DNA of 64,000 nt from Rhodospirillales bacterium (lineage in GTDB: Bacteria; Pseudomonadota; Alphaproteobacteria; Bin95). This document shows, one piece after another, positions 1-64,000 of this stretch. The notes under the pieces are model-generated. The model saw nothing but the letters and a program-made list of their open reading frames with translations. It had not been told where the DNA came from and ran no database searches. The stretch is taken from NCBI GenBank assembly GCA_038143065.1, contig JAYQLI010000035.1, forward strand, positions 832,001 to 896,000, read 5' to 3'. Position 1 is the stretch's first letter. Each line of letters begins with the position of its first letter. The position numbers and the translations under genes were made by a program.

Positions 1-309
1 GGGGCGTCCTCGACGGAGGTCATCATCGTCCATTGCTGGCAAATCATCATGTATAAGACTGTAAGCGTGCAAACACTCAATCGCAGCACCTACATGTAGG
101 GCACGTTGTCGGTTGCCATTACAAGCGAAAGTCGCGGCAGACACCAAAAATGGTCTAAACCTCTTCCCAGAGCCAAGAACGGCATAACGCATCGCTTCAA
201 TTAAACGTTTTTCATCACCTAAATTCTTTGGGTCTGGCAATAAATTTTCTAGAAGCTCATCCGTATCCCTTACGACAGATGAAATCTCGGTGGCTAATTT
301 TGATGACAT
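1..309 (-). CDS. ispA: Farnesyl/geranyl diphosphate synthase, 5' part (runs off window edge)
   Basis: Manual translation MSSKLATEI...AMRYAVLGSGKRFRPFL...IECLHAYSLIHDDLPAMDDDDLRRGRP contains the first Asp-rich motif. Directly downstream of xseB. Confidence 0.93.
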   Translation of the reverse strand, partial: MSSKLATEISSVVRDTDELLENLLPDPKNLGDEKRLIEAMRYAVLGSGKRFRPFLVSAATFACNGNRQRALHVGAAIECLHAYSLIHDDLPAMDDDDLRRGRP

Positions 310-318
310 CAAAATGCT

Positions 319-579
319 CTAATCTGCATCGAATGGCTTAGTTTCTGGTGTACCATCAGGACCAAGCGTTATCCGTTCTACGCGTTCCCTTGCGTCTGCA
401 AGTTTTTGTTCGCAATACCGACGGAGCTGAGCACCTCGCTCATAGGAATGAATTGAATCTTCCAGTGAGCCCTTACCCTGCTCCAGACGTTGGACGATCG
501 CTTCAAGCTCTGTCATTGCGTCTTCGAACGACATCGCTTTGATATCATCAGGAATATCCTTGGCTGCGGACTTAGCCAT
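319..579 (-). CDS. xseB: Exodeoxyribonuclease VII small subunit
   Basis: MSFEDAMTELEAIVQRLEQG..SLEDSIHSYERG motif; xseB-ispA synteny. Confidence 0.95.
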   Translation of the reverse strand: MAKSAAKDIPDDIKAMSFEDAMTELEAIVQRLEQGKGSLEDSIHSYERGAQLRRYCEQKLADARERVERITLGPDGTPETKPFDAD

Positions 580-646
580 CGCTGAGCTCCTGTTGAAGGT
601 TGCGCTGTAAATAGATACAGCGGAGTACCTCTTCAGCTCAGTGCGG

Positions 647-1339
647 TCAATCGCCAGAGGCGTCTAGATCATATCCCGCAGATCGAACAGTACGAATTAA
701 ATCTGGGCGGCCCTCGATATTTAACGCCTTGCGGAGCCTCCTTATATGCACATCTACTGTGCGCATCTCGACGTAAATATCATGCCCCCAAACGGCATCC
801 AGCAACTGCTCACGACTAAAAACGCGCCCTGGCCGCTGCATGAAATGCTGCAGCAGACGAAATTCCGTTGGACCAAGATGGATCTTTTGACCAGATCTCT
901 GAACACGATGGGTTATTAAGTCCATGGAGAGATCTTCGTAAACTAATTTATCTTCCGTTACCGCTGGATTACTGCGACGCAAAACAGCTTTTAGCCGCGC
1001 TACCACCTCAGTCGGCGAAAAGGGCTTTGTTACATAATCATCGGCCCCAGAATCAAGGCCTCTAACCCTGTCCGCCTCTTCTCCTCTTGCCGTTAAAAGA
1101 ATAATTGGCAAAGCCCGAGAGGCGGGCCTCCTCCGAATACGTCGACAGAGCTCTATTCCAGATACCCCTGGCAACATCCAATCAAGTAAGACTGCGTCTG
1201 GCAGCCTTTCTGCCAACGCAAGTTCCGCTTCATCACCATCGTTCGCTATGCCTGTATCGAAACCTGATGCTTGAAGATTGTATTGCAGAAGCTCTGCTAT
1301 TCCTGGCTCATCTTCGACAATTAGAACATAAGGCTGCAT
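647..1339 (-). CDS. phoB: Phosphate regulon response regulator PhoB
   Basis: REC domain (LIVEDE, LLDWMLP, DDYVTKPFS) plus OmpR winged helix (RTVDVHIRRLRK). Start placed at MQPYVL. Confidence 0.95.
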   Translation of the reverse strand: MQPYVLIVEDEPGIAELLQYNLQASGFDTGIANDGDEAELALAERLPDAVLLDWMLPGVSGIELCRRIRRRPASRALPIILLTARGEEADRVRGLDSGADDYVTKPFSPTEVVARLKAVLRRSNPAVTEDKLVYEDLSMDLITHRVQRSGQKIHLGPTEFRLLQHFMQRPGRVFSREQLLDAVWGHDIYVEMRTVDVHIRRLRKALNIEGRPDLIRTVRSAGYDLDASGD

Positions 1340-1343
1340 GGGT

Positions 1344-2063
1344 TCATTGCTCCGCTGATAATGAGTCTGCTTTTGGCCTTGCGGGACCCAAACGATCACC
1401 AGTAACTGCGTAATAAACATTCTCGGCAATACTCGTGCAGTGATCACCGATGCGTTCGATATTTTTTGCGATAAACAATAAATGCGTGCATGAAGTTATG
1501 CTTCTGCTGTCCTCCATCATGTAAGTAAGGCATTCCCGGAAATACCCTTCGTATAGAAGGTCCAAGTCCTCATCCCTATCACGAATACGGATGGCCGCAT
1601 CAGCATCGTTATTTGCGTAGGCACCAAGAATTCCATGCAACATATCCTGAGCAACTTCAGAAAGACGTACTATGCTTTTAACCTGCTCCATTGGAGGAGC
1701 GCGATTAATGACCAACGCACGTTTTGCATTATTTTTTGAATGATCGGCAATCCGCTCAAGAGCTTGAGCTATTTTGAGTGCAGATATTATCGCCCTTAGA
1801 TCAATTGCCATTGGCTGACGCAGCGCCAGCATTCTAACGACCGCAGCTTCGACCTCAGCGTCTAAAGCATCAACACGACGATCAGCCTCAATAGCTCGCA
1901 AACCTAAATCTGCATCACGTTTAACTAATGCTTCAGTTGAGTTAGAAAGAATTGCTTCCGCCTGCCCCCCCATCTTTCCAATTTTTGCTGAGAGGTCGTT
2001 AAGGTCATCTGTGAATGACCTTACAATATGATCATTGGTAGTTTGCATTGTCATCTTCTCCAA
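1344..2063 (-). CDS. phoU: Phosphate signalling protein PhoU
   Basis: RQPMAIDLR, LERIADH and IERIGDH repeats; lies in the pst operon. Confidence 0.95.
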   Translation of the reverse strand: MEKMTMQTTNDHIVRSFTDDLNDLSAKIGKMGGQAEAILSNSTEALVKRDADLGLRAIEADRRVDALDAEVEAAVVRMLALRQPMAIDLRAIISALKIAQALERIADHSKNNAKRALVINRAPPMEQVKSIVRLSEVAQDMLHGILGAYANNDADAAIRIRDRDEDLDLLYEGYFRECLTYMMEDSRSITSCTHLLFIAKNIERIGDHCTSIAENVYYAVTGDRLGPARPKADSLSAEQ

Positions 2064-2065
2064 AC

Positions 2066-2857
2066 TTACCCAAATCTGCCAGTGATGTAGCCTTGCGTGC
2101 GTTCGTCACGCGGTGCTGTGAAGATCTGTTCCGTGACACCTACTTCAACAAGTACTCCAAGATGAAAGAAAGCAGTGCGCTGAGAAACTCGTGCTGCCTG
2201 CTGCATGGAGTGTGTAACAATCACAATTGAATAGGCTTTTTTTAATTCTTCAATCAGCTCCTCAACCCTTGCTGTCGCAATCGGGTCCAATGCGGAACAA
2301 GGCTCATCCATTAGGATTACATCAGGGCGAACTGCTACAGCACGGGCAATACAGAGACGCTGCTGCTGACCACCAGAAAGACCTGTTCCTGGCTGGTGCA
2401 AGCGGTCCTTCACTTCTTCCCAGAGAGCCGCTCGTTCCAAACTAGTTTGCACCAATTCATCCAGACCATCTTGGCTCGAAACCAAACCATGAATACGTGG
2501 CCCATAAGCGACATTATCATAAATTGATTTGGGAAATGGGTTTGGTTTCTGAAATACCATTCCAACACGCCGACGAAGCTGCACCGGGTCAATACCCGCA
2601 TCTAGCACTTCATCACCGTCAACTTTGATCGAGCCTTCAACTCTGCAGCCATCAATGACATCATTCATCCTGTTCATGCAGCGCAGGAATGTGGACTTAC
2701 CACACCCGGACGGGCCGATGAGAGATGTGACTTGGTTTCGGCCAATATCCAAATCTATATCAAAAAGCGCTTGTTTTTCGCCGTAAAACACATTGACGTC
2801 TCTCACGAGAACTTTTGCTTCAGCTGCTTCCATATTAAATCTCTCACCATCAGCCAT
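2066..2857 (-). CDS. pstB: Phosphate ABC transporter ATPase
   Basis: [32 protein letters not shown]. Confidence 0.97.
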
Positions 2858-2863
2858 TTTTAC

Positions 2864-4179
2864 CTACCAGCGACGCTCAAAGCGCTTACGCAAGATTACA
2901 GCGAGTGCATTCATGAGTACTAAAAAGCCTAAAAGAGCCATGATACCAGCGCTCGTTCTTGCAACAAAAGCGCGCTCTGGACTGTCTGCCCAAAGATAAA
3001 TTTGAACTGGCATTACTGTTGAAGGATCGGTTATTCCCCCTGGTACATTCACAATGAAGGCAACCATTCCAATCATTAGCAAAGGTGCAGTCTCCCCAAG
3101 GGCCTGCGCCATACCAATAATTGTACCCGTGAGAATTCCAGGCATTGCAAATGGCAATACGTGATGTGTCACGACTTGATGCTTAGATGCACCTACACCC
3201 AAAGCCGCTTCACGGATGGATGGAGGGACTGCCTTTAGTGCAGCCCTTGAAGCGATGATAATTGTCGGCAACGTCATTAATGAAAGGACAATCCCACCAA
3301 CAAGGGAGCTGATCTAGGAAGGCCGAAAAAATTCAGGAATACTGCTAGGCCAAGGAGCCCAAAAACAATCGATGGAACTGCTGCTAGATTATTGATGTTC
3401 ACTTCAACAAAATCCGTCCAGCGATTTTTTGGAGCAAACTCTTCTAGGTAAATTGCCGCAAGAACACCCACTGGAAAACTCAAAGCAAGTGTTACTAGAA
3501 GTGTGAAAAAGGAGCCTACGATGGCGCCCCAAAATCCCGCTAATTCTGGTTCGCGACTATCACCCGATTTCCAGAAGACCGTGTTCATTGACCATCGAAT
3601 ACGTCCGTCATCTTTGAGCTGGTCGATCCACTCGAGTTCAGTATCCTTTACCCGGCGATCCGCTTCTGGCAGGTCTCTATCAATGTAACCTTTCAGTAAA
3701 CTGTCGATGTCATCCGAAGCAAGTACCCAAATACGAACTGTTTTGCCAATTTTTGCGGGTTCATCAACAACAACTTGCATTGCTTGCAGATCTGCACCGT
3801 TAGAAACTAAGCCATATAACTTTCGTTTTTCTTTTCGGCCTGAAACATCTGGAAACTGAGATCTTAATGCCGATTTTATAAATCCGTTATAGTTTGCCTT
3901 TCTAGGATTGGCCGCATCAATTTCAGAACTCTCAAAAGTCACATCTAACGCTATCTCATATTGATAAAACGCAGACCATCCAGTCGAAATTATTGACCCA
4001 ACTAACAAGATTAGCATTGAAATGGCGACTGCAATGGCAGCTACCCCATACGCTTTGAAACGCGCTTCAGCACGATAACGCCGACGAACGCGAGCAGCCT
4101 CTTCATTTGCTCTTATATCTGCAGAGCCGTGCATAACTGCTTCAGCGCCTGAATCCTGCTGCAATCCTCGATCAGTCAT
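2864..4179 (-). CDS. pstA: Phosphate ABC permease PstA (one frameshift near 3300)
   Basis: Two ORF halves: YLEEFAP..INNLAAVPSIVFGLLG and ALGETAPL. They join by one indel. Confidence 0.92.
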
Positions 4180-5554
4180 ACTTTTCTCGGTATTTCCGCA
4201 CAATCCGTAGAGCAAATACGTTTAACGACAGTGTTATGAAGAAGAGCACAAGGCCAAGGGCAAAGGCTGCCAAGGTCTTGGAGCTATCAAATTCTTGGTC
4301 TCCTACTAAAAGTGTAACGATCTGCACTGTGACGGTTGTAACAGCTTCAAACGGATTGGCCGTTAAATTTGCAGCAAGCCCAGCTGCCATGACAACTATC
4401 ATGGTTTCCCCAATCGCTCGACTAACTGCAAGTAATACAGCACCAACGACACCAGGTAGAGCTGCGGGAAGGACTACCTGTCGGATAGTCTCAGATTTTG
4501 TTGCACCTAATGCAAAGGAACCGTCTCGCAACGCCTGTGGGACTGCATTCATAACATCATCCGACAATTATGAAACAAAGGGGATGATCATGATCCCCAT
4601 AACCACTCCAGCCGCGAGGGCAGATTCCGAACTAACATCGAGCCCAACTGTTTCGCCCATACCCCTAAAAAACGGAGCAACAGTAAGAGCAGCAAAAAAG
4701 CCGTACACAACAGTGGGTACACCAGCCAAGATTTCTAGCAAGGGCTTAATTACGCCCCTAACCCGATTACTTGCATACTCGGACATGTAGATTGCAGACA
4801 TCAAACCAAGCGGCACAGCCACACACATTGCAATAACCGTAATCAGCAAGGTACCAGCAAAAATAGGAATTGCTCCAAAACTGCCACTCGCACCAACTTG
4901 GTCCGCCCGAATTGCTGTTTGAGGACTCCATTTTAAGCCAAACAAAAAATCATCCAATGGAATACGGAGGAAGAAACGCCATGCCTCAAATAGCAGAGAT
5001 AATACAATTCCTATGGTTGTCAGAATGGCGATAGTTGATGCCAGGATCATGATAATTGTGAATATACGTTCCACCTGATTACGGGCTCTAAATTCGATGG
5101 ACAGCTTACCTTTTGCCCACCAAAGGCAAGCAATACCGAGCCCCAGACTTATGACAAACATGCCAAGATTTGATAATTTTTTGAGTTCTGAAAATTTTTG
5201 AGCGGCGGCTGCAATCTCTGGCGTGGGCTCTCTACTTGGAATGTCACCTGAAGCAACGTTAACAATATCATTGAGCACCAGGGAAAGGCGGTCTGCGGAT
5301 AACGCCTGTGTGTCGGGATTCAACCCCGAAATAATTAAACTCTCAATAATTGGGCCTTGAGCTACTAACCAAAATGAAATCGCTAATAGGGAGGGTACTA
5401 CTACCCAAAGAGCCAGGTAAGTACCATGATAAAAGGGCAGAGAATGCAGAGAAGCTGGTGTTGCCGCAGCAAAAGATATAGCTCGGCGGCGACCGATGGC
5501 ATGCCCGTAACCCGCAACACAAATCAAAATTAAAACGAGTACCCAGATTTGCAT
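4172..5554 (-). CDS. pstC: Phosphate ABC permease PstC (frameshift near 4570)
   Basis: KPLLEILAGVPTVVYGFF and SRAIGETMIV in consecutive fragments. Confidence 0.92.
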
Positions 5555-5583
5555 TGCATGACCTTGGTTTGACAAAAAAGAAA

Positions 5584-5613
5584 CCGGCCAGCTCCAATTA
5601 AGTAGCTGGCCGG
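5584..5613 (-). terminator. Hairpin with U-tract between pstS and pstC
   Basis: CCGGCCAGCT / AGCTGGCCGG 10-bp inverted repeat, followed on the minus strand by TTTCTTTTTT. Confidence 0.75.
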
Positions 5614-5622
5614 CAATTAACT

Positions 5623-6647
5623 TTACATTTTGAGAGGTACTAAAACAGAAGTACCTTTACGCATTGCTTTTAGATCAGCTGAAGGAAGAGGGATTAGCCC
5701 CTTGTCGGTAAGATAACCTTCATCACCTGCAGCTTTCTCACTTGTAAATTCTGCTACGTATTCCTGGATACCAGGAACAACACCCACATGTGCCTTCTTC
5801 ACATAAAAGTACAAAGAACGAGACACTTTGTAGGAGCCATCTCCAATTGCTTCAAACGTTGGCTTTACACCTTCAACCTCAGCACCCTTTATTTTGTCAG
5901 CATTTTGGTCAAGGAAAGAGAAGCCAAAGATGCCAACCGCAGATGGATTTGCCTCAAGCTTCTGAACGATCAAGTTGTCGTTCTCGCCAGCTTCAATGAA
6001 GGCACCATCTTCACGCATTTTGTCGGAAATTGCCCGAAATGGCTTTTTTCCAAGCTTCTTGATGTTTGGAAAGGCCTTTGCACCTTCGCGCATGACGAGC
6101 TCAACAAAAGCATCACGCGTACCTGATGTTGGGGGCGGACCAAGGACTTCAATTTTTACCTTTGGAAGGCTTGGATCAATTTCGCTCCACATCTTATATG
6201 GATTGTCTACCATCTTGTTGCCAGAAGGAACTTTCGCGGCAAGGGCCAAAAAAATTTGCTTTTTTGTTAGCTTTAAATCAGTACCAGCCTTTGATTGCCC
6301 CATAGCAATTCCGTCGTATCAATTTTTACTTCAACGACTTCTTTCACACCATTTGCTACGCATTTTTCAACTTCTGACTTCTTAATTCGACGAGAAGCAT
6401 TTGTGATGTCAGGATGGTTTAAGCCGACGCCAGCGCAGAACAATTTAATTCCACCACCAGAACCAGTTGACTCCACTACGGGTGCCTTGAAAGAACTGGT
6501 CTTTCCAAAAGTTTCAGCCACGGCTGTAGAGAAAGGGAAAACCGTTGAGGAACCAACGATACGGATTTGATCGCGTGCAGCAGCGGACCCCACAGCAGCA
6601 ACCGACACAACCGCAGCCAGCGCTGTAGCGGTAAGTGAGTGTTTCAT
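5623..6647 (-). CDS. pstS: Phosphate-binding protein PstS (frameshift near 6320)
   Basis: Signal peptide, IVGSSTVFPF, ESTGSGGG, GPPPTSGTRDAF. Confidence 0.93.
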
Positions 6648-6748
6648 AAAGCGCCTCCATTAGAGAACTAGGTTAGATAAATCTGACGCTTATTCACTAA
6701 GCGCATGATCGATCTAATCCTGCGCAACTACACTTATGTTACGTATAT

Positions 6749-6766
6749 ATTACAGAAATATGACAA
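6749..6766 (-). promoter_or_regulatory. Pho box upstream of pstS
   Basis: Minus strand TTGTCAT-ATTT-CTGTAAT matches CTGTCAT-N4-CTGTCAT with 11-bp periodicity. A weaker third half-site follows. Confidence 0.8.
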
Positions 6767-6769
6767 CCG

Positions 6770-8138
6770 TTATTCTTGCTCTTCGGCAAATGGAAGATGC
6801 ACCGTAAAAATGCTGCCACGGCCAACAATGCTAGAAATTTCCAAATGGCCACGGCATCGATTCAAAATGTGTTTAACAATAGCTAAACCCAGACCTGTTC
6901 CGCCTAAAGAACGCGACCTAGCAACATCTACACGGTAAAATCTTTCTGTTAACCGCGGAATATGCTCTGCCAGGAATCCCAGGTCCCTCGTCGATAATCG
7001 ATACTCGGACAGCTTCATTTTCGCTAACGAGTTTTATCTGAACGATCGACCCCTCACGACCGTATTTTAGCGCATTTTCTAGCAGATTTCGAAATACTTG
7101 CTGCAAAAGATCCGGGTCACCCAAAATAGTGGATAATGGCCCCCTCACCTCAGTTTGAAATGAAATATTTCGCTCCTGGGACATGGGATCTAGTTCTTGA
7201 ATTACAGAATTGATGATCTCTTCAATAGAGTCAGTTGCTCCAGCTGGAGCATACTCGTCCATCTCAACACGAGATAAAGATAGGAGATCTTCAACTAATC
7301 GCGCCATACGATTTGCTTGATCTCTCATTATTCCTAGAAATCGTGCACGAGCAGTATCGTCGTCTTTCGCAGGACCCTCTAGGGTTTCAATAAAACCCAC
7401 CAAGTTTGCCAATGGTGTTCTAAGCTCATGACTTGCATTGGCAACGAAATCTGCACGCATCGCCTCAAGTTGGCGAATAGCTGTTAAGTCCTGCAAAGCC
7501 ACCACAGCGGCCTCTCCCCCACCACCAATATTGGCTAATCGAGCAATGATGGCGCGGTATGAACGCGTTGTATGATCTCTCAACTCGATATCAGCAATAG
7601 CTTCAGGAACTGCACCGGCCGTAACCGCCTCAACCGCATCTAACAGTTCAGGACTGCGCACAGCATCTACCAATGGTCTCATATTAATACTGGAGCCAAT
7701 TGCCAGTTCGGCGGCATAATTTGCGTGAACTATTCGATGATTAAGATCAAGCACTAGGAGAGGTTCCGGCACGCCATCAAGAACATTCTCAACGGTTACG
7801 GCTCTCTCCTCTATTGATCTTTGCATGCGAAGAATTCTTCGCTGGCTTTCAACTAAAGCCGTCGCAAGCTCTCCACCAACGGGTGTTCGTCTACCAGAAG
7901 GCAGTTGCGAAACTTCCTCTGACCCCAGTCCTCTTGCTCTGGCTACCAGCTCCGAAAAGTCTTTTGCAAAAGGCAACGCGCAGATGAAACCTATAGCCAG
8001 AGCTAACAGAGCACCTGTTACAGCATGGTAGCTCGATATTAAACCCAGCATCCACCCTGCCAGAACTACTACTTCTCCTGACGCAACAGCAGCTAAAAAT
8101 ATAGAGGGTAAAAGGCGGCGCGTATTTAAGTCTATCAT
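6770..8138 (-). CDS. phoR: Sensor histidine kinase PhoR (frameshift near 6975)
   Basis: DFVANASHELRTPL H-box, NLLENALKY N-box, RFYRVDVARSRSLGGTGLGLAIVKH in the second fragment; PAS region. Confidence 0.92.
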
Positions 8139-8154
8139 CGCGCCACCTGTGAAA

Positions 8155-10428
8155 TTAATCCTCTGCTGCGTGAGCTGCCAGAGCAGCTAAATTCACAATC
8201 TCCGACACAGTAGCACCCATCGGTACGATCTGTGCCGATTTAGCTAGCCCCATTAACGAGGGGCCTATGACATTTGCACCACCAAGTGTCTTGAGCAACT
8301 TTGCTGAGATATTTGCTGATTGAAGAGCTGGCATCACTAATACGTTAGCCGGACCAGTAAGACGTGCAAATGGATAGAGACGTTTACGAAGCTCATCGTC
8401 GAGCGCCACATCTGCCGTCATATCTCCATCATATTCGAAATCAACTTTCCGACTATCTAAAATACGCACTGCAGATCGAACTCTTTCAGCTGAATCCCAA
8501 TTTGGATTGCCAAAGTTTGAGTAAGAAAGCAAAGCAACTTTTGGCTCATAGCCCATGCGCTTAGCAGCATTGGCAGCTGAGCAAGCAATAACAGCTAAAT
8601 CTTCAGATGTTGGCACCTCATGCACATGAGTATCCGCCATCAAAACCGTGCGATCACGGGCTACAATCGTGGTCAGCCCCATCGCGGTTTCCCCATCTTT
8701 TGGGGGAAGTACTGCAGCGATTTCCTCGAAACACACTGCAAAACTGCGGGTTAGGCCCGTAACCACCGCATCAGCATCTCCAAGAGCGACCATGCAAGCC
8801 GCAAATGTATTTCGGTTCTGATTTACCATACGTTGGCAGTCCCGAAGCAGATAGCCCTTCCGCTGCAACTGTGAATATAAGTGATCACGGTAAGCTGAAT
8901 TTCTCTCTGACCGGGCTGCATTATGAATTTCGATATCTGGATCTTCGCGGCCAGCGGCTGCCATTGCAGCTCGTACTTTTTCTTCACGGCCAATTAAGAT
9001 AGGTGTGCCAAGGCCCTGGTCTTTAAAAGCAATCGCAGCTCGGATTGTTCTTTCCTCCTCCCCTTCTGCGAATGCGACCCGTTTTGGTGAAGAACGAACT
9101 GCCGTAAATACGCGAGACATAGCTGAAAGTGTTGGGTCTAATCTTGCAGCTAATTGTCGACGATATGCATCCCAGTCTTCAATTGGTTGACGAGCAACTC
9201 CCGTTTCCATTGCTGCTTTGGCTACCGCAATTGGGATCGCTGTGATCAGTCGAGGATCAAAGGGCGTTGGGATAATGTATTCTCGTCCAAAGGATAAGCG
9301 ACGTCCCTGATAAGCCTCCGCTACCTCATCAGGAACATCCTCCCTAGCAAGATCAGCAAGTGCTATCGCTGCCGCAAGTTTCATATCATCATTAATAGCT
9401 GTTGCGCGCACATCTAACGCACCTCGGAAAAGGTACGGAAACCCGAGGACATTATTTACTTGGTTAGGATAATCAGATCGCCCTGTAGCCATAATAATGT
9501 CATCACGTGTACTCTGAGCTAATTCCGGTTGTATCTCTGGATTAGGATTAGCCAATGCAAAAATCACAGGGTCCTTTCCCATCGATTTTAGCATTTCAGG
9601 CGTTACAGCATCACGGACAGATACCCCCAAAAATACGTCCGCCCCCTTTAACGCATCCGCTAAACTTCGCGCATCGGTATCTATGGCGTGTCCTGATTTC
9701 CACTGATTCATGCCATCAGTGCGACCTTTATATATAACCCCTCGGCTATCACAGAGAATGACATTTTCATTGCGTGCACCAAAACGTTTAATTAATTCGA
9801 CGCATGAAATCGCAGCAGCACCTGCTCCGTTCACCACAATCTTCATGTCTTCGAGTTTGCGGTTCGTTAGCTTAGCCGAATTAATCAAACCTGCCGCAGC
9901 GATAATTGCCGTTCCGTGCTGATCATCATGGAAAACTGGAACATCACACAGTTCACGCAAACGTTGCTCAATAATAAAGCATTCAGGTGCTTTGATATCT
10001 TCTAAGTTGATGCCTCCCCAAGTTTTAGACATCACCTTTACGCAGTTAATGAACTCTTCCGTGTCATAGGTATCAAGTTCGATATCTACGCCGTCGATAT
10101 CGGCAAAACGCTTAAAAAGAACAGCTTTACCTTCCATAACGGGCTTTGAGCCCAAAGCCCCTAAGTCTCCAAGCCCAAGCACTGCAGATCCATTGGAGAT
10201 AACGGCTACCGTATTACCCTTAGCCGTATAGTCATAAGCGGTAACTTCGTTATCGAAAATTTCAAGACATGGAGCAGCAACGCCAGGGGAATAAGCAAGG
10301 CTCAACTGATATTGCGTTGTGACGGGCTTGGTTGGAGCCAGCGCCACTTTGCCTGGCCTGCCACTGGCATGCATTCGAAGAGCTTCAAGATCAAGGACTG
10401 AATGTTCTCTGCTATATTTTTTTGTCAT
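8155..10428 (-). CDS. maeB: NADP-dependent malic enzyme with PTA domain
   Basis: [32 protein letters not shown]-terminal FAEGEE phosphotransacetylase-like domain. Confidence 0.95.
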
Positions 10429-10605
10429 GCCTATCGCACCGAGCCCAACGCTCGCTCCCAAATAAAAAATATTGTTATTTAAAAATAGAATAACAGCGAT
10501 GTGGCTCTTTACGCTAGATAATAAAAGCTCCTAACTTTTTGCTTAAATACCGCGTGTTGAGAGCGCCATTTTTTGAGTTTGATCAAAAAAGTAAAGTAAT
10601 GAAGG

Positions 10606-11324
10606 ATGCAACTAATGGCTACCTATGTATTAGTCCACGGCGCCTATCACGGTGGCTGGTGTTGGCGCCATACGGCCAAGAAGTTAAGAGACTACGGACA
10701 TGAAGTGCACACCCCAACCTTATCTGGATTAGGCGAACGTAGCCACCTCCTAACACCCTCGATCAATCTTTCCACCCACATCCAAGACATCCTAAATGTC
10801 TTGGCATGGGAAGATATTCGAGATGCCATTTTAGTGGGCCATTCCTATGGTGGAATGGTTATAACTGGGGTGGCGGATCGCGCAGCAGATAGATTAAAAG
10901 ATATCGTTTATTTGGATGCGATAGTCCCTCAGAATGGACAATCTATTCTTGATGTTCAACCTGCTGGCAGAGCAGATTGGATGAAAGAAAGAGCTAAGGA
11001 AAATGGCGGATTAGCTGGATTACCTCAAGTCCAGAATTGTATGGCGTAACAGAACCTAAGGCCAAAGCTTGGGTAGAAGATAAATGCACTCCTCAACCCT
11101 TCGCGAGTTTCTCAGAAAAAATACAAATCTCTGGCGCCCCTGCAGAACGGGTGCGCAAACGTCTTTACATTTTATGCACGGATCCCGCTCTGGAATATCT
11201 GCGCCAGTTTTATGAAAGCGCAGTTACAGCAAATGGCTGGGACGCAATGGAATTAAATACTGGTCATGATGCAATGGTTACAGAGCCCAAAAAACTTGCA
11301 GAAATTTTGGCTACCAGGGCATGA
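10606..11324 (+). CDS. Alpha/beta hydrolase, methylesterase-like (frameshift near 11020)
   Basis: VLVHGAYHGGWCW, GHSYGG nucleophile elbow, C-terminal TGHDAM. Confidence 0.85.
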
Positions 11325-11695
11325 TTTTTAAAATATGCACTATTGGAGCTTCGCTTGTTTTTTTATCGAATGTAGTATTTGCAGAGGGAATACAAAGTGG
11401 ACGACAGCTCGTCAAGCCCTGTAAGTCCTGTCATTTTTTCAAAGAAAAAAGCGGGAAATCTGGCCCCCATCTTTTTAAACTTATCGGCCGCCAAATTGGG
11501 TCAGTCGAAGGTTATCCGTATTCAAAAGCTTTGCTCAAAATTGGTGGAGAGTGGGAAGAACTCAGACTTGCGAAATTCTTGAATGATCCCAAAGCATTCG
11601 CCCCTGGTACAAAAATGAATTTTTCAGGTTTTAAAAATATGAAGAGTGCAAAGATAGCCGCCGCCTATTTTGCCCAGCTGGCGGGGCGCCAATAA
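11321..11695 (+). CDS. Class I cytochrome c (c2-like)
   Basis: Signal peptide, CKSCH heme motif, GPHL, PGTKM axial Met. Confidence 0.9.
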   Translation: MIFKICTIGASLVFLSNVVFAEGIQSGRQLVKPCKSCHFFKEKSGKSGPHLFKLIGRQIGSVEGYPYSKALLKIGGEWEELRLAKFLNDPKAFAPGTKMNFSGFKNMKSAKIAAAYFAQLAGRQ

Positions 11696-11760
11696 TTCCT
11701 TGACTCAAGGGTTGGCATTGGTTTGCAATTCATATCCACGATAGACCAGGGTGAACTGAA

Positions 11761-12660
11761 ATGCCATCGATCCAACCTCTAAACGCAAGTTTTGGCGCAG
11801 TCATTACCGACGTAAAATTAGGAAAATTAAATGATGAGGATTGGAAAAAAATTGAAGAGGCTTTTAACAAATACGGAGCACTCGTATTCCCCAACCAACA
11901 TACAACGGATGAAGAGCATATCGCCTTTGCCGAGCGTTTTGGACCTATAGAGTACCTGCGTGGCGAAGGCGAAAAAGCGGCTTGGATAAGCAATGTTAAT
12001 CCTGACGGTACTGTCATGGAAACCAAACAAAAGCGGTTTCAGGCCCTTCGTGGAAACGAAGGGTGGCACACGGACAGCTCTTACATGCCGCTTGCCGCCA
12101 AAGCCTCTGCTCTAGCTGCAATAAAAACGCCCCAAAAAGGCGGTGAAACTGAACTCGCAGATATGCGTGATGCCTACGATACACTTTCTGAGACGATGAA
12201 AGAAAAAATTGCGAGTCTATCTGCTTACCATTCCCTCTATCAAAGCCAAGCGAAAGCCGGATACAAATTCAATACGGGTGACGGATATGGGTATCATACA
12301 AAGGGTGCACCGCTGCGCCCTCTTGTGAAAACTCACCCAGAAACCGGCAGAAAGTCCCTCTTCATAGGGCGACATGCTTATAAAATACCAAATATGGCTG
12401 ATGCAGATGCTCAAGCTCTCTTGGATGAACTCCTAGATCACGCCTGCAAACCGCCAAGGGTTTATAAGCACCAGTGGCGCCCAGGAGACATTATGATATG
12501 GGATAATAGGTGCATACTGCATCGCGCCTGTCCCTATGAGTATGCCGAACCAAGGATCCTCCGGCATGTCCGAGTGGCTGGTGACCCACACACCGAAACG
12601 GCAGAAACAGGTCGAGACGATAGAGCTGATGACTTCGTACCCAGTTCTATGAATAACTGA
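11761..12660 (+). CDS. TauD/TfdA family Fe(II)/2-oxoglutarate dioxygenase
   Basis: WHTDSSY, HPETGRKSL, WDNRCILHRA. Confidence 0.92.
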   Translation: MPSIQPLNASFGAVITDVKLGKLNDEDWKKIEEAFNKYGALVFPNQHTTDEEHIAFAERFGPIEYLRGEGEKAAWISNVNPDGTVMETKQKRFQALRGNEGWHTDSSYMPLAAKASALAAIKTPQKGGETELADMRDAYDTLSETMKEKIASLSAYHSLYQSQAKAGYKFNTGDGYGYHTKGAPLRPLVKTHPETGRKSLFIGRHAYKIPNMADADAQALLDELLDHACKPPRVYKHQWRPGDIMIWDNRCILHRACPYEYAEPRILRHVRVAGDPHTETAETGRDDRADDFVPSSMNN

Positions 12661-12822
12661 ATAATTCTCGAAGCCTTTGATTGAATAGGGCAACGATTGT
12701 CATTTTGCTTGTGGCACTTGGCAGTATCTGGGTTCTAAAAAAACACCTCAGCAATCACCTCATAAAACCACACTGTTTTTTGTTCTCATCATAAACAGCC
12801 TACTTAGTTGCGCTTAGTTTTA

Positions 12823-14246
12823 TTAAAGTGCTGGACTAGAAAGAATTTCTGCGGGGATCGATCGTTTAAGATATTTCCCATCCGCTAGGTCTCCCAAAAA
12901 TCTGCCATCTTCAACCATAATTTTTCCACGAAGCATGGTTAGCACTGGCCATCCAGAAATCGCATGCCCTTCCCATGGACTATAATCCGCTTCATGCAGA
13001 TTTTCGGCTTTCACTTCTCCTCTAATGGAAGGATCAAATATACAAATGTCAGCATCGCTTCCTGCAGCGATAGCTCCCTTTTGCGGATACATTCCCATAA
13101 TTTTAGCGGCATTGGTGGAAATTTGGTCAACAAATTTGGTGAGAGAATAGCCCCGCTTAGTGACCATTTCGTCATACATCACACCTAGCCGAGGCTCTAC
13201 GCCAGCATTCCCGCCCGTTGTGTCATCTATGCGGTCGCCAATGGTCTTAATATTCAGGCTGCAACACACTTCATCTGTCGCTACACAATTGATTGAACCA
13301 TCTAGAGTACCAGCCCATAGGGCATCTTGATCCTGCTGAGATTTCAAAGAGGGATAAGTATGATAAATTTGACCATTGGGTCGTTTGTAATCCTCTTGGG
13401 TATAGAGCAGGTATTGGTGCAATGTTTCACCGTAAATTGGCTGTCCGTTAGCTCTAGCTTCTCTTATTGCTTGAACGCCAGTACCAGCACTTACATGCAT
13501 CATGTACAGAGGTGTTTTCTCTGACTCAGCTAATCTCAGCACACGCCGGAAAGATAAATCCTCTGACAATGCGTTATGTACTTCTGCTAAATTATGAAAA
13601 CTAACCCTACCCTCCGGATCAACTTTCCATACATGTGCATCACAATGTCATTATCTTCTGCATGGATAACCCCAAGACCACCCGCCTTCGAAAGTGTCTT
13701 AAACAGTTCCCAAAGGTCACCAAAATGGACAAGTCTGCCTGCACGGTTTGGGGTGATGTTTGTAGTAAATATTTTGACTGTTGGGTAACCATCACTAATC
13801 AGGGACGGCAACTCATCAAAAACCTCAGGTGGGATATCTCCCAAAAGCATTAAATGATACGCATAATCGCAATAACACTTATTGACCCATTGTTCATCAC
13901 GCTCAGCTACAACCTGCCTTAGTGGCTTAGGTTCCATACGCGCAGCAAAGTCCAATAATGTAGTTGTCCCTCCCCAAAGTGCTGCACGGCTAACAACTTC
14001 AGGAGGAGCACTGGTCATTGCGGAACCATCGGGAAGCGGCATATGCCAAGCGCAGTGAACATGAGGATCTATTCCACCAGGAATAACAATCTTACCCTCT
14101 GCATTTACCTCACGAGAGGCGCTGCCTGGTGGGATAGCGTTAGGCTGGGTTACCGCAGCAATCTTCTCACCTTTTATCGCGATATCAGAATTGCTTTCTC
14201 CTTGTGGCGTTACAGCAATGCCCCCGCGAATAACCGTATCAAACAT
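12823..14246 (-). CDS. Dihydropyrimidinase/hydantoinase-like amidohydrolase (frameshift near 13610)
   Basis: PGGIDPHVH, GGTTT, IHAED, MHVS, KGAIAAGSDAD. Confidence 0.87.
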
Positions 14247-14260
14247 CTCACCCTCCACCC

Positions 14261-15250
14261 TTAATTAGGTGCTAAATTCAATTCTTTAGCCAAGCTTACT
14301 TCTTCATTTAATAAACTGAGCAACGCATCTGAAAACTCGAGACTCAAATCTTCGCCAATCAACGTTAAGGATGTCCCAGTTTCTTTATTTGGCCAAGTAT
14401 CTAACCATCCCAGAGGATGGAAAATATTCTGTACGCCATGAATGACCCCTGGAGTGTCCGGGACTTCCAAAATCTGAACAAGGCCCTTCACACGCAATAA
14501 GCGGGGACCGTAAACTTCCGCAAGTGCCTCAAAAAAAAGTGGCAAAGCAGCCGCGTGTACCGGCTCTGAACGCCGCAGGGTTATCACATCTGTATGGCCA
14601 TGAATGTGTGATTGCTCTAACCAATTATGATCTCGATTGCGCGTATCGGTATCTGAAAGAAGAAACATGGGGTCTATTTCCCCAAATGACGCTGCCTTTA
14701 CCTCTGCAACTGAATTCAATGCATGAATGTTGCCAACAATCTGCTCGGTAGCACATGCATCCGCTAAGTCAGCCTTTGTAATAATAATTCCGTCAGCACA
14801 TGCCGCCTGCCGCCTGGCTTCCTCTCGATGTTTCAAAGTTTCTCCGCCTAAAACGGCATCAAACGTTGTTACAACACGCTTCAGCATTACTCCTTCAGCG
14901 AGTATGGGATCTATTAAGAAAGACTGAAGAATTGGAATGGGGTCAGCCAAACCCGTAGTTTCAACAATTATTTGATCAAATGAAATTTGCCCCAACCGTC
15001 GACGCGCCAATAAATCTCCAACGGTCCGAGATAAATCTCCTCGTGCCACGCAACAGAGGCACCCAGTCGTTAAAGCGATGAGATCCTCTTCACTTGTCTC
15101 AATTAGTTGATGGTCTAAACCAACCTCTCCAAACTCGTTTATGATCACTGCAGTTCTTCCAAGCTCAGGTCGCTTCAACAATGAACTCAAAATTGTTGTT
15201 TTTCCGCTACCCAGAAAGCCCGTGAGTACACTAATTGGAACCCGTATCAC
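14261..15250 (-). CDS. CobW/COG0523 family GTPase metallochaperone
   Basis: TGFLGSGKTT, INEFGEVGLD, GCLCC, ETTGLADP, RLLRVKG. Confidence 0.92.
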   Translation of the reverse strand: MIRVPISVLTGFLGSGKTTILSSLLKRPELGRTAVIINEFGEVGLDHQLIETSEEDLIALTTGCLCCVARGDLSRTVGDLLARRRLGQISFDQIIVETTGLADPIPILQSFLIDPILAEGVMLKRVVTTFDAVLGGETLKHREEARRQAACADGIIITKADLADACATEQIVGNIHALNSVAEVKAASFGEIDPMFLLSDTDTRNRDHNWLEQSHIHGHTDVITLRRSEPVHAAALPLFFEALAEVYGPRLLRVKGLVQILEVPDTPGVIHGVQNIFHPLGWLDTWPNKETGTSLTLIGEDLSLEFSDALLSLLNEEVSLAKELNLAPN

Positions 15251-15558
15251 GTCTCCGCCCTCCGGTCTGATGCAAACAGAACGCGGCCAGCTGGTTTATT
15301 AGGAGCTAACAGAGCAGCCAATGAACGAATTGCCCCTTGAGCCGAAGAGTGTCTTCGCTTTTGAGAAACCTCCGTGGAGATACTCCAAACTATTCCCAAA
15401 TCCATACGCTCGCGTGAAACAAAAATTGTTTTCTGACCAGTGCGATGAATTGCTGCCTCACTGCTCAAAGCACCGAGTGATGTCACCACTTCCGCCTCTA
15501 CGTCTAACGCCGCGCAAAGACCTTTAAGAAAACGTTTTAATTCAGCAGCTGTATCCAT
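15247..15558 (-). CDS. Hypothetical protein (about 103 aa) overlapping the CobW start
   Basis: Open frame fills the gap between valS and cobW; 4-nt stop/start overlap (GTGA). Confidence 0.6.
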   Translation of the reverse strand: MDTAAELKRFLKGLCAALDVEAEVVTSLGALSSEAAIHRTGQKTIFVSRERMDLGIVWSISTEVSQKRRHSSAQGAIRSLAALLAPNKPAGRVLFASDRRAET

Positions 15559-15676
15559 GTTCGTTAGATTGAACCGGAGTATAAGCCCCCGCAACCCCAA
15601 GAAATGGAAATTGGAACCTGCAAGGATTTTCTACAACGCGTTCATGGCGTTGCAACGGCAACAGCCTCTAAAAAAA

Positions 15677-18322
15677 TTAGGCCTCAGCAAGCCGCTTAAG
15701 AGCCATTTCCAACTTATTCCGCTGGAGTTCTACAGACGCCAAACGTTCTCGATTTTCCTCAACCACCTCCGGTGGAGCCTTGGAGGTGAAGTTAGCATTA
15801 GACAACCGCTTTTTAATACCGTCGGCTTCCTTGGAAATTTTTTTCTATTTCCTTAGTTAAGCGCCCCGTCTCCTCTTTGAGGTCAATAACATCACCGATG
15901 GGTAGCGCAATCGTAGCCTCGTCTACAACAAGCTGAACTGCTCCTGCGGGGGCTGCTTCACCAAAAACCACATTAGTTAATCGAGCCAATCTTTTTACAG
16001 GTTCTTCGTTTCTTGAAAACCGCTCTCTGGTCTCTTCTGATGCGCCCTGCACGAAGGCTTCAATTCTCGCTCCAGGGGGAACATTGCACTCAGCACGAAC
16101 CGCCCGGATTTGAGACACAAAGCGGATTGCCCAATCAATTTCGGACTCCGCCTCAGGCGCTGCAAAATGAGGTTCGCAGCGGGCCAGCTCGCTGTGACTA
16201 GTTGGCCATCCAACAATTTCCGCTTTGACGCAATTTCTTCCGTCAAAAAAGGCATGATTGGATGGAGAAGATGCATCAGTCTTGAGAGCGTCCATGCAAT
16301 GACTGTTCGCGTTTCTGCAGCAGCATCTCTATCTTCCCCCGAAAGTATCGGCTTCGCAAATTCGAGCTGCCAATCACAGAATGTTCCCCAGGCAAATTGA
16401 TAGAGAGCCGACGCAGCATCATTAAAACGGTAATTTTCAAGTGCAACCGAAATATCATCACGGAGGGCCGCTGTCTTAGCCACAATCCACTGATTTAACG
16501 TTACCTTGCATGATGACGGGTCAAATTGTGCGTCAAACTCGCATGAATGCAATTCAGAAAACCGCGCTGCATTCCACAGCTTTGTTGCAAAATTTCGATA
16601 GCCTTCAACCCTACTTGCAGCAAGCTTGATGTCTCTGCCCTGAGCCGCCATCGCAGTCAGAGTAAACCTCACAGCGTCCGCACCAAATTTATCCATTAGT
16701 TCAAGGGGATCAATGACATTCCCTTTGGACTTGGACATTTTCTGTCCCTTTTCATCACGGACGAGCGCATGGATATAGACTGTGCGGAAAGGCACATCGT
16801 CCATAAAATGAAGCCCCATCATCATCATCCGAGCCACCCAGAAAAAGATGATGTCAAAACCCGTAACCAAAACATCGCCTGGATAATATTTTGCCAACTC
16901 GGGGGTATTCTCAGGCCACCCTATCGTTGAGAACGGCCATAGCGCAGATGAAAACCATGTATCTAGTACATCTGGATCCTGCTGCAGCGCATGATCTTCT
17001 CCATAGTGGGCGCGAGCCTTAGCCTTTGCTACGTCCTCATTTTCAGCAACGAAAATCTCACCATTAGGCCCATACCAAGCAGGTATCCGATGCCCCCACC
17101 ATAGCTGACGTGAAATGCACCAAGGTTGGATATTGCGCATCCACTCAAAATACGTCTTCGACCAATTCTCTGGAACAAACTTAGTCTTTCCGGTCTCGAC
17201 TGCCTCTATAGCCGGCTTTGCGAGCGTTTCGGCATCAACGTACCATTGCTCAGTTAAATACGGCTCGATCGGAACTCCTCCACGATCCCCATAAGGAACC
17301 ATATGAAGATGATCCTCTATCTTGTCGAGCAGCCCCTCTATTTCTAAATCTGCGATAATAGCTTTGCGCGCATCAAAACGATCCAACCCCTGATATTTAG
17401 ATGGCGCATTTTCATTTATTCGGCCTTGACGATCGAGAATGTTAATTATCTCGAGTTTTTGCCGACGGCCTACATCAAAGTCATTGAAATCATGGGCTGG
17501 TGTAATTTTTACAGCCCCAGAACCAGCTTCCGGATCCGCATAATCGTCCCCCACAATCGGTATCAAGCGACCGACCAACGGTAATCTGCAATTTTTTCCG
17601 ATAAGATGCTTGTAACGTTCATCGTCTGGATGAACAGCAACACCAGTATCACCCAACATTGTCTCTGGGCGGGTCGTTGCAACGATTATATGGCCAGACC
17701 CATCCTCTAAAGGATATTTTAAATGCCAGAGCTTACCATTTGTCTCTGTTGGTTGAACTTCGAGATCAGAAATAGCAGTTTCTAATTTCGGATCCCAATT
17801 AACCAATCGCTGGTCTTTATAAATCAGCCCTTGATCATAAAGCTCAATAAAAACTTTACGGACAGCTGCAGAAAGCCCTTCATCCATCGTAAAGCGCTCA
17901 CGTGGCCAATCAGCCGAAGCACCAAGTCTGTGAAGCTGCGTCAAGATTGTACCGCCGGATTCCTCTTTCCACTGCCAAACCCGATCTAAAAATCTTTCTC
18001 TTCCCAAATCTCGGCGGCTAGTACCCTCTTCACCAAGCATCCGCTCAACAACCATCTGCGTGGCAATGCCAGCGTGGTCGGTTCCTGGTTGCCATAGGGT
18101 ATCTTTCCCAGACATTCTGGCATAACGGATCAATACGTCCTGTAAGGTGAAAGTGAGCGCATGCCCCATATGCAGACTACCCGTCACATTGGGAGGTGGC
18201 ATCATTATGACATAAGGATCTGCTGAACTACTGGGATCAGCGCCAAATGCTTTGGATTTTTGCCAAGCTTCAAACAATAAAGCTTCAGAAGCCTTTGGTT
18301 CATAAGTCTTTGCTAAGGTCAT
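15677..18322 (-). CDS. valS: Valine--tRNA ligase (two frameshifts near 16170 and 15840)
   Basis: [29 protein letters not shown]; C-terminal coiled coil ends ..[11 protein letters not shown]. Confidence 0.96.
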
Positions 18323-18397
18323 AATTTTAATGCACCGTTTTCACCAATACACCAGATAGGTGCTGGATTACTTCAGAGTCAAAATCTTCCTCGGATA

Positions 18398-18962
18398 CTA
18401 ATCGTTCTTGGAACGAATACGTTCGATTTCCTGCCGCACGAGTGCTTCAACCATATTAGGCAAGTTGGAATCAAGCCATTGTTTAAGCATGGGGCGTAAA
18501 AGCTCTTTCACCAGATCTTCGACCGAACTATTCTGACCAGCCTGGCGTTCTTGTTCGTTATTAGCATTTCTAAGTACTGCAAGTGCGGCCGATGATAGGG
18601 CAGCTGTGCTAGATGAGAGCAGCCCCTCACCAAGATCTACTTTTTTGTCACCCTCGTTTCCGTGAGCCTCCGCAGAAGATGAAGAAGCCTTGCTTTTCTC
18701 ACCATCGCTGAAATTAACTGTGTCCTGAGCACTTGCAGAAGCTGCTGTGGCATTTTCATCTGAACCACCCAATTTTTCATCGCCTTCATCCGGCAAAGGA
18801 TTGGACAGCTCAAGAATGTCATCAAAATCAATTGACTCTTCGCTGACGTCATCTGCATTGGCGGTTTGTAGACGAACTATCCTCCTCAGAAATTATTTTT
18901 CTGATTGAAGCAAGAATCTCTTCTACTGATTGTTCGTTTTCAGAGTCCCTGGTGCTACTCAT
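18398..18962 (-). CDS. popZ: Polar organizing protein PopZ (DUF2497), frameshift near 18860
   Basis: Manually read N-terminus MSSTRDSENEQSVEEILASIRKIISEED, an acidic linker, and C-terminal VEDLVKELLRPMLKQWLDSNLP..VRQEIERI; tolC-popZ-valS synteny. Confidence 0.88.
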
Positions 18963-18998
18963 ATAATACTGCTCTCCACCTCTCCAACCTTACAATCT

Positions 18999-20370
18999 CT
19001 AATTTTGCAGATTGGTGCCGAAAGCCCGGTTTTGCACTGCTTTTAAATGTTGATCAGGATCGTATGTCGGTACATCGAGCGTTAAATCGGCAGCTGATAA
19101 ACCACCAACGGCCTTATGCAAAGTTAAAATTGCAACATACTCATCGCGGCTTGCTTTCACCGTGTTCACCCGAGAATCAAGCAAATCCTGCTCTGCATCC
19201 AAGATATCTAGAACTGTCCGTGTACCAACTAAAGCTTCTTGCTGCACACCCTCTAACGCTATCTCATTTGCGCGTATTTCCGTTTCCAGCGACTTAATGC
19301 GAGATCGCGTTGCCGCCAGTTGTTCCCATCCCTTAGTGGCTTCTTCAATTGATTGACGGCGAGCGTCTTCAACCTGAAGTAGTTTTTGTGATTGCGATTG
19401 CTTGGCTGCACGCACTCGGCTTGAAACTGATCCAGATTGGTAGAGAGGAACGGAAACTTTAAAAATAGCCTTTGCACTCAATGTTGAATCAACTGCGCGG
19501 CTCGTTTCAAAAGATTGCTGAACTTCCCCGTTAAGCGACACTATCGGGGATAATTCACCCAAAACTAAATCAATAGAATGGCGAGCCGACTCATGAACAC
19601 TAAGAGCGTTGCGCACATTTGGGTTATTTTTTAGAAGCTCTTTCTAATGCCACCTGCAAATTTTGTGGTGTGCCAGAAATAGAACCTGGCTGGGTTAAAT
19701 TTAAGGGCGGCTCCCCAACTTGCCGAGCATATGAAGCGCGGGAGACTTCAAGATTTCCAAATGCTGTTTGCCGATCCGCCCGCGCACGAGCAAGGCGCGC
19801 CTCCGCTTGCGCGACGTCTGTGCGAGTAACCTCACCAACGCTGAAGCGGTCTTTGTAGCCTCAAGCTGACGCTCTAATACTTTAATGTTGTTTTCATTAA
19901 GCTCAAGAACTGCCTGATCACGAAGTACATCCATGTAGGCCGTACCCACCGCCAGAAGCACCTCCTGCTCTTTCTTGTCTAATAAAGCACGCGCAGCCTG
20001 TACCTCAGCGGTTGCACGTTTTACATCGGCGTCCGTGCGCCCTCCGCGGTAAATTGGTTGCGAAGCTTCGGTAAGGATAGCCGTTGGCATGATTGTATCA
20101 GAGCCACTGCCATTAGACTTAAGATCCTGATCGATATATTGCGCCCCAGAGCTTGCCGATGCTGAAATTGTTGGCCGCAAACCTGCTTTGGCCTGCGCAA
20201 CACCTTCGTCAATTGAGCGGAGACGTGCCCGCTCTGCAGCTAACGCTGGATTAGTTGAGTAGGCTTTAGCCCATGCTTCTTTCAAGCTTTCGGATGAAGA
20301 AATGCTGGGAACCATGAGCGCCGATATTGAAAACCGCTGCAGCGCAAAGAACTTTTAATTTTTTTGTCAT
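18999..20370 (-). CDS. tolC: TolC family outer membrane channel (several frameshifts)
   Basis: NPALAAERARLR, AYMDVLRDQA, VGTRTVLDILDAEQ; signal peptide MTKKLKVLCAAA. Confidence 0.9.
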
Positions 20371-20392
20371 TTTGCTTATCGGCTCCATTAGG

Positions 20393-21055
20393 TCAAAAAC
20401 TAAATTCTGGTGCCGACGCAAAACCAGGCAATACGGGAGTCGTTCCATCAAATACCTCGCGCCGAGCAATTGAGTCACCGCGCTTGAGATACAGACCACC
20501 ACGCTGCACATTAGACGCTCCCGTTTCCATCGCAACTAAACGACCCCCCTCGGCCAGCTGCGCTAAAAGGGTATTCGGCCTGCCGTCAACAGCACCCTCA
20601 ACAAAAATAACGTCGTAGGGTGCCTGACCGGCCCAACCTTTGGTCAATTCACCATTCTCAATAACAACGGTGTCCGATGCTCCATCTATACCAGCCATAG
20701 CAACAGCAGCGGCAGCGGCTAAATCCTCATCTTCCTCAAGTGCCACAACCGCACTAGCTAAAGACGCCAAGACAGCGGCTCCGTAGCCCATCCCGGCACC
20801 AACAACGAGAACAAGGTCACTATTGCGAACATCAGCAAGCTGAGACAAACGAGCGAATAACATCGGCTCCATCAACCACCGGTTAGCTGATATTTGCAGT
20901 GCCTCGTCAGCGTATGCAACTGACCTCTTAGCTAAAGGCACAAAGCGCTCTCGCTCAACCCGACGCATAACCTCGGTCAGACGCTCATCAACAACTTTAT
21001 TTGCACGCAACTGGTTCTCGACCATCTTATCGCGCGCACTTTCATTAACCGCCAT
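20393..21055 (-). CDS. pcm: Protein-L-isoaspartate O-methyltransferase family
   Basis: RDKMVENQLR, VVGAGMGY SAM motif, APYDVIFVEGAV; upstream of tolC. Confidence 0.88.
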   Translation of the reverse strand: MAVNESARDKMVENQLRANKVVDERLTEVMRRVERERFVPLAKRSVAYADEALQISANRWLMEPMLFARLSQLADVRNSDLVLVVGAGMGYGAAVLASLASAVVALEEDEDLAAAAAVAMAGIDGASDTVVIENGELTKGWAGQAPYDVIFVEGAVDGRPNTLLAQLAEGGRLVAMETGASNVQRGGLYLKRGDSIARREVFDGTTPVLPGFASAPEFSF

Positions 21056-21191
21056 CTTCGGCGCCCCATCTTCTAGAAACAAAAATCATCTTCCACAGTA
21101 CTCTCGAAAGCTTAATTTCAAAAGCATGATTTAACGTGCCACTTGACCGATAGCTAGCCTCCCCCTATCTATCCGCGCCTATTGGTTAAAA

Positions 21192-21265
21192 GGTGCGGTG
21201 GCAGAGTGGTGATGCAGAGGCCTGCAAAGCCTTGTACAGCGGTTCGATTCCGCTCCGCACCTCCA
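21192..21265 (+). tRNA. tRNA-Cys(GCA)
   Basis: Cloverleaf GGTGCGG..GAGGC-CTGCAAA-GCCTT..GGTTCGATTCC..CCGCACC-TCCA. Confidence 0.96.
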
Positions 21266-21352
21266 ATAGCCAATATGACGCTAAAATTCGTTAAAAAACC
21301 ATAGTTAAAGGTCTCGCCACACGAATAACACACTGCTATATATGTGTCATAT

Positions 21353-21427
21353 TCCGCGGTAGCTCAGTGGTAGAGCAATCGGCTGTTAACCGATCGGCCG
21401 TAGGTTCGAATCCTACCCGCGGAGCCA
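21353..21427 (+). tRNA. tRNA-Asn(GTT)
   Basis: TCCGCGG TAGCTCAGTGGTAGAGC ATCGG-CTGTTAA-CCGAT GGTTCGAATCC CCGCGGA-GCCA. Confidence 0.97.
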
Positions 21428-21435
21428 TTATTTAG

Positions 21436-21465
21436 GGCTCGGCTTTCCCTTGTGGGTGCCGAGCC
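21436..21465 (+). terminator. Hairpin after tRNA-Asn
   Basis: GGCTCGGC / GCCGAGCC inverted repeat; weak U-tract. Confidence 0.55.
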
Positions 21466-21626
21466 TTCACATTCTACATTCTCTTATTTAGAATCCCCGA
21501 GCTAAAACAAAAATTCAAAGTCCTATAATTTTCCTTACAGGGTCTGATTTTTTAAATACGTTTACGATCTTAATTGACATCTAAGATGAATGCATTTTGT
21601 CTGTGCAATAGTTAGGAGCAGAGACA

Positions 21627-22775
21627 GTGCACCATGCAGAACAAATAATTCAGGCTAAGAGAATTTTTACTATGATCGACGAAGGCAAAACGTCGATGGC
21701 CGACAAACTTTACCAAAATCCAGTGGATGACTACATCTGCGAAAACCAAGCCTTGAAAGAATGGGAAAAATTATTTCTTGGAAAACCAATTGTCTTAGCC
21801 GCTTCAGCGCAATTAACGACACCTAACAGTTTCTTAACACATGATTTATCTGGTCTGCCTTTGCTACTAACGCGGGATAACCACGGCATAGTTCACTGCT
21901 TCTTCAACGTCTGCAGGCACAGAGGCGCCCGGGTAGCAAACGGAACCGGAACAGCAAAACGTTTTGTTTGCCCATACCATGCCTGGACTTTTGGAAATGA
22001 TGGAAGTTTGATCGCCCGCCCTGATGAGGGTTCTTTCTGTTCGTCTAGCCGGGATAATTTTCAGTTAACAGAATTACCCGTAGTCGAACGCTACGGACTA
22101 ATTTTCGGGGGACTGAAAGTGGACACCATCTTAGATGTTGATGCCGCACTAGACACTCTAGGTCCCGAAATTGGTTCCTACGAAATTGCAAATTTCGAAC
22201 ATTTTGAAACTTATGATTCTGAATGGAATTTGAATTGGAAATTAGCCATCGACACGTTTCTTGAGTCGTACCACTTCAATGTCCTTCACCATAAGTCAAT
22301 TCACCCAATTTTCTATCCAAATCTAGGTGCTTTTGACGGCTTTGATGACAATCTACGATTGTTTTTTATACGGCGAAGCATCAACGAGATGCGGAATTTG
22401 CCAGAAGACGAATGGAAGCTAGTCCCACATATTGCCGGAGTATATGTACTTTTCCCTAACACTGTTTTTGTGTGGCAAGGAGAACATGCAGAACTTTGGC
22501 ATGCATTCCCAATTGGAACAGGCCGATGTCGCTTAAGGGTAACAATGCTTGTCCCAAAGGCATCAAATAATGGAAGAACTGCAGAACACTGGAACCGTAA
22601 CTTGAAACTGCTACTGCGTACGGTAGAGGAGGAAGATTTCCCTGTAGGCCAAGGAATACAAAGAAGCTTTCGCTCAGGGGCACAATCTAGTATCACATTT
22701 GGCCAGAATGAGCCCGCGCTGCAACATTTTCATAAAGCCATAAAGCGATCACTTGGACTTAAAACTCCAAGCTAA
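21627..22775 (+). CDS. Rieske aromatic ring-hydroxylating oxygenase, alpha subunit
   Basis: CRHRG..CPYHAW Rieske motif; ESYH..LH and EEDF mononuclear Fe ligands. Confidence 0.92.
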   Translation: MHHAEQIIQAKRIFTMIDEGKTSMADKLYQNPVDDYICENQALKEWEKLFLGKPIVLAASAQLTTPNSFLTHDLSGLPLLLTRDNHGIVHCFFNVCRHRGARVANGTGTAKRFVCPYHAWTFGNDGSLIARPDEGSFCSSSRDNFQLTELPVVERYGLIFGGLKVDTILDVDAALDTLGPEIGSYEIANFEHFETYDSEWNLNWKLAIDTFLESYHFNVLHHKSIHPIFYPNLGAFDGFDDNLRLFFIRRSINEMRNLPEDEWKLVPHIAGVYVLFPNTVFVWQGEHAELWHAFPIGTGRCRLRVTMLVPKASNNGRTAEHWNRNLKLLLRTVEEEDFPVGQGIQRSFRSGAQSSITFGQNEPALQHFHKAIKRSLGLKTPS

Positions 22776-22880
22776 TTTCATTAAAATAAATTAGTTTTAA
22801 CAGTATGTTACATTTGTTTTCCAACTAAACTTTTTACTATTCTGGCAACTTTTCATAAAGTTGTGCTCGACCAGACACAC

Positions 22881-23797
22881 CTATAGACCTTTTTGTGCAG
22901 GGTGTTCTTTAGCCCAGTGGCGCGCGATATCGACTCTCGGTGCCACCCAAACGTCATCAAATTCTGACACATACTTAATAAAACGCTTCAAAGCCATTGC
23001 TCGAGCTGGTTGGCCAATTAAGCGCATATGAAGCCCAACATTCATCAGTTTTGGCTCATATTCTCCTTCTGCATAAAGAAAATCAAAGGCATCTTTAATG
23101 TGTTGAAAGAACTCGTTCCCATTCCCAGAGTTACCACGGGTCATTTGGCCATCATTGTTTGTTAGTGAGTACGGGACTACCAAATGATTCTGACCAGATA
23201 CATTTAACCAATAAGGAAGATCATCGTTGTAACTATCTGAGTCATATAAAAAGCCACCATGTTCAAGTAACAGTCGCCGGGTATTTTCACTTGGTCCATA
23301 TCGGCAGTACCAGCCCTCTGGCGCCTTACCCAAAGTTTTCTTTAAGGACTGTACCGCTGTCGCGATCTGCTCCCGTTCTTCTGCTTCTGAAAGTTTATAG
23401 TGCTCAATCCACCGATACCCATGACAGCACACATCTAAGTTCGCAGCTTTTATTGCAACTGCCGCTGCGGGATTTCTTTCAATTGCGAGCGCACAAGCGA
23501 ATACCGTGTACGGCATTCCTTTGATTGAAACAAGCGATGGATGCGCCAAAACCCTGCCCTGGAGCCATATTCAAACATACTCTCAGCCGCCAGGTCTCGC
23601 CTATCAGATGGAACCGGCGAAACAGGACTTTCAGTATGGCCAGTTTCTGTTTTCCCATCTCCATCCAAGTGATTTGGCTCAGAGCCTTCTTCAAAATTCA
23701 GAACAAAATTAACTGCAAGTCTCGCTTTATTGGGCCAATTCGGATTGGGAGGATTACCACCATAGCCAATAAAATCACGCTTCAGATGATCACCCAT
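22881..23797 (-). CDS. PuuE-like allantoinase / polysaccharide deacetylase (frameshift near 23525)
   Basis: RDFIGYGGNPPNPNWPNKARLAVNFVLNFEEGSE, ESMFEYGSRAGFWR, HGYRW, GLHMRLIGQP. Confidence 0.87.
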
Positions 23798-23899
23798 TGA
23801 CTTCCTCCCCCTCAGTCCCTTGGTTGTGGTATGATGCCTTGCAAGAGCAGTATTTGGCCAGGCACATTTGCGCAAAACATCAACTCAGGAGCAAAACAG

Positions 23900-25006
23900 A
23901 TGAAACTTGGCGTTTTTTCAATGCCTTTACACAGGCCAGAAAAGCCATATGAGAAGGCGCTATCAGAAGACCGAGAGATGGTTTTGCTGTCTGAAAAGCT
24001 TGGCTTTTCAGAGTATTGGATGGGAGAACATTTTACTTCTAAGGTAGAACAAATTCCATCAGCAATGCTGTTTTTCTCAAGCCTTATTTCAGAGACAAAA
24101 AACATCAAATTTGGCACTGGCGTTGTCAATCTCCCACACCATCATCCTGGAATTGTTGCTGCCGAAGCTGCAATGTTTGATCAATTATCTGGAGGAAGGC
24201 TAATCCTTGGCGTTGGCCCAGGCGGACTAATTTCTGACGCCGAATTTTTTGGCGAGCATGATATGGAAACTCGCAACAGAATTATGCTTGATTATGTAGA
24301 GGCAATTAAAAAAATGTGGGCCTCTGATGAAGTTTTTAATATCACCGTGAACGATATTAATATGACTAACCAAAAGACTTACTGGCCGCGTCATGGACTT
24401 GGCCTCATTCCAAAACCAAAGCAAGTACCGCACCCACCTTTTGCTCTTGCAATGGTATCCGCCAGATCAGGAGCTGCTGCCGTGTGCGCAGAGCAAGATT
24501 TTATACCGATATCAGCGAATTTTATTCCTGAAGATGATGTTGCCGTGCAATGGCAAACCTATGCCGAAGCTAGAGCAAAGGTTGGTAAGCAAGCCGACCC
24601 TGCAATCTGGCGGGTAGCCCGTAATATTCTGATCACGGACACCGACGCAGAAGCCAAAACAGTTCTCGAAGATCCAGACGGCGATTTTGCTTTTTATTTT
24701 CGCTACCTACGTTCACTGCGTAATATGGGTGACTTGGACCTAATGAGAGACGAACCGATTGAGTCATTAAATGAGAGGCTCAATATCAAAGAGGCGATAG
24801 ACGCCTGTGCAATTGCAGGTTCTGCCCAAACTGTGTTGGATCGGTTAATCGCAATGTCAGAGAATACCGGGCCGTTTGGAACTCTCCTAGTAGCTGGACA
24901 AGACTGGGATGACAGCGGCCGCTGGCCAAAATCCACGAAGAAATTAGCAGAAGATGTGGCTCCAAAACTTGCTCAGCATCTTAAAACGCTGGAGTGCAAA
25001 TCATGA
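23900..25006 (+). CDS. LLM-class flavin-dependent monooxygenase
   Basis: MKLGVFSMPLH, WMGEHF, FDQLSGGRLILGVGPG; SD AGGAG upstream. Confidence 0.9.
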   Translation: MKLGVFSMPLHRPEKPYEKALSEDREMVLLSEKLGFSEYWMGEHFTSKVEQIPSAMLFFSSLISETKNIKFGTGVVNLPHHHPGIVAAEAAMFDQLSGGRLILGVGPGGLISDAEFFGEHDMETRNRIMLDYVEAIKKMWASDEVFNITVNDINMTNQKTYWPRHGLGLIPKPKQVPHPPFALAMVSARSGAAAVCAEQDFIPISANFIPEDDVAVQWQTYAEARAKVGKQADPAIWRVARNILITDTDAEAKTVLEDPDGDFAFYFRYLRSLRNMGDLDLMRDEPIESLNERLNIKEAIDACAIAGSAQTVLDRLIAMSENTGPFGTLLVAGQDWDDSGRWPKSTKKLAEDVAPKLAQHLKTLECKS

Positions 25007-26370
25007 AAGATAGTGTCTGGCACTTTGCAGAGCATGTGGCTGCAACGGATAAGGTAGATATTCCAGATTCAGCGATCAAAGCAGCAAAAATTTTTCTATT
25101 GGACACATTGGGTGTAGGAGTTGTCGGTTCAGCCGCACCGTTCGTTGATGAACTGATAACTGCAGCAGCAGCTGCAGGAGTGAGTAATTCTCGGTCTGCC
25201 CGAGTATTTGCAAGCGGTGAGCGCTCTCCCCTCCAGGCGCAGCACTTTTAAATGCATTTCAGATACATAATTCCGAATTCGACTGCGTTCATGAAGCAGC
25301 AGTTGTTCACCCTCTGGCCGTAATATTGGGAGCAATGACTGCCTTTTCCGATGCAGAAGGCGGCATTTCTGGAAGTGATTTCATATCAGCGATGATATTG
25401 GGGGTAGATGTTGCAGCAGGTTTAGGCGTTGCATCAAATTCTCCCCTTAAATTTTTTCGACCAGCCACTGCAGGTGGCTTTGGAGCCGCTGCTGCGTTAG
25501 CACGGTTAAAGGGCTTGGATGTTCAGGGAGTTGTCCGCGCCATGAGTGCGGCTTACGGGCAAATGGGCGGAACCATGCAGGCTCACACGGAAGGCAAGGG
25601 TTTACTGCCTATGCAGGTAGGTTTTAACGCTCGAAATGCATTGCTGGCGGCTGATCTTGCAGCTCTAAATGTTGATGCTCCAGAGAACATTCTAGACGGT
25701 CCTTATGGATACTACGCTAACTTTGAAGGTTCCTATGACCTTTCAGGGGTTATTAAGACACTTGGAAATATTTGGCGGATTACTGAGGTAGCTCATAAGC
25801 CATTCCCATCCGGTCGCGCCACCCATGGAATTTTGGATGCGGCACTCCAAGTCCAAAAGAAGCATGGCCTAAATTATTCAGACATCACTGCTGTACATTG
25901 TAAGGTTCCAAGCTTAACTCAAAGGCTAATTGGCCGACCCGCATTAGAGGCAATGACTCCCAATTACGCCAGATTATCAGGGCAATATGTAGTAGCGTCT
26001 GCTCTTATGCGCGGGACTGTTAATGTTGAAGATTTCTACGCTGAAGCGCTGAATGACCCGAAACGCTTAGAACTTGCAAAAAAATAATTATTGAAACGGA
26101 CGCTAACCCTGACCCCAATGCTCTCGCCCCAGTCAATGTAGCAATCCAAACTGATGACGGTAGCAGTTTTCAAATAGAGTTGAAAAAATCTACGGTAGCC
26201 CAAGCAACCCAATGACGCATGAGGCCCATTTATCGAAATTTAAGAGCAACTTCCAAGCGGCTCGCCCAAAACTCCCAGCCAGCCAAGCCGAAGAATTAAT
26301 AAAGGCTATCGATAATATAGAAGCAGTCGCAGATATGCGAAGCGTAATAGAACTGTGTGTTGCGTCATGA
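25003..26370 (+). CDS. MmgE/PrpD family protein (about 4 frameshifts)
   Basis: LLDTLGVG, HNSEFDCVHE..VVHP, KPFPSGRATHG, YGSPSNPM; ATGA overlaps with the downstream gene and a 4-nt overlap with the upstream gene. Confidence 0.85.
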
Positions 26371-27733
26371 CGAGCAACTACTTTTTACAGGCGGATCCAA
26401 GAACCATTTTGCAGGATTACCCTGTTGGTACTGCTTTCTTAGACGGGCCCGCGCGGCTTTCCAGAGATGAACTTCGGAATCTACAAGAAAGCCGGTTCTC
26501 TAGTGTCATAGCCCGTGCCTGGGAGGTTCCATTCTATCAACGCCGTTGGTCGTCTATAGGCCTCGAAAAGAGGACATTAAGGAGATCGATGATCTTCCCA
26601 AAATACCTACCTTTTCAAAAACTGACCTAATGGAGAGCGTAGAAGCCTATCCTCCATTCGGCGATTTTCATGGATTAGGTGATAATTTTTCTAATGTGGT
26701 ACTCCACACGACAAGCGGCACAACAGGAACCCCACAACCACTTTTTTTCGGCCCCTATGATCGAGAAGTCCAGAACGTATTATTGGCACGGGCTTACATT
26801 CTACAGGGAATGCAAAAAGGCGACGTTGCACATTCCGTTTACGGCTACGGAATGGTGAATGGTGGGCATTACGTTCGCGAAGCTGTCACTCATTTCACGG
26901 ATGCAATGTATATTCCAGCGGGTACAGGTCGCGATACGCCGACTTCTCAACAGATAGAAATGATGCATCGCTACGGCGCAACAGCAATTCTTGGTTTTGC
27001 TGACTATATAAAACGATTAGCGGACGCAGCTCTTGAGGTTGGAATCAAGCCTGGGGAAGATATTCCGCTTAAGATGATCTCAGGCCACATAGGCCAGGAA
27101 GATAAAGCGGCAATTTCAGAGGCTTGGGGCGGAGCTGCTGTCTACGATTGGTACGGTGTCGGTGATACCGGAATTATCGCTGGCGAAGGGCCATCCCACA
27201 ACGGGCTTTATGTTTGGGAAGACGCACATCTTATCGAAATTTTGGATCCAGAGACGGAAACAACTCTACCTGATGATCATACAGGGAACATCTGCGCAAC
27301 GCCGCTCTTCAAAACTGGTGTTTATCCAATAGTACGCTTCGACACTAAAGATCTCTCAAAATTAATGCCTCCTTCTCCAGAAAGCGGCATTAACTTCAAA
27401 CGCATGCCCGGTTTTCAAGGGCGAAGCGACAATATGGTGAAACTTAGAGGTATAAATGTTTATCCCACAGCTATCGGAACTTTATTAGATCAACACAGAA
27501 CAACCACAGGCGAATATATATGCCGCCTCACTCGGTCAGGATCGCGTGATGAGCTAACTGTGGTGGTGGAAACTAAAGAACTGGGGACTAATCTGACTCT
27601 TGAGATAGAAGCCATTTTGAAAAAAGGCCTTGGGGTTTCTGTTAAGGTTCAGCTTGTGTCCCCAGGTGAAACAGCGACTGACACACAAGTTGAAACTCGT
27701 CAGAAACCCATAAGATTAGTAGACTTAAGATGA
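26367..27733 (+). CDS. Phenylacetate-CoA ligase-like adenylating enzyme (frameshift near 26565)
   Basis: HTTSGTTGTP AMP-binding motif, GRSDNMVKLRGINVYP. Confidence 0.88.
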
Positions 27734-29047
27734 GTGGCGGCCAAACTGAAGAGTTAACCAGTTTATCAATCAAACAGCTTTGCCATCAGTATAGAAATGG
27801 TGAGAGTGACCCAGTGCGTGTCACGGAAGCTTATCTCACCTCAATAAGCAAAAAAAATGCAGCGTTGAATGCATTCATAAATACCACCTCTGAGCATGCT
27901 CTCCAAGCTGCCCAGGCTTCGGCACAGCGTTGGCAGTCAGGGCGTGCATTGAGCCCGATTGATGGGGTGCCGATCGCCATCAAGGACAACATTGATCTTA
28001 GTGGTTTTGAAACAACAAACGGCTGTAAATTTGGACCTGTTGCGCAGCAAGATGCTTATGTAGTCCAACGACTAAAAGCAGCAGGAGCAATAATCCTTGG
28101 CAAACTAAACCAACACGAACTTGCGCTTGGCACAACGACGAATAACCCACATTTTGGTCCATCGAATAACCCGGTTGGGATAGGAATTACTCCAGGGGGT
28201 TCATCTGGAGGTTCAGGCGTTGCTGTAGCAGCAGGTTTGGCCGCTGCTTCCTCGGAACTGATACAATGGGCTCAGTCCGAATTCCTGCCTCTTATTGCGG
28301 GTGTTTTGGCATAAAACCAACTTTTGGGGTGGTCTCTAATCAAGGAGTTTCCCCGCTTGCATTTTCCCTCGATCATGTTGGCCCTCTCACTCGGACCGCC
28401 GAAGACCTTGAGCTAATGCTTTACGCAATGACTAATGAGAGTTTTGACCTGACAGAATTTGGCATCGAGGGCCTCAGGGTTGGACGTGTGAGGCAAATCG
28501 AAGAAACTGAAATCCAAAATGATGTGTTAAATTCTTATCATAACTTTCTGCGAAGACTTTCTGACCTTGGGGCAAACCTCGTGGACGTTTCTTGGCCAGA
28601 ACTCAACATGACCAAGCTAGACTTGCTGGACTTTTAGTATCTGAAGTTGATGCAGCTTCAGCTTATGCGGACGATCTTGCATTTCGGCCGGAACGTTTTT
28701 CACCTGAAATACGAGCAATGATTTCTTATGGCCGAGACGCAAACCCTGAAAAAATAAAAATTGCTCGAGATTCCATCGCTAAAGCAGGTGAAAGCGTTAA
28801 CGCTAGTTTTAAAACGGTGGATGTTATCGCAGCACCCGCATCTCCAATTCCTGCGTTTAAATTTTCGACCCCAGCACCCGCTAATCAGGCTGACTTCACC
28901 GCACCCGCAAATTTTGCTGGTTGCCCGGCAATTAGTATTCCTGAAGGCAAAAATAAAAACGAACTACCACTGGGCGTTCAACTCATGGCAGCTAAAGGCA
29001 GAGATATCGGACTAATCCGACTTGTGCAGGCAATTAATATTTCGTGA
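27730..29047 (+). CDS. Amidase signature family enzyme (two frameshifts)
   Basis: GVPIAIKDN, PGGSSGGS, (GTDT)MGSVRIPAS, LPLGVQL. Confidence 0.9.
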
Positions 29048-29049
29048 AG

Positions 29050-30432
29050 CTATTCAGCTGCACTTAAATTCACATTTAATAAGTCAGAAAATTGGCTCAT
29101 ATCTGCAATTTGAGAAACTGAAGATGCTGCAGTCAATAAATAATTTGCTTCCGGCGTCCCAAGAACGGGCGCCGCACATTCGTTGAATTTCTCCGTTAAT
29201 TCGCCCATCGACAAAGGATCGTCAGGATCCCCTTTACGGGTTTTACGGCGCGCAGAATGCACTCTACCACACTTTGTTTTAACACTAACTATCGCACCTC
29301 GTTTTAGCGGAAATGCGGCCTCTGCCACTGGATCCACTTCTAAGTTAACTTTCTGCATCAACTCACGAACCGTTGAGTTGGAAAGCCAATTCTTATCAAA
29401 AGCCTCGAAACGACAACCTGCACGACGAACAAGCGCAATCGAAACTACATAAGGAAGTGAAAATTGTGCTTCATAGGCAGTCTCAGGATCCCAATCGCCT
29501 GTAACCTTAATCGCAGTTTCGTAAGTGCCAACTTGAATCTGATCCACTTCTTTTGGATCGATAGTTTCATTACGAACAATTTCTAGCATTGCATCGATAG
29601 CCGCGAACCCATGACCACAGGAGCTGTGATTTTTCTGGGTAGTTTCCAGAATTGTCCAGCGCTCACCCAAGCTTGCAAGACCAGGACCAAAGTTAGCTGG
29701 TGTATCTGCAGCACCCTTTAGGGCGGCTGCAAACCCTACTTCGCCTTCAAGCATTTTAGGCGCTCCTTTTAGCCCTGCCCTAGCACCAAAAGCAGCGGTA
29801 ACCCCATTTTGTGCTGCCTGTCCTGCGTGCAAAGGTTTGAGCATTGCATCAGCCCTAAAAGCCTGCTGAAGCCCTGCTGCCATCGTCGCAACAGACGAAA
29901 TTGCATTTCCCAGCTGCTCTTTTGTTAAGTTTAGCGCAACCCCAGCACCCACCGCTGCTCCAAATGCACCAATAGTCCCCGTTGTATGCCAGTATGCATA
30001 ATGACCAGGGATCATAGCCGCACCGATACGGTTCGACACCTCATACCCAGCTATTATTGCAGCCAAAAACTGCTTGCCAGACACTCCTTCAGTTTCAGCT
30101 GCGGCTAATGCCGCTGGAATTACTACAACCCCAGGATGGTAAATTGCTTCCCTAAAAATATCGTCAAATTCGATGGAGTGACTTCCAATACCATTAATGA
30201 ATGCAGCAGCTCGCGGCGTCGCTTTCAATCCATCGGGAACCAAAGAGGCAGGTCCATGTCCGATTTCATGTTGTAACGCTTTTCGGAATTCTGGAGCTGG
30301 CGATGATGTGGCACCACGAGCGGCCACACCCAACCAATCTAAGAAAACTCGCTCTGCGGCTTTGAATACCTGTTCAGGAGCGTTCTTTTCTACATCTACT
30401 GCAAACGCTGCTAATTGATCCTGAACCGACAT
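29050..30432 (-). CDS. MmgE/PrpD family protein
   Basis: HSIEFDD..YHPG, WHTTGTIG, KPLHAG, KGDPDDPLS. Confidence 0.92.
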   Translation of the reverse strand: MSVQDQLAAFAVDVEKNAPEQVFKAAERVFLDWLGVAARGATSSPAPEFRKALQHEIGHGPASLVPDGLKATPRAAAFINGIGSHSIEFDDIFREAIYHPGVVVIPAALAAAETEGVSGKQFLAAIIAGYEVSNRIGAAMIPGHYAYWHTTGTIGAFGAAVGAGVALNLTKEQLGNAISSVATMAAGLQQAFRADAMLKPLHAGQAAQNGVTAAFGARAGLKGAPKMLEGEVGFAAALKGAADTPANFGPGLASLGERWTILETTQKNHSSCGHGFAAIDAMLEIVRNETIDPKEVDQIQVGTYETAIKVTGDWDPETAYEAQFSLPYVVSIALVRRAGCRFEAFDKNWLSNSTVRELMQKVNLEVDPVAEAAFPLKRGAIVSVKTKCGRVHSARRKTRKGDPDDPLSMGELTEKFNECAAPVLGTPEANYLLTAASSVSQIADMSQFSDLLNVNLSAAE

Positions 30433-30524
30433 TAGTTCTCTCCTTTGTTACAAACAGACTACAATTGCAGGCTTGTCTTCGCCAAGGCATTCTTGTCGTC
30501 ATTCATTTCTAGGAGTTTCCCACC

Positions 30525-31950
30525 ATGTCCAAGGACACGCCGATCAAAATTATTGAAGAACTTTCTGCGGCACTCGGACCTGGAGGCTGGATCGATGGCG
30601 AAAGCGATGACGCTGCTCAATATCTCACTGACTGGTCAGGAGCTTTCACTGGGAAGGCAATTGGCATAGCCAGACCTGCCAATGTGGCAGAGGTTCAAGC
30701 TGTTCTAAAATTAGCTAAAAAACATAGCCTTAGCGTTATTCCGCAAGGCGGCCACACCGGACTTGTTGGTGGGGGCACACCTTTTAACGATGGTAACGTA
30801 ATAGTACTGAGCCTAAGGCGGATGAATAAAATTCGAAAAATTGATCCTTCCAATTACACCTTAGTGGTAGAGGCTGGAGCTATATTGCAGGAAGTCCAGG
30901 AGGCAGCTATTGCCCATGACCGGTTTTTTCCACTCTCCCTTGGGGCTGAAGGCAGTTGTACCATAGGCGGCAATCTTTCAACGAATGCTGGTGGCGTTAA
31001 TGTAATACGCTACGGCAATGCCCGTGAATTAGTTCTAGGCCTAGAAGTGGTTTTACCAGATGGGGAAATCTGGGATGGATTGAGAACGCTGAGAAAAGAC
31101 AATACTGGATATCACCTAAAACATCTTTTTCTTGGTGCAGAGGGGACCTTAGGCGTTATTACCGCCGCTGCGCTTAAGCTTTTTCCAAAACCAATGCGAA
31201 CAGCGGCTGCTTGGGTTGCAACTCCTTCGGTTAAAGATGCACTCGCTGTATTAGAAATAGCTCGTAATGAAACGGGTGACTCGATAGAAACTTCAGAACT
31301 TATTACACGCCGCGTTGTAGATGTTGTTGTCAGCCAAATGGACGGAGTTCGGGATCCAATGCCTGATGCTTCACCGTTTTATATTCTCATGGAGGCATCC
31401 ACCACTCGAAAAGCAGAAACGGGCGAAACCCCACAAAACATGCTCGAAAATGCTCTCGCTCAAGCAATTGAAGCAGGTCATGCAACTGACGCAATAATTG
31501 CGCAATCAGATCAGCAGCGGACTGATTTTTGGAAAATTCGAGAATCATCGCCAGAAGCTATGCGGCGTTTGGGAAAGCCACGTATTACTTGGGATGTAAC
31601 TCTTCCAATTTCAGATCTTCCAGACTTCTATGCTGCAGCAGAGAAACGAATGTCAGAAGTTGCTCCCGATGTAACTTTTCAAGGGTTTGGCCACATGGGT
31701 GATGGAAACCTGCACTATGCTGCGTACGGGGATAGAGTTCGAGAGATTAAATCGGTTCTGGTTAAAACACTCTATGATTTAGTGGCTGATTTTGAAGGTT
31801 CCTTTCTCCGCTGAACACGGCATTGGACAAAAACGAACTGAGGAACTCGAACGATATAAGTCCCCCGTTGAATATAAACTTATGCAAACTCTAAAGAACG
31901 CTCTTGATCCAGATGGTAGAATGAATCCGGGAAAGGTTTTACACGTTTAA
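30525..31950 (+). CDS. FAD-binding oxidoreductase, D-2-hydroxyacid dehydrogenase type (frameshift near 31805)
   Basis: PQGGHTGLVGG, LRKDNTGY, GHMGDGNLH; C-terminal SAEHGIG..MNPGKV in the shifted frame. Confidence 0.9.
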
Positions 31951-31963
31951 CCCTGTCAATAAT

Positions 31964-32137
31964 TTAATCTTCACGTTTCAGTCTATCTAAAAGCTCATTC
32001 CGCTTTTTCTCAGCTTCATTTTCCGAAGCTTTATCCGCCTTGCTACGGCCGAATTTAATACGATTGATAGAGGCGGATGATTTTTTATCTGACTTCGCCT
32101 TAGCTTTGCGAAATTTATTTAAATTAACAACTGTCAT
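31964..32137 (-). CDS. DUF4169 family small basic protein (57 aa; below ORF-track cutoff)
   Basis: MTVVNLNKFRKAKAK..NRIKFGRSKADK matches the alphaproteobacterial DUF4169 pattern. Confidence 0.8.
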   Translation of the reverse strand: MTVVNLNKFRKAKAKSDKKSSASINRIKFGRSKADKASENEAEKKRNELLDRLKRED

Positions 32138-33352
32138 GGCTCAGATGCACCATCAACAGTGACACCAGATTCTATCAATTTACTGATTTCTTCTGCCGTA
32201 TAACCGATTTCCTGCAAAACGGCGACGCTACTTTGTCCTAATCGATCGGTATGCCGACGAAAACCACCCGGGTTTTATGCAAATGAACTGGTGGCTCAAT
32301 GTAGCGTATGAGACCCTCAGTCGGATGTTCCATAACGCTAAAAACCCCAATAGCTTTCAAGTGCTCATCTTCTAAAACACTATCTAAATCGTGGACGCGC
32401 ATAGCGGGAATATCATTTTCACCAAGCAGTTTGAGCCATTCAGATGTCGATTTCATAGGCAATACTTCTGCAACAAAGCTGTATAGCGCATCGATATTCT
32501 GAGTTCGGTCTCCGAGCGTTGCAAAACGCTCGTCAGCGGCAAGCTCTGGCCTGCCGGAAATTCTGAAGAAAGCGCGCCAATGCCTATCGGTATATGGAAT
32601 AGCTCCAATATATCCATCTGCAGTCTTATACGGACGACGATGGGGGAGTTAAGAGACGTGAATAACCTGCAGGCCCCAGTGGAGGGTCAAATGCTTTCCC
32701 TTGTAAGTGTTCCTGCATAAGAAAGGCGGTGAAGGCTTCAAACATGCCAACATCAACTTTCTGCCCTTCCCCGTCCTTTCTCTATGGAATAGCGCCATAG
32801 CAATGGCATAACTAGCAAAGAGCCCAGATATTTTATCTACCATGACCATTGGGGCGTAACGAGGTTCACCCCAGTCATTCGTCCATTTAATTCAGCAAAC
32901 CCAGAAAGTCCCTGAATAAGGTCGTCGTAAGCCGCATTGTCAGCATACGGTCCTTCAGGACGAAAACCTGTCAAAGCCGCATAAACAATATCAGACCGGA
33001 TCTTGGCGATGGTTTCATAATCAACGCCCAATTTCACCGCTGGCTTAGGGCGAATGTTCAAAACAAAACAATCAGCCGTTTCGATCAATCGACTAAAAGC
33101 TGCTTTGCCTGCATCTTGTTTGAGGTCCAGAACTAAACTCCGCTTATTGCGGGCCTTAGTCATATACCCTCCAGCCATACCCTTATTGCGACCAGGGCCT
33201 GTTTGACGCGACGTATCTCCAGCAGGTGTCTCAATTTTGATTACATCTGCTCCCATCTCGGCTAGTATCTGCGTGCAATACGGACCAAATAGCACTGTAG
33301 TCAGATCAACCACACGTATGCCATCAAGCGCTCCTTTTGACTGCACGTTCAT
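32134..33352 (-). CDS. CaiB/BaiF class III CoA-transferase (several frameshifts)
   Basis: LDGIRVVDLT..GPYCTQILAEMGADVIKIE, RNKRSLVLDLK, AYDDLIQG. Confidence 0.88.
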
Positions 33353-33451
33353 CAGTAACCGACTCCCTTTGGGCAAAAATTTTGAATGATAATGATACAA
33401 TCTCCGCCGGGTTGTACCATATGAAGTTAAACTATCGTGAAGTTGGAGGTT

Positions 33452-34032
33452 ATGATGGACTTGTTGGAAACGCTGATCGAGAGAAAATCAACCCCCAAGA
33501 TTAATGAATGAGTACGGGGGACCAACGCCAAGCGATATTCAAGATATTCTTCGAGCAGCTGTTTCTGCTCCAGATCACGGCGCCATTCGTCCATGGCGCT
33601 TTGTCGTTATTGAAGATGAAAACCGTGCAATTTTAGGACAGATATTTGCAAATGCTTTAAAAACGCGCGACCCAGAAGCAAGTGAAGAAGCAATTCAAAA
33701 AGAACTCAACCGCCCACTGCGCGCGCCGATTGTGATAGCCATCCTCGCGCGAGTAGTTAATGATCGCCCCAATGTACCTCGCATAGAACAAATCGTTGCA
33801 ACAGCATGTGCTGCACAAAATATGCTAGTAGCTGCTAGTGCTAAGGGCTTTGCGGTATTTGCTAACTGGTAAAAATGCACATGATCCGAATGTCCGCGCC
33901 TTCTTCGGTCTAAAACCAGACGATGAACTCGTGAGCTTCCTTTATCTCGGGAAACCCAACGGTGAGCAGCCATCAAAATTGAGGCCTAATCCGAACGATT
34001 TCGTAGAGGAATTTGGAACTATGCAAATATGA
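33452..34032 (+). CDS. Nitroreductase (YdjA-like; two frameshifts)
   Basis: APDHGAIRPWRF, RAPIVI, AAQNML, LTG..FLYLG. Confidence 0.85.
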
Positions 34033-34442
34033 GCGGCAAGTCTCCGTTGCTAAAAACAAGCCGGATTAGTCGACCAGTTTGGTTTGCTATTGGCTGGATA
34101 TTCGTTGTTTTAGCTGCATTAGGTGCGGTTTTACCGTTACTGCCAACCGCACCTTTTCTAATCATCGCGGCAATTGCATTTAGTAAAAGCTCTGAGAGGT
34201 GTCGACAATGGCTTTACAACCAGCCAATCTTCGGTCCCATTTTGACAGACTGGGAAGAGCATGGGGTCATCCCTAGGGGTGCGAAAGTAGTAGCGCTTTT
34301 AAGCATGACCCTGAGCTTTGTTGCTCTTTTGATCAGCGGCAAAGTGCCAATTTGGGCATTGGTTTTCATAGGAGCATTGTTGCTGGCATGCGGTTGGTTC
34401 GTTGCCTCAAGGCCAGGTAAAAAAGTAATCCCTAATTCTTGA
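34029..34442 (+). CDS. YbaN/DUF454 inner membrane protein
   Basis: GAVLPLLPTAPFLIIAAIAFSKSSER, FGPILTDWEEHGVIP. Confidence 0.88.
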   Translation: MSGKSPLLKTSRISRPVWFAIGWIFVVLAALGAVLPLLPTAPFLIIAAIAFSKSSERCRQWLYNQPIFGPILTDWEEHGVIPRGAKVVALLSMTLSFVALLISGKVPIWALVFIGALLLACGWFVASRPGKKVIPNS

Positions 34443-35107
34443 ATGGAACTTATAAAGTGACAGATACTCGCCGCAGCCATTGCAGAAACAATTGAAATAG
34501 ATCCTTCAAAGCCTCTTCTGATAGTTGATGCAGACGAGGTTCTTTTTCAATTCATGGCTGCATTCCTAACTTTTATCGAAGAAAAAGGTCATACGTTTCT
34601 TTTTCAGATCATACGCACTTGCTGGAAATGTCCTTGCTTATAAGGATGGTCCACCACTAGAGCGACAAACTGTTTCTGATCTAGTAACTGAATTTTTGAA
34701 AAGCGAACTCGTGAAATTCCAGCTGACTTAGAGGCGGCACCAGCACTAAACCGCCTAAAGCTTGACGGGTTCCAAATAGTTGTTTTGAGTAATGTGCCTT
34801 CAATAGCAGTAGAAGATCGCCGTTACGCGCTAAACGCAGCAAATATTCAATTTCCACTTATCCCATGGTCCGGACCAAAAGGGACTGCTGTCGCAGCTCT
34901 GGCTCAAAAACACAGGGAAAAACTATTTTTGTTGACGATATAATTTCCCATCACGAAAGCGTTGCTGATTTAGCACCTGAAGTGTATCGCCTGCACTACG
35001 TTATTCACCCAAAACTCCGGAAACTTCTTGGAAAAGTGGAGGCCGCAAGTGATCAAGCCGAAAGTTGGTTTGAGCTTGAAAAACTTCATTCGGAACCATG
35101 TTTTTAA
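34443..35107 (+). CDS. HAD-superfamily-like conserved protein (frameshifted)
   Basis: Manual translation PLLIVDADEVLFQFM (DxD motif), VVLSNVP, GPKG, FVDD. Confidence 0.7.
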
Positions 35108-35250
35108 GTGATCAACTTATTTGGAATTTAATTTCCGTACATGCCTCCTATGACCAATAAACATCCCCAATTAGAAATTTTAGTGTTATTAAAAATGAGT
35201 TAACATTCATTGATAAAAACTATGCTTGTTCTGATTAAGGACTGTATAAC

Positions 35251-36057
35251 GTGCATTCAAAAAAGTCGACCGCAGCAACATACAGCATGTTGGCATCATA
35301 ATGGATGGCAACGGAAGGTTGGGCCAACGACCAAGGATTACCTCGAGGCAAGGGACATATCAAAGGCGCAAAAGTAGTCAAAGAAATCATAAAAGTAGCG
35401 CCAGATCTCGGGATAAAAATTCTTACTATTTTTGCTTTCTCTACGGAAAACTGGAACAGGCCAAAGTATGAAATAGATATATTGATGCGTCTTTTTCAGG
35501 CCGAAATTATTAAACAGTTTGAGGAATTGGTTGAAGAAAAAGTCCGTGTCCGTTTTATTGGATCAGAAGATGGCTTACCCAAAAGATTGGTGGACACAAT
35601 TTATAAGCTCGAAGATAGCACTAAAGATAATCCAGGATTAATGCTCCAAATAGCTCTCAACTATGGTGGCCGCCAAGATATCGTGGACGCGGTCAAAAAT
35701 GTCGCAAATTTAGTAAAAACCGGGAAATTAAAGCCAGAGGAAATCACAGAGGCACATATCACTAGTGAGATAAGTACGGCTGGCTTTGCAGACCCTGATC
35801 TCATTATAAGAACCTCAGGTGAGCTCCGGATTTCCAACTTTCTTTTATGGCAATCGGCCTATAGCGAGTTTGCATTTATTTCGAAACATTGGCCTGATTT
35901 TACGCCTGCAGATTTAGCAGAAATTCTCACGGAAGTTGCAACGAGAAAGCGTCGTTTCGAGGGATTAACCCCGTATAAGCTCTTAAGGTCCGTGACAAGG
36001 CGTGGTAAAAAAAGTAGGGATGGTTGGAATTTTTCCCCAACACAATTGATAAGTTGA
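35251..36057 (+). CDS. uppS: Undecaprenyl diphosphate synthase (5' frameshifts; start approximate)
   Basis: HVGIIMDGNG upstream in another frame; FAFSTENWNRP, ALNYGGR, DLIIRTSGELRISNFLLWQ. Confidence 0.88.
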
Positions 36058-36104
36058 TACAAGAGACCTGCTAGTATTTTAAAAAAAGCTAAAGAGTAAA
36101 AAAA

Positions 36105-37224
36105 TTGAATGAGCTTTCATTTAAATATACTAAATTATTTGAAGAAATAGATTTCTTTTTTGATTTTACTGCTCTGTTTCTGTTTAGCTTCTTATTTTGC
36201 AGCTTGTTAATATTTTTAAATCAAACAAGTATTTTCAAAAAACGCTCCCTCGAAGATTTAAGCGCTGTTCAAAGTTCACATACGAAACCAGTTTCCCGGA
36301 TAGGTGGACTAGCTCTTTTCGTAGGCATATTTGTTCTATTCTTAATGGCAAAAGTTCTAAGTTTTGACGTCTCAGACCTTTGGCCGTTTGTAATTGCGAT
36401 TATTCCGATATTTCTTGTAGGCACAGCTGAAGATTTAGGGTTTGCGATGTCTCCGCTCGGAGATTTTTAGCAATTTGTGCATCAAGTATACTTATGATTT
36501 TGCTCTATGATTGCTGGGTTTCGAGGGTCGGAATTCCATATATTGATACTTTGATCTCTATGCGCCCATAGGGATCATATTCACAGTCTTTGCTTCTGCA
36601 GGGGTTACTAACGCATTTAATTTGATAGATGGATTGAATGGACTGGCAGCGTTTACAGCAATTTCCATTTCTATATCGTTATCAATAATAGCTTTCTCTG
36701 CTGGCCACTCTGATTTGAGCATCCTGTGTCTTTCAATTACTCCAATTATTGCAGGTTTTCTTGTCTTAAATTTTCCATTTGGAAAAATATTCCTAGGTGA
36801 TGGAGGCGCATATTTACTAGGACATTGCCTTGTATGGATCGCGATATATTTAATGAAGTTCGAGGGCTCGATCAGTCCCTTTGCTATACTGCTTATCTTC
36901 TTTTGGCCCGTATCCGACACTCTATTAGAGATATGGCGTCGTAAGAAGTTAGGAAAGCCTCGGCATTTGCCAGACCGATTACATTTTCATCAGTTAACAA
37001 TGCGATTTCTTGAAATAAGGTCGTTTGGTCGTTCCAAAAGACAAATGACAAACCCTCTTGCCACAGCAATCCTTCTGCCCTTGATTGTGACCCCACAAGT
37101 TCTAGGAATTATTTTTGCTACTGACCCAATTTGGGCGCCTGTTAGTTTTGCAATCATGACACTTATTTTTATAGCTACCTATCTAACTGGAATTGCTTTT
37201 GCGAAAAAACGTAATAAGCATTAG
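36105..37224 (+). CDS. MraY/WecA (GT4) polyprenyl-phosphate sugar-phosphate transferase (frameshifted)
   Basis: HTKPVSRIGG, NAFNLIDGLNGL, FLGDGGAY, PDRLHFH. Confidence 0.87.
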
Positions 37225-37326
37225 CAGCTAAAGTTTTCCCAAATTAAAAACTCAGAAAAAAGAAGGGCCATGTTCTAAGTATGGCCCTGTTAAAATTAGT
37301 TTATTAACGGAAGAATTAATAATTGA

Positions 37327-38713
37327 TTAGTATCTATAATGCTCTGGTTTAAATGGCCCCTGTGCGGAAACTCCAATGTAATCGGCCTGGTCTTTCCGCA
37401 ATTCGGTAAGCTTTACCCCAATGCGATCAAGGTGCAGTCGCGCAACTTTTTCATCAAGATGCTTAGGAAGAATAAAGACGCCAGGCGCATATTCTTCTCC
37501 TTTGGTCCAAATTTCTATTTGGGCGAGAACCTGATTGGTAAACGAAGCAGACATCACAAAGGATGGGTGGCCGGTAGCATTACCAAGGTTCAATAAGCGT
37601 CCCTCTGAAAGCAATATAATCCTACTACCTGACGGCATCTCAATCATATCTACCTGATCTTTGATGTTGGTCCACTTGTGATTTTTAAGTGCTGCAACCT
37701 GAATTTCATTATCGAAGTGACCAATATTGCCTACAATGGCCATATCTTTCATCTCGCGCATGTGCTCGATCCGAATGACGTCCCGGTTTCCAGTAGTTGT
37801 AATGAATACGTCCGCGCTAGATACAACATCAACTAACAATACTACTTCAAAACCGTCCATAGCTGCCTGAAGAGCACAGATTGGATCGACTTCGGTTACC
37901 TTAACCCGAGCACCAGCGCCACGCAGAGAAGCCGCCGATCCCTTTCCAACGTCTCCATAGCCACAAACAACGGCCACTTTACCAGCCATCATTGTATCTG
38001 TGGCACGACGGATACCATCGACAAAGAGACTCCTTGCAGCCATATTTATTATCGAATTTTGACTTAGTGACAGAGTCATTAACATTGATTGCTGGGAATG
38101 GCAGCTGGCCCTTTTTGTGAAGATCATAAAGTCGATGCACACCTGTAGTTGTCTCTTCAGACACACCTTGGATCGCAGCTCGCGTCTTAGAAAACCAGCC
38201 AGGGCTCTCTTGCATGCGCTTCTTAATTTGCGCCTTGATGACTTCTTCTTCCTCAGATTGAGGGATAGCCAGAATATCTTCCCCAGCCTCTGCTCGAGCT
38301 CCTAACAAGACATAGAGGGTGGCATCGCCACCATCATCTAGGATCATATTTGCGCCATTTTCGAATTGGAATGAACGATCAAGATAATCCCAATGCTCTG
38401 CGAGAGTTTGCCCCTTCACCGCAAATACAGGAATACCCGCTTCCGCAATTGCTGCCGCTGCGTGGTCTTGGGTTGAGAATATATTGCATGAAGCCCAACG
38501 CACCTCAGCTCCAAGATCCACGAGAGTTTCTATTAAAACTGCTGTTTGGATGGTCATATGAAGTGAACCAACGATCCGTGCACCTTTTAACGGCTTAGTT
38601 GCACCAAACTCGGTACGGCATGCCATCAAACCTGGCATCTCCGTTTCGGCGATTTCCAATTCTTTTCTTCCAAAAGAAGCGAGGGAGATGTCTTTCACGA
38701 TGAAATCGCTCAT
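37327..38713 (-). CDS. ahcY: Adenosylhomocysteinase (frameshift near 38025)
   Basis: [41 protein letters not shown]. Confidence 0.96.
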
Positions 38714-38821
38714 TATTTTCTCTTTTTTTTAAAAAGTTAACGGTCAAGGATGAGTGTTTAGCGAACCTTATACATCAAAGTAAGATGTAACTTGGATTTG
38801 AAAAAAACAAATCCGAAACGG

Positions 38822-39800
38822 ATGAAAAATATGCCAAAGACAAAAATACCCTAAACTTGGAAGATATTTCCTTTGTTGGGGCGGGCTGCAACGACCTGAA
38901 TGCGTTCTTGCTGCAAAAACTGGCGAAGTATTTGCTTCTGATGCACGAGGTGGCGTGAGTATCATCTATCCAGGTGGGAGCAATAAATTTCTCAAGGCCA
39001 AAGGTGTACCCGAAGACCTTTTACCCAATGGAATTGCGCTCACCCACGATCGCCATTTATTGATGGCTAACCTAGCTCCATCCAGTGGCGTATGGCGTAT
39101 GAACATGGACGGCCAGGCGAAGTTAATTTTGGCTGAAGCAGACGGAATAAGCTTGCCGCCCGTCAATTTCGTTGGTGTCGACAATCAAAAGCGTATATGG
39201 ATTTCTGTCTCATCATCACAAATCCCACGCGATAAAGCTTTTGGCCAAACTATTGCAGATGGATTCATTGTACTGATGGATCAACGAGGTGCACGTATCG
39301 TTGCCGAAAGCATCGCATTTGCAAACGAAGCGATTGTAGATCCAACTGGTGAATGGCTTTACGTGAATGAAACTATTGGCCGACGAACTTTACGGTTTCC
39401 AATAAAATCAAATGGTGACCTCGGCGCGCGAGAAACATTTGCGGAATACGAGCACGGCACCATCCCAGATGGTTTTAACTTTGACGTAGAGGGTGCCGTG
39501 TGGATGGTGGGGGGTGGGAGTAATAGGATAATAAGAACAGATCGGGACGGGCATCAAGAAACAATCTTTGAAGATGTATCGCATAGCGACCTTGAAGAAA
39601 TTTCTTCCGCATCGCGTGAAGATAGATTTTCTAGAAAGCATATCGACATTGGCGCATCTAGCCGCCTCGGCAATATTGCTAGCCTCGCATTCGGCGGCGG
39701 AGATTTAAAGACTGTTTATCTCGGATCACTCGCAAACTCTAAAATTGCAACTTTTAGGAGCCCAATTGCGGGAGCGCCTCCGGTGCACTGGAACTATTAA
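38822..39800 (+). CDS. SMP-30/gluconolactonase family beta-propeller (5' end frameshifted, start approximate)
   Basis: LQRPECV, PNGIAL, FANE, PDGFNFD, SLAFGG. Confidence 0.8.
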
Positions 39801-39890
39801 ATTTAAACAATTTAACTAATAAACGCTCAAGGTCAGTCACAAACTAAAAATTATTCCAGTCCAATATCGGCTAAAAATGCCTCAGCCATT

Positions 39891-41110
39891 CTAAGACAAG
39901 TCTCTGCAGGCTTCTTGAATACGCTCACACCCACGAATTAGGTCCTCTTCGGTTGCAACAAAACTTGCGCGGAAATAGGGACTTAAGCCGTACGCTGCTC
40001 CTTGCACGACAGCAACTCCAACATGGTCTAGCAGATATATTGTGAAATCCGTGTCGTTTTCAATTACTTTTCCATCGGGTGTACGTTTACCTATAGCCCC
40101 AGCGCACGAGCAAAAACAATACATTGCACCCTCTGGAAGGTCGCAATGTAATCCATCTGCCTGGTTGAGTGTGCTGTGGAGAATATCACGACGCCGCTGA
40201 AGATCAGCGGTTCTTTCAATAATTAGAGACTGGTCTCCAGTCAAAGCAGCTATCGCTGCCGCTTGTCCGATTGAAGAAGATCCCGCTGTAGATTGACTTT
40301 GCATCTTTGAGGCATTCGCGATGATGTCACTCGGCCCACCTCCATACCCAACACGCCAACCCGTCATTGAGAAAGCTTTAGAAACACTATTAACAGTAAC
40401 AGTCCTGTGTCGCAGACGCGGTTCTATTTGAGCAATTGTGTAAAATTTTCGCTCATCAAAAATTAAATGTTCGTAAACATCATCAGAGAGAATATGCACA
40501 TGAGGGTGTTGCATTGCGACATCAGCTATAGCCTTTAATTCTTCGTGGGAATAAACAACTCCTGCTGGATTGGAAGGCTGACAAATCATCAGCCACTTTG
40601 TTGATGGTGTGATCGCTGCCTCAAAATCCTCAGGTGACATGCGAAAGCCTCGATTTTGAGGGCAATCTACAAAAATTGGTTTGCCACCTGCCAAAAGCAC
40701 CATGTCAGGATAACTGGCCCAATAGGGGCTGGGAATAATTACTTCATCCCCTTGAGAAACGGTAGCCATCAAAATGTTGAAGAGAACTTGTTTCGCACCT
40801 GATCCGACACAAATCTCATCTAACTCAAAATGTAAATCATTATCCCTAGCGAACTTTATTTGTGCAGCCGTACGCATCTCTAAAGTTCCATTAACAGGAG
40901 TATAGCGGGCTTCATCTCGGTCCATTGCCTGCACAACAGCCCATTTTACATGGAGAGGTGTAGAAAAAATCTGGCTCACCTGCAGTTAGCTTAATGATAT
41001 CTTTTCCCCTCAGCAATCAGTTCCCGAACCCTTTGGCTAGCTATCTGGCTCGGACTTGGCTTAAATCGTGACATTCGTGGCGCAAAGAAATTATCGATGC
41101 GTGTAGACAT
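39891..41110 (-). CDS. Class I/II PLP aspartate aminotransferase (5' frameshifts)
   Basis: LTAGEPDF, GAKQVL, PSNPAG, SDDVYE, SKAFSMTGWRVG. Confidence 0.88.
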
Positions 41111-41170
41111 GGGCTTTCCTCAGTAAGCGGACAAAGGCTAGATTAAACCAAGTCAAAGGAGGAACAAGAG

Positions 41171-42110
41171 ATGGCAAGAAAGATAGTGCTTGGCGGTGCA
41201 CAAATGGGGCCAATCCAGCTAGCTGACACTCGCACTTCCGTCATTGAACGAATGTTAACCCTAATGGACCAGGCGCACGCCAAGGCGTTGAACTACTCGT
41301 TTTTCCAGAGTTGGCTCTCACGACGTTTTTCCTCGTTGGTATCACGAAGATTGGGATCATGTAGACCAATGGTTTGAAACGGAAATGCCTGGACCAATGA
41401 CCAAACCACTTTTTGATCGGGCCACCCAGTATAGAATGGGATTTTACCTTGGGTATGCTGAAAAATTTACTGATAACACAGGCGTACGGCGCTTTAATAC
41501 TTCGATTTTAGTCGACAAGACAGGTTCTATTGTAGGCAAATATCGCAAGGTGCATCTGCCAGGACATGAAGAATTTGATAAGGCTCTCCCATGGCAACAT
41601 TTGGAAAAGCGGTACTTCGAAGTTGGTGATTTAGGTTGGCCAGTTTGGCGCACCATGGGCGGGGTTATGGGGATGGCATTGTGTAACGATAGACGTTGGC
41701 CTGAAACATATCGTGTAATGGGTTTAAAGGGCGTTGAAGTCGTAATGTTGGGATATAACACGCCAGTAGGTAACAGTCGTGGACCAGAGGCACCTCATCT
41801 CAGGATGATGCACAACCACATGTCTATGCAAATGGGTGCATATCAAAACGGTACATGGGTTGTGGGAGTTGCCAAAGCTGGCTCTGAGGATGGTTTTGAA
41901 TTGATGGGAGGTAGCATAATTGTAGCCCCATCAGGCGAAATTGTTGCGTTAGCCCGGACTTTGGATGATGAACTTATCGTAGCAGATGCAGATTTGGATG
42001 CGTGTAACTTTAATAAATCTACAATATTCAATTTTGCTGCTCACCGTCGACCAGAACACTATGGGATCATTACTAGCCAAGCAGGCGCTACACCGCCGCT
42101 AAAAGAATAA
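41171..42110 (+). CDS. N-carbamoyl-D-amino acid amidohydrolase (frameshifted)
   Basis: AQMGPI, FPELALTTF, YRKVHLPGH, CNDRRWPE, FNFAAHRRPEHY. Confidence 0.9.
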
Positions 42111-42759
42111 TGCTAGTCCGCGTCATTAACCCAAATTCTACTGTAAGCTGCACCGAAGCTTTATCCAGAGCTGCAGAGCCCTTCCGCGCGGCAGACATGA
42201 CGATAGAATGCGAGACAATACTCGAGGGCCCGAAAGCATTTCTAGCATGACAGACTATGCTTTGGCACAGTCCTCGGTGGTGCAATATCTCGCACATCAG
42301 CAAAAACCTGCGAATGCACTGGTCATTGCGTGTTTCTCCGATCCAAGTCTCTCAGCTGCCAAGGAAATAGTAAGGTGTCCTTGTTTTGGGCTTGGTGAGG
42401 CTGGAATCCTGGCTGCGATGCAAAGAGGAATGTCTTTTGGCATTATTGCGCTCTCAGAGGCCTCTGTCGAACGTCAACGCAGGAGGATTTCCGAACTTGG
42501 GCTTAGCGGTAGGTATGCTGGGAGCCGCCCAGTATCTCTTTCTGTACCAGAGTTAGCGGACACAAAAAGAACTGTTGAAGCAATGGTTGAAGCCGGCGAC
42601 ATATTGAAATCCAGAGACAATGCTGATGCCATAATCATGGGTTGTGCAGGTATGGCAGGCTATCGCCAAACTATTGAAGACCGTCTTCAGATTCCAGTTA
42701 TTGAGCCAGGTCAGGCAGCAGTTGCAGTCGCAACTACTGCCGCCCGACAGGGATGGTAG
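42110..42759 (+). CDS. Hydantoin racemase / Asp-Glu racemase family (frameshift near 42210)
   Basis: MLVRVINPNST, IACFSDP, MGCAGM two-Cys motifs. Confidence 0.87.
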
Positions 42760-42760
42760 C

Positions 42761-44440
42761 TTATTTATAATTTAGAGCACGATTCACCGCACAAGTAACC
42801 GCAATTAGAGAGGCAGACACAATATTGGCGCTTCTTCCAACGCCATATAAATGCGTACCGTCTACTTCAGCTTCAACAAAAGCAATTGCCGTAGCATCGG
42901 CCCCAATTCCTACTGAATGTTCTGAATAACTGAACACCTTTATCTCTTTACCTGTTTCTTTCCGCATCGCATCAACGAAAGAATCTATAGGCCCAGATCC
43001 CTGCCCCTCGATTTCTTTGTCTTCACCATCTTTCTTCATTGTTGCTGTCATGAGTCGAACTTCAGAGGCGTTGGTGGCGACACGCGTAATATGGTCGATA
43101 AAGCCATAAGGTGTGTCAGCCTGAAGATATTCTGTTTCAAACGCTGACCAAATATCTGCAGACGTTTGTTCCGCACCGGTAGCATCCGAAATACGTTGAA
43201 CTACGCCAGAGAACTCAACCTGGAGTGCACGAGGCATCTGCACCCCAAACTCGGTTTCCATAATATAAGAAATACCACCTTTACCTGACTGAGAGTTTAT
43301 TCGTATGACTGCTTCGTAACTTGCGCCAACGTCTGCAGGATCAATCGGTAGATACGGAACATCCCACTTTTCGCTATTAGCCGTCTTCATTGCCTTAAGG
43401 CCTTTATTGATCGCATCCTGATGGCTTCCGGAAAAGGCTGTGAAGACTAAATCTCCAGCATATGGGTGACGAGGATGCACAGGCAGTTGATTGCAGTATT
43501 CTGCAGTTGCTCTGAGTTCACGCATATTATGCATGTCAAGCTTTGCATCGATCCCCTGACTAACCATATTCATGGCGAGGGTGATCACATCTACGTTTCC
43601 GGTACGCTCACCATTTCCAAAGAGAGTACCTTCAATACGATCGGCACCAGCCATTACCCCGAATTCGGCCGCGGCAACACCCGTTCCGCGATCATTATGG
43701 GGATGTAAAGATAAGATCATTGAATCACGCCTACTAAAATTGCGGTGCATCCATTCAATCTGATCCGCATATATATTCGGCGTGGCAACTTCGACCGTCG
43801 CAGGTAAATTGATTATTGTCTTCTTATCGGGTGTTGGTTGCCATACATCCATCACCGCTTCACAAATCTCCAGAGCATATGGCAGCTCTGTTTGTGTAAA
43901 GCTTTCAGGCGAGTACTCATGTATGATTTTTGTTCCGGCTGCTTCTGCCTTCAGTGCCAGTTCCTTGATTAGCTCAGCACCATCAGTCGCAATTTTTGTA
44001 ATCCCCGCCATATCAAGATTAAAGACGACACGACGCTGCGTGGTAGACGTAGAATTATATAGATGAATAATTGCCTGTTTAGCCCCTGCAACAGCCTCAA
44101 AAGTCCTCTCAATCAGCTCAGGGCGAGACTGGGTTAGAACCTGAATGGCAACATCATCTGGGATCATGCCATCTTCAATAATTTGGCGACAAAATGTGAA
44201 GTCGGTCTCTGAAGCAGCAGGAAAACCTACTTCAATTTCTTTAAACCCCATCCCCACAAGTGCTTTAAACATGCGGGCTTTGCGCTCAGGACCCATAGGC
44301 TCTATCAGGGCCTGATTACCATCGCGCAAATCAACGGAACACCAAGTAGGTGCTTTGGTAATGACTTTACCTGGCCAAGTACGATCATTGAGCTCTATTG
44401 GCTGGAAGGGTTGGTATTTTTCAAAAGGCATTACAGCCAT
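42761..44440 (-). CDS. leuA: 2-isopropylmalate synthase
   Basis: WCSVDLRDGNQAL, HPHNDRGT, GNGERTGN, FSGSHQDAI. Confidence 0.96.
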   Translation of the reverse strand: MAVMPFEKYQPFQPIELNDRTWPGKVITKAPTWCSVDLRDGNQALIEPMGPERKARMFKALVGMGFKEIEVGFPAASETDFTFCRQIIEDGMIPDDVAIQVLTQSRPELIERTFEAVAGAKQAIIHLYNSTSTTQRRVVFNLDMAGITKIATDGAELIKELALKAEAAGTKIIHEYSPESFTQTELPYALEICEAVMDVWQPTPDKKTIINLPATVEVATPNIYADQIEWMHRNFSRRDSMILSLHPHNDRGTGVAAAEFGVMAGADRIEGTLFGNGERTGNVDVITLAMNMVSQGIDAKLDMHNMRELRATAEYCNQLPVHPRHPYAGDLVFTAFSGSHQDAINKGLKAMKTANSEKWDVPYLPIDPADVGASYEAVIRINSQSGKGGISYIMETEFGVQMPRALQVEFSGVVQRISDATGAEQTSADIWSAFETEYLQADTPYGFIDHITRVATNASEVRLMTATMKKDGEDKEIEGQGSGPIDSFVDAMRKETGKEIKVFSYSEHSVGIGADATAIAFVEAEVDGTHLYGVGRSANIVSASLIAVTCAVNRALNYK

Positions 44441-44668
44441 TTTTATTTTCCATTCTTAAATTACCGCACGTAAAAATCTCGATTTAAAACCACCTCTGTC
44501 AGTCTTATTTGAAATTCTTCAATTTCAGCCAAGGTGACCTGAACCGTGAAATTTATTAACAATTACAGATTTTAAAAAGATTATTTACGTATTCTCGATG
44601 GTGCCGTCCCTTGCGGACGATATTAGTTGAACATGCTAGGCAAGTTGCCAAGCCAGATCCCGACGCAG

Positions 44669-44728
44669 TCAGTGCGCCGGGCAAATAAGTCGTAGGACTA
44701 ATAATCTTTGAGTGTCTTCGTTCAACAT
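44669..44728 (-). promoter_or_regulatory. leuA leader peptide MLNEDTQRLLVLRLICPAH (attenuator)
   Basis: 19-codon ORF with TTA TTA GTC CTA CGA CTT cluster; its stop lies in a GC-rich hairpin upstream of leuA. Confidence 0.75.
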
Positions 44729-44831
44729 ACGAGTATTTAATCTACATTCTCTTTGAAACGCAAATAAAATAATCAGCTTGCAGAAACTTTATATTTGTCG
44801 CCTTCAAACTCCTTAGTTCGGTCTGATAAGA

Positions 44832-45911
44832 TCATTCTGAAAGAATTTTCTTGGCATCTAACCATATTTGACGAATTAGATCGCCAGCTGGCATAGCCTG
44901 AGATAAGCCCGCTGACTGACCTGCCCATGCTTGAATGCGACTTAAATCATTAGTTTTGTTACCTTGTTCACGCATAGACTGAGTCATTGCTCGTTGAATT
45001 GGGTATGGGGCAGGAGACGGAGCCGCTGAACTAGATGCTGCATCTACGTAACTTGTCCTGATACTGCGGCCAGCGCGGCCTGAAAAGGCTCTAGTAATCA
45101 CAGTGTCTTCTGGGTTGGCATTTCCAATTGCATCCGCCCAAGCCGAAACGAGTGCGGCCTCAGGACTACGGAGTAAGGCTGTCCCAATTTGAATTGCACT
45201 CGCCCCTAAAGCCATTGCAGCAGCTACACCACGGCCATCTGCGATACCACCAGTAGCCACTACAGGTAATTTCACTGCATCCACCACTGCTGGCAATAAT
45301 GAAAACAGTCCAACAGCTTGAGCCTCTGCCTTTTCAGCATCAAAAGCTCCTCTATGTCCACCGGCTTCTGCACCCTGAGCAACCACTGCATCTGCTCCCG
45401 CAGCCTCTGCCATAAGTGCTTCTGCAACAGTCGTTACGTTAGCAAACCACTTTATTCCTCGAGCCTTCATTTCTTGGACAAATGAAGGCGAGTACACACC
45501 CATTATTGAAGATATTATGGGTGGTCCTACCTCCAGAATTGCAGCGCATTGTTCATCAAAATTTTGCACCGCTCGTTCTGCCGCTTCCGGCAACACTTCA
45601 GGACCCCAATTTCCCAAAAACTGGCGCACAGCAGCCTCATTTATTAGATCACGGTTGGGAGCTGGGTCAGGCACCCATAAATTAATTTGGAAAGTCCCAT
45701 TGGTTCTGCCCCTTACATCACTAGCCCATTTGATGATGGCCTCAGGCGACATGAGCAAAGCACCGCACGCACCCAACCCACCGTTATTTGCAACAGCTGC
45801 AGCAAGAGATGGCGGACAAGCACCTGCCATAGGAGCCATTAGGATTGGTATCTCAAAACCATTGCTTGAGGCAAAATTTTCAGCGCGTTGAATAATATTT
45901 TTTGTAGACAT
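44832..45911 (-). CDS. Nitronate monooxygenase family flavoprotein
   Basis: PILMAPMAG, QGAEAGGHRG, GGIADGRG, WAGQS. Confidence 0.9.
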   Translation of the reverse strand: MSTKNIIQRAENFASSNGFEIPILMAPMAGACPPSLAAAVANNGGLGACGALLMSPEAIIKWASDVRGRTNGTFQINLWVPDPAPNRDLINEAAVRQFLGNWGPEVLPEAAERAVQNFDEQCAAILEVGPPIISSIMGVYSPSFVQEMKARGIKWFANVTTVAEALMAEAAGADAVVAQGAEAGGHRGAFDAEKAEAQAVGLFSLLPAVVDAVKLPVVATGGIADGRGVAAAMALGASAIQIGTALLRSPEAALVSAWADAIGNANPEDTVITRAFSGRAGRSIRTSYVDAASSSAAPSPAPYPIQRAMTQSMREQGNKTNDLSRIQAWAGQSAGLSQAMPAGDLIRQIWLDAKKILSE

Positions 45912-45936
45912 TCATTCAGTACCAAGGAGACCCAAT

Positions 45937-47340
45937 TTAGCTCACTTCTTCAACTTCCACAGGGAAGTAAGACTCTAAATTATCAACCTGCATCAGATGG
46001 TAGGCGTTAAATCTGTATGCAGGACCTGCTGCGAGTTCTGGAGGTGTGAATGGAAATGCAAGATTTCCACTAGTTGAGAGCCTACCCGGAAAGCCGTGGT
46101 GCAAGAGGTACTGCTTGGTTGACTTTACTACAGCCATTGCTCGTGCCTGAGTACTAGCCAAACACTCCCCGAGAATGAATATTTCCCTTGGGAGATTATC
46201 CGGAGAATTTTGCCAATTATAAACGGCATCAAGTCCATACCGCCTAAAGAAGAGATCATAATCTGGCTCCTCTCCTTCGGAACAAACTAAGCCACGAACA
46301 ACCTCTTTTACATCATCCAAAATCTTATGCAGACCCGCAATGAAACGAGGATCCGCAGAACCAGCTAGTAGAACCGCTCTATACCCGACTGAAGCCGCAC
46401 CTTCTAATTTTATGGAAAGCTGTTTTGCCGGTTCCCATGTAGCTCCCGTGACCCAGGTGCGTCTTTCATCAATTGCGCGATACTTAACTTTGTCGACCAC
46501 TGCCACTCCCTCCGGTTCTATGATCCTATGAGGGTCTGCTTGTTCGTAAAGACTATGAGCAGCAACAGACATCGGCGTTGCTGCTCGAGCTGGGTTCATA
46601 CTCTCAAGGGTAAAACCATCAGCCTGTAATGTAGCCAGAATTGGGTCGCGACCACCCGGTACGCAACAGAGCGATGCGCATTCAACTATTTTTGCCATAT
46701 GTGTAACTGGGCCTGGATCAAATCCCAACCACTGTGGAAGTGCAGCATAAATACCTGTATCACATGCGCGACCAGCGATTATTATGTCTGGCTCTGTCTG
46801 AAGCGCCCTAACAAAGGCTTCGGTCCCCATCTGTCCTACAATATTCGTACATTTATATATCTCTTCCGCAGATAATTCTGGAAGGACACCTAAAGAGCTT
46901 ACCCGTCTATCTTTAATTGCTTGCACAACACTATTTGGATCAATATCGGCTCTAATAATGGCCATTCTGAACTTCAGGCCCTGATTTTTCGCCACTTTTC
47001 GAACTATCTCGAGTGTGGCTTCCAGGTGTGGCTTTGCACCCGCAGATCCCGCACTTCCAATAATAAGTGGTATATCTTTGGAACGGGAACCTACTATGAG
47101 TTTTTGAATATCGCGCTCAGTCTGCTCCGCCGATGTGGCCATTTCTCCATTTCCAAGAAAAGTGGGACCTATATCAGTAGAGCCCATGTCAGCTCCTACC
47201 ATATCAAGGTCATGGGAAAGAGCGGTCGAAAAAGCTGGTTCAGGTATGCCATAACCAAGCTGACCGGTCGCACCAACTATCTTTAGATAGTCCCTGTCCG
47301 TCTTGATAAAGCGATCACGAATACGAGCGACAGCTGTCAT
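45937..47340 (-). CDS. AtuA-like / DUF1446 family protein
   Basis: GQLGYG, DMGSTDIGP, VGQMG, AGRACD, AHSLYEQADP. Confidence 0.8.
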   Translation of the reverse strand: MTAVARIRDRFIKTDRDYLKIVGATGQLGYGIPEPAFSTALSHDLDMVGADMGSTDIGPTFLGNGEMATSAEQTERDIQKLIVGSRSKDIPLIIGSAGSAGAKPHLEATLEIVRKVAKNQGLKFRMAIIRADIDPNSVVQAIKDRRVSSLGVLPELSAEEIYKCTNIVGQMGTEAFVRALQTEPDIIIAGRACDTGIYAALPQWLGFDPGPVTHMAKIVECASLCCVPGGRDPILATLQADGFTLESMNPARAATPMSVAAHSLYEQADPHRIIEPEGVAVVDKVKYRAIDERRTWVTGATWEPAKQLSIKLEGAASVGYRAVLLAGSADPRFIAGLHKILDDVKEVVRGLVCSEGEEPDYDLFFRRYGLDAVYNWQNSPDNLPREIFILGECLASTQARAMAVVKSTKQYLLHHGFPGRLSTSGNLAFPFTPPELAAGPAYRFNAYHLMQVDNLESYFPVEVEEVS

Positions 47341-47639
47341 ATCTTAACTTCCAAAAGGCCAATATGTTGCTGAGCGCCATAGACGTCCCTGTCGCCTGGG
47401 CTGCCGGCTGGGTATTGGCGAGGAATAGTAATTTTAATCGCGAATGCTGCTGGGTACGGTGTCACAATTACAGTATTTTCGGAAACGCCATAGATGCTAG
47501 CAATTGCCGAGGCCCTCAAGTCTTTGGAAGCAAGCCCACGGGCATAATCTTCTTCACTTTCAAACATGATATCAAATGTAAGGTTTAGTGGGCCTGCATT
47601 TTTACTGCGAACTACTTTTGCTATATCTATCAGACGCAT
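47337..47639 (-). CDS. DUF4387 family protein
   Basis: RSKNAGP..TFDIMF..GSPGDRDVYGAQQH; ATGA-coupled to the DUF1446 gene. Confidence 0.85.
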   Translation of the reverse strand: MRLIDIAKVVRSKNAGPLNLTFDIMFESEEDYARGLASKDLRASAIASIYGVSENTVIVTPYPAAFAIKITIPRQYPAGSPGDRDVYGAQQHIGLLEVKI

Positions 47640-47654
47640 AATTCCTGCCCTTAT

Positions 47655-48869
47655 TTAGCTTTTTGTTCCCTGCCAAGTCGCAGGAGCTAAAAGCGCAAAA
47701 ATCAAAACTGTTACTGCCATCATACCTGCTCCAGCGAGCAATGCTGAGGAAGGTCCCGTTACATCTGCTATAAACCCCAGCAAAATCGGGCCTATCACGT
47801 AGCCAACATCTCCCACCATTCGGAAAGTACTCATCGTAGTAGCATTCATACCTGGTGGCGCACTATCCGCAGCATATGCAGCAGGCGCTGACCCACCCAC
47901 GGATGTTGCTATACCCCAGAGAATGCATGCTACCATAAAAATTGGATAGCCGGCTGCAAAAGCAAATACCGCCATGGTCGCTGAGGTCATTATAGACGCT
48001 GGCACAATTACAGCTTTGCGCCCAAACCGGTCTGCAATCATCCCGCCCGGGAAAGACGCCAGGAGGCCGGCAACTGCCCCCAGAAACATACCTAAGCCTA
48101 TTTCGGTCTGACTCAGTCCAATACTGACAGAACCAATTAGTGGTATTAATGCGAAAAAACCTCCGGTACGGATAACAGCAAACATGAGTGAAACCAAGCA
48201 GACTAAAGTAAATCCTCGTTTTTTTGCCAGCATACCTAACTGATTAAAGTAACGTATTTTTGGACCAGATGACTTACTAGTATGCGTCCCACCAAATTCC
48301 CTTGTTTCCCCAACAGCAATCCAAGCAACGGTAGTACAAACTAGCCCCAATCCCGCGTAGGCCCAGAAAGGTGCTGCTAGCCCCATCGCATCGGCAAGAA
48401 TACCTCCCGGGAAAGGACCGATCCCAACAGAGAACAAGAACGTGCCCTGATAAATCGAGATCATTCGCCCTCGACGCTCAGGTGTCGAAATATCCGCCAA
48501 CACGATTTGGCCTGTCGTTAAAACCAGTCCAGCTCCCGCACCTGAAACGAAACGACCTAATAGGAATTCTGGGTAGGAAGTTGCTAGAGCACAAATAAGG
48601 TTACCCAGTGCAGTGACTATACCTCCAAGCGCCAAGCTGTGACGGCGTCCAAATTTATCGGAGATACCCCCAGAAAGGGGAGCGCCTATTAGACGGCTCA
48701 ATCCATATATCGCGATTGCAAATCCAATTGCGGTTGCGCTTACACCGAAGGATTTTGCGTAAAGGGATATCGTTGGAACAATTGCCCCAAAACCAAGTTG
48801 ATTAACACCTATCAAAACACACATCCAAATCAGGATGCGGTTTTCACTTGGCCTCTCCGAGGAACTCAA
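47655..48869 (-). CDS. MFS transporter
   Basis: About 12 hydrophobic segments; SDKFGRR and ADRFGRK motif A. Confidence 0.9.
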   Translation of the reverse strand: MSSSERPSENRILIWMCVLIGVNQLGFGAIVPTISLYAKSFGVSATAIGFAIAIYGLSRLIGAPLSGGISDKFGRRHSLALGGIVTALGNLICALATSYPEFLLGRFVSGAGAGLVLTTGQIVLADISTPERRGRMISIYQGTFLFSVGIGPFPGGILADAMGLAAPFWAYAGLGLVCTTVAWIAVGETREFGGTHTSKSSGPKIRYFNQLGMLAKKRGFTLVCLVSLMFAVIRTGGFFALIPLIGSVSIGLSQTEIGLGMFLGAVAGLLASFPGGMIADRFGRKAVIVPASIMTSATMAVFAFAAGYPIFMVACILWGIATSVGGSAPAAYAADSAPPGMNATTMSTFRMVGDVGYVIGPILLGFIADVTGPSSALLAGAGMMAVTVLIFALLAPATWQGTKS

Positions 48870-48875
48870 TCTGGT

Positions 48876-50159
48876 CTAAAGCTCCGCCATCGTTTCATCA
48901 AACGCCTTTAGAGTGAGCTCGATATCTTCATCTAGATGAGCATGAGCCATGTAATGCTTACCCTCACTTTTCAGGATCCCCCGTTTGCGCATACCAAAAT
49001 TATACTTCGCCATCATTTCGGCATCACCAATCGCAGAACGGTAGTCAACAACCTTTTTGTTATTGAAAACGAGATCAAACATTGGGGCATCACCAACAAC
49101 TTGAGCATTAACCCCATACTTATTTAGTGATTTCTTATAACCTTCCATTAATCGCTTGCCTTGGGCAAACATATGATCATAGCCACCTGGCCTTTTTAAT
49201 ATTTCTAAGGTTTTCAAACCAGCAGCTGCTGCAACGGGATTGCCTGAAAGCGTCCCGATCTGAGTCATAAAATCGTCCTCAGAAACCGCGCTTTTATCAA
49301 AGTGCATCATTATCTCCGACCGACCACCGATCGCAGCGAGAGGAAAACCTCCACCAATCGCCTTGCCCATAGTACTAATGTCCGAGTCACACCGTAATAA
49401 GCTTGTGCCCCGCCGTAAGCAAAACGAAACCCAGTGACTACTTCATCGAAGCAAAGAACTAGATCATAGGAGTCACATAGTTGCCGAAGACCCTCGAGAA
49501 ATCCAGGTATGGGTGGTATCAACCTCTGAAATGGTTCTACTATTATTCCCGCTAATTCTTCTCGATTTTCCCTGATCAGGCTCTCCACAGTGCCAAGATC
49601 ATTATATGGAGCTACCACCATTTGCTGCTGAACGGCTGATGGAATTCCAGCAGAGTCTGCTGCGCCTTCTGGAAAGTTTGTTACACGCTTAGGAGTAGTG
49701 GAAATGAGGCCATAATCACTCATACCGTGATAGCCGCCCTCAAATTTTAGGATTTTGTCCTTACCTTTGAAAGCTCGCATTAAGCGCATTGCGTACATAT
49801 CAGCTTCAGAACCAGAAGAAACAAAACGCACCTGCTCCACGCAAGCCATTGCATCTACTATTTCTGCTGCCAAGCGAATGCCATAGGGGTTGTTGGTGAA
49901 GAAGGTTGTTCCTTCTGCGACGACTTTATGGATCACTTCAAGAACTTCGGGATGACCATGACCGGCTATCATTGGCCCTGAACCAAGAAGATAATCTACG
50001 TACTCTCGCCCAGCTACGTCCCAGACCCGGCAGCCCTCGCCTCGAGCAATGATTGTATGGTGCCCAACGTTGCCAAATCCGCCGCCAGGAAGCACACGCT
50101 TTGCAAGCGAGAGAAGTTCTGCCTCAACTTTAGAAACTTGAGCGAGCGGTTTTTGGCAT
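48876..50159 (-). CDS. Class III PLP aminotransferase (GSA-aminomutase-like; frameshift near 49385)
   Basis: SGSEA, FEGGYHG, FDEVVTGFR, GKAIGGGFP, GTLSGNP. Confidence 0.88.
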
Positions 50160-50174
50160 TGTCAGAGCTCCCTA

Positions 50175-50963
50175 TCAGGTTACAGGTGACCTACCACCAT
50201 CGATATTAATATCGATGCCGGTTACATAACTTGCTGCGTCAGATGCTAAGAAACAGGCAACATTAGCAAATTCTTCAGAGCGACCTATCCGCCCTAAAGG
50301 AATTTTAGCATTTTCAGCCATCTCAACCTTGAAATCATCATACGTGATATTGCGTGTATCTGCAGCATGCTTCCTTACGTGCTGATCGCTGTCAATCAAG
50401 CCAGTCATAAGAGCATTTACCAGAATACCGTGAGGTGCTCCTTCGTTAGCGAGTATTTTGGAAAGAGCAAGCCCTGCTGCCCGCGTTACCGCAGTTGGCG
50501 CACCCTGAGCAGGTGGTGCTTTGGCACCGGTATTAAGAACATTAATTATCCTTCCCCACTTCCTTTCTTTCATGTCGGCAAAGGCTAGACGTGAAAAACG
50601 GATCTGGGCGAAGAGCTTGAGCTCAATATCACCTTTCCACTGCTCGTCAGTCATTTCTAGAAACGGACCACGCAAAGAAGAGCCAGCGTTGTTCACAAGA
50701 ATATCAACTTGCCCAAAAGTTGCCACTGCCTCTTTATAGCAATCTTCGATCGCAGAAGGATTAGTTACGTCACAAGAAATACCGTGCGCTTTGCCAGCGT
50801 TTTGCGCCCGAACCTGCTGCACTGCCTCATCAATGTGCTCTTGTCTGCGAGCCACAATAACTACATTGGCACCAGCTGCTGCCATTTTTAAGCTCATTGC
50901 CCGGCCAAGCCCCATACTACCACCAGTTATGAGTGCGGTACGTCCAGAAAGATCAATGTTCAT
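50175..50963 (-). CDS. SDR oxidoreductase with atypical active site
   Basis: TGGSMGLG, LVNNAG; TxxxR in place of YxxxK. Confidence 0.88.
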   Translation of the reverse strand: MNIDLSGRTALITGGSMGLGRAMSLKMAAAGANVVIVARRQEHIDEAVQQVRAQNAGKAHGISCDVTNPSAIEDCYKEAVATFGQVDILVNNAGSSLRGPFLEMTDEQWKGDIELKLFAQIRFSRLAFADMKERKWGRIINVLNTGAKAPPAQGAPTAVTRAAGLALSKILANEGAPHGILVNALMTGLIDSDQHVRKHAADTRNITYDDFKVEMAENAKIPLGRIGRSEEFANVACFLASDAASYVTGIDINIDGGRSPVT

Positions 50964-51099
50964 TTAACTACTTCCAAATTGGTTAGACGATTCCTGTAAA
51001 TTAAATGTGCGGTGGCAAGGCTATACTTGTCCAGCACATTGCTATGATATTTTTTTTGGTTACGCTCGCAGAATCAAGCATTAACTGGTTGGGGTTCCT

Positions 51100-53190
51100 A
51101 TGCCTTCTAAGTACGCTTTGGGAATTGATATTGGTGGCACATTCACCGATGTCGTTGTTTATGATGGCGAAAAGCAAAAAATTACCTCTAGGAAGCTTCT
51201 AACAACTCACGATGACCCGGCCCGTGCAGTACTTGAAGGTCTAGCTGCAGCTATCTCTGAGGATAAAATTGATCCATCCAAAATTGGCCGCGTTGTCCAT
51301 GCAACCACTTTATTCACGAACGCATTAATAGAACGCAAAGGAGCAATGACTGGTCTTCTAGCAACTGAAGGTTTTGAAGACATTGTCGAGATTGGCCGTG
51401 AGAAGAAATATGAGCTCTATGATGTACATATACAAAAACCAACACCACTTGCGGCTAGAACTCTTCGTCGAGGAATTAAAGAGCGTTTAAAATTTGACGG
51501 AAGCGTTGTATGCAAAATTGGCGAGAATTCTGTAATCAAGGCGGTTGATGACCTGGTTACATTGGGTGTTGAGTCAGTTGCAATCTCATTCCTGCACTCA
51601 TACGCCAATCCAGTTCACGAGAGAATTGCTGCAAAAATTATCCAGGATAAATATCCAAAGCTCTCTGTTAGTCTATCTAGCGACGTTGCACCTGAAATTC
51701 GGGAATACGAACGAACATCAACTGTTCTTGCAAATGCATATATAAAACCTCTTGCGGCAGATTATCTTGACGGAATTTCCACTGGTCTCCAAAACCAGGG
51801 GGTAATAAGTCCTCTTTTATTAATGTTATCTAACGGTGGTCTAGCCGATATTAATGAGGCTAAGCGGATCCCTGTAGCACTGCATGAATCGGGCCCAGCA
51901 GCGGGAGCATTAGCAGCAGCATATTTTGGAAAATCGGAAGCTAACGGGAATGTTCTTGCTTTTGACATGGGCGGAACAACTGCAAAACTCTCTGTCGTGG
52001 ATCGCGGAGATCCAGAAATTACCTATAATTTTGAGGCTGCACGCCAGAAGCGGTTTGCAGAAGGATCTGGTCTACCAATCAGAACATCGACAATTGAGTT
52101 AATAGAAATTGGCGCTGGAGGCGGCTCAATAGCGCGCGTTGATGAAATTAATCTTTTAAAGGTAGGTCCAGACAGCGCTGGTTCTGACCCTGGGCCCACT
52201 ATTTACGGTATTGGGGGCGATCAACCAACGGTAACTGATGCAAATTTTGCCCTAGGACTTTTAGCGCCGGAAACATTTGCTGGGGGCAATATGGATCTTG
52301 ATGTTAAAGCCAGTTCAAAAATTCTGGAAAAGCTCTCCACTCAGGCAGGGCTCAGCCAACAATCAGTAGCAGCGGGTATTCGTGACGTCGTAAATGAAAC
52401 TATGGCCTCTGCAGCGAGGGTTCATATAGCTGAAAGAGGGAAAGACCCTCGCAGCTATGCTTTGCTCGCAACTGGTGGAGGTGGCCCTTTACATGGGGCC
52501 GATGTCGCAAGAAAGTTAGGTTTAAAGCGATTAATATCGCCAGCGTCTGCAGGCGTAGCTTCTGCTATAGGGTTACTAATTGCTCCAGCTAGAGTAGACC
52601 GAGTAACCACAGTCGCGACACGTCTTGACCAGCTAAACTGGTCAGATTTCGAAAAAATGTTCGACCTTCTGGAGCAAGATGCGCGTAAAGTCATTGCTGC
52701 TACAGGATTAGATCCTGATACGATAAGTGTCACTCGACGCGCAGATGTGAGATATGTTGGTCAGGCCTTTGAAGTTATTGTTGATCTTCCATCTGGACCT
52801 TACGACATAAATTCCACTGCAGCCTTTCTGGAAGCTTTTGAGGTAGCATATCGATCAAAATTCACCCGAATTCCACCCTCTGGACCGGTTGAAATTATAA
52901 ATGCCCGTATTGGCGTGACCGCGCCAGGCGAACCTATTTCTGTTCACTTGAATAATTCAGATAGAGCCAGTGCAAAACCAAAAACACGCAAGGTTTGGTC
53001 CTCAAAAGACAGAGCTTTTGTAGATACGGATATTTATGACCGATATTGTCTCCGTCCAGGGGATAAACTTTTGGGCCAGTACTCATCGAAGAACGCGAGT
53101 CAACTCTCGCAGTTCCAGAGGGAGCAACAGCGCAAGTTGCTGAAGGAGGAGAAATCGTTGTTGACCTGGATGGTGAAGATTTATGAGTAA
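51100..53190 (+). CDS. Hydantoinase A / oxoprolinase ATP-binding subunit (3' frameshift)
   Basis: IDIGGTFTD, HATTLFTNALIE, ESGPAAG, DMGGTT, IGAGGGS. Confidence 0.92.
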   Translation: MPSKYALGIDIGGTFTDVVVYDGEKQKITSRKLLTTHDDPARAVLEGLAAAISEDKIDPSKIGRVVHATTLFTNALIERKGAMTGLLATEGFEDIVEIGREKKYELYDVHIQKPTPLAARTLRRGIKERLKFDGSVVCKIGENSVIKAVDDLVTLGVESVAISFLHSYANPVHERIAAKIIQDKYPKLSVSLSSDVAPEIREYERTSTVLANAYIKPLAADYLDGISTGLQNQGVISPLLLMLSNGGLADINEAKRIPVALHESGPAAGALAAAYFGKSEANGNVLAFDMGGTTAKLSVVDRGDPEITYNFEAARQKRFAEGSGLPIRTSTIELIEIGAGGGSIARVDEINLLKVGPDSAGSDPGPTIYGIGGDQPTVTDANFALGLLAPETFAGGNMDLDVKASSKILEKLSTQAGLSQQSVAAGIRDVVNETMASAARVHIAERGKDPRSYALLATGGGGPLHGADVARKLGLKRLISPASAGVASAIGLLIAPARVDRVTTVATRLDQLNWSDFEKMFDLLEQDARKVIAATGLDPDTISVTRRADVRYVGQAFEVIVDLPSGPYDINSTAAFLEAFEVAYRSKFTRIPPSGPVEIINARIGVTAPGEPISVHLNNSDRASAKPKTRKVWSSKDRAFVDTDIYDRYCLRPGDKLLGQYSSKNASQLSQFQREQQRKLLKEEKSLLTWMVKIYE

Positions 53191-54732
53191 AGATGCCTTT
53201 GATGCCATAACTCTGGAAATTCTATGGAGGCGGATGATCTCTGCTGCCGATGAGGCCGCTAAAACATTACAACGAGTTTCATTCTCCACCCTCGTCAATG
53301 AAAGCAACGATTTTGCTTGCGTAGTCACCGATGCATCAGGTGCTTCACTAGTTCAAAATACCGAGAGCATCCCATCATTTAACGGCTGCCTACCCATCAC
53401 AGTAAGGCATTTTCTCGATGTCATCGGCACCAAGGATATGAAGCAAGGAGATTTCCTTGTCTGTAACGACCCATGGGTTGGAACAGGACATCTCAATGAT
53501 ATCACAATAGCCAAACCTGTATTTTATAAAGGTGAATTGGTTGCTTTCTGTGCCTCGACTGCTCACGCACCAGACATTGGCGGCAAAGTTCGTTCCGTGG
53601 TCGCGAGGGAGATATTTGAGGAAGGCTTTGCCATCCCAGCGATGCATATGATTCGTGAAGGAGAAGCAAACGCCACATTTTTTCAGCTTCTTCGCGCAGC
53701 GGTAAGAACTCCTGACCAAACTGAAGGTGATATTTGGGCTCAAGTGACAGCTCTAAATCTAATGGAAGAGCGACTTCATGCCCTTATGAAAGAATACAAT
53801 CTTTCAAGCTTTGATGCGTTTGCGGATGAAATTCATGGCAGATGCGAAAGAGCAATGCGAAAAGCATTCAAACAGGTTCCAGATGGTTCTTACAACTTTG
53901 GATTTAAAACCGACGGTCTAACTGAGCCTTTCAATTTTAATGTCACAGTAACAATCGCTGATGACACTGTTCACGTGGATTGGACCGGCACTAGCGACCA
54001 AGTTGACCGAGCCATAAATTGCCCTGCGGTTTACACTTTCGCAATGACCTCCTACGCACTTAAATGCATTTTCCTTCCAGATTTACCGAATAATGAAGGA
54101 GTATTTAGATCATTCACAATGCACGCACCTAAACGAAGCCTAGTTAACCCTGAACGCCCAGCAAGTGTAGGTGGTCGTATGGCCACGGGACATTATTTGC
54201 CAACAGCAATATTTGGAGCTCTCGCTAAAGCTTTGCCCGAAAAATTATGGCAGCATCCGGATCACCACTCTGGTCAATAATTCAAACGGGGGTTGATGAC
54301 GAAGGCAAGCCGACTGCAAATACTTTATTTTTTAATGGTGGCTCTGGTGCAACTGCAAATACTGATGGGCAAAGTTGTTATTCTTGGCCCTCAAATATTT
54401 CTAACGTACCAATCGAGTTAACTGAGCGAAACACTCCCTTTTTTGTGCAAAGAAAATCCCTCAGAGAGGCTTCGGGAGGTGAAGGCTTGAAGCGTGGTGG
54501 AGACGGTCAAGAAATAGTTTTGCGCCACTCAGGTAAACGTAATATCGGCATAATATTCATGGCAGAGCGACTTCGTCATCCAGCTCATGGTCTTTTAGGA
54601 GGCGAAGCCGGAGCTCCTGGTGAAGTATTAATTGATGGCAACCCTGCAGACGTACGAGCGGATCATATTATCTTACCAGGACAGACAATAACGCTGAAGT
54701 TACCAGGAGGTGGAGGCTACGGCCAGGCATAG
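53183..54732 (+). CDS. Hydantoinase B / oxoprolinase subunit (frameshift near 54245)
   Basis: NDPWVGTGHLND, HAPDIGG, C-terminal PGGGGYG. Confidence 0.9.
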
Positions 54733-54879
54733 TGTTAAAGCTCTTTGTAGAAATGAAGGTCTCTACGGTTCATTTTAAAAGCTAATCTTAAGACTTTTCA
54801 CTACTTACAAACCGATAAAAATAGTAACGTGAGCCTACCCATTAGCATTTGTCTCAGGGGGTATTTGCAACGAAACTAC

Positions 54880-55833
54880 CTACAGTGCTTTGTATGCATT
54901 GCCAGGACCAAACACCCGATGTTTTTCTTGAAGGGCGGTTACGGCACGAACCATGAATTCACATGTTGGGGTAGCTATACTCAATTTTTTACCCTCAGCG
55001 ACAACACCTCCATGTATTGACCCAATTTCTGATACACGGCCGGCCTGTGTGTCTAAGTACATTGACGGCCGAGCATCTGGAATTTTTGTTGTAAAATCAT
55101 GCACCCACGCAATAGGATCATCATAAAGTAATTTGATCCCTTTTGCTTTTGCACAGGCGGCGGCTTCACGAACACAGTCTAGGCTTAGACCCCACGCCCA
55201 TTCATTTTTCACCACCTGGCCGACCCGCATTCCCGTGAGGGTACAGGTAGCTGAAACAGCAATGTTAGCCATTAATTTTGACCATACTACTGGCCAAATA
55301 TCCTCATAAACTCCCACAGTGAAACCACTTTCTCGCCAGGCATCAGCCACAAGCTCTATTCGACTTGAGATCCCCCCTGCAGCTTCAGCAATATTGATTG
55401 CTTCCATGCCGTTGTGATGAACATGCCCAGGGCCAACCATAGACGCGCCAAATCCACCGGCAATTCCGCAGAGCACGTTGCTAGGGTCTACAAGTTCTTG
55501 GATCCGCTCTACATTTCCAAGGCCATTTTGCAGAGAGAGCACTGCTGTCTTTAGGCCTAACATTGGTCCTGCCGCCTGAACTGCTTCTTTAGTCTGCATA
55601 GCCTTGGTGGCGACTATGGCGAGTTCACATTCACCAGCTTCTTTAGCATCTGTGGTGGCATTGGGATTTACAGTACGATCACCCGACGCGCCTTGAACGC
55701 GTAAACCGTTAGCTTTTACTGCTGCAACATGCTCTGCCCAGCTGTCAAACATCCAAACTTCATGACCAGCATCTGCCATCAATCCAGCATAGACTGACCC
55801 CATCGCTCCCGCGCCAATTATGCCAATCTTCAT
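54880..55833 (-). CDS. panE: Ketopantoate reductase family
   Basis: IGAGAMG, LQNGLG, WSKL, SMYLD..GRVSEI. Confidence 0.82.
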   Translation of the reverse strand: MKIGIIGAGAMGSVYAGLMADAGHEVWMFDSWAEHVAAVKANGLRVQGASGDRTVNPNATTDAKEAGECELAIVATKAMQTKEAVQAAGPMLGLKTAVLSLQNGLGNVERIQELVDPSNVLCGIAGGFGASMVGPGHVHHNGMEAINIAEAAGGISSRIELVADAWRESGFTVGVYEDIWPVVWSKLMANIAVSATCTLTGMRVGQVVKNEWAWGLSLDCVREAAACAKAKGIKLLYDDPIAWVHDFTTKIPDARPSMYLDTQAGRVSEIGSIHGGVVAEGKKLSIATPTCEFMVRAVTALQEKHRVFGPGNAYKAL

Positions 55834-55859
55834 AAAATTATCTCTTTCGAATGCGTTAA

Positions 55860-56838
55860 CTACATTTCGAGAACAATTTTGCCGGCAACTTTGCGTGAGA
55901 GCAAAGCTTCTAATGCATCACCAGCCTTTTGCAGGGGATAAGTACCTCCAATAAGCGGTTTCAATTTTCCTTCAGAATACCATTCAAAAAGGCGGTGATA
56001 ATCATCTCGAAGCGTCATTGGCTCACGCCTTCGATGGCTCGACCAAAACACTCCAATAGCGGAGCAACTTTTTACCAACAATAAATTTGCCGGAATTTGC
56101 GGTATACGCCCTGCGGCGAACCCTATGATCAGTAAACGTCCACCCCAATTGATGCACCTCAAAGATTGATCAAATACATCACCACCAACAGGATCATAAA
56201 TTACGTCAGCTCCATTACCTTCGGTTAACGCTTTAACTTGATCTCGAAATTCTGGTGTTTTTGAGAGGTTAATTGTGTAGTCCGCGCCATGGTTTTTTGT
56301 GATTTCGCATTTTTTCTTCAGAACTGGCAGTAGCGATCACTTTTGCTCCTGCAGCTTTCGCAATTTCTACTGCAGTTAAACCAACACCGCCTGCTGCACC
56401 ATGGACCAAAACGGTTTCACCGGCATTTAAATGACTCCGCCTTAACAAGCCAACATAACTCGTACCGTAGGCGACAGGAAATGCGGCTGCAGTAACGAAA
56501 TCCAACTCAATGGGAATGGGATGAGCAAGATAATCTTCCACGATTACCTGCTCGCGATAAGCTCCATAATCCATTGTCGCTATGACACGCGCTCCAACTT
56601 TAAAGTCAGTAACACCTTCACCAACAGAAGAAACAATGCCAGCCACCTCAAAGCCTGGGCTGAAGGGAAATTCAGGCTTAAGTTGATATTTGTGAGATAT
56701 GATAAGACTATCGGCAAAATTTAATGACGCCGCTTTTACATCAATTCGAATTTGCCCAGGCTTTGGCGTTGGCTCTGGGAGGTCAACCACTTTTAGATCT
56801 TGTGGGTTTGAAACTGCCTCTGCAACAACTGCGCGCAT
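55860..56838 (-). CDS. NADPH:quinone oxidoreductase (zeta-crystallin type; frameshift near 56305)
   Basis: PFSPGFEVAG, HGAAGGVG, GRLLIIGFAAG. Confidence 0.88.
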
Positions 56839-56874
56839 GATTTGGGCCTCACTAAAAAGTAAGCGATTGGAATA

Positions 56875-57348
56875 TCAGCCAGTCTGCGCCGAGGTCCAGT
56901 CATCAAGTATATTTCTAGCCTCAGCCTCGTCTCTACTCACCTGACCAGCTTTTGGTGTTGTCAATTCTACCACGTAACCATTCGGATCACGGAAGTAGAT
57001 ACTTTCAATAAAGCCATGGTCTGACACTCCACGCGTTTCGATATTCCATTGTTTACCTTTGTTAAACATGCGTTCCAGCGTCTCTTTGTTAACCTCTAAA
57101 GCTATATGGAGGTCGAAATCTCTTTGTTTTTTGAATTCAAATGGCTGATCCGGCTCCTCAAAGAACGCAATGCATGAACCGTCGCCCATCTCAAAAAAAG
57201 TATGAAGCACCTCTGCCCCACGCCCAGTCGCTGTTTTTTCTATTTTTATCGCATGGATAAACATAAGCTCGAGAAAATATTCATAGAAAGCGCGAGTATC
57301 TGATGAATTTTTACATCTATATTCAGCGTGATGCAAACCATTGATCAT
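56875..57348 (-). CDS. VOC/glyoxalase family protein
   Basis: GLHH, HTFF..GDGSCIAFF, HIAL, SIYFRDPNGYVVEL. Confidence 0.87.
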   Translation of the reverse strand: MINGLHHAEYRCKNSSDTRAFYEYFLELMFIHAIKIEKTATGRGAEVLHTFFEMGDGSCIAFFEEPDQPFEFKKQRDFDLHIALEVNKETLERMFNKGKQWNIETRGVSDHGFIESIYFRDPNGYVVELTTPKAGQVSRDEAEARNILDDWTSAQTG

Positions 57349-57465
57349 CTTAAATATCCAGTTAACTGTTAGTTGTTTATTTTTAGACGTGGGTAGGCAA
57401 TCAATTAAATCCAAATAAAAAAATATAGGCTGTTGTTTAAAAACGGTTTGTTCTTTGGGGCTGGA

Positions 57466-59015
57466 TTAGCCATTCCATCGTCCTGTTTTAGCCCTACCGT
57501 TTTTTTGAGGGATGACCCATGAATAACGCCCATAATGACGCGCACGCATAATGAGACCTATAGCTTCTCGCGAATTAGTCGATGCGATAGCAATCACATC
57601 TCCCCCACCATTACGCAAGCGACTTGCCCAAATCCCCGACCCTGCTGCAGGCGGCAAATCTATAACTAACTTAGCAATATCTTGCCTGGTTCCAACAAAA
57701 ATGGGCAGCCCACCGGCGCCGAAGTTCCCAACTGTTTTGAGAGCTTTTTCGATACCGATACGATTATCGATTACCCCACCCAAGAACTGAGGCTCAAGAA
57801 GTGACGCCGATAGAAATAAACGCAAGGTAGACACCCGCTCTGTAGGTGCCAAATGACGAAAACTTAGAAAATCCCGATCAGTTAAATCTGCTCTGGCCGC
57901 GCCAGGATCATCTAGCCATCTTTTGAAAAAGCTGGAGAGATCTGAACCACTGCATTCAGAAAACGTAGTTTCGATCTCTAACCAACCTACTTTCTGAAAC
58001 TTCCAATCGTTCCAGAATTTTTTAACACAATTATCAAATACTTGAGCACCAATCTTTCGCTCAAGCATCTGCAGCACCATAGCGGCTTTGCCATAGCCGA
58101 TCGCTTGGGCTTGCCCATGAGATTTTGTTACAAATTGTCGGAGCGGAAAACGTTTCTCTGGCGGTAAAGCATCAAATTCTAGCAACCAATCCAGGCGCAT
58201 ATCTCGCGCAGCGTTTTCACTCTTTCGCGATGCTAGGGCATAGTCAGCGAAGAAAACTGCAAAGCCCTCAGCCCAGTTTCCTTTTGCATAATCTACAAAA
58301 CTCCGTTGCCCCACCAAACATGAGATATTTCGTGCCATAAAGAACGGCCTTTCATAAAAGGCATTGGAAGGATACGTGCCGAAACTAAGGTAAAGCCAGG
58401 AAAGCCGAGCCCAACTGGCAGTGGACTCTCTACTATTGAAAAAGCGCTATACGGATAAGGCCCTATCCTAGCGCTAAGAGTACCGATCGCTTCATCGGCG
58501 GATTCTAAAAACCCTTTTGCAAGTTTACTATTTGCAGAACCAAAGAAAGTTCGGATTGTAATCCCATCTGCTTCAAGCTCTGCAATGTGAAAACGCCCTA
58601 TAACCAGCGGGGCAGAAGCTAATTTTGGAACATTAAAGCGCGTAATATTCTCATGCGAGGTCTCTATGATCTCTCCATCAGGAAATGGAACAGTCACAAA
58701 ATCTGGTGGGGTAACTACTTCTACGCTCCACCCAAGATCACCTGATTGAAGTGAAGGGAGCCATCCCCTCCCTATTGGAATAAATGCGCCATACCTGAAG
58801 TCTATATATCCAGTGTCTTCTGCGTGCTCGGACTTTTTTAGTTCCGGAGCATTGATGACAATTGGAATTTTTACACCATCAACACCCACAGAACTTCCGA
58901 CTAAAGCACCTGCAGAAATGTCCAACTTCAGCGTTACTTTCCGCCAAGTGTCTGCTTTTGTAGGCCCTACGAGTAATAAAAAACAAACACCGCAAACTAT
59001 ATGAAAAAAACGCAT
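57466..59015 (-). CDS. Secreted M1-type zinc aminopeptidase (frameshift near 58300)
   Basis: Signal peptide; HEISHVWWGN followed by NWAEGF third ligand; YGKAAMVL. Confidence 0.82.
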
Positions 59016-59017
59016 AT

Positions 59018-60210
59018 TTACTGCGACTTAGCAGCACTAATTGGCAATTTAACCACTACCTCTGACGTTATCCCTCCTCTTTTAACACTGAAAGGTAGCC
59101 AGGCCCCCCAAGTATGAGCGCGTATTATACGCCTCAGATCTGATGCTGCTGTAACCTCCAAGCCAGCAGCTTTAATTACAACATCCCCAGGTAAAAAGCC
59201 GGCTGCTGCGGCCGGAGAGTTGTCCAAAACACGCTTAACCAACGCTCCTCCATCCTGAGCGTCCTCTATGATGACACCTATCCGTGGTCGATGCGTATGA
59301 GCCGTTTCAGCAACGGCAGGGCCGTTTGGTAGGAAATAAATATAATCTGCAATCGGACGATCAGCTTCATCATGAGCTAAATTACAATCCTGATCTGAAA
59401 TCAAGGATATAGCACTAACAATTTTTTCTATTCCCAGATCAGCGAGCTGATGCTCAATACCATAACCGTATTCAACATGCCCTCGTCCAGCAAAGGCTAT
59501 CGGCAGTCGATCTGGATAGTCAATTAATTGCTGTGCTATCCCCTCGGCAAAAGACCTATCCCATAGAAGTTGAGCCTCTTCAAAATACTGCAAGTTTTTC
59601 TGATGCTCGCCACCAGTTGGTGCACCCAAAGACGCCTTCATTCGGAATATTTTTTTAGCCACTTACGATATTCAGGCAAAGCGGGAGCAGGGTTACCAAT
59701 TCCCTGCCTATCTTCTTTCTCGATTTGGTCCCAGCCCTCTTTACTCACACGTCGAACAAGAGATCGATCAATATTTAGAGCTTTTGATGGCGCAGCCTGA
59801 ATTCTTGGAAGACGTAAAACCGGATCATATGACCTAGCATCATAGCCCCAATTTGATTCCCAATCAGACGAGAGCAAAAACTCCTTCAAATCCAGATCAC
59901 CTTGTGACCAAGAATCAAGGGCTGGCTGCGAAGACCGTGGAAACATCTCATAACCATACTGAGCCGGCCGCAAAGAAGATAAAGTTGTAGCAGTGGCCGC
60001 CTGCCATAGCTGTATGTCTGGAACACCATGACTTTCCCCCAGCAAGACAACATCAGCATTCGCCATCTTCTGGAACACTTCCTGCACAGGCACAGGAACA
60101 CCGGTTCGACCATCAGCCCAAGTTCCTGGAGATAGGCACGATAACTGGTGAGCAAAAGCTGCCCCCCCAGATACAAGTACAAGGATTGTGCTTAAAACAA
60201 TTTTCATCAT
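59018..60210 (-). CDS. ChaN-family (EreA-like fold) protein with C-terminal PDZ domain (frameshift near 59655)
   Basis: VVLLGESH, GYEMF, AQLLWD, AGRGHVEYGYGI; PDZ segment IGV..VKRVLDNSPAAAAGFLPGDVV. Confidence 0.82.
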
Positions 60211-60245
60211 GCGATTTGAATTGGTTCAAACAGGTGCAAAAGCAA

Positions 60246-60276
60246 GCGGCCGTTTAAGACATACTTAAACGGCCGC
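60246..60276. terminator. Perfect 13-bp inverted repeat downstream of gdhA
   Basis: GCGGCCGTTTAAG-ACATA-CTTAAACGGCCGC, followed on the minus strand by TTGCTTTT. Confidence 0.75.
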
Positions 60277-60302
60277 CAATCTAACTCGGTTTTTCTTGAA
60301 TG

Positions 60303-61652
60303 CTAAATTGCGCCAAAAGCTAGCATTGCGTCCGCCACCTTACGGAAACCAGCAATATTCGCGCCCTTCATGTAATCCACGTAACCACCTCCTTGGTCAC
60401 CATATTCGACACAGGCTGCGTGAATGTTATGCATGATGTCCCGAAGCAGCTTTGAAAGTTCTTCTTCTTTCCAGGAAATATGAGCAGCATTTTGGCTCAT
60501 CTCCAGTCCAGAAGTCGCAACACCACCGGCGTTCGCCGCCTTTGACGGAGCGTAAAGAATTTTAGCCTCTAAATAATTATTAATACCGTCTATTGTTGTC
60601 GGCATGTTGGCGCCTTCAGAAACAGCCATACAGCCATTTTTAATCAATGCGGCTGCTTCATCAGCATTTATTTCATTCTGCGTTGCGCATGGAAGTGCCA
60701 CATCACAAGGAATATTCCAGGGCCTTGTTCCAGCATGGAACTCAGCTCCAAATTCAGTTGCATATTCTTCAATGCGCCCGCGCCGTTTCTCTTTGAGATC
60801 TTTAATCCACTGCAAGCGTTCGAGTGTGATTCCATCCTTATCGTAGATGAAGCCGCCTGAGTCTGAGAGGGTTAAAACTGTACCCCCACGGTGGATAATT
60901 TTTTCGGCTGCATGAGTTGCAACATTACCTGATCCGGAAATGACAGCTCTTTTCCCGTCAATTTCATTGCCCTTAGTGTGCAACATGTCTTCGAGCATAT
61001 AAACCGCGCCATATCCGGTAGCTTCGGGACGGAGCAATGAGCCACCAAACTCTCGGCCCTTGCCTGTTAGAACACCGTTAAACCTATTGGTCATTCGTTT
61101 GTACTGGCCAAACATAAATCCAATCTCACGGCCACCAACGCCAATGTCGCCCGCGGGAACATCGATATCTGGACCGACATATTTAGACAATTCAGTCATA
61201 AATGCCTGGCAGAAGCGCATAATTTCAGCCTCTGACTTACCTTTTGGATTGAAATCAGCGCCTCCTTTACCACCACCCATTGGCAGTTGGGTGAGGGAAT
61301 TTTTGAAAGTTTGCTCAAATCCCAAGAATTTTAAAACGGACTGGGTCACCGAGGGATGAAAACGAATGCCACCTTTATAAGGACCAATAGAGTTATTGAA
61401 CTGCACTCTATAGCCTCGATTTACACGAACATTACCTGCATCATCTTGCCAAGTAACTCTGAATGATATTGTCCGATCGGGCTCAGTCATCCGTTCGAGG
61501 ATCATCGCCTCTTTGTAAATAGGCTTATCGGCGATGTACGGCAGAATAGTGGCAGCTACTTCTTGGACGGCTTGGTGAAATTCTGTTTCTCCTGGATTAC
61601 GCTTGCGCACACCTTCCATAAATCCGTTTAAGTCTTCAGAACTGTTGGCCAT
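60303..61652 (-). CDS. gdhA: NADP-specific glutamate dehydrogenase
   Basis: GPYKGGIRFHP, GGGKGG, DVPAGDIGVG, RPEATGYG, GSGNVA. Confidence 0.96.
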   Translation of the reverse strand: MANSSEDLNGFMEGVRKRNPGETEFHQAVQEVAATILPYIADKPIYKEAMILERMTEPDRTISFRVTWQDDAGNVRVNRGYRVQFNNSIGPYKGGIRFHPSVTQSVLKFLGFEQTFKNSLTQLPMGGGKGGADFNPKGKSEAEIMRFCQAFMTELSKYVGPDIDVPAGDIGVGGREIGFMFGQYKRMTNRFNGVLTGKGREFGGSLLRPEATGYGAVYMLEDMLHTKGNEIDGKRAVISGSGNVATHAAEKIIHRGGTVLTLSDSGGFIYDKDGITLERLQWIKDLKEKRRGRIEEYATEFGAEFHAGTRPWNIPCDVALPCATQNEINADEAAALIKNGCMAVSEGANMPTTIDGINNYLEAKILYAPSKAANAGGVATSGLEMSQNAAHISWKEEELSKLLRDIMHNIHAACVEYGDQGGGYVDYMKGANIAGFRKVADAMLAFGAI

Positions 61653-61808
61653 ATCGTTTCCCCTTTAATTTTTTAAATAAAACTTTGTTTTATTTTTCTT
61701 ACTATCTCTTTGTATCAGCATCCCGCGAAGTTTTGATCAGGTCAATGTACCGGAATTACCTAAACTTGTTTAAAAGCGTTTTACTCAATCTGTCACAAAC
61801 TAGATTTC

Positions 61809-62662
61809 CTAGTCAGCCCATTGCTTTTCAAAATCCCACACATCTTCAAAACCCATGGAACGACTGAATTCCATAAAGTCAGCAAGCGGTGCTTCAGCAC
61901 CAATCGAAGAACCTGTTTCCTTTATCTGAGTGTAGACCGACTTGAGCGCTGCACCCACTGCAAGGAAACCAGCTCCGGGATAAATCGCAATATTATATCC
62001 AATACTCTGGTAGTCAGCTGCAGGTAAAACTGGGGTACTTCCGCCTTCAACGACGTTTACCAGTAGCATTGCATCAATTGATGTTCCAATCTTCTCCATT
62101 TCCTCAACGCTTTCTGGACTTTCCACGAAGACGATGTCCGCTCCTGCCTTGGCAAAAGCTTCACCTCGACGAATTGCTTCATCCAATCCGTGCCCTGTAC
62201 GAGCGTCTGTACGAGCTACAATCAGAAAATCGTCAGAGTCACGCGCTGAGACAGCAACTTTGATTTTCTTCAGCATGTCTTCAAGGGGATTACTCGGCGC
62301 ATAGGCGTATGCCCACACTTTTTTGGAAACTCTTGATCTTCGATTTGAATTCCAGCTGCACCAGCACCTTCGTAACCACGAACAGTATGCTCAACATTCA
62401 GTAACCCGCCGTAACCCGTATCACCATCAGCAATCATTGGGGTTTTTGCGATTGAGGTAAAAACCTTAACCCTTTCAACCATGTCTCTGTAACTTGCTAG
62501 ACCGGCGTCAGGAAGACCTAAATGGGAGCCAACTGTGCCGTATCCAGTCATGTACAAGGCATCAAAACCCATAGACTCAGCAATGCGAACAGAAATGCCA
62601 TCAAAAATTCCTGGAGCCGCAATAAACTCACCAGCGGCTAATTTCTGTTTCAATGTCGTCAT
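61809..62662 (-). CDS. Isocitrate lyase/PEP mutase family lyase (frameshift near 62285)
   Basis: YMTGYG, IADGDTGYG, IEDQEFPKKCGH, VARTDA. Confidence 0.9.
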
Positions 62663-62725
62663 TCCATTTCCCCATAGTCAAATTGAGATATTTGATCCAG
62701 AATACCTGAAAAAGGAGAAAGATAT

Positions 62726-63486
62726 ATGTCAGCAGAGATAACTGTTTTTTGGCAGCCTCATTGAACTAGCTGTTTAAGGGTTAAAGAATTCCTCTCGATC
62801 CGTGGGATTGAGTTCAAATCAGTTAATGTTGTTGAGGATGCAGACGGCTTAGCGGAGCTCCGGGCTTTAGGGGCTAGATCTGTGCCAGTTGTATCGCGAG
62901 GAGATAAGTTTGTCTTCGCTCAACTTATTAAAGATGTCGTCCAATTTCTTGATATAAAAGAAGATGTTGGACCAAAACTTTCTCCAGCAGAGCTTGTTGA
63001 AAGGGCAGATTTTATTTGGGAATCTGCAATACGCTATTGCAAACAAATGCCAGATACGTCACTCGACAAGGAATTACCAAATAGACCTCGTAGTTATCGA
63101 GTTCTTATGCATCACATTTTCCAGGTTCCAACATGTTTTCTCGAAGCACGAACTTCTGGCGATGTAATGTCCTATGAACGCCTCGTGGCACCACCTCCTG
63201 AAGGATGCGAGACTTCAAATGGTATTGCTCAATTTGGTGAGAATCTGCGTGCTGAGTTTGCCGCTTGGGCTAAAAACGAAGGTGAAAAGCTTGGGCAAGG
63301 CAAAATGCCTACTTATTACGGAGAACAACCAACTCACGAAGTGCTGGAGCGCACTGTGTGGCACTCAACCCAGCATGTTAGACAAGTAATGTCTCTTCTT
63401 GAGCGAGAGGAGTGGAAGTGGACCAACCGCTGGGCAAAGATGCTATAGCAGGGCTGCCTCTAACTGATAAAGTTTGGGATGATTAG
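62726..63486 (+). CDS. Glutaredoxin-like (UxxC) + DinB-like fusion, candidate selenoprotein (in-frame TGA at 62762-62764; frameshift near 63410)
   Basis: SD AAAGGAG, then MSAEITVFWQPH*TSCLRVKEFLSIRGIEFKSVNV..GARSVPVV in frame with ORF 62882. HHIF and WHSTQH His motifs; C-terminus ..AGLPLTDKVWDD*. Confidence 0.8.
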
Positions 63487-63529
63487 GCCCTCCTATTCAT
63501 CTTAAAGAAAATTTTAGTGCTTCTTAACC

Positions 63530-63577
63530 GCGCTAGCCAAAATCCCCTCCATAGTGGAGCCATTTTTGCGCTAGCGC
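63530..63577. terminator. Long imperfect hairpin between convergent genes
   Basis: GCGCTAGC-CAAAAT..CTCCA-TAG-TGGAG..ATTTTTG-C-GCTAGCGC followed by ATTTTTATTT. Confidence 0.65.
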
Positions 63578-63617
63578 ATTTTTATTTCCAGGCAAAACCT
63601 AACTAACCTTGTATGTA

Positions 63618-64000
63618 TTATAATGGACGTGGTCCTTGTAACATAAGACGGTACAAATACCGCTTTTCTTTCATGTCGTAATCCGGGTTCGCCTTATGCA
63701 ACAAAACTCGATTGTCCCACATGACAAAATCACCTTCTTCCCAACGATGTCGGTATTCATGCGTTATTTGGATGGAGTGCTCTAGAAGGTAGTCAAGAAG
63801 TGGTAACGCTTCTTCATCATCCATTCCAATTATCCGTTCAATACGGATTGGGTTGATGTAAATTGCCTTTCTTGCAGTCTCGTCATGAGTTCGAATTAAC
63901 GGGTGAGAAATACTTTTTCAATTTCAGCCTTACGCTTTTCTGTAAGCCCCACCAACTTTCTGGAACTATGGCTTGATTGATAGACATGCTCAGCTTTAAG
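63618..64000 (-). CDS. TauD/TfdA family dioxygenase, 3' part (frameshifted)
   Basis: HPLIRTHDETARKAIYINP, WEEGDFVMWDNRVLLHKA. Confidence 0.85.

Follow-up and report, generated by a model that had tools for sequence, protein, structure and literature searches.

A glutaredoxin-like/DinB selenoprotein from a Rhodospirillales genome and a candidate role for its selenocysteine at a metal site

The Grx-like selenoprotein family and its described relatives

The closest described system was reported from the Global Ocean Sampling survey by Zhang and Gladyshev (2008; PMC2398784) as the 'Grx-like' UxxC selenoprotein family, which is treated there as a distant glutaredoxin and is entered in Table 2 as Grx-like, pfam00462 (e>0.001), UxxC, with 42 selenoproteins and 255 Cys homologs. 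The '#Grx-like' sequences in the supplement of that paper carry VFWQPHUTSC, NRPRSW..LLHHVFQ, ERTVWHSTQHARQ and GLPL, and the protein studied here, encoded near the 3' end of the window (the whole stretch of DNA analysed, 64,000 nucleotides), belongs to the same family and shows no family-level difference from it. Ten sequences classed as 'Glutaredoxin' in the Sargasso Sea survey (PMC1088965) possibly belong to this family as well. The initial annotation knew of no characterized enzyme that combines a glutaredoxin with a DinB-like domain. This much stands, as a search of largely open-access literature returned no Grx-DinB paper and no biochemically tested member, and a 2026 inventory of 119 selenoprotein families contains no entry with a Grx-DinB architecture; the novelty was overstated, since the family was catalogued in 2008 and its relatives are labelled Grx + DinB_2. 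The Grx-like/DinB family itself is therefore not new, and its architecture is already in automatic annotation: database clusters of a natural Cys-form homolog bear automatic names only, Grx and DinB_2. The term 'DinB' is absent from the main text of PMC2398784 and from the other selenoprotein literature checked.

One search returned 2406 relatives at E<=0.001, and the C-terminal domain yields 740 clusters at 50% identity. Members occur in 23 of the 401 genomes sampled from the class (~6% of the species sampled), and most members sampled are of the Sec form. The majority of database entries begin after the UGA, so that gene callers miss the N-terminus and the redox motif is lost in annotation. 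Sixteen diverse representatives comprised 11 with the Grx domain, four forms of ~170 aa that start at the DinB domain and one truncated sequence.

Several described protein groups share parts of this architecture. Members of the DinB/YfiT superfamily (YfiT, BstA, MST and maleylpyruvate isomerase) have in common with the window protein the bundle fold (Z 12.9 to YfiT 1rxq, 12.4 to MST 8f5v, 13.1 to MDMPI 2nsg and 9.9 to BstA 5wk0) and the H...HxxxH pattern, and relatives of the window protein match the DinB_2 and DinB profiles; sequence identity to the superfamily is only 7-16%. According to the review PMC10950700, BstA and YfiT hold their metal on three histidines, and MST binds mycothiol via its metal, with the mycothiol thiolate as fourth zinc ligand. 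Known DinB enzymes are either stand-alone or carry other C-terminal domains and employ a free low-molecular-weight thiol, whereas in the present family a Sec/Cys redox domain is fused to the bundle and is predicted by modeling to lie on its metal face. The segments NRPRS, TYYG and ERTxWH..QH.RQ look subfamily-specific, as judged within the family alignments alone.

With the NrdH-redoxins, YruB, BC3987 and small dithiol glutaredoxins the N-terminal domain shares a thioredoxin fold (Z 11-13.4, 25-31% identity), a motif of the CxxC type that follows strand 1, and an SVP cis-Pro loop; it differs from them in that it was never free-standing among the 16 representatives scanned. Glutathione S-transferases (GSTs) and GrxB also place a thioredoxin-fold domain ahead of an all-helical one, the two building a joint active site, but the helical part of the present protein is a DinB bundle and not the GST C-terminal fold, and the protein scores 22.9 bits against 186.65 for GrxB. 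The Uxx-star selenoproteins (NF041212, NF041114 and NF041211) likewise combine a small Grx-like fold with Sec; the window protein scores 29.5 against their cut-off of 66. In the Uxx-star families Sec stands three residues before the C-terminus, whereas here it is part of the N-terminal redox motif.

Reading frame and selenocysteine insertion

The gene occupies 62726..63486 (all features described lie on the + strand), exactly as the initial annotation had placed it, with its ATG at 62726 and its TAG at 63484-63486. It is present as a single copy in the genome and encodes 253 codons/aa when TGA is read as Sec and a missing G is supplied at 63409. The start at 62726 is supported by a Shine-Dalgarno-like AGGAG at 62713..62717, 8 nt before the ATG, and by the position of the start codon exactly 12 codons 5' of the TGA in 68 of 79 related loci processed (this count and the neighbourhood tally below leave locus L055 out of the best 80 related loci). 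Some 60 nt 3' of the stop, a consensus scan places a terminator-like hairpin with a T-rich tail at 63547..63569 (three such sites observed against 0.8 expected; weak evidence).

Read in frame 0 (table 11 with TGA=U), the gene stops at 63448 after 240 aa, and the +2 frame encodes the final 25 residues. In P0002, a homolog with 98% identity, and in every other homolog the sequence continues ...LLEREGVKVDQPLGKDAIAGLPLTDKVWDD, which indicates that one G is missing from the window in the run at 63409..63410, a GG that should be GGG. Contigs from four of four public runs (two DNA and two RNA libraries) insert a G behind 63408, and the same four runs show no variant letter at the TGA. The gene is thus also contained in contigs of the two RNA libraries; such contigs are not themselves proof of transcription. 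Alignment to the related locus L002 (96.5% identical) revealed 12 gap events in 6.2 kb, including that at 63409..63410; every one is a base missing from the window's own contig, ten in homopolymer runs and the other two at a CT repeat and an isolated base, and they also disrupt both neighbouring genes. Together with the G recovered in all four runs, these gaps identify the frame break at 63409 as an assembly artefact. The gene is accordingly an intact, ordinary family member that is broken only in the assembly. A literal table 11 reading, with its TGA stop at codon 13 and its 3' frame shift at 63409, would instead make this copy a decaying pseudogene, but that reading is barely tenable: the missing base is found in the independent runs, the gaps have the character of base losses from the contig, and the TGA is a conserved Sec codon.

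The in-frame TGA at 62762..62764 (codon 13) would encode Sec U13 of a U-T-S-C motif, and the frame in which it is so read gives VFWQPH-U-TSC. TGA is found at the identical codon in 80/80 of the best related loci and in 17 of the 23 matches of the class genome sample, where it is preceded by a conserved VFWQP(H/G/A) and followed by a conserved TSC. In the Cys forms of the family the U13 column is occupied by Cys, and across the family the redox motif reads U/C-T/S-S-C. Its last residue, C16 (codon 62771..62773), is a putative resolving cysteine that is invariant in alignment A3 (62 sequences) and in alignment A5 (21 sequences, down to 35% identity). The genome also encodes the Sec machinery, with selA (496 bits), selB (435 bits), selD (280 bits) and tRNA-Sec (71.5 bits) all exceeding their cut-offs; its selA contains one internal TAA, which is probably another assembly error. 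Among other genomes tested, selA was found in all five that carry a Sec form, and it was not found in two of five Cys-form genomes, both listed as 100% complete.

A SECIS-like hairpin, CUCGAUCC-GUG-GGAUUGAG, was recognized by comparison at 62794..62812, its stem beginning 30 nt 3' of the UGA. It has a stem of 7-8 bp and a GUG loop that begins 37 nt after the UGA, a distance at the upper end of the usual bacterial SECIS range. Of 90 Sec loci, 85 retain all six core stem pairs and the remaining 5 retain five of them, and the loop reads GUG in 89/89, whereas the stem is missing in 6/6 Cys loci. Within the hairpin the synonymous sites TCG/GTC/CGT are invariant in alignment A2, and compensatory stem changes occur (UA to GC in 2 of 30 sequences, and a variant in locus L113). 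Stem cells are paired in 93.3% of cases, as opposed to 14-60% when the partner is slid, and the observed value was reached by none of 500 shuffles. The folding energy of 62760-62830 alone is no better than that of shuffled sequences (z -0.95), so that support for the hairpin comes from comparison and not from energy; Rfam returned no SECIS or other RNA family for the hairpin region, only matches at chance level. Taken together, the TGA conserved in all 80 loci, its replacement by Cys in the Cys forms, the hairpin and the Sec machinery of the genome constitute strong sequence evidence for Sec at UGA 62762-62764.

Domain architecture and predicted interface

The initial annotation described the product as a glutaredoxin fused to a DinB-like domain, and both halves of this description are borne out, as are the two motifs it had cited, RSYRVLMHHI and ERTVWHSTQHVRQV, which are present in the translation. 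Residues 2-78 (62729..62959) form a thioredoxin-fold domain of the NrdH/BC3987/Grx-like type. Pfam PF00462 (Glutaredoxin) matches residues 5-63 with E 1.7e-10 (41.4 bits against a cut-off of 22.9) and matches 62 of 62 full-length family members. The model of this domain superimposes on BC3987 (3zit) with Z 13.4, an rmsd of 1.9 and 31% identity over 77 aligned residues, and gives Z 12.0 to cGrx1 (7c10) and Z 11.2 to NrdH (1h75). In family-level profile searches the domain remained below the NrdH-redoxin cut-offs (40.9 against 85.75 for TIGR02194 and 30.2 against 131 for NF007657) and below the YruB NCBIfam cut-off (40.1 against 88.55), and when solved structures were searched by sequence with the full-length protein, only small redoxins came up. 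NrdH, YruB and BC3987 use thioredoxin reductase rather than glutathione.

These features bear on a GST-like alternative, in which the Grx-like domain would serve solely as a glutathione site, as does the N-domain of GST and Grx2, the DinB domain would bind an electrophile, and glutathione, activated by the metal, would be conjugated to it. We consider it unlikely. In its favour, the hosts, mostly labelled Pseudomonadota in their records, would be expected to make glutathione. The DinB superfamily includes S-transferases, as cited in the review PMC10950700; the whole chain gave Foldseek matches to GSTs, with the same order of thioredoxin fold and helical domain; and GST_N_3 and MST each matched one member weakly in Pfam. 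The GST alignments are nonetheless poor (rmsd 13-16 A, TM ~0.3), and these Foldseek matches were set aside, the likeness being one of domain order only. The glutathione-binding signature of glutaredoxins consists of a TVP loop and a GG..DD stretch, whereas the window protein has an SVP cis-Pro loop and, after strand 4, VFAQ in place of GG..DD; in the model described below, the corresponding stretch, residues 63-70, is buried on the DinB domain. Furthermore, the nearest relatives of the N-domain are NrdH, YruB and BC3987, and the invariant second Cys and the use of Sec suggest a catalytic redox pair and not a mere binding site.

Residues 82-237 (62969..63435, the end coordinate being shifted by the missing base) are modeled as a DinB/YfiT-type four-helix bundle (AF2 model; pLDDT 94.5, pTM 0.90). 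The initial annotation had allowed that this part might not model as a DinB bundle; the model aligns to DR0053 (6iz2) with Z 15.6 and an rmsd of 2.5 over 144 of 144 residues, and to more than 15 further DinB-family entries with Z 10-15 over residues 82-240, and although helical bundles can give Z ~13 by chance, the full-length coverage and the Pfam matches concur here. Among full-length members, PF12867 (DinB_2) matches 55 of 62 (best E 6.5e-9) and PF05163 (DinB) 28 of 62, and each of six members scanned individually scored above the 24.8-bit cut-off for DinB_2. The window's own protein has no DinB Pfam match at E<=1 and its 98% identical relative none at E<=0.01, so that the DinB assignment rests on relatives and fold; a C-domain profile run against solved structures gave nothing meaningful by sequence. 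On this evidence the C-terminal part is, by model, a DinB/YfiT four-helix bundle.

Three histidines of the bundle are arranged with the expected H...HxxxH spacing. H130 (codon 63113..63115), in the MHH motif, is the first putative metal ligand, and H213 and H217 of the H213-x-x-x-H217 segment (WHSTQH, 63362..63376) are the second and third. All three are invariant in the 62 sequences of A3 and the 21 of A5, and the adjacent H129 varies (H/F/Y/C). Their conservation and the fold suggest that H130, H213 and H217 bind a metal.

To model the position of the redox motif relative to these histidines, we used a Cys form of the family (P0017) that shares 61% identity with the window protein across residues 1-228. 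It was cut into two chains, residues 1-80 and 81-252, which were folded together with Zn on the basis of a custom alignment. The resulting complex scored 0.84, and the best of three controls 0.00; a score at this level is attained by 116 of 157 solved complexes and by 2 of 215 mismatched pairs, a calibration that is only rough because a Cys homolog was artificially split in two and a custom alignment was supplied. Runs agreed in at least 98% of contacts, with a partner pLDDT of at least 90. In the model, Grx residues 9-18, 51-52 and 63-70 face DinB residues 117-122, 195-198, 208, 211-212, 215-216 and 219. T14 contacts W211, H212, Q215 and H216, and residues 212 and 216, which correspond to H213 and H217 of the window protein, touch T14 and S15 of the redox loop. 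The two domains are thus predicted to make up a single compact unit, with the UxxC loop and the usual substrate groove of the redox domain lying against the HxxxH helix and against the invariant NRPRS and TYYG segments. This bears on the distance from the UxxC site to the His triad, which the initial annotation had proposed to check. The residues that are invariant across 35-98% identity are exactly those of the predicted interface, and in A3 they include R120, P121, R122, Y197, G199, R209, W212, R219 and Q220.

The same contacts could be read in another way, with U13 and C16 as ligands of the three-His metal in a protein that does not turn over a substrate but acts as a switch (sensing metal or redox state, or of the zinc-redox type) or as a chaperone for a metal or metalloid. 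The packing of the UxxC loop on the HxxxH helix in the model is compatible with this, CxxC and UxxC are common metal ligands, metal-binding selenoproteins appear in Table 1 of PMC13188914, and the fourth ligand of zinc in MST is likewise a thiolate (PMC10950700). Still, we judge such a protein quite improbable, as many further invariant residues line the interface, a pattern resembling a substrate pocket, and no conserved metal-transport or regulator genes lie nearby.

Candidate mechanism and genomic context

We favor a catalytic role in which, most likely, the protein-borne selenol would work at the metal site and be recycled through C16. The protein would be a self-contained DinB-type metalloenzyme whose own selenolate takes the place held by mycothiol or bacillithiol at the metal of DinB S-transferases. 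The predicted position of the fused redox domain at the thiol site speaks for a mechanism that departs from the transfer of a free thiol by BstA, YfiT and MST. U13 would attack a small substrate at the metal and at an arginine-rich interface (R120, R122, R209 and R219), the latter suggesting that the substrate is probably anionic. C16 would resolve the Se-adduct to a selenenylsulfide, the reduced or cleaved product would leave, and the Se-S bond would be re-reduced by the thioredoxin or glutathione system of the cell. As an explanation of this gene product, a DinB metalloenzyme with tethered Sec seems to us evenly poised between right and wrong. The more specific proposal, which we advance tentatively and lean against, is a new type of enzyme in which the diffusible thiol cofactor of DinB metalloenzymes (mycothiol, bacillithiol or glutathione) would be replaced by the protein's own tethered Sec, brought to the His3-metal site by the fused NrdH-like domain. 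Such an enzyme would be a self-contained reductase or lyase that acts on an anionic electrophile or an oxyanion and is recycled by thioredoxin. Two points speak against the mechanism: the invariant UxxC pair fits two extra metal ligands equally well as it does a redox pair, and Sec deprotonates without a metal, which weakens the case for the role given to the metal here. The initial annotation had proposed that the polypeptide couples its redox centre to thiol conjugation or deconjugation, or to metalloid or electrophile detoxification; nothing here shows such chemistry, the N-domain being NrdH/BC3987-like and lacking GG..DD, and the genomic context not being conserved.

That context was surveyed in 80 related loci, in which the conserved partner that a neighbourhood analysis might have revealed did not emerge: no neighbour gene is consistent, and the largest family, amidase, occurs in 10 of 80. 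PEP-mutase/ICL, selA and selB are each found in 9 loci, a gene for a ferric-reductase-like flavoprotein lies near the family gene in 6, and PhyH, isochorismatase, FMO-like, SDR, DsbA and DUF1223 genes each neighbour a few loci. The PEP-mutase/ICL neighbours occur in the window's near relatives, on the opposite strand. A link to organic-acid metabolism was considered and dropped as having too little behind it, namely this PEP-mutase neighbour and a single MmgE/PrpD-Grx-DinB fusion (P0253). Given such diverse neighbourhoods, the context favours no particular substrate.

The selA and selB neighbours raise the further idea of a function in selenium metabolism itself, where the protein might, for instance, handle reduced selenium or pass it on to the synthesis of selenophosphate. 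In the 9 of 80 loci concerned, both genes lie directly 3' on the same strand, and in 7 of those 9 a PrdB/GrdB-like selenoprotein gene lies directly upstream. This linkage, however, is confined to one related group, mostly labelled Hyphomicrobiaceae, and would be expected if a selenoprotein gene were simply inherited together with the Sec machinery; in the window's genome selA and selB are ~300 kb away from the gene, and Cys forms occur in genomes in which selA was not detected (two of the five tested). We therefore regard a role in selenium metabolism as very improbable.

As far as the window itself is concerned the outcome is modest: its gene is an ordinary, intact family member. For the family, the two-domain nature of the 'Grx-like' selenoprotein is unmentioned in the selenoprotein literature searched, and a Sec modeled directly on a DinB metal site offers a concrete hypothesis, open to experimental test, for a protein that ranks among the more abundant selenoproteins of the sea. 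If it is true, this would be the first DinB enzyme with a built-in nucleophile.

Sec codon, recoding signal and reading frame

The ATG start at 62726 lies 8 nt downstream of an AGGAG sequence, as judged by inspection, and when the TGA at 62762-62764 is read as selenocysteine (Sec) the product begins MSAEITVFWQPH-U-TSCLRVKEFL... and contains both motifs quoted in the initial annotation. The gene is present as one copy in the genome. Relatives were sought in one genome per species, yielding 147 loci; all of the best 80 carry TGA at the same codon, within an invariant VFWQP-x-U-TSC sequence. A start codon lies exactly 12 codons before the TGA in 68 of the 79 loci examined (the best 80 minus one; one of the loci runs off its contig), and the products contain 251-265 residues. 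Most entries for the family in databases lack the N-terminus: they are 201-240 residues long and begin just past the TGA. Full-length 252-residue entries have Cys at the Sec position (VFWQPWCTSC or VFWQPHCTSC).

A SECIS-like hairpin, CUCGAUCC-GUG-GGAUUGAG, is located at 62794-62812 (+), 30 nt after the UGA. Among 30 diverse Sec loci, 93.3% of its pair cells are standard pairs, as compared to 14-60% with the 3' partner shifted along the sequence, and this value was reached by none of 500 shuffles. In the hairpin region, the codons TCG, GTC and CGT are invariant at their synonymous third positions. The loop is GUG in 89/89 loci; of 90 Sec loci, 85 retain all six core pairs and the remaining 5 retain five. 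Cys-form loci (n = 6) keep just 1-3 of these pairs and encode different residues there. The genome encodes selA and selB (adjacent), selD and tRNA-Sec, each above its family cut-off. Together, these data strongly support a selenoprotein gene. Within an even sample of the class, it is present in 23 of 401 genomes (17 with TGA, 6 with Cys); selA was found in 5/5 Sec-form genomes tested and in 3/5 Cys-form genomes, the two that lack it both being listed as 100% complete. The true tRNA-Sec is positioned outside the window at C35:2209072-2209164; sub-threshold matches to the tRNA-Sec model at 21191-21262 (+, 33.9 bits) and 21352-21424 (+, 30.4 bits) are most likely ordinary tRNA genes.

With the TGA read as Sec, frame 0 stops at 63448 after 240 residues, and the end at 63486 assigned in the initial annotation corresponds to a stop codon in the +2 frame, where GVEVDQPLGKDAIAGLPLTDKVWDD is encoded. 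Homologs, including one with 98% identity, read uninterrupted as ...LLEREGVKVDQPLGKDAIAGLPLTDKVWDD; therefore, one base is missing from the G run at 63409-63410, and the true gene length is 253 codons. Over 62650-63560 we compared contigs from four public runs, namely two metagenomes (one from an estuary, at >99% identity, and one from a salt marsh) and two RNA libraries from salt marsh. Each of the four has a G inserted behind 63408, and none has another letter at the TGA codon. Over 6.2 kb, the window's contig differs from L002, a related locus that is 96.5% identical, by 12 gap events, all of them bases absent from the window's own contig (10 in single-base runs, the other two in a CT repeat and at a lone base). 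Two of these gaps, each a one-base deletion in a repeated-base run, split neighboring genes: the upstream PEP-mutase/isocitrate-lyase-family gene (61809-62662, -) is broken at 62285, and the downstream TauD-family gene (63618 onward, -) at 63914. The frame break in the gene is an artefact. That the copy is instead a pseudogene is very improbable. The assembly appears to under-call single-base runs throughout, so other apparent pseudogenes of this genome should be distrusted. The genome's selA (G000:C35:594751-596061, outside the window; 496 bits) contains one internal TAA, and given the missing-base pattern around the selenoprotein gene, the TAA probably reflects a further assembly error, not a broken gene.

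Two-domain architecture and the predicted interface

The initial annotation had proposed a glutaredoxin (Grx) fused to a DinB-like domain, and this is confirmed by Pfam matches of relatives, the predicted fold and superpositions on DinB structures. The window protein itself matches only Glutaredoxin in Pfam (residues 5-63), and its NCBIfam matches (NrdH, YruB and other Grx-like models) are all sub-threshold. When full-length members were scanned individually, Glutaredoxin was matched in 62/62, DinB_2 in 55/62 (best E 6.5e-9) and DinB in 28/62; the DinB_2 gathering score was exceeded by 6/6 singly scanned members. An AlphaFold2 model of the unbroken L002 protein (98% identical; 62-row alignment) has a pLDDT of 94.5 and a pTM of 0.90, with a Grx-type fold at residues 2-78 and a DinB/YfiT bundle at residues 82-237. 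The bundle superposes on 6iz2 (Z 15.6, rmsd 2.5, 144 residues) and 3di5 (Z 14.9), and its fold is common to MDMPI (2nsg, Z 13.1), YfiT (1rxq, Z 12.9), MST (8f5v, Z 12.4) and BstA (5wk0, Z 9.9). The N-domain (residues 2-78) superposes on BC3987 (Z 13.4, 31% identity), as well as on cGrx1 and NrdH. A sequence profile of the C-domain found no relative among solved structures, and the domain is a structurally unsampled DinB subfamily. The profile gathers 740 representative clusters, of which 483 reach E<=1e-10; nearly all are Grx-fused or N-truncated, with a few ~170-residue forms that begin at the DinB domain. In a single representative, the 721-residue homolog P0253, both MmgE/PrpD domains (N- and C-terminal) are joined to Grx and the family's DinB domain in a triple fusion, which may hint at a connection with di- or tricarboxylic-acid metabolism.

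Residues invariant in 62 sequences include W9, Q10, P11, U/C13, S15 and C16 in the N-domain and R120, P121, R122, H130, P157, P158, Y197, G199, H204, R209, W212, H213, H217, R219 and Q220 in the C-domain. When the set is widened to relatives down to 35% identity, C13, S15, C16, E208, R209, W212, R219, Q220 and the putative metal ligands H130, H213 and H217 are still kept (L002 numbering); H129 and H204 are not. To see whether the redox site meets the His cluster, we divided a natural Cys form, P0017 (numbered one lower in the C-domain), into two pieces (residues 1-80 and 81-252) and folded them with Zn. The pair scored 0.84 (best of three controls, 0.00), a mark reached by 116/157 solved complexes and 2/215 mismatched pairs, although this calibration is only approximate, as the alignment was self-made and the ligand included. 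At least 98% of contacts agree between runs, with a partner pLDDT of at least 90, and the result is consistent with the single-chain model, whose pTM is high. The predicted interface joins the CxxC loop (9-18), residues 51-52 ahead of the cis-Pro and residues 63-70 on the Grx side to NRPRS (117-122), TYYG (195-198), R208, W211, H212, Q215, H216 and Q219 on the DinB side. As to the position of the UxxC site relative to the His triad, the loop residue T14 is predicted to contact H212 and H216, as well as W211 and Q215. The model brings nearly all invariant residues together in a single pocket where the two domains meet. Residue 12 (codon 62759-62761), preceding Sec, is mostly His among 89 Sec loci (82, with Gly in 4 and Ala in 3), and Trp, Gly or His in Cys forms; in the split-domain model it is predicted to contact the invariant Gln of the RQ motif.

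Gene neighborhood

The neighbors of family loci are diverse. In the window, as in its closest relatives, the gene is preceded by a divergent PEP-mutase/ICL-family gene and gdhA and followed by a TauD-family gene; gdhA, two genes upstream and syntenic in these relatives, encodes a 449-residue NADP-type glutamate dehydrogenase (60303-61652, -), whose ELFV_dehydrog domains were detected on its homolog at the related locus L007. In a group of loci, most of them labelled Hyphomicrobiaceae, the family gene comes directly after a PrdB/GrdB-like selenoprotein gene (VPIUPFC) and directly before selA-selB. At one such locus (L025:4691-10205) the PrdB/GrdB-like gene, the Grx-DinB gene, selA and selB lie on one strand, an island shared in part by L015, L020, L022, L034, L040, L046 and L069 (mostly Hyphomicrobiaceae MAGs). 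Its PrdB/GrdB-like gene encodes 406 residues with VPI-U-PFC and a single in-frame TGA, and gene calling with table 11 splits it into two ORFs. A role of the family in selenium metabolism is considered very unlikely. Other family loci adjoin amidase, ferric-reductase-like flavoprotein, PhyH, isochorismatase or FMO-like genes.

Proposed mechanism and relation to known selenoproteins

In a review (PMC10950700), BstA and YfiT are described as holding a metal on three His residues, and the metal of MST as binding the mycothiol thiol. In the mechanism considered most likely here, the fused domain would present its own selenolate where the mycothiol thiol binds the metal in MST. U13 would attack a substrate held by the metal and four invariant arginines, C16 would resolve the adduct to form a selenenylsulfide, and a cellular reductant would then regenerate the U13/C16 pair. 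The invariant arginines at the predicted site suggest that the substrate is anionic. As the N-domain is NrdH-like and lacks the GG..DD motif, recycling via the thioredoxin system rather than glutathione is suggested. Alternatively, the protein could be a GST-like glutathione transferase, a reading to which we give a minor share of the probability; a metal or redox switch in which U13 and C16 act as ligands is less likely still.

The same family appears as "#Grx-like" in the supplement of Zhang and Gladyshev 2008 (PMC2398784), and Table 2 of that paper gives 42 Sec and 255 Cys sequences for the ocean survey. The UXXC family "Glutaredoxin" of the 2005 Sargasso paper (ten sequences) may also be this family. 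DinB goes unmentioned in the selenoprotein survey literature searched, PMC2398784 included, and Grx-DinB is absent from Table 1 of a 2026 selenoprotein inventory; a protein atlas already couples PF00462 with PF12867 in its automatic cluster names. Our search of the open literature found no characterized family member, in agreement with the initial annotation, no recognition of this abundant "Grx-like" selenoprotein as a two-domain DinB enzyme and no prediction of Sec on a metal site in it. The gene is an ordinary, intact member of a known, uncharacterized selenoprotein family.
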